The position numbers and the translations under genes were made by a program. This document shows, in pieces, positions 1-64,000 of a stretch of 64,000 bases of DNA. The stretch is from assembly GCA_963695555.1 (NCBI GenBank), contig CAVOGR010000005.1, forward strand, positions 384,001-448,000, read 5' to 3'. Position 1 is the first letter of the stretch, and the number at the start of each line of letters is the position of its first letter. The notes below the pieces were generated by a model. That model was given only the letters and a program-made list of their open reading frames with translations. It did no database searches and was not told where the DNA came from. This DNA is from an uncultured Gemmatimonadales bacterium (GTDB lineage: Bacteria > Gemmatimonadota > Gemmatimonadetes > Gemmatimonadales > GWC2-71-9).

Positions 1-1702
1 GTCGAGACGCCCTGGAGCACAGGCACCGGCGTGCTGGTGAGCGTGCCTCGTTGGGGATCGAACCGTGCCACCAGGATTCGACTGTCGGACGTCCCGATGG
101 CGAGAAACCCCGGTGCCACGTACCGGGGGTAGGAACCCGTGCCGAGATCGGTGACGGCACCGGTGCTCAGGTCGATCACGCCGATGTGATTCGCTCCGAT
201 CGACCCCTTCCACAGCATCAAGAGGGCATACCGACTGCCGGGCAGCACATCGGGAAAGTCGTGTTCCTTGATCCCGCTGGCGGTGTCGGGGGAAGAGAGT
301 CGGGTGACGGCACCGCCGGTGGACGCGACCCGGGAGAGGCTCCGGTTATCGTTCGAAAAATAGATATTGCCGTCGTCGCCCCAGTCCCCCCCTCCATAGC
401 CGGCGACGGAGTCGTCCACCACCGTACGGGCCACTCCACCGGTGGCCGCGATCACCTTGAGGGCAGTGCGCCCGCCAGCGCCGGTGAAGAAGCCGATCGA
501 CTCTCCGTCCGGTGAAAAGAACGGGTCGAAGGCGCCCTTTGTATCGGGGAGCGGGCGCGCCGCCGGCTGATCGAGCTCCCGGATCCAGAGCTGCTGATCG
601 ACCCCATCGGATCCGACGAAGGCGACGCGCCGCCCGGAGGGCGAAATCGCGAGCCGCACGTTCCCGATGGACTGGACCGCGGCGCTGTCACCCAGCGACA
701 GCGTGGCGTGCACGATCTCGTCGGGGCCCACGCTGCCGGGGTTCGCCTTGCGATTGCCGATCAGAAACCCCGCGACCAGGGTGACCAGGGCGAGGGCGAC
801 GCCCACAAGCCAGCCGCGTCGCTTGTTCGCCGCCACCGGCTGGACGCCGGGGCGGAGGGTCGTCGTGGTCGGGTTGGCGAGCGCGGCAGCGAAGTCGGCG
901 GCTGAGGCGTACCGGTCGGCCGGCAACTTCTCGAGGGCGGTGAGCACCGCCGCCTCGACGCCCGGCGGAATCGTCCTGCGCTGGCCGGTCAGAGTGCGAG
1001 GGTCTTCGGTCATCACCCGGGCGACGATCGCCTGCGCGGTGGGCCCGGTGAACGGCGGTTCGCCGATGAGCATCTCGTAGAGCACGCAGCCCAGGGCGTA
1101 CACATCGCTGCGGGCGGTGATCTCCCGGTCGCCCATCGCCTGTTCCGGGCTCATGTAGTGCGGGGTGCCGAGACTCATGCCGGTCTCGGTCATCCGGGTG
1201 CCGCCGGCCTTGCTGGCCGCGAGCGCAATGCCGAAGTCCGCCACCAGCGCCGAGCCGTCGTGCAGCAGGATGTTCTCGGGCTTGATGTCGCGGTGGATGA
1301 CGTCGTGGCGGTGGGCGTAGTCGAGGGCCGCGGCCACTTCGCTTGCGATGCGTACGGCCTCCGCCACCGGGAGCTGCTGTCTCCCGGCCGATCCGGTCGC
1401 GGAGGGACTCGCCCTCGACGTACGGCATCACGTAGAACAGGAAGCCGTCGGCCTCGCCCGAGTCGAACAGCGGCAGGATGTGGGGGTGCTGGAGGTTGGC
1501 GGTGGTCTTGATCTCGGACAGGAACCGCTCGGCGCCGATCACGGCGGCGAGCTCCGGGCGCAGCACCTTGAGCGCCACCTTGCGGTCGTGCTTCAGGTCC
1601 TCGGCCAGGTAGACGGTGGCCATGCCGCCCGGCGCCGAGTTCGCGCTCGATGCGGTAGCGGTCGGCCAGGGCGGTCTTTAGGCGAGCGATGTCGTCCGTC
1701 AC
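1..1702 (-). CDS. Hanks-type Ser/Thr protein kinase with TM segment and TolB/PD40-like beta-propeller C-terminus; frameshifted, runs off window start
   Basis: Pieces in different frames: VTDDIARLKTALADRYRIERELGAG, MATVYLAEDLKHDRKVALKVLRPE...HPHILPLFDSG. HRDIKPEN, DFG and GTPHYMSPE codons are visible at ~1150-1300. Indels near 1630 and 1385. Close paralog of 6203..8869. Confidence 0.88.
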
Positions 1703-1779
1703 GTCAATCCTTTTAATGAAAGAAGCAAGGTAATGGATAGGCACCCACGGAGCACCGGGCCGGGTGGGTTACCCGTCCC

Positions 1780-1826
1780 GCCCGCCCTATCCCTTCCCCG
1801 CTACCAGCTGGCGGCTATTGGTCGTT
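1780..1826. repeat. Heptamer-based intergenic repeat, copy 1 (CCCCGCTACCAGCTGGCGGCTATTGGTCGTT)
   Basis: Aligns by eye with 2880-2972, 6048-6089 and 8950-8975. Confidence 0.7.
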
Positions 1827-1858
1827 GGGGAACTCGACGGTTTCTCGAGCCTCAGTAC

Positions 1859-1892
1859 GGCATGGCCCCGGGGCAGAACCCCGGGCCATGCC
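1859..1892 (-). terminator. GC-rich hairpin, probable terminator of 1935..2756
   Basis: GGCATGGCCCCGGGG-CAGAA-CCCCGGGCCATGCC near-perfect inverted repeat just downstream of the stop. Confidence 0.6.
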
Positions 1893-1934
1893 ACACTTCG
1901 TGTGTGCTCGCGGGGACGCGGGCCCCGCGAAGTC

Positions 1935-2756
1935 CTACTTCGTGTTCCAGAACGCCGGATCGGCGGCCTTGGTCTCGGGCGCCACGTAGCTCATCGTCGG
2001 ACTCAACCGGTACTTGTTCGACTCCGACCACCCGACGGATTCCTTGAAGAACTTCGAGAAATAGGCCTGCTCGTCCGGAGTCATGGCCTTCCCGATCATG
2101 TCATCGTCGGCCATCATCGCATCGAACTGTCCGAACGACGCGACCGATGAGAACATGAGGTAGGAGCCGCCGGGCATGCCGCCGGTGACGCGGTAGGTGC
2201 GCCAGTTGGCCTTTCCACCGGCGCGGGTCACGATCTTCGCGTAGGCTGCCACCGCCTCGGCAAACGCTTTCCCGTGCCCGGGCCGGATGCGCCAGACACT
2301 GATGTCCCAAAACCGTTGCTTGTTCAGATCGGGAAACGCGCCGTGGCCGAGCTCGGGCGCCGCGACGGCTTCGATCGATTCCGTGCTCTCGAGGTACTGG
2401 GCATCGGCCGCCGCCAGCCGAGCCAGGGCCGCGGACAGTTCGGCGTTCGCCGCATCGGCGGCATCTGCCTTGTCCCAGGCGGTGTACGACTCGCGGGGCA
2501 CGAGGAACAGGACTTCCGGGTCGCCGGTCATCGATTCCACCGCCAGGTAGTAGGTCGGCGACTTGGCCTGGGCGAAGGCCTGGGGCCAACCGCTCTCGTT
2601 CGCCGCGTGGGCCGCGCCCACGCCGGGCTTGAGACTTTCCTTGAAGATCTGCAGGACCTTGGGCTGCGTCGTCGGCATCGCCTGGGCGGCAAGTGGGGCT
2701 GCCCCGGCGGCCAGCAGCACGCCAACGGTCAGCGACGGGAAGAGTCGCACATGCAT
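1935..2756 (-). CDS. Secreted hypothetical protein, two NIPSNAP-like/dimeric alpha-beta barrel repeats
   Basis: Signal peptide (..LLAAGAAPLAAQ). Two similar halves (LKPGVGAAH / IRPGHGKAF). RBS AGGAGG upstream. Confidence 0.65.
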   Translation of the reverse strand: MHVRLFPSLTVGVLLAAGAAPLAAQAMPTTQPKVLQIFKESLKPGVGAAHAANESGWPQAFAQAKSPTYYLAVESMTGDPEVLFLVPRESYTAWDKADAADAANAELSAALARLAAADAQYLESTESIEAVAAPELGHGAFPDLNKQRFWDISVWRIRPGHGKAFAEAVAAYAKIVTRAGGKANWRTYRVTGGMPGGSYLMFSSVASFGQFDAMMADDDMIGKAMTPDEQAYFSKFFKESVGWSESNKYRLSPTMSYVAPETKAADPAFWNTK

Positions 2757-2879
2757 CGGTAAACCTCCTGAGGGGGATAGGGGGACAACATGGCTCTCGT
2801 ATTCGCAAGGAGGCTAGCCGCCTGGCCCTGCGAGCCGGGGGGCATTCTACACTGCGGACCGGGAATGACAAGGTTTGCC

Positions 2880-2972
2880 GCCCCCGCTCCCTGCTCCCTG
2901 CCCCCCGCTATCAGCTATCGCTATCGGTCCTGCCCGTCCTATCCCCGCCCCGGCTATTGGCTATTGGTCGTT
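2880..2972. repeat. Heptamer-periodic intergenic repeat, copy 2
   Basis: CTCCCTG CTCCCTG CCCCCCG CTATCAG CTATCG CTATCGG ... GGCTATTGGCTATTGGTCGTT. Confidence 0.75.
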
Positions 2973-2997
2973 AGCGTGGGTTTGGTGGAAGAAGCCC

Positions 2998-3140
2998 CGA
3001 AGCGACTGCCTGGGAGTCGCTTTGATGAGGCTCAAGTTCCTCTGAGGTTAGGCACTTCCCGCAGGGATCTCACCTGTTCCGTGAGTTCCTGTAGCGGGGT
3101 TGTTTGTGGGACTCTGGGGAACCACTGGGGCCACAGACAC
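2998..3140. repeat. ~140-bp dispersed repeat homologous to the islet arm at 9182-9319
   Basis: Shared blocks TCAAGTT, GGCACTTCC, TCTCACCTG..GTGAG.TCCTGTA.CGGGG, TGTGGGA, TGGGG..CACAGA at conserved spacing. Confidence 0.8.
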
Positions 3141-3353
3141 AAACGATCAGGGCCACTTCTGTCCGTGACGTGCGAGGCGACCCGGGCCGCCGCGGCTAAC
3201 AGCGTGTCAGACGAGCAACTGCATCGGATCGGTGAGCCCAGGCGCATGAGCGCGAAACCCCGATCACGGTGTGAGTGGCCGGCGCATCGGTCGGACCGAC
3301 GCGGTCGTCGTCCGTGCGCGACGCTCCGCCCAACCGACTTCCCGACGACCCCA

Positions 3354-3387
3354 GCGGGGGCTTCTCACCTGCCCGGTGAGGTCCTGT
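3354..3387. repeat. Third, partial copy of the arm repeat
   Basis: GCGGGGGCTTCTCACCTGCCCGGTGAGGTCCTGT vs GCGGGGGTCTCACCTGCCCTGTGAGGTCCTGT (9244-9275). Confidence 0.7.
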
Positions 3388-3575
3388 CGGTCATCCCCCG
3401 GCCTCGGTGCCCGAGAGCGGCGGGGCAACCACCGGAAGCGCAACCGGCGCCCGTTGTCCTGGCACGAGCTCTAGGTTCATTCTTCGCACCATCGCCTGGA
3501 ATCGGCGGATCGTCGCGGTAAGGTTCGAATTCGGAACTCCACGCCACTTCCCACGCAACCCAGGCGTGGGCCGGC

Positions 3576-5951
3576 TCATACTCGAGCCAGTGGAGTGCCT
3601 CGTCCCGGTTCCCGAGTGCGCGCGTGCATGCGCGCCGCCCGTTGGCAACCCGAGCTGCTGGGCGGCGGAGCCTCGAAGTTCAACCGGCGCCGTTGCCGCG
3701 CATCTTCCGGTCCGTCCCGCCCGCGCGTGCGTCGGGGCGCGGGCAAGGTACCGAATCTCGGGAAGATGGCCGCCAGCTTCTCACGCGTAGCGTCGCCTCC
3801 TCGTACCTCCCCAGTGCCGCGCCACGGTTTCCCCGAGGACGAGTGTGCGATGATGCCGGGGTCGACCGCTTCACGTTGGCTCCCGCGCCAACGGCAGCGC
3901 TCGCTGCGTAGTCCTCGGCGTACCAGTACACGGCCGGCAGCGTACGTCAGGGCGAGGGCGTAGGACCATCTCGGGAAGATGGCCGCCAGCTTCTCATGTG
4001 TTGCGATCGCCTCCTCGTACCTCCCCATCCGCGCCAAGGTTTCCCCGAGGACGTAGTGTGCGATGATGCCGGGGTCGTACCGCTTCACGTTCTCCCGCGC
4101 CAACGGCAGCGCTCGCTCGTAGTCCTCGGCGTACCAGACCGGCCGGCGCCACGTCGTGTGGAGCGGGGTCAGGGGATCCAACTCCTGGGCCCGCCGGTGC
4201 TCCGCCAGCGCTTCCTCCACCCGGCCGAACAGGGCGAGATACCACGCGTAGTGGTAATGGTTCATGGCCAGGCTGGGGTTCAGCTCGTTGGCCCGACGGA
4301 ACGCCCGCTCGGCGCCCTCCCAGTCTCGTTCGCCGTATGTCTTATAGTCCGCCAAGGCGGCCCAGGCCTCCGCCAGTGTCGAGTCCAAGCGTAACGCCCG
4401 CTCGGCAGCCGCTCGCGCCAGGGGCCACGCGTCATCGGGGGGGTGAACCTGGGGTTATAAGGTATCCAGCGGGTGCGGATTTGGAGGGCGGTTGAAATAG
4501 CCGATGGCGACGTTGGCGTCCTCCCTCGTGCTACGGGTGTTGAGGACATGCATCCCACGGAGGTAGGCCTCGTACACCTCGGGGTTCACCGCTGGAGTGT
4601 CGTTGAGCCGCTCCTGCTCCGCGGGGCTCAAGCGCACCCCTATCTCGCCGGCAATGGCACGGGCGAAACCGCGGTACAGGGTCACCACGTCCGACAGCAC
4701 CCCGGCGTACGACGCCGTCCAGATCTCGCGCTCCTCCTTGTCGTAGAGCCGGGTGGAGATCTGGAGACTATCACCGCTCCGAAACAGCGAGCCTTCGATC
4801 ACCGCGTCCACCCCCAGCTCGCGCGCGATCTCACGGATCGGCTTCTCGGTGTGTCGGAACTGGGCCATCGTTGCCCTTGCCGTGACGGAGAGTCCCAGCT
4901 GTCCCAACTCGGCGATCAGCGCCTCGTGCACGCCCGCTGTCAGGAACTCCTGCTGCGCGTCGTTGGTGAGATCGGTGAGCGGCAGCACCGCGAGCCTGTC
5001 AATGCGCTCACCCGCGAGCATCGAGCTGAGCCCGCGCGCCGCCAGCGCAAGCACCACCACGGCCGCCGCCACCACGGCCGCGCGGCGCCAGCCTCGTCTG
5101 CCTGGGCGCGGAGCGGCGGTCGCCGTGGTCAAGGCCTCGGCAAACGCACTGGCCGTGGCGTATCGATCGGCCGGCGCCTTGGCCAACGCCCGCTCGAGGG
5201 CCGCCTCGACCGTCGTTGGTACCAACTCCCGCACCACCGAGATCCGGGGCGTCGGCTCACTCAGCTTCTTGGCGATCACCGCCAACGGGGTCGCTCCCGT
5301 GTAGGGCGGCTCGCCGCCCAGCATCTCGTACACCACGCAGCCGAGACTGTAGATGTCGCTCCGGGCGTCGAGGTCCTTCTGGCCGCTGGCCTGCTCGGGG
5401 CTCATGTAGATCGGCGTTCCGATCGCCGTCCCGGTTGCGGTCAACTGCTCGGTACCGGCGGCGCTCACCGCCCGGGCGATCCCGAAGTCGGCAACCAGGG
5501 CATGCCCGCCCTCGAGCAGGATGTTCTCCGGCTTGATGTCGCGGTGGACGATGCCCCGGGCGTGGGCATACCCGAGCGCGTCGGCCACCTCCCGCGCGAT
5601 CTGAAGCGCGTCCTCGACCGGGAGCTGCTTGTCGCGTCGCAGCCGATCGCGCAGCGACTCGCCCTCGACGTACGGCATGACGTAATAGAGGAAGCCTTGG
5701 GCCTCGCCCGAGTCGTACAGGGCCAGGATGTGGGGATGATGGAGATTCGCGGTGGTGGTGATCTCGCGCAGGAAGCGCTCGGCGCCCAAGGCCGCGGTCA
5801 GTTCGGGTCGGAGCACCTTGATGGCGACCTGGCGCTGGTGCTTGAGGTCCTGGGCCAAGTAGACGGTGGCCATGCCGCCGCAACCGATCTCCCGCACTAT
5901 GGCATAGCGGTCTGCGAGAGCAGCCGTGAGGCGATCCGACGGATCTGCCAT
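3576..5951 (-). CDS. Hanks-type Ser/Thr kinase with TM, TolB-N-like and TPR C-terminal domains; frameshifted
   Basis: GCGGMATVY, VAIK, HRDIKPEN, DFG, GTPIYMSPE, then LAVLPL...GVDAVIEGS and NPEVYEAYLRG. TPR part (DWEGAERAFRRANELNPS) lies in ORF 3576..4388. Confidence 0.88.
3755..4147. repeat. Imperfect ~180-bp tandem duplication in the TPR coding region (3755-3938 and 3968-4147)
   Basis: Near-identical segments that differ mainly by 1-2 bp indels. Confidence 0.85.
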
Positions 5952-6047
5952 TGGGGTCTCCTGAGCGGAGCTTATAGATGTGAGTGCTGTTACTTATCGA
6001 TCGGGAGATGAAGCCGGGGTGAAACGGGTGTGAAGGCGTTTCTCACG

Positions 6048-6179
6048 CCGCGCTATCGGCGATAGGCTATTGGGTATTGGCTAATGGTCTGGTCGGCGGA
6101 TCGGCGGACTTACCATCGGATTCCTCGAACCGCCCATCCGCCCAGCCGTCGTACTTCCCACTTCTTCGCGTTCCCGCCT
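6048..6179. repeat. Composite intergenic repeat: heptamer block (6048-6089) plus octamer-periodic block (6126-6179)
   Basis: GCTATCG GCGATAG GCTATTG GGTATTG GCTAATG, then CGAACCGCCCATCCGCCCAGCCGTCGTACTTCCC. Confidence 0.75.
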
Positions 6180-6202
6180 TCACGTAGCGGCTTGCGCCAT
6201 CA

Positions 6203-8869
6203 TCAGTTTGCCACTCTGGTTTCGAACGCCTCGGCCCACCCGTCAAGCCACACGATCGGAGGCCTCTCGGCCAGGCCCCGCGAACGCAGGAACAGGAATC
6301 CGTTGTCGTTGGGCAGAGCGACGAACGACTGGTGGAACCCGTCGATTTGCATTCCCAAGACGCTGAAGAGCGGTTGGGGCGTCTCGGCTAGGAAGGTGGT
6401 GCCGCCGCGAACCCGGGCCACCATGAGCATCAAGTTCGGATCCAAATAGAACAGCTCATTCCCCGAGGCCGACCACACCGGCTCGCTGCCACCGCCGTTC
6501 GACACCTGCCAGCGAGCGGTCTCGGTGGCGGGGAACGGCCGCACGTACACCTCGTTGACCCCAGACTCGGTGGAGGTGTAGGCCAACCACTTACCATTCG
6601 GCGACAGGGTCGGGTGCGCTTCGGTGAAGCGGCTCGCCAACAGTGGAACCGGTGCCCCGGCCCCATCCATGCGGATACCGATCAGGTCGCCAGCCCCGGC
6701 CGTGGCATTGTCGGTCCGCAAGACCAGCCAGGCTCCATCCGGCGACCAGGCCACCTCTTGCACCTGCCGGTCGAGACTGGCCAGCAGGGTGTCCCCGCCG
6801 CTCCCGTCCGCGCGCCGACCATAGACCGCGCTCGTGACTCCGCTGTCGCGGATGAAGGCCACCAGTTCCCCATCGGGTGACCACGCGGGACGCCGGTCGC
6901 CGTTGCCGAACGTCAACCGCGTGAAGGGCCCGCCGTCCAGGTCCTTGATCCAGATGTTGATTGCGCTCCCGCGGCCTGCACCCACGGCCAACCGCCGGGC
7001 ATCCGGAGACAGGTTCAAGCCGTTGAAGGATCCGGACCAGGTGGTATCCAGCGGCGAGATGACGCCGTCCCGGTCAACACGGACCACGATGTCTTCATTC
7101 GAAGGACCGGTGCCGCGAATGTAGACCATGGTGCCGGACGGCGACCAGACCAGCGGCGCAAAGCCGCGCTCACTCACAACCCTCACGCCCTCCAGAACCG
7201 GGATGGCCTCGCCGGTGACTTCCAGTCGATCGAGGTCGAAGCGGGCCGCGACAGCAACCCCATCACGCCGAACGTACAGCAAACGGCCGTCAGGGAGATA
7301 CCACGCATGGGCCACGTCGTCGAGGAGACGCCGTTGGTCTCCTGTCTCCAGGTCGAGCACGCGGATGGACAGGTTCACGCACCCGGATGAGCAATACTGA
7401 AACAGGACGCCCCGAGAGTCCGGGAGCGCAACCGGATGCCCGATGCCTCCGCCGAAGAGTGCCGAATCGCGGAGCGCCACGGTCTTGGTGCCGCCTGTGG
7501 CGCTCACGCGGTGGAGTTCGCTCAGCGTGGGATTGCTATAGACGATGGTCCCATCGTCCAGCCACGCGGCTCCACCATAGCCGCTCCCGTCGACGGAGTC
7601 GGAGAGAGTCACCACGGTCCCGCCGGTGACGCGCACCTTCTTGAGCCGGCTGTCGGCGATGAACGCAATCCAGCCCCCGTCGGGCGAGAACACCGGCCCG
7701 AGGGCACGCTCGGTGCCGGGGATGGGAACGGGATCGAGACGATCGCGCTGCTTGAGCCACAGCAGGCCGTCCGGCTGGTTCTCCCTGAACGCCAGGATCG
7801 TGCCGTCGGGCGAGAGCGCCATGGCCGGAGCGCCAGACAACGGCTCCAGGTTTGCGCCGAACGTGATGTATTGCCAACGACCCGGGGTGTTCTCGCTGCG
7901 CCATGCGCGGGCCCAACCCCAGGCGCCGAACAGGGCCAGACCGATAACTGAAACGATCATGACCCACTTGGCGGCCGGGCCGGCCGTCCCGCTCCCTGGT
8001 GACGGCGCCAGTGTGGTCGCGACGCCGTGGGCGTAGTGGCGGTCGCCAAGGGCTGAGGCAAGTTCTGCGGCCGAGGCAAACCGGTCGGCCGGCAGCTTCT
8101 CCAAAGACTTGGCCACCGCGGCCGCCACATTTGGCGGCACGGCCTTCCGCGCCTTGGTGACCGGCTGCGCCTCCTCGGTCACGATCTTCATGATGATCTG
8201 TTGCGCGGAGGAGGCCGTGTGCGGTGGATCGCCGGTCAACATTTCATAGAGGACGGCGCCCAGCGAGTAGATGTCCGAGCGGTTGGTCAGGTCCTTCTCC
8301 GCCGTGGCCTGTTCGGGGCTCATGTAGTGGGGCGTGCCTAACGACAGTCCGGTCTCGGTCATTCGCCCGCCTGCGGCCGCACTCACCGCGAGCGCGATGC
8401 CGAAGTCGGCCACCATCGGCCGGCCGTCGTGGAGCAGGATGTTCTCGGGCTTGATGTCGCGGTGGATCACGCCATTGCGGTGCGCGTAGTCCAGCGCGTC
8501 GGCGACTTCAGAAGTAATCCGCACTGCTTCGTCGATGCCGAGCTGGGTCTCGCGGTCGAGCTTCTGGCGGAGCGTCTCGCCCTCGACGTAGGGCATGACA
8601 TAGTAGAGGAATCCGTCGGCGGTGCCGGAGTCGAACAGGGGGAGGATGTGCGGGTGCTGGAGTGCGGCGGTGGTCTTGATCTCTACTACGAACCGCTCGG
8701 CGCCGAGCACGGCGGCGAGTTCGGGCTTCAGGACCTTGAGGGCGACTTTGCGGTCGTGCTTGAGATCCTCGGCGAGGTAGACCGTGGCCATGCCGCCCGC
8801 TCCGAGCTCCCGCTCGATGCGGTAGCGGTCGGCCAGGGCTGTCTTTAGGCGATCAAGGGCGTCGGGCAT
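6203..8869 (-). CDS. Hanks-type Ser/Thr kinase with TM and double TolB/PD40 beta-propeller
   Basis: Intact 888-aa ORF. GAGGMATVY, VALK, HRDIKPEN, DFG, GTPHYMSPE, and many SPDG/WSPDG repeats. Confidence 0.95.
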   Translation of the reverse strand: MPDALDRLKTALADRYRIERELGAGGMATVYLAEDLKHDRKVALKVLKPELAAVLGAERFVVEIKTTAALQHPHILPLFDSGTADGFLYYVMPYVEGETLRQKLDRETQLGIDEAVRITSEVADALDYAHRNGVIHRDIKPENILLHDGRPMVADFGIALAVSAAAGGRMTETGLSLGTPHYMSPEQATAEKDLTNRSDIYSLGAVLYEMLTGDPPHTASSAQQIIMKIVTEEAQPVTKARKAVPPNVAAAVAKSLEKLPADRFASAAELASALGDRHYAHGVATTLAPSPGSGTAGPAAKWVMIVSVIGLALFGAWGWARAWRSENTPGRWQYITFGANLEPLSGAPAMALSPDGTILAFRENQPDGLLWLKQRDRLDPVPIPGTERALGPVFSPDGGWIAFIADSRLKKVRVTGGTVVTLSDSVDGSGYGGAAWLDDGTIVYSNPTLSELHRVSATGGTKTVALRDSALFGGGIGHPVALPDSRGVLFQYCSSGCVNLSIRVLDLETGDQRRLLDDVAHAWYLPDGRLLYVRRDGVAVAARFDLDRLEVTGEAIPVLEGVRVVSERGFAPLVWSPSGTMVYIRGTGPSNEDIVVRVDRDGVISPLDTTWSGSFNGLNLSPDARRLAVGAGRGSAINIWIKDLDGGPFTRLTFGNGDRRPAWSPDGELVAFIRDSGVTSAVYGRRADGSGGDTLLASLDRQVQEVAWSPDGAWLVLRTDNATAGAGDLIGIRMDGAGAPVPLLASRFTEAHPTLSPNGKWLAYTSTESGVNEVYVRPFPATETARWQVSNGGGSEPVWSASGNELFYLDPNLMLMVARVRGGTTFLAETPQPLFSVLGMQIDGFHQSFVALPNDNGFLFLRSRGLAERPPIVWLDGWAEAFETRVAN

Positions 8870-8949
8870 CGTGGTCCTTTGGAGGAACCGCGGATAATAA
8901 GGCCCTGGCGGGGCTTCTGGCCAGAGAAGATCACCCCACCCCGTCCACT

Positions 8950-9093
8950 CCCCGCTATCAGCTATCGGCTATCAGACGTGAGTCGTGAATGTTAGGGGAG
9001 AGATGCGGTGGCTGTCGCTTCACCCATCTGCCGAACCGCCCAACCGCCGAGCCGGCGTATTTCCCGCCTTATCGCCTTTCCGACTTCCCGCCT
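8950..9093. repeat. Composite intergenic repeat: heptamer block (8950-8975) plus octamer-periodic block (9032-9093)
   Basis: CCCCGCTATCAGCTATCGGCTATCAG. CGAACCGCCCAACCGCCGAGCCGGCGTATTTCCC matches 6126-6159 at 30/34 positions. Confidence 0.75.
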
Positions 9094-9096
9094 GCC

Positions 9097-9176
9097 CAGC
9101 GCCCCCGGCGTGACTCGAGCCGCAGGCGAGCGAGCAGCTTGCGCGCAGCTCAACAAAGCGACCGTCAGTTTAGGAA
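9097..9176 (-). repeat. Duplicated 3' half of tRNA-Arg(CCT) (att-like), interrupted in the T-arm
   Basis: 9097-9118 is identical to 11161-11182 (22 bp). 9158-9176 matches 11187-11205 at 18/19 and ends exactly at the anticodon loop. There are 35 extra nt between the two parts. Confidence 0.9.
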
Positions 9177-9596
9177 TCAATCGAGGCGACTTCCGGGGAG
9201 TGAAGTGGAGTAGGTTCAAGTTGCCGTGAGTTGGGCACTTCCGGCGGGGGTCTCACCTGCCCTGTGAGGTCCTGTATCGGGGAGTTGTGTGGGAGTTTGG
9301 GGCACAGTTGGGGCACAGATTCTCGCTCATAAGTACGAGCGGACTTATCCCATTCCGAAGCCGTACAGCGACAAGGTGATTGAAGATCCTTTCCCGAAAA
9401 ATTCATGGTCGCTTCGGGATAGTCGTGTTAAGCAGCATCGTTGAGACTGTACCCATCTTGCATCTCGCCGCTGGCCCCAGCGGCCCCGTTGTAGGTGCGA
9501 CGCCGCCCTCCGACGCCTCTCCTCTTCGAGTCCGCTGAGCCCCGCTCCCCAATGGGGTGGCTCAGGCTTCAGCGACTCGTCACATGGAGGTGTCCC

Positions 9597-10851
9597 ATGT
9601 TCGCGAAAGAAACCCGGCCGGCACTGCTCCTTTCTCTCGTGTCGCCACTGGCACAGCACGTTCTCATCCTATCGTTCCTCATCGTCTTGCTCTGGCCGAT
9701 CTCTGCTTGCACCGATGATGCATCTACCGGCCCGACGCACCACGACCCCGTGGCCGTAGCCTACTCGACAACACCACCTCCTAACGCACCCTGGCTGTCC
9801 GACTATTTCCCTCTCAATCCACACCAGTTCGGGATCAGAACCTACTACTGGTATGACAAGGAGGAGCACTTCGTCTCCTTCATCAGCGGCACGGAGACCG
9901 TGCCCTACGTGAGCGGGCCGATCGAAGCCACGAAGCTATTCCTGGAAGACGAAGAGATCGGGCTCTACGTCGACCGGCGAGAGTTGTCGATGGGAGTCAT
10001 ACAGGACGACTACTACGTGTCCGTGGACTGCGCCCTCACCGCTGTCCCGTTCGACGCGGCCGGCAAGGTGTGGGATGGGATGTTCGTGGATCTCATCGGA
10101 CTACAAGCCTTTCTCGTCAAGAAGGATGGCACCGAATGCATCCCCATGCCTGGGAACGACAGGATCACCCTCTTCAAGATCGATGATGTAAACATCTTTG
10201 GAGAGCGGTACAACAACGCGTTGATTCTGTGGGGTCTGGAGCCGGGTGGATACCAACCGCTGGATTTCGGGGGATACGAGGAGGAGTGGGGGATATCGCT
10301 TCCCACGAGCGCCGAAACCCGGGGGTAACGCCGTAGACGGTTTCGCCATCCTTGGCTTTCAGACGGGAATCGTGGCTCTGGGCGAGGTGAGCACAGACGA
10401 GGGAGAGCTCGACGATCTGGCGCTTCTGGTCTCCGAGGTTCCGACGGCTTCGGTTCCGGTGCTCTGGGTGTCAGGCGGCGGCACGATCGACTGGGGTACG
10501 GCAGGGCGTGTGACCTACGGCTTCCACGCCACAGCCGACATGGCGGGCACCGCCGGCGGGATGCTCCAATTCAACCGGAGGAATAACGACCAGAAGTGGC
10601 ACGGCACGATCGACTGCCTGGCGGTGGACGGGAATCAGGCGAACGCATCGGGCGTTTTCACCAGCGGAGACTTCGAGGGTATGTACTTCACCTTCGGGGT
10701 GGAAGACAATGGCGAGGGGGCGATGGCGACGGGTCCGGACCGCATCAGCCTAGTCATACGTAAGGCGACGCCGTGGGACTGTAACGATCTGTACCCGTCT
10801 CCCTTCAAGGCGTGGACGAACGGCAACGTCCAGATCAAGCTCTTTCGGTAG
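9597..10851 (+). CDS. Hypothetical lipoprotein with C-terminal post-COAP-1-like domain; frameshift at ~10321 (G run)
   Basis: RBS GGAGG and lipobox-like ISAC. C-terminal GGGTI..VTYGFHA..G.LQF..IDCL.VDGNQA..VEDNGEG..PDRISL pattern. ORFs 9495..10328 and 10246..10851 join across a homopolymer. Confidence 0.6.
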
Positions 10852-10876
10852 GGGCACACATTCAGCACGACTGTTG

Positions 10877-10905
10877 GGGGCGGCTCCAGTGGCCGCCCCT
10901 AAAAA
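10877..10905. terminator. Hairpin with adjacent A-run, probable terminator
   Basis: GGGGCGGC-TCCAGTG-GCCGCCCC-TAAAAA. Confidence 0.55.
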
Positions 10906-11163
10906 CACACACCGTTCGGCTCGCTCGTTGACCGGACGGTCGAGGCGTTCCGATATTCCGCCTTGCTCCGTTGCGTCATGAGGGGATCGAGCCGGCGCTA
11001 CATCGAGCCACAGCCGGAACCACCAACTCACCACTCAGGGCTGAAAGGCAAGCAGGACATTTGGGGCACAACTGGGGCACAGACACCAACAATGGCCGCC
11101 GATCTCTCGGCGACCACTTTTCGTAACTCCCTATCGGACACCACGATACTTGGGATAACTCAG

Positions 11164-11237
11164 CGCCCCCGGCGTGACTCGAACACGCGACCTTCAGTTT
11201 AGGAAACTGCTGCTCTATCCACCTGAGCTACGGGGGC
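11164..11237 (-). tRNA. tRNA-Arg (anticodon CCT)
   Basis: Reverse complement GCCCCCGTAGCTCAGGTGGATAGAGCAGCAGTTTCCTAAACTGAAGGTCGCGTGTTCGAGTCACGCCGGGGGCG folds as a cloverleaf. CCA is not encoded. Confidence 0.95.
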
Positions 11238-11288
11238 CAGCCAGGAAATTAAGGTCGCCGCGCGCGGCCAAGTCAACCAACTCTACGC

Positions 11289-11819
11289 TCACGCACCGAT
11301 CAACGTGTGCACCGGCGCACCGTTCAGTCGCGCACTGCCCTTGAGTGCATCGATGGACAGGAGAAATGCCCAGCCCGCGACCGACGCGCCCAGTCCCGCC
11401 GCCAGGTCCTTGGCCGCGAGCGCCGTGCCGCCGGTCGCGATCACGTCGTCCACGATCAGCGCGCGCGAACCCTCGGGAAAGGCGTCGACATGCGCCTCGA
11501 GCGAGTCGGCCCCGTACTCGAGCTCGTAACTCTGCTCCACCGTCTCCCACGGCAGCTTCCCCGGCTTCCTGACGGGCACGAACCCGGCGCCCAGCTTCTC
11601 TGCGATGGCACCACCCAGGATGAACCCGCGGGCCTCGATCCCCACCACGTGGGTCACCCCGTCCCGACGAAACGGCTGGGCCATGGCACCGATCACCTCC
11701 TGGAACAACATCGCGTCCTGGAGTATCGGGGTGATGTCCTGGAACATGATGCCGGGCTTGGGATAGTCCGGAATGGCGCGGAGCTTCTGCATCAGGCGGC
11801 GCGTCAGGTCACTGGTCAT
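11289..11819 (-). CDS. apt: Adenine phosphoribosyltransferase
   Basis: PDYPKPGIMFQDITP, GIEARGF, RKPGKLP, YELEYG, LIVDDVIATGGT. Confidence 0.97.
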   Translation of the reverse strand: MTSDLTRRLMQKLRAIPDYPKPGIMFQDITPILQDAMLFQEVIGAMAQPFRRDGVTHVVGIEARGFILGGAIAEKLGAGFVPVRKPGKLPWETVEQSYELEYGADSLEAHVDAFPEGSRALIVDDVIATGGTALAAKDLAAGLGASVAGWAFLLSIDALKGSARLNGAPVHTLIGA

Positions 11820-11853
11820 GGTCGAAGGGGTGTCCTCGGTTGAGATTCGTGGG

Positions 11854-12126
11854 TCAGCGTACGTCGAACGAGGTGCCGGCGATTTGGTCAGGAGGCAGCT
11901 CGGTCACGTCGAAGCCGGTCACCCGTGCCAGGCTCGGCCCCTCGCGAAGGTCCCGCTCGAGCCGCGCGATCGCGTCCGTCGCGCCCGAGGCCACCACCTC
12001 CACCGATCCGTTCGGAAGGTTCCGTACCGAGCCGACGATGCGGAGGTTCTGGGCCCTGCGCAGCACGAACCAGCGGAACCCCACTCCTTGCACCCTGCCG
12101 CTCAGGACGTAGCGTCGCGCGATCAT
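11854..12126 (-). CDS. acyP: Acylphosphatase
   Basis: SGRVQGVGFR and GSVRNLPNGSVEV. Confidence 0.93.
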   Translation of the reverse strand: MIARRYVLSGRVQGVGFRWFVLRRAQNLRIVGSVRNLPNGSVEVVASGATDAIARLERDLREGPSLARVTGFDVTELPPDQIAGTSFDVR

Positions 12127-12749
12127 GCCGAACGGGCTCGCCGCCTTCGATACCACAGTATGTAGCCCCCGAGCACCAGAACGATCAGCGGAAGCAAGTA
12201 GAGCAAGGCGCGCCTGGTATACGTGTGCACCGCCGCGACCCGAAGCGTTTCCTCGTGTCGGCCGAGGAGAAAGCCGATGTACACCAGAACACCGGACCAG
12301 ATGCCCGCGCCGAGTGCGGTAAACCCGACGAAGCGGGCCAGGTTCATCCGGGCGATCCCGGCCGGCACGGAGATCAGCTGCCGCACCACCGGTACCAGCC
12401 GACCGATGAAGGTGCCGATCTCGCCGTGACGCCGGAAGAACGCCTCGGCCCGGTCGAGCTTGTCGTTGGACACGAAGAAGTAGCGGCCGTGCTTTCGGAG
12501 AAACGGCTCGCCCACCCACACCGCGATGTAATAATTGAATAGCGCACCCAGTATGCTGCCGAGCAATCCGGCGCCGGCCGCGACGAAGGCGTTCATCTGC
12601 CCCTTCGCGGCCAAGTACCCCGCCGGCGGCAGCACCACCTCGCTCGGAAACGGCACGAACGAGGACTCGATAAACATGAGCGCGGCAATGCCCGGGTATC
12701 CCAGGGCGAAGATCGTGTCGGTGAGCCAGCGGATGGCGGTCTCGAACAT
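12123..12749 (-). CDS. DedA family membrane protein
   Basis: ESSFVPFPSEVVLPPAG, FIGRLVPVVRQLISVPAG. Confidence 0.93.
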   Translation of the reverse strand: MFETAIRWLTDTIFALGYPGIAALMFIESSFVPFPSEVVLPPAGYLAAKGQMNAFVAAGAGLLGSILGALFNYYIAVWVGEPFLRKHGRYFFVSNDKLDRAEAFFRRHGEIGTFIGRLVPVVRQLISVPAGIARMNLARFVGFTALGAGIWSGVLVYIGFLLGRHEETLRVAAVHTYTRRALLYLLPLIVLVLGGYILWYRRRRARSA

Positions 12750-12752
12750 GGG

Positions 12753-13418
12753 CTACTTGGGAAACCCGTGCTGGCCGACCAGCGGGACGAACCTGACACC
12801 GCCCAGGCTCTCACGGCGAAACTCGTCCCCAGCGCGAGTAATCAAGGTGAGGTCTTGGTTCTCGCGGTCGCCGAGCGGCACGACCAGCCGGCCGCCGTCG
12901 GCCAGCTGCTCGAGCAGCGGCTTCGGCGCATCCGGCGACGCGGCCGACACCAGGATGGCATCGTAAGGCGCAAAGGCGCTCCATCCCAGCGTGCCGTCAC
13001 CTACCAGCACCGTGACGTTCCGGATCTCGATCTCCTCCAAGGCCGCTCGGGCGGTGTCGGCAAGCGCACGATGTCGCTCGACGCTGAATACCATGCTCGC
13101 CAGGACGCCGAGCAGGGCTGTTTGGTATCCCGACCCGGTGCCGACTTCCAAGACCTTCTCGTAACCGGTCAACTTGAGGGCCTGAAGATACATGGCCTGC
13201 ACCAACGGCTGTGAGATGGTTTGGCCGTTGCCGATCGGCAGAGGCGAATCCTCGTAGGCCCGGTGCCGCACGCTCTCGGGCACGAAGGAGTGCCGCGGCA
13301 CCTGGTGGATGGCCGCGAGCACAGCCATATCACGGATGCCCTTGCCGCGCAGCGTCTCGACCAGCTGCGTGCGGTAACCGCCGTAGCTGTCGCCCTGCCC
13401 TACGTGTCGAGATCCCAT
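12753..13418 (-). CDS. pcm: Protein-L-isoaspartate O-methyltransferase
   Basis: AYEDSPLPIGNGQTISQP, VLEVGTGSGYQ, VRFVPL. Confidence 0.96.
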   Translation of the reverse strand: MGSRHVGQGDSYGGYRTQLVETLRGKGIRDMAVLAAIHQVPRHSFVPESVRHRAYEDSPLPIGNGQTISQPLVQAMYLQALKLTGYEKVLEVGTGSGYQTALLGVLASMVFSVERHRALADTARAALEEIEIRNVTVLVGDGTLGWSAFAPYDAILVSAASPDAPKPLLEQLADGGRLVVPLGDRENQDLTLITRAGDEFRRESLGGVRFVPLVGQHGFPK

Positions 13419-14149
13419 GCGTGCACCGTTTCGATCAGATCGTAATTGGTGAGATCCATGTGGAGCGGTGTCAGCGATACCCAACCCTCGGCCACGGCCC
13501 GGTGGTCGGAGTCCTCGCCGCCGGTCCAGGTGACCGTGCCGCCGCCAATCCAGAAGATCTCCCGTCCCCATGGATCCTTCATCCTGGTTAGCGATTCCGA
13601 AAAAAACCGGCTACCGAGGCGCGTGATCTTGAGGCCCCGCACCTCCGACGCCGGCCGGTCGGGCAGGTTGATGTTGAGAATGGTATCGGCCGGAAAATCG
13701 CGCACCGAGGTGATGCGCTTGACCAGGCCGGTGAGGATGTCCTTGTAGGTCGCGAGGATGTCGGGCGCCTGCCCGGTAAATGAAATGGCAATGCCCGGCA
13801 CGCCGAGCGTCACCCCTTCCATGGCGGCGGCCACCGTGCCGGAGTAGAGCACGTCCTCGCCCATGTTAGGGCCGTGGTTGACGCCGGAAAAGACAAACGC
13901 AGGCCGCTCGGGCAACAGGCCGCCCAAGGCCAGGAGCACACAGTCGGTCGGTGTGCCGTCGACCTGGTAGGCCCCATCGGGCCGTCGCGCGGCACGGATG
14001 GGCCGGTGCATGGTGAGCGAGTGCGAGGTGCCGCTTTGCTCGCGGTCCGGCGCTACGACCGTGACCTGGCCCACGCTCTGACAGACCTCCGCGAGGAGGC
14101 CGATGCCGGGCGCGATGATGCCGTCGTCGTTGCTGACGAGAATATGCAT
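13400..14149 (-). CDS. surE: 5'/3'-nucleotidase SurE
   Basis: ILVSNDDG, GTPTDCV, SGVNHGPNMG, YSGTVAAA. Confidence 0.97.
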   Translation of the reverse strand: MHILVSNDDGIIAPGIGLLAEVCQSVGQVTVVAPDREQSGTSHSLTMHRPIRAARRPDGAYQVDGTPTDCVLLALGGLLPERPAFVFSGVNHGPNMGEDVLYSGTVAAAMEGVTLGVPGIAISFTGQAPDILATYKDILTGLVKRITSVRDFPADTILNINLPDRPASEVRGLKITRLGSRFFSESLTRMKDPWGREIFWIGGGTVTWTGGEDSDHRAVAEGWVSLTPLHMDLTNYDLIETVHAWDLDT

Positions 14150-14158
14150 CCAGTGAAT

Positions 14159-14545
14159 TTAAGCGGGTGGCTCGGTCGGCGTCGGTTCCCTGCCCGCGAG
14201 GATGTCCAGCGCCTCGTCGAGGCCCGCACGCAACTCGGAGATGGTCTCCTGGCCCAACGCCAGCTTGGCCATCTGCTTGAGCTGTCCCTCGCGCCGGTAG
14301 TGGTCGATCTGCTGCCGGGCGCCCTCGATGGTGTACTTTTCGGTGTAGAGCAAGTTTTTCACCAACATGATCAGATCCACCTCCTTGCTCTTGTACACCC
14401 GGTTCCCGGCCCGGTTCTTGGCGGGACTGAGAAACCGGAACTGGCTCTCCCAGTAGCGGAGCACGTGCGGCTTGAGGTCGGTGAGGTCGCACACTTCACC
14501 GATCGAGTAGAACTCCTGCATCGTTCGTGGCATCGTTAGGCCCAC
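14159..14545 (-). CDS. MerR family transcriptional regulator
   Basis: YSIGEVCDLTDLKPHVLRYWESQF...GNRVY...YTIEGA. Confidence 0.92.
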   Translation of the reverse strand: MGLTMPRTMQEFYSIGEVCDLTDLKPHVLRYWESQFRFLSPAKNRAGNRVYKSKEVDLIMLVKNLLYTEKYTIEGARQQIDHYRREGQLKQMAKLALGQETISELRAGLDEALDILAGREPTPTEPPA

Positions 14546-15534
14546 CGTTCCGCTTTCAAGTCACGCCCCATGAGCTCGGCCACCGTTGCGCCCGGCGGCT
14601 TCCCCTCGAATAGGATCTCCGCCACCTTGGCGGTGATCGGCATTTCTACGTGGTGCTTTGCGGCTAGACGCACCGCGGCGCGGGCGGTGTTGACGCCCTC
14701 GGCCACGGTGCGGTGCCGGGCGGCGTAAGCCTCGAGCGTCTCGCCCCGGCCCAAGGCCACACCCAAGGAGTGGTTCCGGCTCTGTGGCCCGAAGGCCGTG
14801 AGCACCAAGTCGCCCATGCCGGCCAGACCGGCGAAGGTATGCGGGTCTGCCCCCAGCGCGTCGCCGAGCCGGGCGATCTCGGCCAGACCACGGGTGATGA
14901 GTGCCGCACGCGGGTTGTGCCCCATTCCCAGGCCTTCGAGGATCCCGGCCGAGATCGCGATCACGTTCTTCAGGGACCCACCCAGCTCGACCCCGACCAC
15001 GTCGGTGTTGGTGTAGATCCTGAGCCGTGGCGCCGAGAACACCTCTTGCGCGGCCTCGGCATGGCTCAGCTCGTCCGACGCCGCAACCACCGCGGTGGGC
15101 TGCCCGTCATAGACCTCGCGGGCAAAACTCGGCCCCGACAGCACCGCGAGCGGCCGGCCCGGCAAGCAGTCGGCCAGGACCTCGTGCATGAGTTCGAGGG
15201 TGTCGGTCTCGATGCCCTTCGTGGCGCTGACCACCAGGGTATCGGCGCCGACATGCCCACCGAGTGCCGCGACCACCGACCGCACCGCATGACTCGGAAT
15301 CACCGAGAGCACTACTGGCGCGCCTGTAACCACCTGCGCCGCATCATTCGAGGCACGGATCGATTCCGCAAGCGGGCATCCCTTGAGGAACACCGGGTTC
15401 TCGTGCCGGCTATTGATTCCCTCCACTACCTCCGCCTCGTAAGCCCAGAGCCGCACCTCGTGTCCCTTCAGCGCCAGGACGTTGGCTAGAGTCGTGCCCC
15501 AGCTACCGGCCCCCAATACGGCGACCGTCGTCAT
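14536..15534 (-). CDS. gpsA: NAD(P)H-dependent glycerol-3-phosphate dehydrogenase
   Basis: GAGSWGT, SGPSFA, GGSLKNVIAI, GLAGMGDL, SRN. Confidence 0.96.
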   Translation of the reverse strand: MTTVAVLGAGSWGTTLANVLALKGHEVRLWAYEAEVVEGINSRHENPVFLKGCPLAESIRASNDAAQVVTGAPVVLSVIPSHAVRSVVAALGGHVGADTLVVSATKGIETDTLELMHEVLADCLPGRPLAVLSGPSFAREVYDGQPTAVVAASDELSHAEAAQEVFSAPRLRIYTNTDVVGVELGGSLKNVIAISAGILEGLGMGHNPRAALITRGLAEIARLGDALGADPHTFAGLAGMGDLVLTAFGPQSRNHSLGVALGRGETLEAYAARHRTVAEGVNTARAAVRLAAKHHVEMPITAKVAEILFEGKPPGATVAELMGRDLKAERWA

Positions 15535-16163
15535 GACTCGCTTTTCCCCGCAGCACGCTTGGCATCGGTGCCGCGGCGGCCGAACCGGTTCTCCGTGCCG
15601 CTCAACAGGCGCCGGATGTTACTCCGGTGCATATAGATGATGAGCGCCGCCAGGGCGAGGTCGAACCAGATGGTGCCGCGGCGTCCGGGCTGGAACAGAT
15701 AGACCGCGACCGGATAGACCAGGGCGGCACTGATCGATGCCACAGAGACGTAACCGGTTGCCGCGACGAGTCCGATCCAGACCACCAGGGCCGCGGCCGC
15801 GGCCAATGGCGAGACGGCGATGACCACGCCACCGGCTGTGGCCACGCCCTTCCCGCCCTTGAACCTGAGGAACGGCGAGAACATGTGCCCCAGGACGGCT
15901 ACCAGGCCGCAGCCGAGCCCGAACAGGAGCGATGGCCGAGCCAGTGGTGCGATGGCCAGGACGGCGACCGTGCCCTTGGCGATGTCGAACAGGCCGGAGG
16001 GGACCGCGTACTTCCAGCCCATCACCCGGTACAGGTTGGTCGCTCCCAGATTGCCGCTGCCTTCGTGCCGGAGGTCGACACCATTGGCGCGGGCGATCAG
16101 GTAGCTCGACGGGATGGCTCCTATGAGGTAGGAGAGAAGGATGGCCGCGACGGCAGTGGCCAT
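15531..16163 (-). CDS. plsY: Glycerol-3-phosphate acyltransferase PlsY
   Basis: GSGNLGATN, FKGGKGVAT, HRSNIRRL. Confidence 0.96.
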   Translation of the reverse strand: MATAVAAILLSYLIGAIPSSYLIARANGVDLRHEGSGNLGATNLYRVMGWKYAVPSGLFDIAKGTVAVLAIAPLARPSLLFGLGCGLVAVLGHMFSPFLRFKGGKGVATAGGVVIAVSPLAAAAALVVWIGLVAATGYVSVASISAALVYPVAVYLFQPGRRGTIWFDLALAALIIYMHRSNIRRLLSGTENRFGRRGTDAKRAAGKSES

Positions 16164-17485
16164 CAGCGCGCACTGGCGCGCTGGCGCAGCTTGAGCCGAA
16201 TGGGCGACCCGGTGAAGCCCCAGTGGCGTCGGAACCCGTTGATCAGGTAGCGCTGGTACGACTCCGGGACTGCGGCCGGCCGGTTGCACACGATGGCGAA
16301 CCGAGGCGGCGCGGTACCGATCTGCGACCCGTAGAGCAACTTGACCTCCTCGCCGGGCTTCTGCGGCGGCGCCGCCCGCTTGATCAACTCCTGCAGCACC
16401 CGGTTCACCTCCGCCGTCGCCACGCGGTGCTCACGAGCTTCGGCCACCTCGAGGATCAGGTCCAACACCTTTCGGGCACGCAGCCCCGTGAGCGCCGACG
16501 CATAAAGGAAGGGCACGTGCGCCAGGAACGGTGCCCGCTCCGTTATGGCTCGTTGGCCCTCCGTGGCGGTATTCGAGTCCTTGTCCTCCACCAGGTCCCA
16601 CTTGTTCACCACCACGACCAGGCCGGCCCCCCGGTCCCACGCCATGGTGGCGATCCGGAGATCCTGCACATGAAGCCCCACGGTCGCGTCCACGAGGAGG
16701 ACCGTGACCTGGGCCCGGTCGAGTGCCCGGGCGGTGCGGAGCGAGGAGTAGAACTCAATATCATCTTCTACTTTAGTTCGTTTTCGTAAGCCCGCGGTAT
16801 CAATGAAGTTGAGGATCTTGTCGTGATAGCGCAAGACCGAATCGGTCGCGTCGCGTGTGGTTCCGGCCTCGGGGGCCACGACATGGCGGTCCTCGCCGAG
16901 GAGGCAATTCACCAGCGAGGACTTGCCTACGTTGGGCCGGCCCACCACCGCCACCTGGATGGTCTCCTCGCCTTCCTCGGGTGCCACGGGCGGCAGCTGC
17001 TCGGCGACAACGTCCAGCAGGTCGCCGCTGGCCTTGCCGACCGCGGCCGACACGGCGTGGGGCTCTCCCAGGCCCAGGGCGTAGAAGTCCATGTGGGCGG
17101 TGGTGTCGGGCAGATGGTCCAGCTTGTTCACCGCCACCACCACCGGCCGGCCCAGCTTCCTCAACAGGCCAGCGATCTCCTCGTCGACCGGATGGAGCCC
17201 CTCCTTCCCGTCCACCACCAGGAGGATCAGGTCGGCCTGGGCCACCGCCAGTTGTACCTGCGCCAGGATGGCCCGGTCCATCTGGTCGCGCGATTCCGGA
17301 ATCAGCCCACCGGTATCGATCAGCCAGAAGGCCCTGCCCTGCCATTCAGCCTCGCCGAAGTTCCGGTCGCGGGTGGTGCCGGGGCGTTCGGACACGATGG
17401 CCGGGCGGCCTCCCAGAATCCGATTGAACAGGGTCGACTTGCCGACGTTGGGCCGGCCGACGATGGCGACGGTGGGCTTGCTCAC
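16163..17485 (-). CDS. der: Ribosome biogenesis GTPase Der
   Basis: Two GRPNVGKS P-loops, DTGG/DTAG, NKLD/NKWD. Confidence 0.97.
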   Translation of the reverse strand: MSKPTVAIVGRPNVGKSTLFNRILGGRPAIVSERPGTTRDRNFGEAEWQGRAFWLIDTGGLIPESRDQMDRAILAQVQLAVAQADLILLVVDGKEGLHPVDEEIAGLLRKLGRPVVVAVNKLDHLPDTTAHMDFYALGLGEPHAVSAAVGKASGDLLDVVAEQLPPVAPEEGEETIQVAVVGRPNVGKSSLVNCLLGEDRHVVAPEAGTTRDATDSVLRYHDKILNFIDTAGLRKRTKVEDDIEFYSSLRTARALDRAQVTVLLVDATVGLHVQDLRIATMAWDRGAGLVVVVNKWDLVEDKDSNTATEGQRAITERAPFLAHVPFLYASALTGLRARKVLDLILEVAEAREHRVATAEVNRVLQELIKRAAPPQKPGEEVKLLYGSQIGTAPPRFAIVCNRPAAVPESYQRYLINGFRRHWGFTGSPIRLKLRQRASAR

Positions 17486-18759
17486 GATGCCATGACCCCG
17501 GCGAGCGCGTCGGTGAAGTGGCTGGACAGCCGGACTTCGGTCTCACTGGCGCCGGCGACATCGGCGAAGGACATGTCGTCGATGAAGACGCCGTCGTCGT
17601 TCACCGACTCGGCCGGTAGCAGTGCCAGGTCCAGTGGCCCGGCCTGCCGGAGCGCCTCGAAGAACGCCCGGCCCGGCAGGAGGCCCGCGGTGGTAACCGA
17701 GGCGCCGAACACGGTGTTCTCGAGGGCGTGGAGCTCGAAGCTCGCTCCGGTTGCCTCTTCAAGGGGGCCGAGCAGCTGGGGCATGAGCTGCCCCATGGAC
17801 GTCCCCGTGAATACCCCGATCCGCCGACCCGCCCAACCGCCGATCGCATCGGCCTCTTCCGTGATCCGCTGCTCCAGATACCGCACCGCGCCGACCCCGT
17901 TTTCCACCTGCTCGAACCCGTCGTATTCGGATGCCGGCGGCAGCTCCACCCCGGCGCGGAGGTAGAGCTCGTCGGCCCCGTGGGCCCAGGTGATGCCCCG
18001 CTCACGGCGGGCGACGGTGGCACGTCGCCGGACCAACTCGAGCGCGGCCTGGCACTCGGCGTCGGTCGGTTCCCGTACCAGGCTGTGCTTGCTGTACTCG
18101 GTGAGCCCCACCGGCACGACCGACACGCTCAGGACCGGGTCGCCCATCAGGTACAGGTCGTGGAGCGTCTGCTCGAGCACGGCACCGTCGTTCACCTGGG
18201 GCGACAGCACCACCTGGGTGTGGAACTGGATGCCGTGGCGGGCGAACTCGTGCAGTTGCTCGAGCACATCCGGCGCGTCGGGGTTCCGGAGCAGGTAGCG
18301 GCGCACCACGGGGTCCGTGGCGTGCACCGACACGTAGAGCGGCGACAGCCGATACTCGATGATGCGGGCGATGTCCTTCTGCTTGAGGTTGGTGAGGGTC
18401 GCGAAGTTGCCGTAGCGGAACGAGAGCCGGTAGTCGTCGTCCCGGATGTAGAGCACGTCGCGCATGCCGGGCGCGAGCCCGTCGACGAAACAGAAGTCGC
18501 AGCGGTTGGCGCAGCGCCGAATCCGGGGCGGCTCGAGCACGACCCCCATGGGCAGGTCTTCGGGGCGCTCGATGTCGAATTCGACCGTCTGGCCGTCGGG
18601 CTGCCGCGCCAGGAGCCGGAATCGGTCGTCCGCCGTATGGAACTCCCAGTCGAGGAAGTCCTCGAGTTCCCGGTCGTTGACGGCCAGGACCTCACTGCCC
18701 GGCTCGAGCCCGATTTCGGCCCCGATCGATTCGGGGTGAACGGCGACAACTTTGATCAC
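17482..18759 (-). CDS. PDZ/radical SAM DUF512 protein
   Basis: CANRCDFC motif, RDDDYRLSF.YGNF.TLTN, SPLYVSVH, QVENGVG. Located upstream of der. Confidence 0.9.
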   Translation of the reverse strand: MIKVVAVHPESIGAEIGLEPGSEVLAVNDRELEDFLDWEFHTADDRFRLLARQPDGQTVEFDIERPEDLPMGVVLEPPRIRRCANRCDFCFVDGLAPGMRDVLYIRDDDYRLSFRYGNFATLTNLKQKDIARIIEYRLSPLYVSVHATDPVVRRYLLRNPDAPDVLEQLHEFARHGIQFHTQVVLSPQVNDGAVLEQTLHDLYLMGDPVLSVSVVPVGLTEYSKHSLVREPTDAECQAALELVRRRATVARRERGITWAHGADELYLRAGVELPPASEYDGFEQVENGVGAVRYLEQRITEEADAIGGWAGRRIGVFTGTSMGQLMPQLLGPLEEATGASFELHALENTVFGASVTTAGLLPGRAFFEALRQAGPLDLALLPAESVNDDGVFIDDMSFADVAGASETEVRLSSHFTDALAGVMAS

Positions 18760-18955
18760 GTAGGTCCGTGTGGTAGAGAGGGCCGAAAGCTCGCGGTTTG
18801 ACGGGCCCCAAGGCAAGGCTCGGCCCGGTATTCGGAATCGGTCTATCCCCTACTCCCACCGCCTCTTGCGTCCCGGAACCCCAGACCGTAAGCTGTGACC
18901 AGCTTTGCGCGCACCCTCAGAACCGGTTGAACCATCAACGTTGTGAGGACGTCTT

Positions 18956-21900
18956 ATGCTGCTCTCCCGTTTGTCAGCCCGATTCGTATTCACAGTCCTG
19001 GCCCTGGCCGGGGCCGCGGCGCTCCTGGCCCGTCCGGCGGCGCTCGAGGCCCAGGCCCAGGCCACCACCGGTGTCGTCCGCGGCGTCGTGTCGGATACGG
19101 CAGGCAGTCCGCTGCCGGGCGCCGAGGTGGTGCTGCTGAACCCGGCCACCAACTTCCGGCTCACGATCACTACCAACGCCTCGGGCGTGTACGTCGCCGG
19201 CCTGTTGCCGGTCGGGAACTACGACGTGACGGCCCGGTCGTTAGGCTATCGCGCCGCGAAACGAAGCGGGGTCCCCGTCCGCCTGGGCGCCACCGTGCCG
19301 CTCGACTTCGCGCTTCCCCGCCAGGCCGTTCAGCTCGAGGAGCTGGTCGCGACCGCCGAGGAGCCGCTGATCAACGTGGGCAAGGTCGAGTCGTCCACCC
19401 GGTTGGACGAGGAGGTCGTGCAAGGCCTCCCCAACAACGGACGCAACTACCTGAACTTGACACTCCTGACCCCAAACGTCGCGATCACCCAGGGCCCCGA
19501 CGGTGACGAGCTCACCATCGCCGGCCAGCGCGGCATCCACAACAACGTCTCGGTGGACGGCGCCGACTTCAACAGCCCGTTCTTCGGCGAGCAGCGCGGC
19601 GGCCAGCGGCCGGCCTTCACCTTCAACCTCGACGCGATTGAGGACATGGTGGTCGTGGCCTCCGGCGCCAACGCCGAGTTCGGCCGCTCGGGCGGCGGGT
19701 TCGTCAACGTGCTCACCAAATCGGGCACCAACGAGTTCAGCGGCTCGTTGCACTACTTCGGCAAGTACGATCCACTCTCGGCCAATTTTGCGCATGACGC
19801 CATCGTCGAAGAGCCGGACTTTAAACAGCACCAGTTCGGAGGCACGTTCGGTGGACCGCTTGTCAAGGACAAGGCCTTCTTCTTCCTGGCCTACGAACAG
19901 CAGGAATTCAATTCCACCAAGCAGAAGGACGAGAACCGGATCGACCCGGCGCTCCGGGCCTGGATGGACACGGCCTACTCGGGCGCGCTGGCCGACGACT
20001 ACGGCCCGATCGCGCGGACCAACGACGCCAAGGCGCTCCTTGCCAAGGTCGATTTCCAGCTGAACGATCGGAACCGGGCGACGCTCAAGTACAACTTTGC
20101 CGACGCCGAGCAGGTGCTTGGCACCTTCGATGCGGATCCGTGGGGGCGAAGCGCCAACGGCATCGAGAAGGTTCGCTCGCACGCGATCAACGGCAGCCTG
20201 TCGTCGCTGCTCTCGTCCAGCGTTTCGAACGAGTTTCGGTTCCAGTGGGCCCGGGAGGAACGACCCAGGCCATATCCAGGGCCGATCAACCCATTGACCG
20301 ACAGGCCATTCCCCGATACGGGCATGGACTTCGGCGCCGGGTACCGCTTCGGCATGCCGTTCTTCCTGCCGATCAATACCGCGTACGACACCCGGATTCA
20401 GGTGCTCGACAACGTCTCGTTCGTGACCGGGAACCACCTCATCAAGGTGGGCGGCGAGTGGAACCGGACCAAGACCAAGCAGACCTTCCTCGGGTTCGGC
20501 AACGGGCGCGCCATCTTCGGCTCGGTGGACGGTTTCCTCGGTTTCGTCGAGAACGGTCCCAACTATGTCGAGTGCTTCGACGACGTCTCGGGCGCGTTCA
20601 CCGGCACGGACAACAACGCCACCTGCCCCGCCGGTAGCTCGATTGGTGGTCCCGTCATTTTGTACCTTCAGAATGCCGGCGTCAGCCCGGTCACCTTCGA
20701 AGAGGCCGGCACCCAGACCATCGAGCAAAACGAGCTGGCGCTGTTCATTCAGGACAGCTGGAAGCCGCAGTCCAACGTCACCATCGACTACGGTGTCCGG
20801 TGGGAGGCTCAGATCCAGCCCGATCCGATCACGCCGGCCGACCAGGTGTTCTTCGAGCCGTTCATCGGCCAGACGGTGACCACCCCGGCGGGGAGCTTCA
20901 AGTTCCCGTCCGACGGCACCATCCCGAGCGACTACAGCATGTTCCAGCCGCGGCTGGGTATCGCCTGGGACGTGAACGGAGACGGTACGTCGGTGCTCCG
21001 CGCCAGCGGGGGCCTCTACTTTGCCCGGACCCCCCAGCTCAACCTGGCGAGCGTCAGGAGCACCAACGGCTCGCGGGGACAGGGCTTGTTCGGCAGCAGT
21101 GCCACCATTCCCTTCGGCTTGGGCCCGCCGGCGTACGGCGAGCTGCTGCCGGATCCGAGTGGCGGTCCGTTCCGTCCGACTGTCTACGTAGCGGACGAGG
21201 ACTTCCAGAACGCCCGCACCCTCACGGCGACCGCAAGCTACGAGCGGGAGCTTGGTGCTGGCATCGCGGGAGCCATCACCTACACCTTTGCCAAGACCGA
21301 CAATCTGCTCCGGTTCCTCGATCGGAACGACGCCGCGTTTGGTGATGGGAACCTTGGTCCCTTCTCGGAATTCGACGGCTTCGGAACAGGGTCGAATGGC
21401 GTCGGCCAACTCTGGACGCTCACGAGCGATGCCAAGTCGCGGTATCACGGCTTCACGGTGAGCCTCAAGCGGACCACCGACCCGAACGTCCAGTTCCAGA
21501 TCAACTACACCCTGTCGTTCGACAAGTCGGACGACGACAACGAGCGCGACCCGTTCACGCTGCGCTACGCCGACATCACCAATCTCGACGCCGAGTACAA
21601 CTGGAGCGACCGCGACCAGCGGCACCGGGTGAACGCCTTCGCGCTGTTCCGGCTGCCGTACGACATCATGCTGAACAACCGGGTGAGCTTCTACTCGGCT
21701 CAACCAACGTCAGAGAGCTGTGGCGCGGGGAATGTGGGAACCGGCGATCGAGCGGGCACGCCGCAGGACCGGATCTGTGGCGACGGCTCGATCCTCAAGC
21801 GGAACACGCTCCGGCGGGACAACGAGTTCTTCTCGTGGGATCTCCGCCTCTCCAAGATCTTCCCGCTGGGCGGGCAGAGCGGCTACGTCGAGGCCATCGT

Positions 21901-22039
21901 CGAAGTGTTCAACGTGTTCAACACCGACAACTTCAAGGACCCGCCGTTCGGCGGCTTCCTGTTCAACTTCGACGGCACGCTCCAGACCGGACTGGGCACA
22001 CCCCGGCAGCTCCAGACGGGTATCAAGTACGTGTTCTAG
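18956..22039 (+). CDS. TonB-dependent receptor (Oar-like) with N-terminal carboxypeptidase-regulatory-like domain
   Basis: Signal peptide, LPNNGRNY, NAEFGRSGGG.VN..TKSGTN, QPRLGIAWD, C-terminal PRQLQTGIKYVF. Confidence 0.93.
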   Translation: MLLSRLSARFVFTVLALAGAAALLARPAALEAQAQATTGVVRGVVSDTAGSPLPGAEVVLLNPATNFRLTITTNASGVYVAGLLPVGNYDVTARSLGYRAAKRSGVPVRLGATVPLDFALPRQAVQLEELVATAEEPLINVGKVESSTRLDEEVVQGLPNNGRNYLNLTLLTPNVAITQGPDGDELTIAGQRGIHNNVSVDGADFNSPFFGEQRGGQRPAFTFNLDAIEDMVVVASGANAEFGRSGGGFVNVLTKSGTNEFSGSLHYFGKYDPLSANFAHDAIVEEPDFKQHQFGGTFGGPLVKDKAFFFLAYEQQEFNSTKQKDENRIDPALRAWMDTAYSGALADDYGPIARTNDAKALLAKVDFQLNDRNRATLKYNFADAEQVLGTFDADPWGRSANGIEKVRSHAINGSLSSLLSSSVSNEFRFQWAREERPRPYPGPINPLTDRPFPDTGMDFGAGYRFGMPFFLPINTAYDTRIQVLDNVSFVTGNHLIKVGGEWNRTKTKQTFLGFGNGRAIFGSVDGFLGFVENGPNYVECFDDVSGAFTGTDNNATCPAGSSIGGPVILYLQNAGVSPVTFEEAGTQTIEQNELALFIQDSWKPQSNVTIDYGVRWEAQIQPDPITPADQVFFEPFIGQTVTTPAGSFKFPSDGTIPSDYSMFQPRLGIAWDVNGDGTSVLRASGGLYFARTPQLNLASVRSTNGSRGQGLFGSSATIPFGLGPPAYGELLPDPSGGPFRPTVYVADEDFQNARTLTATASYERELGAGIAGAITYTFAKTDNLLRFLDRNDAAFGDGNLGPFSEFDGFGTGSNGVGQLWTLTSDAKSRYHGFTVSLKRTTDPNVQFQINYTLSFDKSDDDNERDPFTLRYADITNLDAEYNWSDRDQRHRVNAFALFRLPYDIMLNNRVSFYSAQPTSESCGAGNVGTGDRAGTPQDRICGDGSILKRNTLRRDNEFFSWDLRLSKIFPLGGQSGYVEAIVEVFNVFNTDNFKDPPFGGFLFNFDGTLQTGLGTPRQLQTGIKYVF

Positions 22040-22058
22040 TCCCTCACCTTCACCGACA

Positions 22059-22092
22059 CACGAAGGGCCCGGCTACGGCCGGGCCCTTCGTG
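22059..22092. terminator. Hairpin terminator between convergent genes
   Basis: CACGAAGGGCCCGGC-TACG-GCCGGGCCCTTCGTG perfect 15-bp stem. Confidence 0.75.
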
Positions 22093-22117
22093 CGTCTGGA
22101 TCCATTAGCGCCCCGCG

Positions 22118-22305
22118 TCAGGCGGCCTCCGCGGCCGGATGCACCAGGATGTCCCGGGCGATCTCCGGATCGAGCGCCAGCTCGGTCTCGTCCACCTTTA
22201 CCACGCAGGCCGGACGTTGCTGGATCACCGTGATCCGGGCGCCGGGCACCATGCCGAAGACCGCCAGACGCTGGTGCCTGGGCGACGTGGTCGAGCCGTA
22301 CATCA
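22118..22305 (-). CDS. C-terminal FeoA domain (FeoA or DtxR-FeoA protein), 5' part missing at the segment junction
   Basis: QRLAVFGMVPGARITVIQQRPACVVKVDETELALDPEIARDILV. Confidence 0.75.
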
Positions 22306-23024
22306 TCCGCCAGCAGCGCCGTGGCCGGTCGGCCGTACCGTTCGACCACGAGTTCCCGCTCGGCCCGGTACTCGAGATGGATGTGGAGCAGGGCGTCGAC
22401 CGCCGCGGCCTCCGATGCGATCTCCCCACACTGCTCGGGTGTGAGGTCGTACACTGAATGTGGGGCGAACCCCACCGTCACCCGCCCGGCGGGGTCGTGA
22501 CGAGCCCGGTGGAAGGCGACGATCTCGGCCAGCCGACCCTCGACCCGGCCGTCGGGGCTGAGCGCGGCGATGACACCCGGCGTGACGACGGCCCGACCGC
22601 CGGTGTGTTCCACGGCATCGGCAACCTGGTCCTCGAACAGGTACATCTCGCAGCTGGTGGTGACGCCGGACTCGAGCATTTCGATCGACCCGCCGACCAT
22701 GCCCCACCACGCATCCTCCGGCGTCATCCTGCCCTCCCGGGGCCAGACGCCATCCTGGAGCCAGGTCGCCAGGGGCAGCCCTGTTGCCCACCGAACGAAC
22801 CAAGGTCATCGGCGTGTGGGCGTGAGCGTTGACCAAACCCGGCATGAGGAGCCCGCCAATCCGCTCGACAACGGGAGGAGGCGATCCGAGATCGGCGATC
22901 GGCCCGACCGCAACGATCCGGCCGTCGGATGCGCGATGTCGATGGCGGCCGACGGCGCCAGTCGGGGCTCGCCGTCCATCGTCAGGACGTAGTCGCCCTC
23001 CAGGCGATGAACCGACGCGGTCAT
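22305..23024 (-). CDS. Amidohydrolase (MTA/SAH deaminase-like), frameshifted, 3' half missing at the junction
   Basis: LMPGLVNAHAHTPMT, EMLESGVTTSCEMY, FAPHSVY, HIHLE. Confidence 0.85.
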
Positions 23025-23756
23025 CGGCTCCGCTCCCGCTCGTACACCTCGAGTGTGCGGGCGACGAGGCTGTACACCACGGGTGCCCTCCGATCGAGGG
23101 CCATGATGTCGGCGGCCGACAACGGCGCGGGGCTGATGCCGGCCGCGTGGTTCGACACCAGACCGATCGAGGCGTAGGGCAGGCCGCCTCGACCGCCAGG
23201 GCCACCTCGGGGTAGCCGGTCATGCCGACGAGATGCACCGCCCAGAGATGCCATCATGCGGATCTCGGCCGTGGTCTCGAATCGGGGTCCGTCGGGGAGC
23301 AGTAGACGGCTTCCGGTCGACGAGGTCGACGCCCGCTCGCCGGCGGCCGTCGGACCATGGCCCGCCGGAGGCCGGGTCGTACGGGTCGCGTCATGTCGGT
23401 GTGCACACCGGCGTCCGGAACGGATCGGCGGCCCGGTGGCCGCGACGACCCGTCGAAGAAGGTGACCTCCGGCCCGACGAGAAGTCGATCACGTCGTCGG
23501 ACAGCAACGACCATCGAACCAGGACCCCACGCCGGGGTTCATCGATCCGTGATCACCGCCGCGGCCAGGATCGCGGTCGCCCCGACCGTGGTGGGAGGGC
23601 GGCGACATTGGCTCGATAGTTGATGCCGTTCGGCGGGACGAATGGTCGCGCCGTGTCGGGCGAATGAAGCAGACCGTTGATCCCACCGAGGCGACCCGTG
23701 GTCACCTGACCGGCCGACCGAAGGGGGCGTCGCGATCTCATCGACCTGTCGGTCAA
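23021..23756 (-). CDS. MTAP-family purine nucleoside phosphorylase, heavily frameshifted
   Basis: Fragments INYRANVAAL, TFFDG, HTDMT, DGPRFETTAEIRMM, LVGMTGYPEVALA, YASIGLVSNHAAG. Confidence 0.75.
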
Positions 23757-25451
23757 GGAGGCCGGGGACGTCGTAGAGGCCGCTCCCGGTGAGTCAGCCC
23801 GAACATGAGTCGACTCAGGTCCGTCTGCCGGTGGCGGTCACCGGCCGGGTGCCTCGGCCGGTGGGCGCGCCACCGGCCATCAGCAGGCCGACCTGCTCGC
23901 GGGTGTCGTCTCCGGGTCACGATGGCGACGATCCGACCCTCGTAGATCACCGCAATCCGGTCGGAGAGGTGAGAAGATCTCGTCGAGTTGCCGAGACGAG
24001 CAGCACCGCGTCATCCTCATTGCGGGCGGCGATGAGCTGACTGTGGATGAACTCGATGCTGCCGACATCGATACCGTGGGTCGGCTGGGAGGCGACGACC
24101 AGCTTGTTGTCGTCGCTCAGTTCGCGGGCCACGATCACCTTCTGCTTGTTGCCGCCCGACAGCGATTTGACCGGCGTGTGGATGTCGGGCGTTCGGATGT
24201 CGAACCGCTCGACGAGCAGCTCGGCCTTCTTGTCGACCTCCTCGAAGTCCCGCACACCGTGGTTGGCGAACGGAGGCTCGTAGTAGTGGGTGAGCACGAG
24301 ATTGTCTGCGATGGAGTAGATACCGACGAGACCGTCACGCTCACGATCCTCCGGTATGTAGGCCGTTCCCATCTCGTGTACCTTCCGGGGTCTGTTCGAC
24401 AACTTCCTGCCGATCGATCGAGACCGTGCCACTGACGATCGATCGGAGACCGGTGATGGCCTCAACCAGTTCACGCTGGCCGTTGCCCTCGACTCCGGCA
24501 ATACCGAGGATCTCCCCGGCGCGGACCTCGAAGGATGCTCCCTTGACTTTCAGCTGACGGCGATCGTCGCGCACCTGTACGTCGTCGACCGACAACACGA
24601 CCTCGCCGGCTTCTCGCGGTGGTTTCTCGACGCTGAGCACGACCGAGCGACCGACCATCATCTCGGCCAGCGATTCGGTGGTGGCATCGGCCGTCAATGT
24701 CCGACCAACCGACTTGCCCCGACGGAGCACGGTCACCCGGTCGGTCACGGCCAGGATCTCCCGCAGCTTGTGGGTGATGAAGATGATGCCGACGCCGTCG
24801 GCCGCCAGGTCACGCATGATGGCCAGGAGCTCATCGGTCTCCTGGGGCGTCAGCAGGGCGGTCGGCTCGTCGAGGATCAGCAGCTCGGCTCCTCGATAGA
24901 GGGCCTTCAGGATCTCGACACGCTGTTGGATGCCGACCGGCAGATCACCGACGACATCGGTCGGATCGACGTCGAGTCCGTACTGCCGGGACAGTTCCCG
25001 AACCCGGGCCTCGGCCGCCCGCCGGTTCATGAAGCCACCGGCGCGTGGTCGTTTCCGCTCCCAGCACGATATTCTCGGCCACCGTCAACGGGGGAACGAG
25101 TTGAAAGTGCTGGTGAACCATACCGATGCCCTTGTCGATGGCATCGCCTGGATCCGACGGTTTCAACTCCTCACCCCGGAACAGGATGGTTCCCTCGTCG
25201 GCCTCGTGAATGCCGAAGAGCATCTTGACCAGCGTCGACTTGCCGGCACCGTTCTCACCGAGCAGACCCAGAATCTCGCCCTCGTACAACAGGAGGTCGA
25301 CCTTGTCGTTGGCCACCACCCCCGGAAACCGCTTGGTCAACCCTCGCATCTCCAGCAGCGGCACCTCACCAGGTCGCTCGAACTCGGACTGGTCGGCCGA
25401 GGTTGCCGCCCCCACCCCGGTGCCCTCCACCGGATCACCACGATCGGACAT
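23753..25451 (-). CDS. Nucleoside ABC transporter ATP-binding protein (two ABC domains), frameshifted; 3' end approximate
   Basis: LLGENGAGKST, MVHQHF, LILDEPT, IPEDRERDGL, LSGGNKQKV. Confidence 0.88.
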
Positions 25452-25454
25452 GGC

Positions 25455-26480
25455 CTACTCCTTTTCGTAGTGCTTGCCGACGGCGGCCGGCGGACGGACC
25501 GAGATACCGGCGACCGCCAGCACCGCGATGGTCAGGACAAACGGGATCATGCCGAAGAACTGGGGTGGGATGTCGAACACCTGCTTGAACTGGAGCTGGG
25601 CCTGCAGGGCGTTGAAGAACCCGAACAGCAGGGCGGCGGCCAACACGCCGGTGGGTCGGTAGCGACCGATGAGCATCACGGCCAGGGCGATGAAGCCCTT
25701 GCCGTTCGACATGCCCCGGTTGAAGACCCCGGCGGATTGGATCAGCGCCATACCGCCCAGCCCGGCCAGCATCCCGGCCAGCGTGAGGTTCAGGTAGCGC
25801 AGGCGGAAGATGTGAACCCCGACGGTGTCGGCGGCGCTGGGATGCTCCCCCACCGCCCTGGTGCGCAGCCCCCAGCGAGTCTCGAACAGGGCGACGTGAA
25901 CCACCGCCACGGCCACCAGAGCGGCGTAGGTCAGCGGGCCATGGTCGAACAGCATCGGGCCGACGAGCGGCAGGTCGGACAGGAAACCGAGCGAGACGGT
26001 GGGAATCGTGGCCATCGTGCGATTGGGAACGTAGAAGAAGCTGGTGGCACCGATGGCGAAGATGTTGATCACGGTGCCGGCGATTATCTGGTCCATCCGC
26101 AACCGGATCGAGGTCCAGGCAAGGAACGTGCCGGCCAGTCCGGCAACGGCCAGCGCGGCCACCACGGCGAGGATGATGCTCCCCGAATACGAGCCGACCA
26201 TGAATCCGCAGAAGGCCGAAAGCAGCAACTGGCCCTCGATGCCGATGTTGATGATGCCCGAGCGCTCCCCCACCAGACCGCACAGAGCGGCCAGGATGAG
26301 CGGTGCTGCCTCCCGGACCGTCCGGGCCATCACCGCAGTGGTCTGGGTACCATCCCACTGATAGGCGAGGATGAGCGCCACCACCACGACCCCGAAGCCG
26401 GCAAGCGCCTTGGCGTTGCGAGCCACGTAACTGTTCAGGTTGCTCACCGACCGGGTCAGAGGAGGAGCCGACGCCGTCAT
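25455..26480 (-). CDS. Nucleoside ABC transporter permease
   Basis: ERSGIINIGIEG, GLRTRAVGEHPSAADTVG, GKGFIALA. Confidence 0.92.
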   Translation of the reverse strand: MTASAPPLTRSVSNLNSYVARNAKALAGFGVVVVALILAYQWDGTQTTAVMARTVREAAPLILAALCGLVGERSGIINIGIEGQLLLSAFCGFMVGSYSGSIILAVVAALAVAGLAGTFLAWTSIRLRMDQIIAGTVINIFAIGATSFFYVPNRTMATIPTVSLGFLSDLPLVGPMLFDHGPLTYAALVAVAVVHVALFETRWGLRTRAVGEHPSAADTVGVHIFRLRYLNLTLAGMLAGLGGMALIQSAGVFNRGMSNGKGFIALAVMLIGRYRPTGVLAAALLFGFFNALQAQLQFKQVFDIPPQFFGMIPFVLTIAVLAVAGISVRPPAAVGKHYEKE

Positions 26481-27554
26481 GTCGTCCCCCAACCGGTGGC
26501 CAGATCCACTCCAGTGTCGACGTCCTCAGCTTCGGACAGCTGCAGGATCCACCGCACCACCGACGGGGCGGCCACGAAGAACAGGATCATTGCCTGGATC
26601 ACATTGATGACCTCCGGTTCCACATTGGTTCGAGCCTGCATGAGCGTCGATCCGGCATCCATGGCTCCGATGAGCAGGGCGGCCGGGACGACGGCCAGGG
26701 CGTTGGTTCGAGCCAGCAGGGCGATGGTGATGCCATCGAACCCGAGACCGGTCTGGAAGCCGGGCTCGAAGCGGCCGTTGACACCCAGCGTCTGAATGGC
26801 ACCGCCCAGGCCGGCCAGGAAGGCGCTGATTCCCATCGTGATCACGATGATCCTGGTGACGCTGATGCCGGCGTAGGCGGCGGCCTTGGGGTTGCTCCCG
26901 ACCGTCTTGACCTCGAAGCCGAGCGTGGACCGATTGACCAGCCACCAGATGGAGACGGCGGCCAGGACGGCGACGAGGAAGCCGGTTGGGAGGCCGGCGA
27001 TTCGGGGTAGATCGGCGCTGTCCTGAACCAGGGGGGTCCGGGCGATGGCACCTCCCTCGGGATCCTTCCACGGTCCGTCGCGGCTCACCATCCATTCGGT
27101 GAAGTTGGCGGCCACGAAGTTCAACATGATCGTGCTGATCACCTCGTGCACGCCCCTGGTGGCTTTCAGCAGACCGGCCAGCCCGCCGAGCATGGCGGCC
27201 GCCAAGCCACCGACGATGAGTGCAGCCGGGATGTGAATCACGGCGGGCAGATCGAAGTTGAACCCGACCCAGGCCGAGAAGGCCGCCCCCAGCAGCAACT
27301 GGCCCTGACCGCCGATGTTGAACAACCCGGCCTTGAAGGCAAAGGCCACGGCCAGGCCTCCGAGTACCAGCGGCGTGGCCTTCTTCGAGGGTTCGGCCGA
27401 TGGCATCGGAGCCGCCGAGCGACCCTTCCAGCATGGCCCGGTAGGCCACCAGCGGATTGTCGCCCGAGACGACGATCAGCACGGCGCCCACGATCAAGCC
27501 GAAAGCAACGGCCAACAGCGGCATCACCACCATCCGCCAATTAGGCACTGTCAC
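26477..27554 (-). CDS. Nucleoside ABC transporter permease, frameshift at ~27395
   Basis: AGLFNIGGQGQ, HEVISTIMLN, GFDGITIALL. Confidence 0.9.
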
Positions 27555-27580
27555 GCGTGTCTCCCCACACCGAAAACGAA

Positions 27581-27611
27581 ATTGGTGCCCAAGCCTAGCT
27601 TGGGCACCAAT
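27581..27611 (-). terminator. Hairpin after the BMP gene (terminator or mRNA stability element)
   Basis: ATTGGTGCCCAAGC-CTA-GCTTGGGCACCAAT, with a T-rich tail on the minus strand. Confidence 0.65.
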
Positions 27612-27660
27612 CCGATGGAAGTATCCACGGTGAACCGGTCGGAGGCCGACCGGTCCGAAC

Positions 27661-28797
27661 CTAGGGGGTGTATCCGGTGGGCACGTCGCCGGCGAGCACC
27701 AGCGGGGTCAGCTCGTCGATGGCGTCCTTGACCTCTTGGGGAATCTCACCGTCGAAGTCGTGGTAGGAGGCCAGGCCGACATCGCCGATGAAGTTGCCGC
27801 TCGGAGCCTGTCCGTCGACATAGAGACCCACGATCTCCTGCACACCGGGCGTGATCAGCTTCATGGCGCTGGTCACGAGACAGGGGTGAGCCTCGGGCAC
27901 GGTCTCCCATTGATCGGAGTCGACACCGATGCAATATGCGGCACCGCCGTCCTTGGCCACTTCCTGCAGGGCCCCGTTGCCGGTCTGGCCGCCGGCCCCG
28001 AACACCACGTCAGCCCCGTTGTTGATGGCCTGACGGGCGGTGTCGGCACCCCAAGCGGGGTCGGTGAAGGCCACGTCGAGGCCGCCGGGATGGTAGGTGG
28101 AGATGACCTCGGCGTCAGGGTTGCTGTAGGCGACGCCGCCCTCGAAACCTTCCTTGAAGGCCACCACCGGGGGAACGAGGTCGGTGCCGAGCACCTGGGC
28201 CACCGTGTTGGTCTCGGTCATCAAACCGGCAAGTGCGCCGGCCAGGAAGCCGGCCTGGTCCTCGGGGAAGATGAGACCGGCCACGTTGGCCATGGCCTCA
28301 CCCTGGAACTGGTCGACACCGACAAAGTAGGTGTCGGGGTTTTCGGTGGCCGCGATGCCGGTCGCCTCGCCGAGGGCGAAGCCGACGGTGACGATGACGT
28401 CGTAGTCCTGGTCGAGGAAGCTACCGATGTTGGTGGCGTAGTCGGTGGAGTCCTGGGTCTCGATGTAGTCGACTTGGGCTCCGAGCTCACCTTCCAACGC
28501 CTGGACGCCCTCCCAGGCCGACTGGTTGAAGCTCTTGTCGTCGATCTTGCCGACGTCGGTGACCAGACCGACGCAGAGGACCGCTTCGTCGGCACAGGCG
28601 CCGTCGCCGGCCGTGGTGTCCTCGGTGGTGTCGTCGGTCATCGCCTCGGTGGTGTCCGTGGTTTCGTCCGTCGCCTCCGTGGTGTCCGTGGTTTCGTCTG
28701 TGGTGTCGGTTGCTTCATCGGTGCTGTCTGAACCACAGGCAGCGACGAGAAGCCCCAGAGCTGCAAGCACGGCCAGCAGCTTCATCCAGGTTTTCAT
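27661..28797 (-). CDS. BMP family nucleoside-binding lipoprotein with Asp/Thr/Glu-rich linker
   Basis: Lipobox VAAC, DDKSFNQSAWEG, GADVVFGAGGQTGNG, IGVDSDQ, TSAMK. Confidence 0.93.
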   Translation of the reverse strand: MKTWMKLLAVLAALGLLVAACGSDSTDEATDTTDETTDTTEATDETTDTTEAMTDDTTEDTTAGDGACADEAVLCVGLVTDVGKIDDKSFNQSAWEGVQALEGELGAQVDYIETQDSTDYATNIGSFLDQDYDVIVTVGFALGEATGIAATENPDTYFVGVDQFQGEAMANVAGLIFPEDQAGFLAGALAGLMTETNTVAQVLGTDLVPPVVAFKEGFEGGVAYSNPDAEVISTYHPGGLDVAFTDPAWGADTARQAINNGADVVFGAGGQTGNGALQEVAKDGGAAYCIGVDSDQWETVPEAHPCLVTSAMKLITPGVQEIVGLYVDGQAPSGNFIGDVGLASYHDFDGEIPQEVKDAIDELTPLVLAGDVPTGYTP

Positions 28798-29090
28798 AGC
28801 TGAACTCTCCTCTTCAAAGGTCTTGATGTGATGAATGTAGCGCCATTCCCGAGAAGTGACGGCGCGGCGTTTTGAACCCGTCATGTGACCTCTTGCGCCC
28901 GTTTCATCAAGCCCGGGCGCTCCAAATCAGGCCGGTCGCACCCCCTCGGCGTACCTGACAAGCAAGATGACCGCCCACAAAAAGGACGCTGGACCTCGGC
29001 TCCGAGCTACGACCCGATTTCAAGGGGGCGCTGGTGGTGTTGATGGACGACGAGGCCCGAACCCGGATCCCGGTCTCCCCGCCGTCAGGC

Positions 29091-29360
29091 TCAGGAGTTG
29101 CGACGCCGGTGGGGCATGTGATCCCGGTACACGTCGCTGTAGGCGACGTAGCGCTCGTTCAGCTCGTCGACGTTGCCCGCCAGGTCCCAGAGGTTCGACT
29201 CGACGATCTCGTCGAACCGGACCCGTAGCGTCCACAGCGCCGGGTCGGTGATGTGACGATAGCGGAGCCGGATCAGCAGGCGAAGCACCAATCCGATCGG
29301 ATTGGTTGGAGGGAGATCCTGGCGCGGTTGACGATCCTGCACAAGAGGGGCATCGGTCAC
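29091..29360 (-). CDS. Small hypothetical protein
   Basis: Protein-like C-terminal part of ORF 29091..29681 that does not overlap the MFS gene. Confidence 0.4.
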   Translation of the reverse strand: MTDAPLVQDRQPRQDLPPTNPIGLVLRLLIRLRYRHITDPALWTLRVRFDEIVESNLWDLAGNVDELNERYVAYSDVYRDHMPHRRRNS

Positions 29361-29373
29361 GTCGCCGTCCGAG

Positions 29374-30714
29374 TTGAGCGATGAGTACAATCCGCTGATC
29401 TCAACCCGTCCTTCACGCCGCAGTCTGCGGCCTGACCCCGGCACGCCGTCGCCATCGACCACGTCGGCGACGGGTGACGCTTCCGGCTCGGCGCCGGAGC
29501 GCCGTGTCGGTGAGACCGAGTTCGTGCTCCTGATGGCCCTGATCAGCGCCCTCACGGCGCTGGCCATCGACATGTTGTTGCCCGGATTCTCCGGCATGCG
29601 GGAGGCGTTCGGCCTGTCGCCCGACGCCACCGATCTCGCCGCCACGATCACGGTCTTCTTCGTCGGCAACGGGATCGGCAACCTGATCTACGGACCGATG
29701 GCCGATGCCTGGGGACGCAAACCGGTGCTGGTCGCATCGCTCGCTCTCTACGGCGCCGCCGCCTTGGCTGCGACGCTCGCCCCGACGTTGACGGTGCTGC
29801 TGGCGGCCCGTTTTGTTTGGGGAGTCGGGGCCGGTGGGCCCCGGGTGCTGACCCAGGCAATTGTTCGTGACCGGTTTTCGGGCGATGCGATGGCCAGGGT
29901 CATGTCGATGATCCAGGCCGCGTTCTTCATCGGCCCGATCGCGGCTCCGCTGCTCGGGGCGGGCCTGGTCGCCGTCGGCTCGTGGCGGTGGGTGATGGCC
30001 TTCGGCGTCGTGAGTGCGCTGACGACCGCCGTCTGGTCCCTTCGGCTGCAGGAGACACTTGCACCGGAACGTCGTCGCCCGCTGACCCCACGGGGAATCA
30101 CCCGCGGGGTGCGGGCCGTTGTCGGCCATCGGACGACGCTGCTGTTCTCGTTGTCGCTCATGTTCCTCTCGGGTGCCTTCTTCTCCTTTCTGTCGAGCAG
30201 TGAGCTGATCTTCGACGACGTGTTCGGCCGCGGCAACTGGTTCGTCACCTACTTCTCTCTGATGGCCGTGTTGCTTGGATGTATGAGCCTCGGCATAAAC
30301 CGGTTGCTCCGCCGTGTGTCGGCCGGTCGGATCACCGTGGTGGCGGGAGCGGGGATGATCGTGTTCTCCGCGGCTCGGGTGGTTCTGGCCGAGCTCACCG
30401 ACGGCATTCCGCCGTTCTGGGTGTGGGTGGTGCTGTTCACCCTGTCGAACTTCTGTGTCGTGGCCATGTTTCCCAGCCTGAACAGCCTGGCTCTGGAACC
30501 CATGGGGGATCTCGCGGGTACCGCGGCATCGGTGATCGGCTTCCTCACCTCGGTGGGAGGTGCCGTGCTGGCCACCGTCACCGACCGCCGTCTCGGAGGG
30601 ACGGTCACCCCGTTGGCGCTCGGCTATCTGCTGTACTCGACGATTGCCTACGGCTGTCAGTTGATGGCGCTGCGCCGCCCGCCGTCAGCCGTCAGCGGAG
30701 TCATCCCGGGTTGA
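29374..30714 (+). CDS. Bcr/CflA-type MFS efflux transporter
   Basis: ALAIDMLLP, YGPMADAWGRKPV, AIVRDRF, GPIAAPLLG, about 12 TM. Confidence 0.92.
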   Translation: MSDEYNPLISTRPSRRSLRPDPGTPSPSTTSATGDASGSAPERRVGETEFVLLMALISALTALAIDMLLPGFSGMREAFGLSPDATDLAATITVFFVGNGIGNLIYGPMADAWGRKPVLVASLALYGAAALAATLAPTLTVLLAARFVWGVGAGGPRVLTQAIVRDRFSGDAMARVMSMIQAAFFIGPIAAPLLGAGLVAVGSWRWVMAFGVVSALTTAVWSLRLQETLAPERRRPLTPRGITRGVRAVVGHRTTLLFSLSLMFLSGAFFSFLSSSELIFDDVFGRGNWFVTYFSLMAVLLGCMSLGINRLLRRVSAGRITVVAGAGMIVFSAARVVLAELTDGIPPFWVWVVLFTLSNFCVVAMFPSLNSLALEPMGDLAGTAASVIGFLTSVGGAVLATVTDRRLGGTVTPLALGYLLYSTIAYGCQLMALRRPPSAVSGVIPG

Positions 30715-31570
30715 ACGCTGTGCCCAGGAGGCACTGGGTGGCCACCGCCACCAGGCCAACCTCGTCGTAGACACGGGTGACGGCCAAGCCGGTGCCGTTC
30801 GGCCCGGGATGGGTGACGGCGTCGAGCAACAGCCAGTCTCCGACGACCGGGGCCACGAACGCCACATCGAGATCGGCGTTGATCAGACCGAACCCTTCGC
30901 TCGGGTCGAAGACGGCGGAGATGCCGGAGCCGACGTCGACCGAGGCCATGATCTGCTGAACGCCGGTCGTCTCGACGTCGTCCACAACGGGGTACCGCAG
31001 GCGAACCCAGTCCGTCGCCGGACCGGCGGCATCGAACGAACCGACGACAAAGCGGTGCTCCAGGCCGTCACGGTGAAACACGGGTTCGTCGGGGCCGGCC
31101 GCCCAGTGTGGAGCCGTCCCGCTTTCCGTTTGGCGCCATTCGGGATGGTTCGGACGCTCCAGCCGCCAAGCCGGCTCGGGCATGTCACCGGTTGCCAGAA
31201 CAAGCGCCGTGGCCCGGGCAACCGGACGAGACCCGTGTCGGAGTTCTGCTTCGACGTGGGCCACACGACGGCTGACCGGTCGGCGCTCAACTGTCGACTC
31301 CAGAGGTTCGAGCGGAATACCGGTAAGGAGATCGACCCGGATTCGGGCCGTCGTTTCCCCGTCGTCGACGGCCTGCTCACAGAGGTGGGCGAGAAGGGCC
31401 GACGGTGGACCGCCGTGCTGGGCGTCGGGCCGCCACGGCCCGGTTGTGATCGGCATCGGATCGAACAACGAATCCGACAGCCGACGATAGAGGCTCTTGG
31501 CCCCGGGAAACTGTCCGCCCGATCCAGCGTTCGCCCCGGACCTGGCCGATCGATCGTCGAAGCTCGTCAT
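30701..31570 (-). CDS. Acyl-CoA thioesterase family (double hotdog) protein
   Basis: GPWRPDAQHGGPPSALL, INADL, GLAVTRVYDEVG. Confidence 0.88.
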   Translation of the reverse strand: MTSFDDRSARSGANAGSGGQFPGAKSLYRRLSDSLFDPMPITTGPWRPDAQHGGPPSALLAHLCEQAVDDGETTARIRVDLLTGIPLEPLESTVERRPVSRRVAHVEAELRHGSRPVARATALVLATGDMPEPAWRLERPNHPEWRQTESGTAPHWAAGPDEPVFHRDGLEHRFVVGSFDAAGPATDWVRLRYPVVDDVETTGVQQIMASVDVGSGISAVFDPSEGFGLINADLDVAFVAPVVGDWLLLDAVTHPGPNGTGLAVTRVYDEVGLVAVATQCLLGTAFNPG

Positions 31571-31728
31571 GCCGGTCAGTCTGCCCGCATCGGTGCGGGT
31601 TCTCCATCGGCCTTGCGCCCCAGCAGCCGGCGCTCTTAAGCGATTTCCGTCCCGACCGATACTACGGGAGTGCTTCGATCCCCGTCATGCGCCTCTTGCG
31701 ACCACCGTCGGACGATGAGGAACCACCG

Positions 31729-32160
31729 ATGACCATGACAACGGCAACCGAATCCATCCGGGTCAACGGCGACGGCGCGATCGTGATGGTCGACGACAGT
31801 TTCGACGACTTCTACATCGCCGATCTGATGTACGCCCGGTGCAATCTCGACAACGAGTTCGTGCGCTGCGAATCAGGCGATGCCCTCATGCAGTACCTCG
31901 ACCAGCTGACCGCAAGCGGCGATTCGCGGCCTGCACTCATCCTCATGGATCTCAACATGCCCGGTCTGGACGGCATCGAGACGACCGCGCTCCTCCGGTC
32001 GAAACCCGAGTTCGAGTCGGTACCGGTGATCGCCATGCTGACGTCCACGGTCGACCGCCGGGATCGTCAGCGAGCGGCGTCGGCCGGCGCAAACGCCTAC
32101 CTATCGAAGCCGCTGAACCCGACCGACTACATCGAGCTGTTCAACTCGTTCGTCGACTGA
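31729..32160 (+). CDS. Single-domain response regulator (Rcp1/CheY-like)
   Basis: VDDS, ILMDLNMPGLDG, MLTST, GANAYLSKP. Confidence 0.92.
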   Translation: MTMTTATESIRVNGDGAIVMVDDSFDDFYIADLMYARCNLDNEFVRCESGDALMQYLDQLTASGDSRPALILMDLNMPGLDGIETTALLRSKPEFESVPVIAMLTSTVDRRDRQRAASAGANAYLSKPLNPTDYIELFNSFVD

Positions 32161-32178
32161 GCGAACCGCCGGCATCGC

Positions 32179-34702
32179 TCATTGCAGCCTGTTCGTCGTG
32201 ATCGGCGGCTTCGGAGGCGGCGGCGCAGCAACCCGCATTACCAAGGGACGCAACTCCCCGACATCCATCGGCCGAGCGAACAGGAATCCCTGCGCCATGT
32301 CGCACGCCGTTGTCTGCAACGCCTTCAACTGTTCCGGACCTTCGATGCCGTCGGCCACAACCCGCATTCCGAGGGCGTGGGCGATCTCGATGACGCCGTG
32401 GACAAACGGCACGTTCTCGCCGCCACCGGCGAGACGGTCGGCCATACGCCGGCCGAGTTTCAACACGTCGATGTCGAGTCTCTGCAGGTAACCGAGCGAG
32501 GCCTGCCCATCGCCGAACCGATCGAGGGCCACGATCGCGCCGGCAGCTCGCATGGTGGCCAGCGCCGCCACGGACCGGTCGAACTGATCGACTAGTACCT
32601 CTTCAGGCCATTCGATCATGAGCCGGCCTCGTGCCTGATCGAGGGCTGGGGAGGCCAGAAGCGTGCCGATCGATTCGTCGAAGATGTGCTGAGGAGCCAA
32701 GTTCACCGATACGAACAGCTTGGGGTCCAGCGGCCAGACGTCGGCCAGCTCCTCGGTCGCTTTCGTCAACACCCACCGGTCGAGCTGGACCATCAAGCCG
32801 GCCCGCTCCACCTCGCCCAGGAACTCCCCCGGCAGGAGGAGGCCACGCCGGGGATGGCGCCAGCGGACGAGCGTTTCGACCCCACAGACACGCCGCTGTG
32901 AGACGTCGATGATCGGCTGAAAGTGCAGTTCCAGCTGGTCTTGGCGAATTGCCGAATCGAGCGAGCCTGCTTTGACTTGCCGTGGTGTGGTCTGCCCGAC
33001 GTCGTGTTTCGCGAACGGAACCTTTGCCCGATTGCTTGGCTCGATACATCGCGGCGTCGGCGTCACGGAGGAGTGATTCGGCGTCGTGATCAGCCCCGCC
33101 ACCAACCAGTCCGACACTGCATCCGATTCTGGCCTGACCATCAGGCAGGGCGATCGGCTCGGCCATTGTGGCCACGATTCGATGGGCGATGACATCCGGT
33201 TGGTCGACGTCGATCAAGAGGACTGCGAACTCGTCGCCGCCAAACCGGGAGACGATATCCTCGGGCCGTACAAGATCGTTGAGCCGCCGGCCCACCTCGA
33301 TGAGTACGGCATCGCCGGCTGCGTGGCCGTACGTGTCGTTCACCGCTTTGAAGCCGTCGAGATCGATGAACAGGAGGGCGTGGTTCTTCGATGAGCGGGC
33401 GGCGAGGTGGAGGGCCTCGGTGAACATCGATCGATTCGGCAGACCGGTGAGCGAATCATGACTGGCCTGGTAGGCAAGCTCCCGTTCGAGCTGTCGCAGA
33501 TCGGTCAGTGCCTGTTCGAGCCGGTCGCTGTGCATCAGGATTGCCGACTGACGGGCTAATGCGCCGAGGACCTGGAGGTCGTTCTCGGAAAACGACGTGA
33601 CCTCCCCGAGCCGGTTCGCGACCACCAACAGACCGAGATCCCGATTCTCGGCACGGAGCTTGGCCACCATGGCATCTCGTCCGCCCAAACCGACGACCAG
33701 GTCGGCGACAACGCCTGTGTCGTCTCGGCCGATGATGGCGGGCTCGTGAAATGCCGACAGCGTTGAGACGACGCGTGCCACCTCTCGGGCCTTGACCAGT
33801 GAAGAGGACTGCTCCCCGGACTTGGTGCTCCGGACGACACGGATGCCGTCGTCTTCCTTCAACACCACTGCGCCGATTTCGGCCCGAAACATCTCCCGGG
33901 CCTCCTGCAACAAGGTGACGAGACCCGCCTCGGAGGCTCCGACGTCCAGTCGCCGAGTGGACCGATAGAGAAACTCGATGCGTTCCCTCTGTTCACGCTC
34001 CGAGGTGATCACTCGGAACGCGGTGAAGAGCAGGAAAACGGGAACCGCCAAGAGCAGGACGGCGAAGATGTCCCTGGCCAGAATGATGCCTGCAGTGAGA
34101 CCGATGGTTGTATTGGTCACGCTGACCACGAGCCCGAACGACAACAGCTCGGAACTCCTCCGCCAGCCAGGGAATCCTTCGGTCAGCATGACGACCAGTA
34201 CGATCAGGGCAAAGCTGGCCGCTGACCCGAGAACGACCGCCATGATCGTCGACAGCCAGATGAGCCGCTCGCCGTCGCCGAAGGGTTCCAACCCGACGAC
34301 CAGCGCGGCCGTCCCGGCAAATATCCCGAGATTTGCCGCATTGAAGGCGACCTTCAGGGCGGGCTGTCGCCTTCCAGCGAGGAGGCCCAAGGCTGTGCCG
34401 CCAATGGTGGCAATCACGACGTGGCCAGGCGCTGTGTAGAGCAAGCCCAGAACAAGAGGAATCTCGAAGAGCGAGAAACTGCTGGCTTCCGCCCGGAACT
34501 GCACGTGGATGACACGCCACTCGACAAAGGCGAATGCGGCCACAAGCCAGATGACGTTGATCTCGACGCCGGCGATTTGCGGCCGACCGCTGCTCAGCAG
34601 TGCCAGGAGGACAAGATCGAGGGTGAGCAAGGCCAGCACGAGGCCGAGAACCCGCTGTGATGGGTTGGTTCCGGCTGAACGTCGGCGGGCTCTCCGGCTC
34701 AC
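32179..34702 (-). CDS. Membrane sensor-GAF-GGDEF-EAL(degenerate) protein; frameshift at ~33020
   Basis: About 7 N-terminal TM helices, GAF-like region, HDSLTGLPNR, FIDLDGFK.VND..GH..GD, RPED...RFGGDEF. EAL part has FQPI, ETLVRW, SVNL, LDRFGDG, ADGIE, QGFLF. Confidence 0.9.
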
Positions 34703-35001
34703 CTTCAGACAATCGGCGGCGCCGGTCCCGAGATGAAATACCGGTCCGAGAAATCATCGATGCCCAGGTTTCTGGGCAGTGTTGCCCAAACATCTCGTGT
34801 CGGCCCGGGGGATTCGAGCTGAGCCTCTGGGCCAGCCGGCTCATCCTTGTTGTTCCGGGTTCAAGTTTTCGAGGTGAGGTGTCGAAAGCTGGTACGTACT
34901 AATCACTGTGACCGAGGCGCTGATCCCCACGGCTGTACTTTGGTCGCTTGGCCGTGGGTGGGAGCCAGTAGCGAAACCGGCGTTCTCTGATCGACTGAGA
35001 G

Positions 35002-36583
35002 ATGAGAACAATGAGTACAGATTGGGTCCGAGTAGAGGGAGTCACCTGGCAGACTTCCAAACGAGACCAGTTGATCGCTCTCGCGGCAGCTTTGGCCTTG
35101 CTGGTTGCGGTGGTGGCGAGCGTCGCTCCAGCTTCTGCCGGCAAACCGGGTGGCAGCAGTTGGACGCCACCTTCGGGGATGTTCGGCTCCGAGGTCGCGT
35201 GGAGGACCGGGGTGGAACCGATGTGGGATCTCGGCTACACCGGCTCCGGGATCGATGTCGCCGTCATCGACACCGGTGTGAACGCCGTCCAAGGTCTCGA
35301 CGGCAGAGACAAGATCATCGACGGACCGGACTTCTCGTTCGACTCCGACGACGCCAACCTCCGCCACCGGGATCTCTACGGCCACGGCACCGCCATGGCC
35401 AGCCTGGTCGCCGGTGCTGCCGGGAAGAACGCCGATCTCGTCGGCGCCAACAACATGGCCTACGGTATGGCACCCAACGCCAGGATCGTCAACGTCAAGG
35501 TCGGCGACGGTGTCGGCGCCGTCGACGTCTCCCAGGTCATCGCCGCCATCGACTGGGTGGTTCAGCACCGCAACGCCAACGGCATGAACGTCCGGGTCAT
35601 GCTGTTGGCCTTCGACACCGACTCCACCCAGGGCTACCTCCTCGACCCGCTGGCCTATGCCGTCGAGAACGCCTGGCATCACGGCATCACCGTCGTGGTC
35701 TCGGCCGGCAATGACGGCAAGTCGGCCCAGACCCTGGGCAACCCGGCCATAGACCCCTACGTGATCGCCGTCGGCGGCGTCGAGCCGGCCAAGGGTAACT
35801 CGTGGAAGGTGCCGGGCTGGGCCTCGTCCGGTGACGGGATCCGCAACCCGGACCTGGCCACCCCGGCTCCCAGATCCTGGCCGCCGCCGTGCCGGGCTCC
35901 TATCTGGTCAACGCCCACCCGGATGCGGTGTTCGACACCCCCGACGGGCCGGTCATCCGAGGCAACGGCACCTCCCAAGCCGCCGCCGTCGCCGCCGGTG
36001 CCGCAGCGACTCTTCTCGAGGCCCGACCGAGCCTCACCCCCGACCAGGTCAAGGCCGCTCTCACCGGGAGCGCCAACGACGTCGGCATCCCCGCCAAGTT
36101 CGCCGGAACGGGCGTCCTCGACCTCCACCCCGCTCTCGACGCCAACGTCGTCGGCGCCACCCAGACCACGCCCGGGCCACGGGCCTCGGCACCCTCGAAG
36201 CCACCCGCGGCAGCTACCACGTCGGTCCGACAGGTGATCAGCTCAGCGGTGAGCTGACAGCGTTCGGCGACACCTGGAACCCCAGCGCCTGGAAGGCCGC
36301 CACCACCCAGGCCGCCGCCTACACAAACTCCACCTTCGACGGTGCGACCTGGAGCACCGGCTCCTGGCTCGGTGGCACCTGGTCCGGCGCAACCTGGTCC
36401 GGGGCAACCTGGAGCGGCGCAACCTGGTCCGGCGCAACCTGGAGCGGCGCCACCTGGTCCGGCGCAACCTGGTCCGGCGCAACCTGGAGCGGGGCCACCT
36501 GGTCCGGCGCAACCTGGTCCGGCGCAACCTGGAGCGGGGCCACCTGGTCCGGCGCAACCTGGAGCGGAAGCAGCTGGAGCTGA
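35002..36583 (+). CDS. Secreted S8 (subtilisin-like) serine peptidase with C-terminal GATWS pentapeptide repeats; frameshifts at ~35865 and ~36175
   Basis: Signal peptide ending ASA. Catalytic VIDTG, HGT and GTSQAA, oxyanion SAGN. Tail is in ORF 35831..36583. Confidence 0.9.
36341..36580 (+). repeat. 15-bp coding tandem repeat, 16 units (12 perfect GATWS at 36386-36565)
   Basis: GG(C/G)GC(A/C)ACCTGG(TCC/AGC). Variation among the 12 core units is purely synonymous. Confidence 0.97.
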
Positions 36584-36654
36584 CCGAAGACGCTCAACCA
36601 GCGAGGAACTCCCTGGAACCAGCCGGATGACACGGTTCCTCAAAACACCGCCAG

Positions 36655-36686
36655 CGCAGCGCCCAGTCCAAACACTGGGCGCTGCG
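36655..36686. terminator. Hairpin between the convergent protease gene and tRNA-Leu
   Basis: CGCAGCGCCCAGT-CCAAAC-ACTGGGCGCTGCG. Confidence 0.65.
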
Positions 36687-36709
36687 TCGCGTCGTCGGTG
36701 AAACAGCGG

Positions 36710-36794
36710 TGCCCGGGGTGGGAGTCGAACCCACACGCCCCCTGAGGAGCCGAGGGGTTTAAGCCCTCTGCGTCTGCCGTTCCGCCACCCGGGC
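36710..36794 (-). tRNA. tRNA-Leu (anticodon TAA)
   Basis: Reverse complement GCCCGGGTGGCGGAACGGCAGACGCAGAGGGCTTAAACCCCTC...GTGGGTTCGACTCCCACCCCGGGCA, with a long variable arm. Confidence 0.95.
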
Positions 36795-36861
36795 GTGGAT
36801 GGCCGGCTACCAGACTAGAACGGCCCGTGGGCGAATGGCCGTCAAAGTCGCCGATTCGACG

Positions 36862-38277
36862 TCAGAGTTGCAGGACGGGAACCTGATGATGATCAAGCCG
36901 GTCGACACCCAACAGGTCGAGCATGGCCGGAGCGAAGTCGAGGTAGTCGACCTGACGATCGGCCGGTTGCTTGAAGCTGGGCGAGTTGGACACGGCCACC
37001 ACCCCTTCGGGGATGTGCCGGCCGCTGGAGTGGTCGTCGACGGCATGGATCTCCAATCCGGCCGTCGCTGCGTCGACCGATCGCCCGTCGAGGACCACGG
37101 TCTCATCGTCGACCACCACCAGGCCGTACGTCAACGTGACCACGTCGTCGACCCGATCGACCCGCCAGCGGTGATGGTCGCCACCGACCTCGGCGAGGCG
37201 GGCCGCCAGCTGTTCGGCCGCTTCGGTCGATCCGCAGGCGAGCGTCAGGTTGGGCGCCATCGAACCGCGGACCGACGGCATCCGATCGACGTCGACGCCG
37301 ACTGCGGCGAGAAACGCCTCCGGATCCACGATCACCACGTCGTGGGTCAGGTCCGACTCGAGTTCGCGACTCGGCCCCTGGCCCATCGACGACACGACAA
37401 CCAGCGTTCGACCGTTCCGTTTGCACCACTCGTCGAGCCGCGTCAGAAAGTGATCCAGCATCTCGACGGCCACCGCAATCTCGTCGCGGTGGCGGGCGAC
37501 CCAGTCGATCGAGTAGTGCTCGGTGCTGAAATCGTCGGGGTACATGGCATACCAGTAGCGATGCATGGCGGCGGCAACGTGGTTCGTGAACATCACCGCC
37601 AGGTCCGGGGCCTCGTCGGTCAGCAGCCGCAGGAACACGTCGGACAGGATCATGAACTGTCCGGACCGGACCCGCTCCCGGGGAACCCGCCCTGCCGCCG
37701 CCTCGGCGGCCAGCCGACCGAGCCGGGCGACCGTCGACCCGCTCAACCCAAGCCCGGCCATCGCCTTCAACGCCGGACCGACCTCGGACCGTACCGACCG
37801 AAGATCCGACTTCCGGCTGTTCGCCTTGGTCAACCGCAGATTGAGTTCCTGGAACGGTCGATACCGGTCGGGACTCGTGTCGGCATCGACGGCGAAGCAG
37901 TCGGGAATGGCGAAGCGGTAGTCACCACTCGAGCACTGGATCGACAGCGGCGACGAATGCAACGTGCTCACGAGCCCGACGGAGCGATCGGAACGGGCCG
38001 CCACCTGCCAGTAGAGGGGGTAGGTGGCCGGTTTCGGATCGCCGTACCACCACACCCGATGGTCCCGCCACGGCACCCCGGTGTTGAGTGAGGCCCAGGT
38101 CTGCGATGGATACATCTCCCTCGGGAGCTGCTCCGACACGACCGTGTCGACGACCTGGTCGTCGTCGAGTAGCTGCCCGATGAACGGCGCTCGACCCATC
38201 GCGGCCACGTCGGTCAGCACCCGGCGTGGAACCTCGTTCACCTCGATGACGACGACCTGGCGATAGTCCATGAGCAT
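36862..38277 (-). CDS. Hypothetical protein, probable alkaline phosphatase/nucleotide pyrophosphatase superfamily
   Basis: IEVNEV, PSQTWASLNTG, FTNHVAAAMHRYW, VVSSMGQ, HIPEG, LDFAPAMLDLLGV. Confidence 0.6.
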   Translation of the reverse strand: MLMDYRQVVVIEVNEVPRRVLTDVAAMGRAPFIGQLLDDDQVVDTVVSEQLPREMYPSQTWASLNTGVPWRDHRVWWYGDPKPATYPLYWQVAARSDRSVGLVSTLHSSPLSIQCSSGDYRFAIPDCFAVDADTSPDRYRPFQELNLRLTKANSRKSDLRSVRSEVGPALKAMAGLGLSGSTVARLGRLAAEAAAGRVPRERVRSGQFMILSDVFLRLLTDEAPDLAVMFTNHVAAAMHRYWYAMYPDDFSTEHYSIDWVARHRDEIAVAVEMLDHFLTRLDEWCKRNGRTLVVVSSMGQGPSRELESDLTHDVVIVDPEAFLAAVGVDVDRMPSVRGSMAPNLTLACGSTEAAEQLAARLAEVGGDHHRWRVDRVDDVVTLTYGLVVVDDETVVLDGRSVDAATAGLEIHAVDDHSSGRHIPEGVVAVSNSPSFKQPADRQVDYLDFAPAMLDLLGVDRLDHHQVPVLQL

Positions 38278-38346
38278 CTATCGACCCGACGTCGCCCGTT
38301 CTGAACGGCGACGGGAACAGGTTCGGCGCAGCGACCGCCGGTTCGT

Positions 38347-38793
38347 CTAGGACCGGAAGCGCTCGACCAGGAACCGGGAGGTCTCGAGGGCGGGCTCGGT
38401 GACCAGGCGAATGAAGATGCTGGCGATTCCGAGCTGGAGGATGATCCCGATCGCCTTGGCCCACGTGAACAGGGCGCCGGGCTCGGTGTCGGCGATGGAC
38501 ATGGCCACGGCCGGCTCGCCTTCCGGCCCGGGACCGTAGCTGCAGAATCCGTCGGTTCGATTGCGCAATGCGAATTGGTTGGAACGCTCGAAATCGAGCA
38601 GGGTTCGTTCGATGTCCTCGCCGTGACGGAGACACAGCTGTTCGGTGACGAGATCGTCGAACGGGGCGACGACCCTGGTACGGGCCAGATTCAACACGAG
38701 CACGGCGAACACGGCGATCAGCGCGACGACCAGCCAGCGAACGATGTCGAACACCCGCCCGGACTGATCGTGTTCGGTTTGCATCGTGGTCAT
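38347..38793 (-). CDS. Hypothetical two-TM membrane protein
   Basis: Two hydrophobic helices flanking a Cys-containing loop. Confidence 0.6.
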   Translation of the reverse strand: MTTMQTEHDQSGRVFDIVRWLVVALIAVFAVLVLNLARTRVVAPFDDLVTEQLCLRHGEDIERTLLDFERSNQFALRNRTDGFCSYGPGPEGEPAVAMSIADTEPGALFTWAKAIGIILQLGIASIFIRLVTEPALETSRFLVERFRS

Positions 38794-38940
38794 GGATTCC
38801 TCGCCGGTTGTCCCGAGGTCGCCGGCGCGCCGCCGGCTACGAGACCGCGGCGACACCTGCGTGAATCATGATACGACCCGAATCCGAACTCGTGTGTGCA
38901 GCAGCCGTTGAGTGGAACGAATCCGAAAGGATCGCCTCCT

Positions 38941-39393
38941 TCAGGCGGCCCGCCGGGTGGCCGAGTGGTCGGCAGGACCGGTTGGACCGAACCCCGGGGC
39001 ACCACCGGGCCCGCCGGCCTCTTGCGATGGTGGTGCGGCGATGAAAACATCCCCGGCGGCCCGCCACAGGGCGTCGCGAGCCGAAGCGTCGATCGAGCCG
39101 TTCTTCGCGGCCCGGATGATCCCTTCGATCATGTCGGCCGTGACCGACACGGCGGGCCTGCCCCGGTAGCGGACGGCGACGGTCGCCGATCCGTCGGCGT
39201 TTCGACGAATGGCCCGCCCGACTCCGACGCGACCGGGGCTGCGGAACGTGATGCCGGCGACGCCGAAACCGGCGGCGGCGGCGATCAGAGCCCGCGCCAG
39301 ACGGGCGAACCCGATCGACGTCAGCTCCGCCTCCAGACCCGTTGACGGGGTCGACGACGACGGGCGAGCCTGCTGCTCCTGCCTGAACTCCAC
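38941..39393 (-). CDS. Hypothetical protein
   Basis: Protein-like core (FRSPGRVGVGRAIRR...VAVRYRGRP...ADMIEGIIRA). Confidence 0.55.
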   Translation of the reverse strand: MEFRQEQQARPSSSTPSTGLEAELTSIGFARLARALIAAAAGFGVAGITFRSPGRVGVGRAIRRNADGSATVAVRYRGRPAVSVTADMIEGIIRAAKNGSIDASARDALWRAAGDVFIAAPPSQEAGGPGGAPGFGPTGPADHSATRRAA

Positions 39394-39439
39394 GCTTCCA
39401 TTATGACCAAGGCCTGTGACACCGAACGCCGGAAGGGCG

Positions 39440-40551
39440 TCAGGGCCGCCTGGCCATGGAAGTTGTGGCCCCGACCGGCTCGGTGATGGCATCGTCGAAC
39501 GGTGTTCTCCGCAGGTACAACACCCAGGCCCCGAAACCGCTCACGATCGGCACCCACCACGAGATCAGACGGTAGGCGATCGTGGCGAGGCTGGCGTCCT
39601 GGGCGCTGATCCCGGAGATGATGAGCAGCGAGTAGAGGCCGACCTCGACGAACCCCACACCGCCAGGGTAATGGGGATCATCCCGAGAACCTGAGCGCCG
39701 GCGTAGGCGATCAACACCAGACTCAGGCGAGGATCGGTACCCACGCTGTACAGCGCCGCAATGAGGGCCAAGTAGTCGAACGCCCATTTTCCGGCCGATG
39801 CGGCCACGACGGCGGGCCAACGGGAATCAACCACGGCGACCAGCCGATCACGTTCGGCCAGAAACTGGCCCTGGCCGACCGTCCACGACCGGTGAAAGAC
39901 CCGGCCCAGGAGACCCATCAGTGATCGGATGGCACCCTCGGCGAGCTCGAGCGGCCGGGTGAAGGCCACGGCCGCCGCACCGACTGCGAGCAGCACCAAG
40001 AACATCACGCCGCCGGCCACCGCCGCGGGAAGCAGGCTCTCGGGTATCGGCGCCCCGAGCAGTGCCATCACACCGGCCACCGCCGGGATGGCGACCAGCG
40101 CTGCGGTGGTCATGACCGACGTGACGGCCAGCCGCGCCGCCGGCCTTCGACGATTCGATGCCGGCCGACGCCAACATCCGGTAGTACACGGCTCCACCCG
40201 TCGCCGCCCCGCCGGGGACAACGCGACTGACGGCGTTCGACACCAGTTGACTGGTGGCGGCGATGAACCACGACGCCTGGGGTATGACGATGCGGGTCAA
40301 CCACCACAGGCACACGAAGCTGGCCAGCTCCGACGCGAACATCACGCCGAACCAGCCAGGCCGAATGGTTCGGAGGCGGGTTCCGGACGAGAGCAGGTCG
40401 CGCAACTGGTCTGCATGAGGTACATGGCGGTGGCGGCAACGGCCAGACCAATCCCCCACACCAGCGTGCGACGGATGAACGTCGATCCGTTGACGACCCC
40501 ACCGAAGCCGTCGGTCACCGCCGGCCGGTCGCTGCGAGACCGATCCGTCAT
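39440..40551 (-). CDS. Lysylphosphatidylglycerol synthase TM (flippase-like, YbhN family) protein, frameshifted
   Basis: SNAVSRVVPGGAATG, GMIPIT.GGVGFVEVGL, ATIAYRLISWWVP. Confidence 0.8.
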
Positions 40552-40599
40552 GCGCCGACACCCGCCTGTGCCTCGGCGGTGGGCGCGCCGTCGGGAACA

Positions 40600-41237
40600 C
40601 CAGCGAACCGATGGAGCGGCCAACCGAGGCTGCGGCACAGCTCGTCGAGCAGCGACGACAGGGAGGCCGACGACATTCAAGTAGGAACCCTCGACTCGGT
40701 CGACCAGCAGGGCGCCTCGACCCTGTATCCCGTAGGCGCCGGCCTTGTCGAACGCCTCGCCGGTTCCGACGTACCAATCGGTGAGATCGCGGTCGAGGGT
40801 GCGGAGCGTACCTCGGTCGTTTCCCGCGCCGACACCTGGCGCAGGGAGTTCCCACCCTCGTTCGGGTCGAGCAATCCGACGGCCAGGCCGGTGATCACAT
40901 GGTGGCGTCGTCCTGACAACAGAGCCAGCATTCTCTCGGCATCCGCCTTCCCCCTCCGGCTTGCCCAGGATCGAGCCGCCGACCTCAACAACGGTATCGG
41001 CGGCGATGATCAAACGGGCTGCGACGACGGCGGCGGAACGTCGGCGCAGGCCGTCAGCTTGGCTGTGGCCAGCCGCCCGACGAGATCGGCCGCCGACTCA
41101 CCGGCCCGCTCGGTCTCGTCGACATCGGCCGGCCGGACATCGGGCTCGATGCCGAGCCGGCGAAGTATGGCCGCCCGGCGTGGGGAACCCGACGCCAACA
41201 CCACCGTCGGAACTCCCGACACACCTCGAGCAGCCAT
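40600..41237 (-). CDS. maf: Maf nucleoside triphosphate pyrophosphatase, frameshifted; 3' end approximate
   Basis: [44 protein letters not shown]. Confidence 0.88.
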
Positions 41238-41294
41238 CGGCTTCCAGGGTAGAGGCTTGGGACCGGGCGCGGGTCGGTGGCACACTTGACGGCC

Positions 41295-42049
41295 ATGAAC
41301 CTGATCGACGTCACAACCGCAGACGGTGTCGCCACCATCACCCTCAACGACCCGAAGCGCCGCAATGCCGTGACTCTTCCGATGTGTCGCGAGATCGACG
41401 AGGCCATGAACAACGTCGAAGCCGACGAATCGGTCAACGCCCTGATCGTCACCGGCAACCCCCCGGCGTTCTCCGCGGGGGCCGATCTGTCCCATCTCGG
41501 CGACTCCGCCGAGGAGGGGCTGCTCACCATCTACGAAGGCTTCCTACGTATCGGGCGGACGCCTCTGCCGACGATCGCCGCAGTCAACGGGGCCACGGTC
41601 GGGGCAGGCATGAACCTGGCCCTCATCTGTGACCTGCGGCTGGCCGGTCGCTCCGCCGGTTCGACACCCGCTTTCTCGACCTCGGCCTGCACCCCGGCGG
41701 CGGGCACACCTGGATGTACCAGAACATCTGTGGGCCGCAGACCGCCGCCGCGGCCATTCTCTTCTCCCAGGTGCTCGACGGCGAGGAGGCGGCCCGTGTC
41801 GGGCTGGCGTTCCAGGTGTACGACGACGACGAGCTGATGGGCGCCGCCCAGGCCATGGCCGCGAAGGCCGGTTCGGCCCCCCGGGATCTCGTGCTCAAGA
41901 CCAAGCGCACGATGCAGGACATCCGGTCGGTGTCGACCCAGCGGGCGGCCGTCGATCACGAACTCGGCCCACAGGCCTGGTCGACCCGTCAAGCCGCGTT
42001 CCAGGACCGCCTGGCCAAACTCAAGGCGAAGATCAGTTCGAAGAGCTGA
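41295..42049 (+). CDS. Enoyl-CoA hydratase/isomerase family, frameshift at ~41655
   Basis: [37 protein letters not shown]. Confidence 0.9.
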
Positions 42050-42059
42050 GCCCGAGTTG

Positions 42060-42656
42060 TTAGAGCCAGGCTTCGACGAGGTCGGCGCGACGTTCGGTCC
42101 ACTCCTCGGAGGTGATGGCGAAGCGGACGTGGTCCTCCCAGATACTGTTGATCTCGAGGTAGCGAAGCGCGGTTCCCTCATTTCGCAGGCCGAGTTTCTC
42201 GACCACCCGCAGTGACGAGTCGTTGCGAGGAACGATCGATATCTGGACCCGGTGGAGTGTCAGCTCCTCGAACGCGAACCGCAGAACCATGACCACCCCT
42301 TCTGGGGTGTAGCCCCGGCCGGCCTGTTCCTCGTCGATCCAGTAGCCGAGATAGGCGCTCTGGAACGGACCACGCTGCACGGCGTTGAGGTTGATCTCGC
42401 CGCAGAACGAGCCGCCGACGAACACGCCGAAGCCGTAGCCGGTCCCGATTGCCCGCTCGCGATCCCGGGCATGGCATCGGAGGGCGAACACGCTCCGGTC
42501 GACGACCGGGTCCGGGGCCCCGTCCGGACGGCTCGGCTCCCATTTGGTCGACCAGTCGAGGTTTCTGCGGCGGACCTCCTGCCAGGCCCAGAAATCCTCC
42601 GGCCGGAGTGGTCGCAGGAGGATTCGTCGGCCGAGCAGGCTCGTATTCACAATCAT
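42060..42656 (-). CDS. RimJ/RimL family GNAT acetyltransferase
   Basis: QRGPFQSAYLGYWID..AGRG, LHRV.I.I.PRN..SLRVVEKLG.R.EG, WEDH. Confidence 0.92.
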   Translation of the reverse strand: MIVNTSLLGRRILLRPLRPEDFWAWQEVRRRNLDWSTKWEPSRPDGAPDPVVDRSVFALRCHARDRERAIGTGYGFGVFVGGSFCGEINLNAVQRGPFQSAYLGYWIDEEQAGRGYTPEGVVMVLRFAFEELTLHRVQISIVPRNDSSLRVVEKLGLRNEGTALRYLEINSIWEDHVRFAITSEEWTERRADLVEAWL

Positions 42657-42699
42657 CGTCTGTTCACCATCATCGTCCCGGATCCCGAGTCGATTTCGG

Positions 42700-43250
42700 C
42701 GAGAAGTCGGTCGGCGTCTCGATCGAGGCGGCGACCCCGTCGAGGGGACCGGGCGTGTGACGCGGTCCCCGTCGACGGCGAACCGTCTCATGAACTCCAG
42801 AAGAATACACATCGCACCGACGATCCAGCCGACATGTTCGGGCTGGAGACCGGGATTGGCCGCCCGATCCTCGTTTGATTCGGTGGCCAGCGCACGGAAG
42901 AGCTCCTCTGCCGCATCCCGTTCGAGAACGCAGCCGTCGATCTCGTCACGGTCGGCGACCCCGAGTTCGACCTCGGCCACGAACCGAACCGCCCCCAGGC
43001 CGACGATCGTCGAATCGGTGATCACGGCCGCCAGCTCGGGCATCTCCCGCACGACGTCATCGAGATGGAGGTCGATCACCGACAAGGCTGCCGACAGCTC
43101 GGCCGGGTCGGGCGGATCGCTGTGGAGGTGGGCGGCTGTCACCGTGGCCGCCCCGATCGGAAGCGAGATGGCGGAGATGCGCCCGTCGACGGCGGTGGCC
43201 AGCTCGGTCGAGCCGTAGCCGATGTCGAGGGTGACGAGCGGGTCACCGCC
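42700..43250 (-). CDS. C-terminal half of Ppx/GppA exopolyphosphatase (possibly fused to DUF501)
   Basis: LDIGYGSTEL, SLPIGA, LHSDPP, NPGL.P.....IVGA. Confidence 0.7.
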
Positions 43251-43943
43251 CCTGACAGCACCGGCGCCGGGTGGGTCGGCCGGCCGACCACAGCCCGGTA
43301 TCCGAGTTCGGCCTCCGCGGTGCCGTCGTGTCTCTCCAGCGGTCGCGCAGGTGTTCGGCGTCGCGCAACGACGGCCGCTCCGCAACGGATGCGGATGCGG
43401 ATGCGGATGGGACGAGACCCTCCACCAACTCCCCCGCTTCCCGCAAGCGCTCATGGACCCATCGGCCCACGGGATCATCGCCGCCGGCGAGATAGTGGGC
43501 GTAGTGCCGCGTCGGAGGCACTTGACGCCCTGCCGGGTTCCGCCGACTCCTCCACTCGGTGCCGGCCCGGTGTGGTCGGACGGGATCAGTCGATCCCGTT
43601 CCCGCCCATACCGTTCATGCGTCCCGGCCAGGAGATCGGGATCGACGGCGGCCTCCGCCTGCTTCACGCCACCGATCGATTCGAGCTGGCCGATGGCCTT
43701 GTTGAGCGCCGGGTCGATGAGCCAGTACCGGGTCGGCATGGGCCGGCCCGAATGCAGGAAGGGGGCGTTCACGAGCACGACGGGCTCGCCGTCGGGCCGG
43801 TTGACGGCGACGGTGTAGTCTCCCTGCGGTCGTCGGCCGAGGAGCCGGGCGACTGTGGCGTCGAGGTCGGGGTCCGGTGCCTCGGAGGCCGCCTCGGTCC
43901 GATCCGGGGCCACCGAGCCGATCAGCCGCGGCTGATCAGCCAC
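43243..43943 (-). CDS. DUF501 domain protein, frameshift at ~43510
   Basis: LLGRRP, G.PMPTRYWL.DP, LES.GGV, GGVGGTRQGVKCL, HYAHYLAGGDDPVG. Confidence 0.85.
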
Positions 43944-44739
43944 CAGATGAAGGCGATGACGAGCGCGAGCAGGCCCACAGCCGGAACCAACCGCTTGGCC
44001 ATCGACTCGCCGCCGACGGCGAGCAGATCGACGGCCTCCGGCTCGGGCGAGTTGATCTTGCGAACCCCACCCGAAACCTTCTCGGCCACGGCTCCGGCCG
44101 CGTTCGATGCGGCCGCAGCGGCGTCTCCGGCGGCGGAACCTACCTTGTCGGCCACGGTTGCCGCTTTGTCGCCGGCCGTGTCGGCGGCGTCGGATGCGGC
44201 GTCGCCAACCGCAGCCGCGGCGTCATCTGCAGCAGCCGCCGCGCTGTCGGCGGCGGAACCGGCGGCCGCCGCCACGCCGCTCGCTCCGGACGGCGAGTCA
44301 TCGGCGAGCTTGTCGCGGAGGTTGTCGGTGAACTGACCCAGGAGCTTCTTCGACACGTCCTCGATCGCGCCACGTCCGAAGCTGGCGATCTTGCCGCTCA
44401 AGCCCAGGTCGGTATGGATCTCGACCTTGGTCTGATCGGCCGCCAACTCCTCCAGCGTGGCGGTCACGACGGCGTTGGCGTTGCCCTGACGCGGGTCACG
44501 ACCCTCGGCCTTCAGCTTGGCCACGTGGTTCTCGGCATCCTGCTCGATGAACGTGCCTTACCCTTGTAATTGGCGGTGATCGGACCCACCTTGATCTTGA
44601 CGAGGCCACGGTACTCGTCACCCTCGATCTCGGTCAGCTGGGCGCCGGGCATGCAGGGAGCGATGAACTCGAGGTCGTTGAGGATCGTCCAGGTCTCCTC
44701 GATCGGTCGTTCGATAACGAATTCGTTCGTCAGCTCCAT
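43922..44739 (-). CDS. CoxG/SRPBCC family protein with Ala/Asp-rich linker and C-terminal TM; frameshift at ~44555
   Basis: MELTNEF, IAPCMPGAQL, KVGPI...YKG, LSGKIASFGRGAIEDVSKKLLGQF. Confidence 0.88.
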
Positions 44740-45330
44740 CGTGGCAGGTCCTCCATGGTGTCGATGTCGGTCGGATTACCCCTGCACGGTACCTCCGAAA
44801 CGAGGTCGGGGTGCAGTCGAATGAGCGATCGGGCGCCTTCGTCGCCGCTTCGAGGGAGTAGCTTCCACATGGAGCGGTCGAGCTTGACCGGAGGGCGGCG
44901 TCGCCCGTCGAAACTCACGGTGACGATGGGGCCGTCCCCCTCGGTCACCGCCCTCCAGGCGTCGGGGCCGATCAGCGGTTGGTCGGCCGCGGACAATGAC
45001 CGTCTGGTGCCCGTCGGCTTCGGCCCGGTCGATACCGACGGCCAGCGAGGCGGCCTGACCGTCGGACCAACGTTCGTTGTGGAGGATCGTCAATGCAAGA
45101 TCGTCAACGGTGACGGACTCCGCCGCCGCCAACCATTGGAGCGAGACTCCGAGCGTCCGCGGCGCCCGTGATCAGGTAGACCTGATCGACGCAGTCGTCG
45201 AGTAGCCCGCGCACCACGTCAAGCGCGTGTGCGGCCAGGGGGCGGCCGCGAAATTCGGCGTCGAGCTTGTGTTCGGATCCCTCGAACCGCGAGCCCGAAC
45301 CGCCGGCCGGCGTCGCACCGCTCGTGTCAT
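44730..45330 (-). CDS. MocA/YgfJ-like nucleotidyltransferase, frameshifted
   Basis: AAGSGSRF..KL, NERWSDGQAASL, ADQP, GDEGAR, DIDTMEDL. Confidence 0.8.
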
Positions 45331-45574
45331 CGAGCCCAGTGTGCCACGTCGGGCTTTGTCAGCCTCGCCGGCCGAGGCCCTTGAATCAGGCTTCATCGAG
45401 CCGATTCACGACTGTTACTGTGGTCACACCGACGATGGTGACATTAGCCAGAATGGCGCTGTTCAGCCCCTATCCCCGTGGGCAATCCGACAGATGAAGA
45501 CCGGTCGACGAGTCGCCGTCGGCTAGATTCGAGCGTTCGTCCGGTTGAAGACAACAGGAAACAGAAACCCGCTC

Positions 45575-45690
45575 ATGGACTCCACAACGTTACACAACCA
45601 GCTACTGACCCTGGCCACGAGCCACCTCTGGACCTGGGACCACGAGCTGTTGGCGCTGCTCGATCACAAACGGTCCGCGCCTTCGGGATT
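45575..45690 (+). CDS. Possible N-terminus of an alpha-glucan phosphorylase, truncated at the junction
   Basis: LLTLATSHLWTWDHELLALL resembles the L..LA.NL.W.W start of DUF3417-type phosphorylases. Only ~35 codons are present. Confidence 0.45.
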
Positions 45691-45696
45691 GCAGCC

Positions 45697-46687
<991 letters not shown>

Positions 46688-46758
46688 GCGCGAACTCCTG
46701 ACTGTCGCGCGAAGTCTAGCGCGCGCGACAGGCGCTCGGAAGTCGCCATTTGCCCCCG

Positions 46759-48172
46759 TGTCGGTGACGGATGAGATGTCCGGCTTCGTAGCGCGTGAGT
46801 TGTCCGCCATGTTCGTCTCTTGTTCTGGAGGGGGCGATGCGGCGGACGATGGCGTTATGGGAGGTCTTCGTGCTCAGGTTCGAGGAAGCGATGGAGCGCT
46901 ACCGGAAGCGGCGGCTGACGGCGGACGAGGCCGGCGAGCTGTTGGGAATGACGGGGCGGCATTTCCGCCGGCTGCTGGGGCGCTATGACGAGGACGGGGC
47001 CGAAGGGCTGCGCGACCGGCGGCTGGGCAAGGTGTCGCCGCGGCGGGCGCCGCCGGCCGAGCTGACGCGGGTGCAGGTGCTCTACGCAGGAGCGCTATCG
47101 CGACTTCACGGTGAAGCATTTCCACGAGCAGCTGCGTGGCGCGGCACGGCTACAGGCTCGGCTACACGGTGACCCGGCTGGCGCTGCAGGCGGCCGGGCT
47201 GGTGAAGCGCCGCCGAGCGGCGCGGCAGCCGCACCGCAAGAAGCGGCCGCGCCGGCCGCTGCCGGGCATGCTGCTGTTCCAGGATGGCTCGACACATCGC
47301 TGGATCGGCGCGCTCGACCATGATCTCGACCTGGTGGTCACGCTCGACGACGCGACGAGCGCCATCTACTCGGCGATCCTGGTCGAGCAGGAAGAGGGCA
47401 CCGCTTCGAGCTTTCTCGGCCTGGCCGAGACGATCGCCGGCGCAAGGCCTGTTCCGCGCGCTCTACACCGACCGCGGCTCGCACTACTTCCACACGCCGA
47501 AGGCCGGCGGCAAGGTCGACAAGACCAGCGCCCACCCAGGTCGGCCGGGCGCTGGCGCAGCTCGGCATCCGCACATCCCGTCCTATTCGCCCGAGGCGCG
47601 CGGCCGCATGGAGCGCGCGTTCGGCACCCTCCAGGACCGCCTGCCCCCGGAGCTGCGCCTGGCCGGGATCGCCACGATCGAGGCCGCCAACCGCCTATCT
47701 GCAGGGAGGTCTACGTGCCCGACGCACAACGCCCGCTTCGCGGTGCCGGCGGCCGAGCCGGGCACCGCGTTCGTCCCCTATGCCGGCCGGCCGCTCGAGG
47801 ACGTGCTCTGCGTGCCAGGAGAACCGCCAGGTCGGCCGCGACAACTGCGTGACCTGGAAGGGCCGCGCGCTGCAGATCCCGCCGCAGCGCGCATCGCCAC
47901 CACTACGTCAGGGCGAGCGTGCGGGTGCACGAGTACCCCGATGGCGCGGCTCGCGCATCTTCGACGGGCCGCAGCTGCCTCGCCCGCTTCGATCCCGCCG
48001 GAAAGCCCGTCGATGCTTCGCTGGCCGCTTAACTCCGCTCGGCGGCCGGGGCCAAGGGGCCTATGGATTTGTGGACAACGCTGCGCGTTGCCCACAACCC
48101 CACAGGCGCTACAACCACAGCAGCGGACATTCGATGTGCTACGAAACCGGACATCTTCACGCGCTACCGACA
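46759..48172 (+). mobile_element. Insertion sequence, IS1202/ISNCY-type, 1414 bp, with 17-bp target duplication
   Basis: Imperfect ~49-bp IRs (TGTCGGT...AGATGTCCGG.TTCGTAGC...TGTCCGC). GTCGCCATTTGCCCCCG is repeated at 46742-46758 and 48173-48189. Confidence 0.93.
46837..48032 (+). CDS. DDE transposase with N-terminal HTH, frameshifted
   Basis: [60 protein letters not shown]. Confidence 0.92.
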
Positions 48173-48408
48173 GTCGCCATTTGCCCCCGCGGCGGGACGG
48201 CTGGCCCGCGCCGGGCCGCGCCGATGATCCACGCGGGCTCGCCCGCGGCGGGGTCGGGCTGCGCGCGCTGGAAGGCCCGGTCGAGCGCCGGCATGGCGAA
48301 CTGGCCGCGGTGGAGGTCGATGAGGAGCGGCGCGGGCGGCAGGAGGGTGAGCAGGGCCGGCCAGTCGAGAATGCCCTCGCCGATCAGCGCGAGGTGGCGG
48401 CGGAAAGC
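48173..48408 (-). pseudogene. Remnant of a sugar-phosphate isomerase/epimerase (xylose isomerase-like TIM barrel) gene interrupted by the IS
   Basis: Reads RRHLALIGEGILDWPALL...LLIDLH. It continues in frame beyond the IS (46684-46758) to a TGA overlapping the kbl ATG. No N-terminal part is visible. Confidence 0.5.
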
Positions 48409-48486
48409 GCGTTGGGCCCGGCGTTGTCTTTGCAGCCGGGTGGGCTATGGTGGATCAAGTCTGGATTGGTTCGCAGGACATCCGGA

Positions 48487-49195
48487 ATGCTTCGCGAGGA
48501 AAAGAACAACTCGGCTCTGGCGCTAGGACGCCTGCGTGAGCTAATCCGCGCCCGCAGCCGGCAAAGCGAGGCCCGCCTGCCCACCGAGCGCGAGCTGGCC
48601 GCTAGCCTCGGGCTCGGGCGACGGGCGCTGCGGCGGGCGCTGGAGGTGCTGGAGGCCGAGGGGCGCATCTGGCGGCAGCAGGGCAAGGGCACCTTCGTCG
48701 GGGCGCGCCCCGGCGAGCCGGGCGAGATGGCGCGCGCCCTCACCGGCCAGACCAATTTCTACGAAGTCATGGAGGCGCGCCTGCGGCTGGAGCCGGAGCT
48801 TGCCTTCCTCGCCGCCCTCAAGGCGAGCGACTCTGAAGTCGAGCGCATGCGCCACCTCTGCGTCCGGGTCGCCGAGCGCGAGGATGCAGACGGGCGCGAG
48901 CTCTGGGACGGCGCGCTGCACCGGCAGATCGCACGTTCAACCGCCAACCGGCTGCTCCTCGCCCTATTCGACGTGATCGACCAGATCCGCCAGAACGACA
49001 GCTGGACGGCGCTGCGCGAACGCGCCCGACAGCACGGCGGCCATGCGCAGTACCTCGACCACCACGTCGCCATCGTCGACGCCATCGCATCCCGCGACCC
49101 CACCGGCGCCGAGCAGGCCATGCGCCGCCACATCGTTGCCGTCCAGCAAACTCTTCGCCGGCGGCGGAGGGAGGGGGAGCCGTGCGGCCGAATGG
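48487..49195 (+). CDS. GntR/FadR family transcriptional regulator; 3' end approximate
   Basis: [41 protein letters not shown] domain (EARL.LEP, D..LH..IA, H..IVDAI..RD). Confidence 0.9.
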
Positions 49196-50219
49196 ACCCG
49201 GCGCGGCGCACCCCTGCTCGAGGCCGTCGAGGTCCTCGGCGTCCGGCTCGATGGTGTCGCCGGCTCATCGCGAGGGGGTCTCATTCGACGCTGCAGCCCC
49301 GGCGAGACGCTGTGCCTCGTCGGCGAGAGCGGCTGCGGCAAGAGCGTGACCGCGTTGGCATTGATGGGCCTGTTGCCGACGCCGCCGGCGCGGATCGCGG
49401 GCGGCCGCGTCTGGTTCGACGGGCGAGGACCTGCTGGCGGCGCGCAGCGGCGGCTCCAGGACCTCCGCGGCGACCGGATGGCGATGATCTTCCAGGAGCC
49501 GATGACCTCGCTCAACCCGGTGCTTCACCGTCGGGCGAGCAGATCGCCGAGGCGATCGCGCGGCACCAGGACCTCGGTCGCGACGGCGCCGCGGGCGCGG
49601 GCGCTGGAGATGCTGCGGCAGGTCCGCATCCCGGCAGCCGGAGCGGCGGCTCGACGCAGTATCCCGCACCAGCTGTCGGGCGGGATGCGCCAGCGGGTGA
49701 TGATCGCCATGGCGCTGGCCAACCGAGCCGCGCGCTGCTGATCGCCGACGAGCCGACCACCGCGCTCGACGTCACGATCCAGGCGCAGATCCTCGAGCTG
49801 ATGCGCGCGCTGCCAGGCGGAGACCGGCACGGCGGTGATCCTGATCACCCACGACCTCGGCGTGGTCGCCGAGATGGCGGACAAGGTCGCGGTGATGTAC
49901 GCCGGCCGGATCGTCGAGACGGGCGCCGGTGGCGACGCTCTTCGACGACCCGCAGCACCCCTACACGCTCGGCCTGATGAGCTCGATGCCGTCGCTCGGG
50001 CGACGCGCGGCGCACGGCTGGTCACCATCCCCGGCGCCGTGCCGCCGGCGCACGGCCTGCCGCCGGGCTGCCGCTTCGCCTCGCGCTGCCCCTTCGCCGG
50101 CGACCGCTGCCGCGCCGAGCGCGCCGCCGCTCGCGGCACTGGGCCCGGCCACCACGTCGCCTGCTGGCGCGCGCCGCTGGAAGGCGCAGGCCGGCTGCGC
50201 GGCACGAGGACGCGGTCGC

Positions 50220-50223
<4 letters not shown>
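49192..50223 (+). CDS. Dipeptide/oligopeptide ABC ATPase (DppD-like), frameshifted
   Basis: [51 protein letters not shown]. Confidence 0.88.
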
Positions 50224-51276
<1,053 letters not shown>

Positions 51277-51354
51277 CCGGCGGCCCGCGCGTCCGGCCAG
51301 GACGCCGCTGCACCGACCGAGTCCGATCCAGACCAGAACAGAGGAGAACGACCC

Positions 51355-52908
51355 ATGCCGACTAGCGGACACTCGCCGCGCCGCTGCGCCGCTCGGCGGC
51401 TTGGCGCCACGCCGGCGCCGCCGCGGCCCAGGACCTCGCGCATCGGGCTGCAGGAGGACCCCGACGTGCTCGACCCGGACCAGTCGCGCACCTTCGTCGG
51501 CCGCATCGTCTACGCCTCGCTCTGCGACAAGCTGGTCGACATCACGCCGGACCTCGAGATCATGCCGATGCTGGCCACCGGCTGGGCGTGGTCGGACGAC
51601 GGCCTCGCCCTGACCATGACTCTGCGCGAGGACGTGATGTTCCACGACGGCACGCCGTTCAACGCCGAGGCGGTGAGTCTCAACATCGACCGCGTCCAAG
51701 AACCTGCCGGAGAGCCGCCGCAAGTCCGAGGTCGCCTCGATCGCGCGACCGTGGAGGTCGATCGATCCCGACCAGGTCGGTGCTCACCTGACCGAGCCCG
51801 ACGCGCACGCTGCTCGCGCAGCTCTCCGACCGCGCCGGCATGATGGTCTCGCCGACCGCGGCGGCCGCGGCCGCCGGGCGACGACTTCGGCACCGCCCCG
51901 GTCTGCGCCGGCCCGTTCAGCTTCGTCGAGCGCGTGCAGCAGGACCGCATCGTGCTGGAGCGCTTCGCCGACTACTGGAACGCCGACGCGATCAGCTTCG
52001 ACCGGGTGACCTTACCTGCCGATCCCGGACACCACCGTGCGCCTCGCCAACCTGCGAGTCCGGCGATCTCGACATGATCGAGCGGATGGCCGCCGACCGA
52101 TCTGCGCCTCGGTCCAGCGCCGATGCCGAACCTGCAGCTGGCGGCGGCGACGCTCGCTCGGCTACCAGGGCATCACCATCAACGTCGCCAACGGCGAGCG
52201 CGCGCAAGAACCCGCTCGGCCAGGACACCCGCGTCCGCCAGGCGCTTCGACCTCGCGATCGACCGCGACGCGATCAACCAGGTGGTCTTCGAGGGCGCGT
52301 TCGCCCCGGGCAACCAGCCGGTGCCCGCCGACCACGCCCTGGTACAACGCAGGCCATCCCGGTGCCCGCCGCGCGACGTCGAGGCCGCCAAGGCGCTGCT
52401 GGCCGAGGCCGGCCTCGAGACGGCGTCAGCCGTCGAGATGCAGGTCGCCAACAACCCCGTGCAGATGCAGGTCGTGCAGGTCATCCAGGCGATGGCTGCC
52501 GAGGCCGGCATCGACGTCGCAGATCACCGCGCAAGGAGTTCGCCACCGCTCCTCGACGACCAGGACCGCCGGCGACTTCGACGCCAGCCAGGTCGGCTGG
52601 TCCGGCCGTGTCGATCCCGATGGCAACATCCACACCGTTCTGACCAGCGCAACGGCGGCATCAACGACGGCAAGTACTGCAACCCCGAGGTGGACGCGCT
52701 GCTGAACGAGGCGCGCGTCGACCGACGATCCCGGCCGTGCGCAAGGCAGCTCTACGACGCGGCCGTCGCGATCCTCACCGAGGACCTGCCGCTGCATCTA
52801 CCTCTACCACCACGACCTGGCTCTGGGCGCTCGATGCAACGATGTCGCGGCTTCGTGCCCTATCCCGACGGCATGATCCGCCTGCAGGGCGTGTCCATGG
52901 CCGAGTGA
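51355..52908 (+). CDS. ABC family 5 substrate-binding protein, frameshifted
   Basis: [53 protein letters not shown]. Confidence 0.88.
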
Positions 52909-52972
52909 TCGCCTGACGCCCGGGGCTCCGGCCGCTCGCGCGGCGCGCCCGTTCCCTGACGCGGAGACGCCC

Positions 52973-53935
52973 ATGCTCGCGTTTCATCGGCCGCCGCGCT
53001 GCCTGATCGCGATCCCGACCGTCGTTGCTGATCTCGGTCTTCGTGTTCGCGCTGCAGCAGCTGTTGCCGGGCGATCCGGTGCTGGCGCTGGCCGGCGAGG
53101 AGCGCGACCCGCGAGGTGATCGAGTCGCTGCGCGAGAAGTACCGCCTCAACGAGCCGATCTGCCGGTGCAGTACCTGATCTGGGTCGGCAACGTGCTGCA
53201 GGGCGATCTCGGCATCTCGCTGCGCACCAGCATGCCGGTCGCTGACGCTGATCGCGCAGAAGCTGCCGGTGACGATCCAGCTCGCCGTCGATGGCGCTGA
53301 TCATCGCCTCGCGATCGGCATCCCGGCCGGCATCCTCTCGGCGGTCAAGAAGGGCACCTGGGTCGACTGGGCCGCCAACGTCGTCGCGCTGTCCGGCCTC
53401 TCGATCCCGAACTTCTGGCTCGGCATCATGCTGATCCTGCTCGTCTCGGTGAACCTCGGCTGGCTGCCGGCCTCGGGCTACGTCACCGCCGTCCGAGGAC
53501 CCGCTGCGCAGCGCTGCAGACCATGATCATGCCCGCCTTCGTGCTCGGCACCGGCGCTCGCCGCGATGCTGATGCGCCACACCCGCGGTCGCCATGCTGA
53601 GCGTGCTGCAGTCCAGGACTACGTCCGCACCGCCCGCGCCAAGGGCCTGACGCGAGCGCATCGTCGTCCTGAAGCACGCGCTGCGCAACGCGCTGATCCC
53701 GGTCGTCACCCTCGGCACGCTGCTGTTCGGCGAGCTGCTCGCCGGCGCGGTGCTGACCGAGCAGATCTTCACCATCCCCGGCTTCGGCAAGCTGATCGTC
53801 GATGCCGTGTTCAACCGCGACTATGCGGTGGTGCAGGGCGTCGTGCTGGTGCACCGCGCATCGCCTTCATCTTGCTGAACCTCCTCGCCGACGTGCTCTA
53901 CATCGTCCTCAACCCGCGGCTGAGGACCAGGCTGA
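52973..53935 (+). CDS. Peptide ABC permease (DppB-like), frameshifted
   Basis: LPGDP, GDLGISLR, SIPNFWLG, DYVRTARAKG, NRDY. Confidence 0.85.
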
Positions 53936-54834
53936 TGGCGCAGCGTCCACCGCCGACCGCCGGCCGCGCCGAGACCTGCCCCGACGCAAGCCGCGTCTGG
54001 CGCAAGCTCCGCGCGCCACCGCGTGCGCCGATCGGTCGGCGGCGTGATCGTCGGCTTCTTCGTCGCTCGTGGCACTGCTCGCGCCGCTGGCTCGCCGCCC
54101 TACGACCCGACGGCGACCGACTGGACGCGCGATCCGCAAGCCGCCGTCGGCGGCGCACTGGTTCGGCACCGACGAGATCGGCCGCGACGTGCTCTCGCCG
54201 CATGATCTGGGGGGCGCGGGCCTCGCTGCTGGCCGGCGTCGTCTCGGTCGCCATCGCCGTCGCCGCTCGGCGTGCCGCTCGGCGTGCTCGCCGGCTACTG
54301 TCGGCGGCTGGACCGACGCGCTGATCTCGCGCGTGCACCGAGGCGCTGCTGGCCGCGCCCTTCCTGATCCTCGCCATCGCGCTGGCCGCCTTCCTCGGCC
54401 CGAGCGCTGACCAACGCGATGATCGCCATCGGCATCTCGGCCGCGCCGATCTTCGTCCGCCTCGCCCGCGGCCAGACGCTTGGCGGTCGAGACCGAGGAC
54501 TACGTCGAGGGCGCGCGCGCCATCGGCCGTCGGCCACCTCGCGCATCATCGCTCCGCTACATCCTGCCCAACATCACCGCCGCCGATCCTGGTGCAGGCG
54601 ACGCTGACCATCGCCACGGCGATCATCGCCGAGGCCTGCGCTGTCCTTCCTCGGCCTCGGCCAGCAGCCGCCGGCGCCGTCCTGGGGCTCGATGCTGAAC
54701 ATCGCCAAGAACTTCCTCGAGCAGGCGCCCTGGATGGCGCTGTAGCCCGGGCATCGCGATCTTCCTCGTGGTGCTCGGCTTCAACCTGCTCGGCGACGGG
54801 CTGCGCGACGCGCTCGATCCGCGCGACACACTGA
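53935..54834 (+). CDS. Peptide ABC permease (DppC-like), frameshifted
   Basis: [48 protein letters not shown]. Confidence 0.85.
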
Positions 54835-54855
54835 CCCGAGCCAAGGAACACGTCC

Positions 54856-56671
54856 ATGTCCACCTTCACCACCCGCCCCGAGATCATCGGCACCTTCGGC
54901 GTCGTCACCTCGACCCACTGGATCGCGTCCGCCGTCGGCATGGCGATCCTGGAAAGCGGCGGCAACGCCTTCGACGCCGCCGTCGCCACGGGCTTCGTGC
55001 TGCAGGTGGTCGAGCCGCACCTGAACGGCCCCGGCGGCGACATGCCGGTGATCTTCCATCCGGCGCAACGAGGACGGCGGCCGAGGTGCTCTGCGGCCAG
55101 GGCGCCGCGCCGGCCGGCGCCACCATCGCGCCTACCGCGACCTCGGGCTCGACCTGGTGCCCGGCTCGGGCCTGCTCGCCACGGTCGTGCCGGGCGCCTT
55201 CGACGCCTGGATGCTGCTGCTGCGCGACCACGGCACCATGCCGCTCGCGCGAGGTGCTGGAGCCGGCGATCGACTACGCCGCGCACGGCCATCCGATGCT
55301 GCCGCGCGTCGCCGCGACCATCGCCGGTCTGGCCGACTTCTTCCGCGAGCGAATGGCCGACCTCGGCCGCGATCTGGCTGCCGGGCGGCCGTGCCCCGCG
55401 CGCCGGGCGCCTGTTCCGCAACCCCGAGCTCGCCGACACCTAGCGACCGCATCCTCGCCGAGGCCGAGGCGGCCGGCGCGGCCGCGAGGCGCAGATCGAG
55501 GCGGCGCGCGCGCGCCTTCTACGCAGGGCTTCGTCGCCGAGGCGATCGACCGCTTCTGCCGCACGCCGGAGGTGCATGGACGCCACCGGCCGGCGCCACA
55601 CGGCGGCGTGCTGACCGGCGACGACATGGCCGGCTGGCAGGCCAGCTACGAGGCGCCGCTGACCGTCGACTACGGCGGCTGGACGCGTCGTGCAAGAGCG
55701 GCCCCTGGAGCCAGGGCCCGGTGCTCCTGCAGCACGCTTGCGCTGCTCGACGGCTTCGACCTCGCCGCGATGGACCCGACGGCGCCGACTTCGTCCACAC
55801 GGTGGTCGAGGCGATGAAGCTCGCCTTCGCCGACCGCGAGGCCTTCTACGGCGACCCCGACTTCGTCGACGTCCCGATCGACACGCTGCTGTCGCGACGC
55901 CTACGCCGCCGCGCGCCGCGCGCTGATCGGCGCCGCGGCCTCGCTCGAGCTGCGGCCCGGGCTGCTCGCCGGCTACGCGGCCCAGGTCGACGCCGCACGC
56001 TGGCGCCGGCCGCCGACAGCCCGAGCCGGCGCGGCGCCGGCGTCGGCGAGCCGACCATGGCGCATCTGCAGCGAACGCCGCGGCGACACCGTCCACGTCG
56101 ACGTCATCGACCGCTGGGGCAACATGGTCTCGGCCACGCCCTCGGGCGGCTGGCTGCAGATCCTCGCCGGTCGATCCCCGAGCTCGGCTTCCCGCTGAAC
56201 ACGCGCGCGCAGATGTTCTGGCTGGACGAGGGCCTGCCGCCATCGCTCGCGCCCGGGCGGCGGCCGCGCACCACGCTGTCGCCGTCGCTCGCGCTGCGCG
56301 ACGGCGGGCCGCTGCATCGCCTTCGGCACGCCCGGCGGCGACCAGCAGGACCAGTGGCAGCTCGCGCTGTTCCTGCGCCACGTCCACCACGGCATGAACC
56401 TGCAGGAGGCGATCGACGCGCCGCTGTTCCACACCAGCGCATTTCCAGAGCTCGTTCTATCCCGCGCGAGCCAACCCGGCCGGGCACCTGATGGTCGAGC
56501 CGGCGCTTCGGCGAGGCGGTCATCGCCGAGCTGCGCCGCCGCGGCCACGACGTCGAGGTCGCCGAGCCCTGGAGCGTCGGCCGGCTCACCGCCGCGCGCC
56601 GCGACGCCGACGGCCTCCTGCGCGCCGCCGCCACGCCGCGGCTGATGCAGGCCTACGCGGTCGGGCGCTGA
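54856..56671 (+). CDS. Gamma-glutamyltransferase family protein, frameshifted
   Basis: [50 protein letters not shown] (nucleophile Thr), GTPGGDQQ. Confidence 0.9.
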
Positions 56672-56679
56672 GGAGCCCC

Positions 56680-57427
56680 ATGACCTACTCCATCGTCGGC
56701 CGTGACCCCCAGACCGGCCACATCGGCGTCGCCGTGGCCAGCCGCTTCTTCGCGGTCGGCGCGGTGGTTCCCTACACGGCGGCGACCACCGCCGTTGCCA
56801 CCCAGGCCTTCGTCAATCCGCTCTACGGCGTCGAGGGCCGCCACGCCTCGCCGGTGGCGAGCCCGCCGCGGCCGTGATCGCCGACTTCACCGCCCGCGAC
56901 GGCACGCCGCCCAGCGCCAGGTCCACATGATCGACGGCGCCGGCGACTTCGCCGCCTATACCGGTACGGACTGCGTCGACTGGGCTGGACACGTCGTCGG
57001 CACCGACTGCTCGGTTGCCGGCAACATGCTCGCCGGCCCCGACGTCGTCGCCGACACCTGCGAGACCTTCGAGTGCGGCCGCGGCCTGCGCCTGCCAGAG
57101 CGCCTGCTGGCAGCCATGGAGGCCGGCGAGCGCGCCGGCGGCGACAAGCGCGGCCGCCAGTCCGCGGCGTTGCGCGTCCACCGCGGCGAGGACTACCGCT
57201 GGATCGACATCCGCGCCGACGACCACGCCGACCCGCTGGCCGAGCTCCGCCGCCTGATGGCCGTTGCCGAGGAACGCTACCTGCATTTCGTCGAGGCCCT
57301 GGCCACTCGCGCCGACTTCACAGGTATGGTGGACCGCGCGCCGCTCGACCGCGCCATCCGCGCTGCCGAGGAACAGCGCCGCGCCGCCGGCCTTTCCAGC
57401 GTCTCCTTCGCCACGCCCCTGCTCTGA
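56680..57427 (+). CDS. DUF1028 (Ntn-hydrolase-like) protein, frameshifted
   Basis: [51 protein letters not shown]. Confidence 0.9.
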
Positions 57428-57559
57428 TCGCCGCGCGAGCAGCCCCGGCTCGACCGGGGTGATCAGAGTTCGGCAGGCCGACTTATTGCATAGAAGTGCG
57501 AACGGCCTGGAGGGCAACAAGCCACCGCGGCTCTCCTGAAACTGTCGGGACAAGACGAG

Positions 57560-58070
57560 CGCGGACTCGCCAACGTCGTATCGACGCAGCATCCCGGCGA
57601 TCGGCGATCCGAGGCGTTGGCCAAAGTGGAAAGACCCGCGGAAGCGCCACAATCTGAACCGCGGCGCGGCTGAAGATTGAGGGTATGTAGCTAGTCATGT
57701 CATGCTGGCTGGCCCTCAAGCGTGACCGTGAATGGAATCCGCGCCGACCCTGTACACCGATCCGTTGCGCTCCATCCGCCCCGATCTGCTCCGGACACCA
57801 TCCCAAGGCAGGGCAATCATCGACGTGGGCACGCAGGTGGGTGGAGGGCACGATCCTCGAGCCGCGCAGCTTGCCCGCCCGGGCACGCCGTGCGCGGCGC
57901 TATCCGGCGTGTTGCCGTAGGCGCACCGGTCGCGGGCGGGTTCGCGCTGGATCGTGCCACGGTGCCGGCCGGGCCGCCCGGCGATCTCGCTGACGCCCAG
58001 GCCCATCTCCACCAGGCCGCGCAAAGTCGCATCCTTCCTCAAGGCTGAGGTGGCTGTATCTCTGTCCCAT
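57560..58070 (-). mobile_element. Degenerate IS30-family transposase remnant
   Basis: MGQRYSHLSLEE, IA..GRHRGTIQRE, GWCPEQI across broken frames. No DDE core is recognisable. Confidence 0.65.
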
Positions 58071-58353
58071 GGCGATCCCAGACATAGCCGGTGTCGCAAT
58101 TGGTTTGTGACTTTGCGGGCTGGGTCCGCCACCCCGACCTCTCCGCTGGCCAGGAATACAGCGTGTTCGGCGCGGGCTGCGCTTCACGCCGCCAACGTGC
58201 CAAGTTTCGATGATACGGTATTGACGGGTCCAGCCGCGCGGGCTTACGGTGCAATCAACTAGCGGAGACTTCGCGGGCCAGCACAACTCGCCTCGCATGC
58301 TTCCTTCGGGCCTACGCGCTAGTTAAATCAAAATCTAGGGAAGGAGACCACCG

Positions 58354-60109
58354 ATGAGGTCCGGTCACAAACTAATGGCAATCTTTACGATTGCCATGTC
58401 TTCGGCGTCACTGCTTGCCGTGCAGTCCGCCGTTGCCCAGGGCAGTCCGATCGACAACATCACGCCGGTCACCGACGAGATGCTGCTCAACCCACCGGAC
58501 GGCGACTGGCTGATGTGGCGGCGCACCTACGATGGGTGGGGCTACAGCCCGCTCGACCAGATTAACAAGGAAAACGTCGGCGATCTTCAGCTGGCCTGGG
58601 CCTGGAGCATGACACCGGGGCGGACGCAGGAGAACTCCGCTGGCCCACGACGGGATCCTTTACATCCAGAACGCCGACCAGTTGATCCAAGCTCTCGACG
58701 GGGCCACCGGCGACCTTATCTGGGAGTATGAATACCAGCTGCCGGATGACGTGGCCCCGAGGGGGATCCGCAACAAGGCAATCTACCAAGACAAGCTGAT
58801 CATCGCGACCCGCGACGCCCATCTCATCGCGCTCGACGCCAAGACGGGCCAGTTGGTCTGGGACCAGCAGGTCGCCAACTACAAGCACGGCTGGGGCTAT
58901 TCCAGCGGACCGATCGTGGCAAACGGGGTCATTGTCCAGGGCATGACCAACTGCAGCAACGCCCAGCCGGGCGGGTGCTTCTTCACCGGGCACGACGTCA
59001 ATACCGGTGCGGAATTGTGGCGCGTCAACACCATCGCCCGGGGCGACACGCCCGAGGGCAGACAGCTGGAACGGCGTTCCGCTGGCGAGCCGCCACGGCG
59101 CCTCAGCGTGGATCGCTGGCTCCTACGACCCCGAGCAGAACCTGGTTTCGATGGGCGTCGGCCAGCCCTATCCGTGGAACGTCGAGATCGCCGGGCTTAC
59201 CCCTCCGAGCTCGGATTCCAACGTCACCAACGACGCGCTATACACCAACTCTACGCTCGCCTTCGACGCGACCACCGGCGAGCTGAAGTGGTACCATCAG
59301 TATCTCCCGATCGACACGCTCGACCTCGACTACGTCTATGAGCGCTTGCTCATCGACCTGCCGGTCGATGGTCAGGAGCGCAGTACGGTGGTGACGACCG
59401 GCAAGATCGGCATCATCGAGGCCATCGACCGGACCACCGGCGAATGGCTCTGGGCCAAGGAGACGTGCGCCGCAGAACGTGGTGCTCTCGATCGATCCGG
59501 AAACTGGCGAGAAGGACGATCAATCCGGAGGTGATTCCGGTAATCGGCGAGACCACCTTCAACTGCCCGGCCGATCCGGGTGCCAAAGCCTGGCAGGCCA
59601 CGGCCTACAGCCCGCGGACCCAGGCGCTGTATCTGCCGACGGTAGAGTTCTGCTCGAACACGACGGTCAACCCGCTAGACCCGGGCCAGATCTACACCGG
59701 CGGCGGCCTGCAGACCTACTCTCGCGTGCCGGTGCCCGACAGCGACGGCAACATCGGCCAGGTCCGTGCCATCAAGCTGACCGACCAGTCGGAGATGTGG
59801 CAGTACCGGCAGCGTCCGCCGGTCACCAGTTCGACCCTGCCGACCGGCGGCGGCGTGGTGTTCGTCGGCAGTCTCGACCGCAAGTTCATGGCCTTCGACG
59901 ACGAGACCGGCGAGCTGCTGTGGACCAGCCCGACGCTGAGCAATTCGCTCGAATCCTTCCCGATCACCTACGAGGCCGGCGGCAAGCAGTACGTGGCGAT
60001 AGTCGCGAATTTCGCCTCGGGCCTCGGCCGCTCGCAGTCGCTGACCCCGGAAGTGAAACTTCCGTCGAACGACCCGATTACGCTATACGTCTTCGCGCTT
60101 CCCGACTGA
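58354..60109 (+). CDS. Periplasmic PQQ-dependent dehydrogenase, frameshifted (~58630, ~59060, ~59470)
   Basis: Signal peptide, DWLMWRRTYDGWGYSPLDQINKENVGDLQLAW, ALDAKTG..VW beta-propeller repeats, PITYEAGGKQYVAI, LYVFALP. Confidence 0.92.
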
Positions 60110-60176
60110 TCGGCTGAGCGCATCCCCAGAACCAGCCCGGGCGGACCTGGAGGCATCCAGTCCGCCCGGCGCCTTT

Positions 60177-61061
60177 ATGAGGTCCGACCTTGCCCGTCTG
60201 CTTTCGCGATTACGCGTCGTGCCGTTGCGCTCGCTGGCGTTCGCGCTGACAGTTGCGGTCGGCCGCGCTGTCGCCAGGGCCGTGTTCGGCGCAGGAACCA
60301 GAATTCTACGACGAGCCGTACGCCCCGGACCAGTGGACCTTCGGCCGGCGGCTGGACGAGTTGCAGCTTCGCTACTGCGTGGATCGGCGCGACCCCGACT
60401 GGGAGGTGGCCGGCGCCATCGCCGACGCCATCGCCGCTGCGCTGCTGCTCGAGCCGCAGCGATACGTGGTCGAAAGCGAGATCGTCCTCGAGGACATCAC
60501 CAACGTCTACGCGGTCATGCTGGAGCACTGTGACGTTCACATGGGCTTCAAGCTGATCCCCGAGGGCTATGCCAACTGGGTCACGCTGACACGCGCCTAC
60601 TACGAAACCCAATACGTCTTCGTCACCGCCGACCCCGACACCCGCGCGCTCGCCGACTCTGGCGCCCGGGCGCCCGATCGGCGCGACGATGGGCAAGTTC
60701 GGCGCATATTCGGCTGGTCTCCTACCTCACGGCCATGCCCGCCGAAGATCGCTGGCCGGCGTTCCCGATGGGCACCGACGCCTGGCCCTCGAGTCGCTTC
60801 TCAACGGCACGGTCGACGTCGCCCTCGTCTGGGCCCCCAGTCTGTGGGCGAGGCAGCGCGCAGGATGCCGCCTACGCCGACCTGCGCGTGATCGACCCGA
60901 ACCCACTGCCGCCGACCACCCTTGGGGTAGGCGCGCTGCTCCTCGCCGACGAGACCTTCCTGCGCACGGCCGTCGACGAGGCGATCGCCGCGCTGAGCGC
61001 GGACGGGACGATCGCCGGCATCCTCGAGATGTATGCGTTTCCGGCGACGGCCGGGCCCTGA
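60177..61061 (+). CDS. Quinoprotein-associated family 3 substrate-binding protein (MoxJ-like), frameshifted
   Basis: LRYCVD, CDVHMG, TRAYYETQYVFV, VDVALVWAP, DGTIAGILE. Confidence 0.75.
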
Positions 61062-62065
61062 TGCCGGGAACGTCGAACTCCGGCCCCGCCATCCGCGTCG
61101 ACGCTGTATCCAAGCGCTACGGGCGCACGCTGGCGCTGGACGACATCAGCTTCGAGGTTCGCGACCGGGAGCTATTCGCGCTGCTGGGACCCAACGGCGC
61201 AGGCAAGACGACACTCCTGCACATCCTGTGCACGATCCTGCGCCCCGACAGCGGCGTGGCGCTGATCGGCGGCCACGACGTGGTCAAGGAGCCGCTGGCC
61301 GCCCGCCGTCGTCTCGGCATCGTCTTTCAGGAACCGAGCCTCGACGACCGGCTGACGGTTCGCGAGAACCTCGAGCTGCACGGGCTGGTGTTCGGGGTGC
61401 CGCGGAAGCTGCGGCGGCAGCGCATCGAGGAGATGCTGGCGCTGGTGGAGCTGGCCGACTGGGCGGACAGGCCGGCGCGCACGCTGTCCTCGGGCATGAA
61501 GCGCCGGCTGGAGATCGCCCGTGCACTGATCCATGATTCCGAGGTCATGCTCCTCGACGAACCGACGGTCGGGCTCGACGCCCAGACCCGCGAGCGCATC
61601 TGGTCCTACATCCGCCGCCTGCGCGCCGAGCGGCAAATCACCGTGCTGGTGACCACCCACTACATCGAGGAAGTCGAAGGCTGCGACCGGGTCTGCGTCG
61701 TGGACCAGGGCAAGGTCTTGGCCCTCGACACGCCCGAGGCGCTAAAGCGCGACCATGGCCAGCAGTTGCTGCGCATCGTCCCCAGGGCCGAGGACGATCG
61801 CGACGAGATCCTGGCACGCTATGCGGATCGACTGGCGGGCGCCACGGGGGAGAAGGGCGAGGCCATCCTGCTCGCCTCGGACGACGCTTTCGCCGAGGCG
61901 TTCCTCGCCGAACACGCCGGCCGCATCCGCTCGCTGGCGGTCGAGGTGCCGAGCCTGGAGTTGGTGTTCCTGTCACTGACCGGGCGCGCGCTCCGCGACC
62001 AGCCCGCCAGCGCCCGCGAGCGCACCCTCGCCTTCGGCAAGCGCGGAGGAGAACACACCCGATGA
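61061..62065 (+). CDS. ABC-2 type ATP-binding protein
   Basis: LGPNGAGKTT, FQEPSLDDRLT, LSSGMKRRLEIAR, LDEPTVGLD. Confidence 0.92.
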   Translation: MPGTSNSGPAIRVDAVSKRYGRTLALDDISFEVRDRELFALLGPNGAGKTTLLHILCTILRPDSGVALIGGHDVVKEPLAARRRLGIVFQEPSLDDRLTVRENLELHGLVFGVPRKLRRQRIEEMLALVELADWADRPARTLSSGMKRRLEIARALIHDSEVMLLDEPTVGLDAQTRERIWSYIRRLRAERQITVLVTTHYIEEVEGCDRVCVVDQGKVLALDTPEALKRDHGQQLLRIVPRAEDDRDEILARYADRLAGATGEKGEAILLASDDAFAEAFLAEHAGRIRSLAVEVPSLELVFLSLTGRALRDQPASARERTLAFGKRGGEHTR

Positions 62066-62916
62066 CCAACGCCGACAGTGCCTCCAAATCGCGCGCGGCG
62101 CCCCGGTCGCTTCTGCTGATCCAGCTCGGCGGGCTCTACGGCATCTGGCTGCGCGAGGTGAAGCGCGCGATCCGCGACCGCGGCCAGCTGGTCGGGGGCA
62201 TCAGCCGGCCCATTCTGTGGGTGCTGATCCTCGGCATCGGCCTCAATCCCTATTTTCGCGGCGAGGTCTACGGCGAGGTGACCTTCGTCGTGCCGTTCAC
62301 CTATCTGCAGTTCATCTTTCCCGCCGTAGTGGCGCTGAACATCATGTTCACCTCTGTCCAGTCGGCGGTCTCGGTGATCTGGGATCGCGAGTTCGGCTTC
62401 TTGCGCGAGGTGCTGGTCTCTCCGATGTCGCGCGGCACGGTGTTGCTCGGCAAGGTGCTGGGCGGCACGACGGTGGCGGTGATCCACGGCTGCCTGGTGC
62501 TTCTGCTCGCCCGTTTCGCCGACGTGCCGCTGACCTGGCTCGACGTGCTGAGGGCCATCGGCCTCATGGCCATGCTGGCCTTTGCGATGACCTCGCTCGG
62601 GGTGGTGATCGCCAACCGCGTGCGCAGTTTCGAAGGCTTCGGCGTCTTCTCCAACGCCGTCATCCTGCCGCTCTACTTCACGTCGAGCTCGATCTTTCCC
62701 CTCAACCCGGCGCTGACCGGCGCCCAGACCCGGGTCGTCTACCCCGAATGGCTGGTTACCATCGTCGAGTACAATCCGCTGACCTATGCCGTGGACGCGC
62801 TGCGCGGCGTGCTCATCAACTACAACCAGTTCGAGCCCAGCCTCGGGATCGTGGTCATGGGTGTCGCCTGCGTGGTGCTGTTCGCGATCGCGCTCTACGA
62901 CTTCCGCAGGATGTGA
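62062..62916 (+). CDS. ABC-2 type permease
   Basis: WDREFGFLREVLVSP, LLGK, NPLTYAVDALR. Confidence 0.92.
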   Translation: MTNADSASKSRAAPRSLLLIQLGGLYGIWLREVKRAIRDRGQLVGGISRPILWVLILGIGLNPYFRGEVYGEVTFVVPFTYLQFIFPAVVALNIMFTSVQSAVSVIWDREFGFLREVLVSPMSRGTVLLGKVLGGTTVAVIHGCLVLLLARFADVPLTWLDVLRAIGLMAMLAFAMTSLGVVIANRVRSFEGFGVFSNAVILPLYFTSSSIFPLNPALTGAQTRVVYPEWLVTIVEYNPLTYAVDALRGVLINYNQFEPSLGIVVMGVACVVLFAIALYDFRRM

Positions 62917-62926
62917 GCGTTTCGGC

Positions 62927-63745
62927 ATGCGCATCCTGCGGCAACTGGCGCGCAACCTCGGCGGCATCGTCGTCGTCGTCGGCCTGTTGCTGATGGTCAC
63001 CTTCCTGCCGCCCGATACCTCGCTTGCCGAGGTCGAGGCGAACGGCGCCATTCGCGCCTGCGTGCCCACAAGCTACCCGCCGCTGATCACCGGCGACCCA
63101 GGCAAGCCGGGGATCGACATCGAGATTCTCCAGGCCGTTGCCGACTACATGGGCGTGAAGCTGCTGATCAGCCCAAGCGATGCCATGGGCCGCGACTTCA
63201 ATCCGCGCAACTGGGCCATCAACCGCGCCAAGTGCCAGGTGCTCGCCGGGGGCGTCGTCGATTCGACGCTCACCCGCTCGTTCCTCGATACCGGGCCGCC
63301 CTACGCGCGGACCGGCTGGGCGATCGTGGCGCCGGAACCGCTGGAAGGGATCGACGGCCTCACCCTCGGGGCGCTCACCATCATCTCCGGCCTCGATCGC
63401 ATCGGCCTCGCCAGCTACCTGCGCGCTCACGACGTCACCGTCCGTGTCGTTCGCAGCGGCGAAGCGCTCGTCGAAGGCATCGCGAGCGGCGAGCTCGACG
63501 GCGGCATCAGCGAGGCGCTGCTGGCCGGCGGGCTCGCGGCGGACAAGGGTTGGTGGGTTGCCCCGATGTCCGACGAGCTTGTGCGCTACAATCTGGTCTT
63601 CGGGCTCTGGAAGGGCGACCTCACGCTGAAGCGCGAGATCGTCAAGGCGTTCCGAGAGCTGGAAGCGGACGGTAGCCTGGCTGACATTCTCGAGCGCTAC
63701 GGGGCGCCGCCGCTGGGACAGGACGCCATCGCCCCGGCACCCTGA
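62927..63745 (+). CDS. Family 3 substrate-binding protein
   Basis: N-terminal TM, IRACVPTSYPP, PGIDIEIL..VA, DGSLADILERY. Confidence 0.8.
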   Translation: MRILRQLARNLGGIVVVVGLLLMVTFLPPDTSLAEVEANGAIRACVPTSYPPLITGDPGKPGIDIEILQAVADYMGVKLLISPSDAMGRDFNPRNWAINRAKCQVLAGGVVDSTLTRSFLDTGPPYARTGWAIVAPEPLEGIDGLTLGALTIISGLDRIGLASYLRAHDVTVRVVRSGEALVEGIASGELDGGISEALLAGGLAADKGWWVAPMSDELVRYNLVFGLWKGDLTLKREIVKAFRELEADGSLADILERYGAPPLGQDAIAPAP

Positions 63746-64000
63746 TGGACCCGCGGGACCGTCCACCAGCGCCCAACTCGTGCCAAATCGCTTCCAAAAC
63801 CCTAAAAAGTGGCAAGCCTGATTCCAGCCGCTTTCCAGCCGCATTCCAGCCTCAAAAAACGGCACATTTTCATAAGCTTGCCCCGCATCCGCCGATGCGC
63901 AGCGATTTTCGCATCACTCCGCTTCGCCGCAGCCGGTATGAACCCACGTTCACCTGCCGAGAATGACCGACGCCAGTACGGTATGGGCCGGGCCGAGAAG

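What the first reader, a model, noticed from the sequence alone, without database searches (positions are those of the whole stretch)
32179..36583. Secreted subtilase with a tandem GATWS tail, divergently paired with a membrane-sensor diguanylate cyclase: candidate peptide-signalling system
Seen: an exported S8 protease with a complete D/H/S triad ends in 16 pentapeptides with Trp every fifth residue, running to the stop codon. It shares a ~300-bp divergent intergenic region with a ~7-TM sensor-GAF-GGDEF-EAL gene. Established: GGDEF proteins make c-di-GMP, and subtilases commonly self-process. Inference: the protease may release many identical Trp-containing peptides from its own tail, or display the tail, as a ligand for the adjacent membrane sensor. 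That would be a self-contained protease/propheromone-to-c-di-GMP circuit. I recall similar WSG-tailed S8 genes beside GGDEF/HD-GYP genes in Actinobacteria but know of no characterisation; this recollection is unverified.
Basis: partly seen in the sequence, partly recalled or inferred. Interest (0 to 1): 0.82.

Follow-up and report, generated by a model that had tools for sequence, protein, structure and literature searches.

The report
Trp-tailed protease, riboswitch and MASE9 sensor
A protease gene with an export signal ends in 16 tryptophan-containing five-residue units, sits behind a c-di-GMP-type RNA switch and beside a membrane sensor gene, and related sensors elsewhere are often preceded by tiny tryptophan-ended genes, so the tail is likely a many-copy source of the so-far unknown signal for this orphan sensor family.

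Summary
Observation holds, with corrections: both genes are frameshifted in this assembly (three 1-nt indels against an intact 89%-identical locus), the EAL domain is degenerate, and the stretch looks Acidimicrobiia-derived and foreign to its host contig. The linkage is real: 67 of 78 related S8 loci carry the same membrane domain, against 0 of 14 other S8 genes. That domain is MASE9-like and folds like an ECF S-component, but its charge pattern predicts a pocket facing the cytoplasm. In the reverse direction, MASE9-like genes without a protease are often preceded by Trp-ended micro-ORFs (17 of 27 and 11 of 51; control 15 of 1067). Best reading: the tail is a multi-copy propheromone, likely cut by its own protease, re-imported Phr-style and sensed by the MASE9-like cyclase, with riboswitch feedback. 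Cleavage, binding and uptake are untested; tail-sensor co-variation was not significant on a tree. Not found in ten literature searches; this scan noted the module before on other genomes.

The parts
32179..34702 (-). Sensor gene: MASE9-like membrane domain, GAF, GGDEF, degenerate EAL; one frameshift near 33014
   Evidence: intact single ORF in L111
33959..34660 (-). MASE9-like membrane domain, 8 predicted helices, S-component fold, pocket predicted to face the cytoplasm
   Evidence: 14 of 64 family rows hit PF20972 (the window's own row does not); model pLDDT 92; Z 13.7 to RibU; positive-inside count
33518..33913 (-). GAF domain
   Evidence: Pfam GAF_3/GAF; coordinates
33032..33475 (-). GGDEF domain with intact GGDEF motif and RxxD inhibitory site (predicted active cyclase)
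   Evidence: PF00990 E 1.4e-40; motifs read
32266..32961 (-). EAL domain with degenerate motifs (ETL, DRFGDG), predicted inactive
   Evidence: PF00563; same changes in L111
34904..34991 (+). c-di-GMP-II-GAG riboswitch aptamer; its 3' strand can pair with the ribosome-binding region of the protease (predicted translational ON switch)
   Evidence: Rfam RF03169 45.1 bits over cut-off 40; only copy in the assembly; compensatory pairs; folds
35011..36583 (+). S8 subtilase gene, frameshifted near 35861 and 36166; about 520 aa in intact relatives
35011..35139 (+). Predicted Sec signal peptide; its n-region carries a GVTW copy of the Trp motif (35038-35049)
   Evidence: sequence; similar motif in 42 of 99 homologues against 34 of 448 control ORFs
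35269..35975 (+). Catalytic residues Asp 35269, His 35383, Asn 35710, Ser 35973
   Evidence: D, H, N, S columns invariant in 87 homologues
36164..36340 (+). Conserved post-catalytic extension that packs on the protease domain in the model
   Evidence: pLDDT 82-97 for residues 381-450 of the intact homologue P0003
36341..36583 (+). Tail of 16 Trp pentapeptides to the stop codon

Best explanation
The protease gene carries an export signal and a 16-unit Trp-pentapeptide tail and lies behind a c-di-GMP-type aptamer, and the tail is likely a multi-copy propheromone whose x-x-x-W-(S/G) units would be the ligand of the neighbouring MASE9-like cyclase. Shown: the anatomy, the gene linkage, the aptamer, and the presence of Trp-ended ORFs before related sensors. 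Inferred steps: (1) Sec export; (2) the S8 domain cuts its own tail into GATWS-type peptides; (3) because the sensor pocket is predicted to open into the cytoplasm, the peptides would be re-imported as Phr peptides are; (4) binding shifts the activity of the GGDEF domain through the GAF domain; (5) c-di-GMP frees the ribosome-binding site of the protease gene, closing a feedback loop. The sign of step 4 is unknown.
For: Linkage 67 of 78 loci (57 directly downstream, 6 divergent, 4 elsewhere in the locus; 5 of the 11 negatives end at a contig edge) against 0 of 14 other S8 genes. Reverse search: 50 of 101 MASE9-like loci have an S8 upstream; of the other 51, 3 have protease-free Trp-repeat ORFs and 11 have hydrophobic micro-ORFs ending in Trp (opposite strand 1 of 51); in a second phylum, tested with the rule fixed beforehand, 17 of 27 (opposite strand 0 of 27; control 15 of 1067). 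Trp-ended micro-ORFs have a ribosome-binding motif in 17 of 19 and 8 of 12 cases against 1 of 16 controls. Several read as signal peptide + x-x-K-W-(G/S/A), the register of the tail unit. Units are uniform within a protein and differ among lineages (56 unit types in 115 pairs). The tail has no confident fold (pLDDT 23-34). The sensor has a small-ligand-binding fold. c-di-GMP aptamers of class I and class II types sit directly before the S8 gene in 6 of 67 GTDB and 3 of 18 metagenome loci and nowhere else in them.
Against: No cleavage, uptake, binding or expression data. Tail unit and sensor residue 40 are associated naively (18 of 25 against 9 of 90) but not on a tree (9 independent pairs, median p 0.5). 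No peptide importer recurs in the loci. Some micro-ORFs have no signal peptide, and the protease n-region carries the same motif on the cytoplasmic side, which fits a ligand that never leaves the cell. Most loci have no detectable riboswitch. 6 of 78 tailed-family loci with full flanks lack the sensor. Many MASE9-like genes show no Trp-ended micro-ORF by my rule (37 of 51; 10 of 27). Low AlphaFold confidence does not exclude a beta-solenoid or fibre. Loci are related, so Fisher p-values overstate.
Confidence: 0.5

Rival explanations
1. The Trp motif is the sensor's ligand but acts from inside the same cell: the GVTW motif of the signal-peptide n-region, the tail of not-yet-exported precursor, or a membrane-bound micropeptide occupies the inward pocket, so the system monitors its own expression or secretion rather than cell density.
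For: Pocket-side loops carry more Lys/Arg than the other loops in 114 of 115 sensors; n-region motif in 42 of 99 homologues, doubled in L113 and L016; several micro-ORFs lack a signal peptide; no linked importer.
Against: A 10-20-copy array behind an exported protease is most simply explained by cutting after export; micro-ORFs with a signal peptide directly before the unit, and L137 with signal peptide, spacer and SVEWD, look like exported precursors.
Confidence: 0.22
2. The tail is structural (a beta-solenoid, fibre or surface/matrix anchor) and the genes are linked only as parts of one c-di-GMP regulon.
For: ATWSG resembles the pentapeptide-repeat consensus with W for L (recalled consensus); weak Pfam Pentapeptide_3 score 27.8 against cut-off 27 with no passing stretch; an Atlas neighbour cluster has 16% Hexapep members at score 0.89; riboswitch control of secreted proteins is ordinary.
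Against: AlphaFold gives no solenoid; units of 5, 6 and longer irregular spacing occur; single-unit micro-ORFs precede the same sensor family and cannot form a solenoid.
Confidence: 0.13
3. The protease acts on the sensor itself or on outside proteins, and the tail is a docking or self-inhibitory segment rather than a signal source.
For: Intact triad in all 87 aligned homologues; protease-sensor pairs are one-to-one, also among paralogues in one genome (L036, L063).
Against: Protease-free Trp ORFs replace the S8 gene before related sensors; the sensor has only short outer loops.
Confidence: 0.1
4. Trp-ended upstream ORFs are cis-acting leader peptides that couple translation of the sensor gene to tryptophan supply.
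For: 57 of 78 loci and all micro-ORFs lie directly upstream on the sensor's strand.
Against: The window and 6 of 78 loci are divergent, where cis coupling is impossible; flanking residues and signal peptides are conserved, not only Trp codons.
Confidence: 0.05

Closest known systems
MASE9 sensor domain, Pfam PF20972 (Galperin and Chou, bioRxiv 10.1101/2021.11.05.467447; passages read)
   Same: 8 predicted TM segments, fused to GGDEF-EAL or HD-GYP; 14 of 64 rows of my alignment hit the model; the paper suggests ligand binding within the membrane.
   Different: No ligand or partner gene is named in the passages read ('protease' and 'peptidase' occur 0 times); the window's own domain is below the Pfam threshold; it carries a GAF after the membrane part.
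S-component fold receptors, 5TMR-LYT and ECF S-components (PMC11109136; passages and section 8 read)
   Same: Six-helix core with a lid between helices 1 and 2; Z 9.9-13.7 to 15 S-components, next unrelated row 7.5.
   Different: There the helix 1-2 loop and pocket face outward; here extra helices on both ends and the charge bias predict the inverse. 'MASE' does not occur in that paper's main text.
Rap-Phr / RRNPPA peptide signalling, including tandemly duplicated propeptides (PMC11343458; abstract and outline read)
   Same: Exported precursor beside its receptor gene, several pheromone copies in one propeptide, maturation by extracellular proteases; re-import of such peptides per the abstract start of PMC3601965 (search listing).
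   Different: The receptor here is a membrane S-component-fold protein with c-di-GMP output, not a soluble TPR protein; the precursor is fused to a protease and has 10-20 copies.
AprX-like S8 subtilases / Tk-SP
   Same: Subtilisin fold and triad (best solved match 9ues_B, E 1.4e-24); sources label homologues 'serine protease AprX'.
   Different: Trp-periodic tail, GTSQA around the catalytic Ser, a conserved 70-residue extension, and in this subgroup no prodomain between signal peptide and catalytic domain.
c-di-GMP-II riboswitch clan, variant RF03169
   Same: Score over cut-off; P1, P3 and the pseudoknot pair in 96% of cells with 7 compensated pairs in 6 sequences; the L111 copy scores best as canonical c-di-GMP-II.
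   Different: Ligand binding of this variant was not checked; the defining paper was not available.

Membership tests
Subtilase S8 | Asp-His-Ser triad with oxyanion Asn on a subtilisin fold | tested here: met
   spread over frameshifted pieces in the window
Subtilase S8 | Proteolytic activity and self-processing | not testable with these tools
   needs enzyme assay
MASE9 (PF20972) | Match to the Pfam model | tested here: inconclusive
   14 of 64 family rows hit, best E 7.2e-10; the window's row does not
MASE9 (PF20972) | 8 predicted TM segments N-terminal to c-di-GMP enzymes | tested here: met
S-component fold | Six-helix core with lid loop | tested here: met
   Z 13.7, rmsd 3.4 over 160 residues to RibU; Foldseek E 3.6e-3
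S-component fold | Pocket facing outward | tested here: not met
   positive-inside bias puts the lid side in the cytoplasm in 114 of 115 sequences; a prediction, not a topology experiment
Diguanylate cyclase | GG[D/E]EF motif and metal-binding Asp | tested here: met
EAL phosphodiesterase | EAL and DDFGTG motifs with catalytic Glu | tested here: not met
   ETL, DRFGDG in window and L111; 35 of 60 linked sensors parsed keep DDFGTG
c-di-GMP-II riboswitch | Aptamer with pseudoknot, upstream of a gene on its strand | tested here: met
c-di-GMP-II riboswitch | Binds c-di-GMP and switches expression | not testable with these tools
   only an alternative fold over the ribosome-binding region was predicted, in 6 of 6 loci, without a shuffle control
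RRNPPA peptide quorum sensing | Soluble TPR receptor | tested here: not met
   partner is a membrane protein with GAF-GGDEF-EAL
RRNPPA peptide quorum sensing | Exported, processed, re-imported peptide encoded beside the receptor | tested here: inconclusive
   gene layout fits; processing and import untested
Pentapeptide-repeat beta-helix proteins | A-[D/N]-L-x-x repeats folding as a quadrilateral beta-helix | tested here: inconclusive
   marginal Pfam score; no fold in five models

The most novel reading that the evidence does not exclude
MASE9-like domains are an unrecognised family of inward-facing membrane peptide receptors whose ligands are Trp-ended 4-5-mers, supplied either by micro-ORFs or by the tail of a self-processing subtilase; with lineage-specific units as pherotypes and riboswitch feedback, this is a peptide quorum-sensing system wired directly to c-di-GMP across several phyla.
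Probability: 0.35. Interest if true: 0.92.

Novelty: categorically new. Interest (0 to 1): 0.8.

Why it matters
It offers a concrete, cheap-to-test ligand for an orphan sensor family found in about half of the genomes sampled in two phyla (198 of 401 and 71 of 151; these tallies include five unpublished genomes). If right, it adds a peptide-signalling architecture with no described counterpart in the papers searched: precursor and maturation protease in one chain, an inverted S-component fold as receptor, and direct control of c-di-GMP with RNA-level feedback. Cultured Actinoplanes and Virgisporangium carry the protease, and Actinoplanes carries both the protease-sensor pair and a micropeptide-sensor pair.

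Tried and rejected
Complex prediction of the sensor domain with six tail units gave no verdict (score 0.00, controls not run). Co-variation: four columns picked after a scan of all columns were tested on a tree and none reached significance. Own riboswitch models over 97 sources found only their training sequences convincingly. Folding 146 nt of the 5' region gave z 0.22; the pseudoknot is outside that method. Sequencing runs: no RNA holder listed and no holder above a share of 0.11; laid contigs show relatives with one gap over 32000-34746 but do not span the protease breaks. Close protease relatives were not found in 60 relatives or 300 class genomes of G000 (only 4 candidates scored per genome). 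NCBIfam gave no match over cut-off for the protease or membrane domain. The Atlas gave unnamed clusters as best hits, with low recognition. No third gene family recurs in more than 9 loci. Literature: ten searches showed no paper on the pairing, judged from listings and abstract starts; the riboswitch-variant paper and the supplement of PMC5737381 could not be read and may list genes downstream of this aptamer. Streptomyces RmdB has 8 predicted TM helices (PMC13232838, passages); whether it is MASE9-like was not tested.
Full report
Observation. The tail is as described: 16 five-residue units at 36341-36580 with Trp every fifth residue, ending at TGA 36583. Among the 12 consecutive GATWS units every DNA difference is synonymous, which points to selection on the peptide. 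No other such array exists in the assembly. The protease has Asp, His, Asn and Ser in the usual motifs and a predicted signal peptide, but lies in three reading frames; the sensor lies in two. Against metagenome locus L111 (89% identity over 7 kb, sensor in one ORF) the breaks are single-base indels near 33014, 35861 and 36166. I read them as assembly errors; this is inferred, as no source reads were found.

Origin. Window 1 to about 22,300 matches genus-mates of the host assembly at 76-96% in long pieces; beyond that point such matches stop and an Acidimicrobiales genome matches at about 70% in synteny, composition shifts, and the closest named protease is from Acidimicrobiia. The module therefore probably belongs to an Acidimicrobiia organism joined or transferred into contig C5; I cannot tell which.

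The protease family. The catalytic region finds 6155 proteins among 7997 scored candidates; 108 of the best 120 end in a Trp-periodic tail. The unit is uniform inside a protein and differs among lineages: GATW, GSSW, SSRW, GVRW, VKHW, ARQW and six-residue forms in Acidobacteriota. A model of the intact homologue P0003 is confident for the subtilisin domain and a 70-residue extension, and has no fold for the tail (pLDDT 23-34).

Linkage. Of 78 GTDB loci fetched with the protease alignment (the best 80 of 562 confirmed, from 3 of 64 parts of the collection), 72 have the tail and 67 carry the same membrane domain: 57 directly downstream on the same strand, 6 divergent as here, 4 elsewhere in the locus; 5 of the 11 negatives end at a contig edge. 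Fourteen S8 genes of other subfamilies have none. No other neighbour recurs widely.

The sensor. Fourteen of 64 aligned domains hit Pfam MASE9, a domain without a named ligand in the passages I read of its describing preprint. The model (pLDDT 92) matches ECF S-components, with 15 of them at Z 9.9-13.7 above a first unrelated row at 7.5; Z near 13 is borderline for helical bundles, but the ranking is consistent and Foldseek agrees weakly. In S-components and 5TMR-LYT receptors the helix 1-2 loop faces outward (PMC11109136). Here that loop and the two loops on its side hold 6.7 Lys/Arg on average against 2.1 on the four opposite loops, in 114 of 115 sequences, and a last helix leads to the cytoplasmic GAF. 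The pocket is thus predicted to open inward; an earlier scan note gave me this lead and I tested it. In the window the GGDEF domain looks active and the EAL domain degenerate.

The riboswitch. Rfam finds a c-di-GMP-II-GAG aptamer at 34904-34991, ending 19 nt before the protease start at 35011; I found this before reading earlier notes. c-di-GMP aptamers of class I and II types occur in 6 of 67 GTDB loci and 3 of 18 metagenome loci scanned, always directly before the protease on its strand; 11 GTDB loci were not scanned with Rfam, and my own models added none over all loci. Six class II copies keep P1, P3 and the pseudoknot with compensatory changes. In all six the aptamer's 3' strand can pair with the ribosome-binding region, which predicts an ON switch; no control was run for this.

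Reverse test. I searched the membrane domain in 151 Actinomycetota genomes (182 matches) and fetched 109 loci by descending score; 3 from unpublished genomes and 5 with short flanks were dropped. Of 101, 50 have an S8 upstream, 3 a protease-free Trp-repeat ORF, and 11 a hydrophobic micro-ORF ending within two residues of Trp, many as signal peptide plus x-x-K-W. That rule was shaped on this set. Applied unchanged to the 29 best-scoring loci from the host assembly's own phylum, 2 dropped as short, it gave 17 of 27, against 0 of 27 on the opposite strand and 15 of 1067 before long ORFs of the assembly; in 15 further paralogue loci without S8 it gave 2. Trp-ended micro-ORFs mostly carry a ribosome-binding motif (17 of 19, 8 of 12; control 1 of 16). 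So a Trp-ended peptide, not the protease, is the constant companion of this sensor family. Earlier notes on micropeptides prompted this test.

Against. Tail unit and sensor sequence do not co-vary significantly once kinship is handled. No importer is linked. The signal-peptide n-region repeats the motif on the cytoplasmic side (42 of 99 against 34 of 448, pattern chosen after inspection), and some micro-ORFs have no export signal, which keeps an inside-the-cell reading alive. Nothing here shows cutting, binding or expression.

Verdict. Most likely (0.5) a self-processing multi-copy propheromone, re-imported and sensed by an inverted S-component-fold cyclase, with riboswitch feedback in some lineages including this one. 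With the intracellular variant (0.22), the Trp motif is the sensor's ligand with about 0.7 probability. It works like Rap-Phr but is not a member of it. Ten literature searches did not show the pairing; unread supplements may bear on the riboswitch. This scan has reported the module on other genomes.

Noticed in passing
window ~22,300 and ~45,200-46,000 (G000 contig C5): Similarity to the host's genus-mates ends abruptly near 22,300 and composition shifts again near 46,000; the contig end may be a mis-join of other organisms' DNA or a large island. Several genes there also look frameshifted.
   Followed up: partly
window 36710-36794 (-): An 85-nt tRNA gene converges on the protease 3' end; tRNA genes also follow the protease or the sensor in L010, L012, L007, L046, L064.
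   Followed up: no
window 31687-32160 (+): Single-domain response regulator converging on the sensor gene, 18 nt apart; syntenic in L111 but not a general partner.
   Followed up: partly
window 35152-35166 (+): A further Trp unit (GSSWT) directly follows the signal peptide; the matching stretch is confidently placed in the model, and this subgroup has no prodomain.
   Followed up: no
L017, L040, L078, L112, L019: Two tailed S8 genes in tandem; in L112 the two tails use different units (GATWS and GNSWT).
   Followed up: no
L212, L222, L223 upstream of the sensor: Protease-free ORFs made of GISWV or GISWT/GFSWT repeats with irregular spacers.
   Followed up: partly
L075 3-1649: Chloroflexota S8 with a long acidic repeat ending in DSILWRILWR, before the same sensor domain.
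   Followed up: no
L060 7668-9668: S8 with a ricin-B-lectin-like insertion (recalled pattern) before a GRYWS tail and no sensor in the locus.
   Followed up: no
L082-L110: In the host's own phylum, MASE9-like genes of about 450-500 aa converge on a gene that looks TPR-like and follow a conserved 250-aa gene; labels recalled, not tested.
   Followed up: no
L068, L070: Tandem c-di-GMP-I and c-di-GMP-I-GGC aptamers before the S8 gene, with the sensor upstream on the same strand.
   Followed up: partly
window 36862-38277 (-): 471-aa ORF without Pfam or NCBIfam match that resembles an alkaline-phosphatase-superfamily protein by eye.
   Followed up: no
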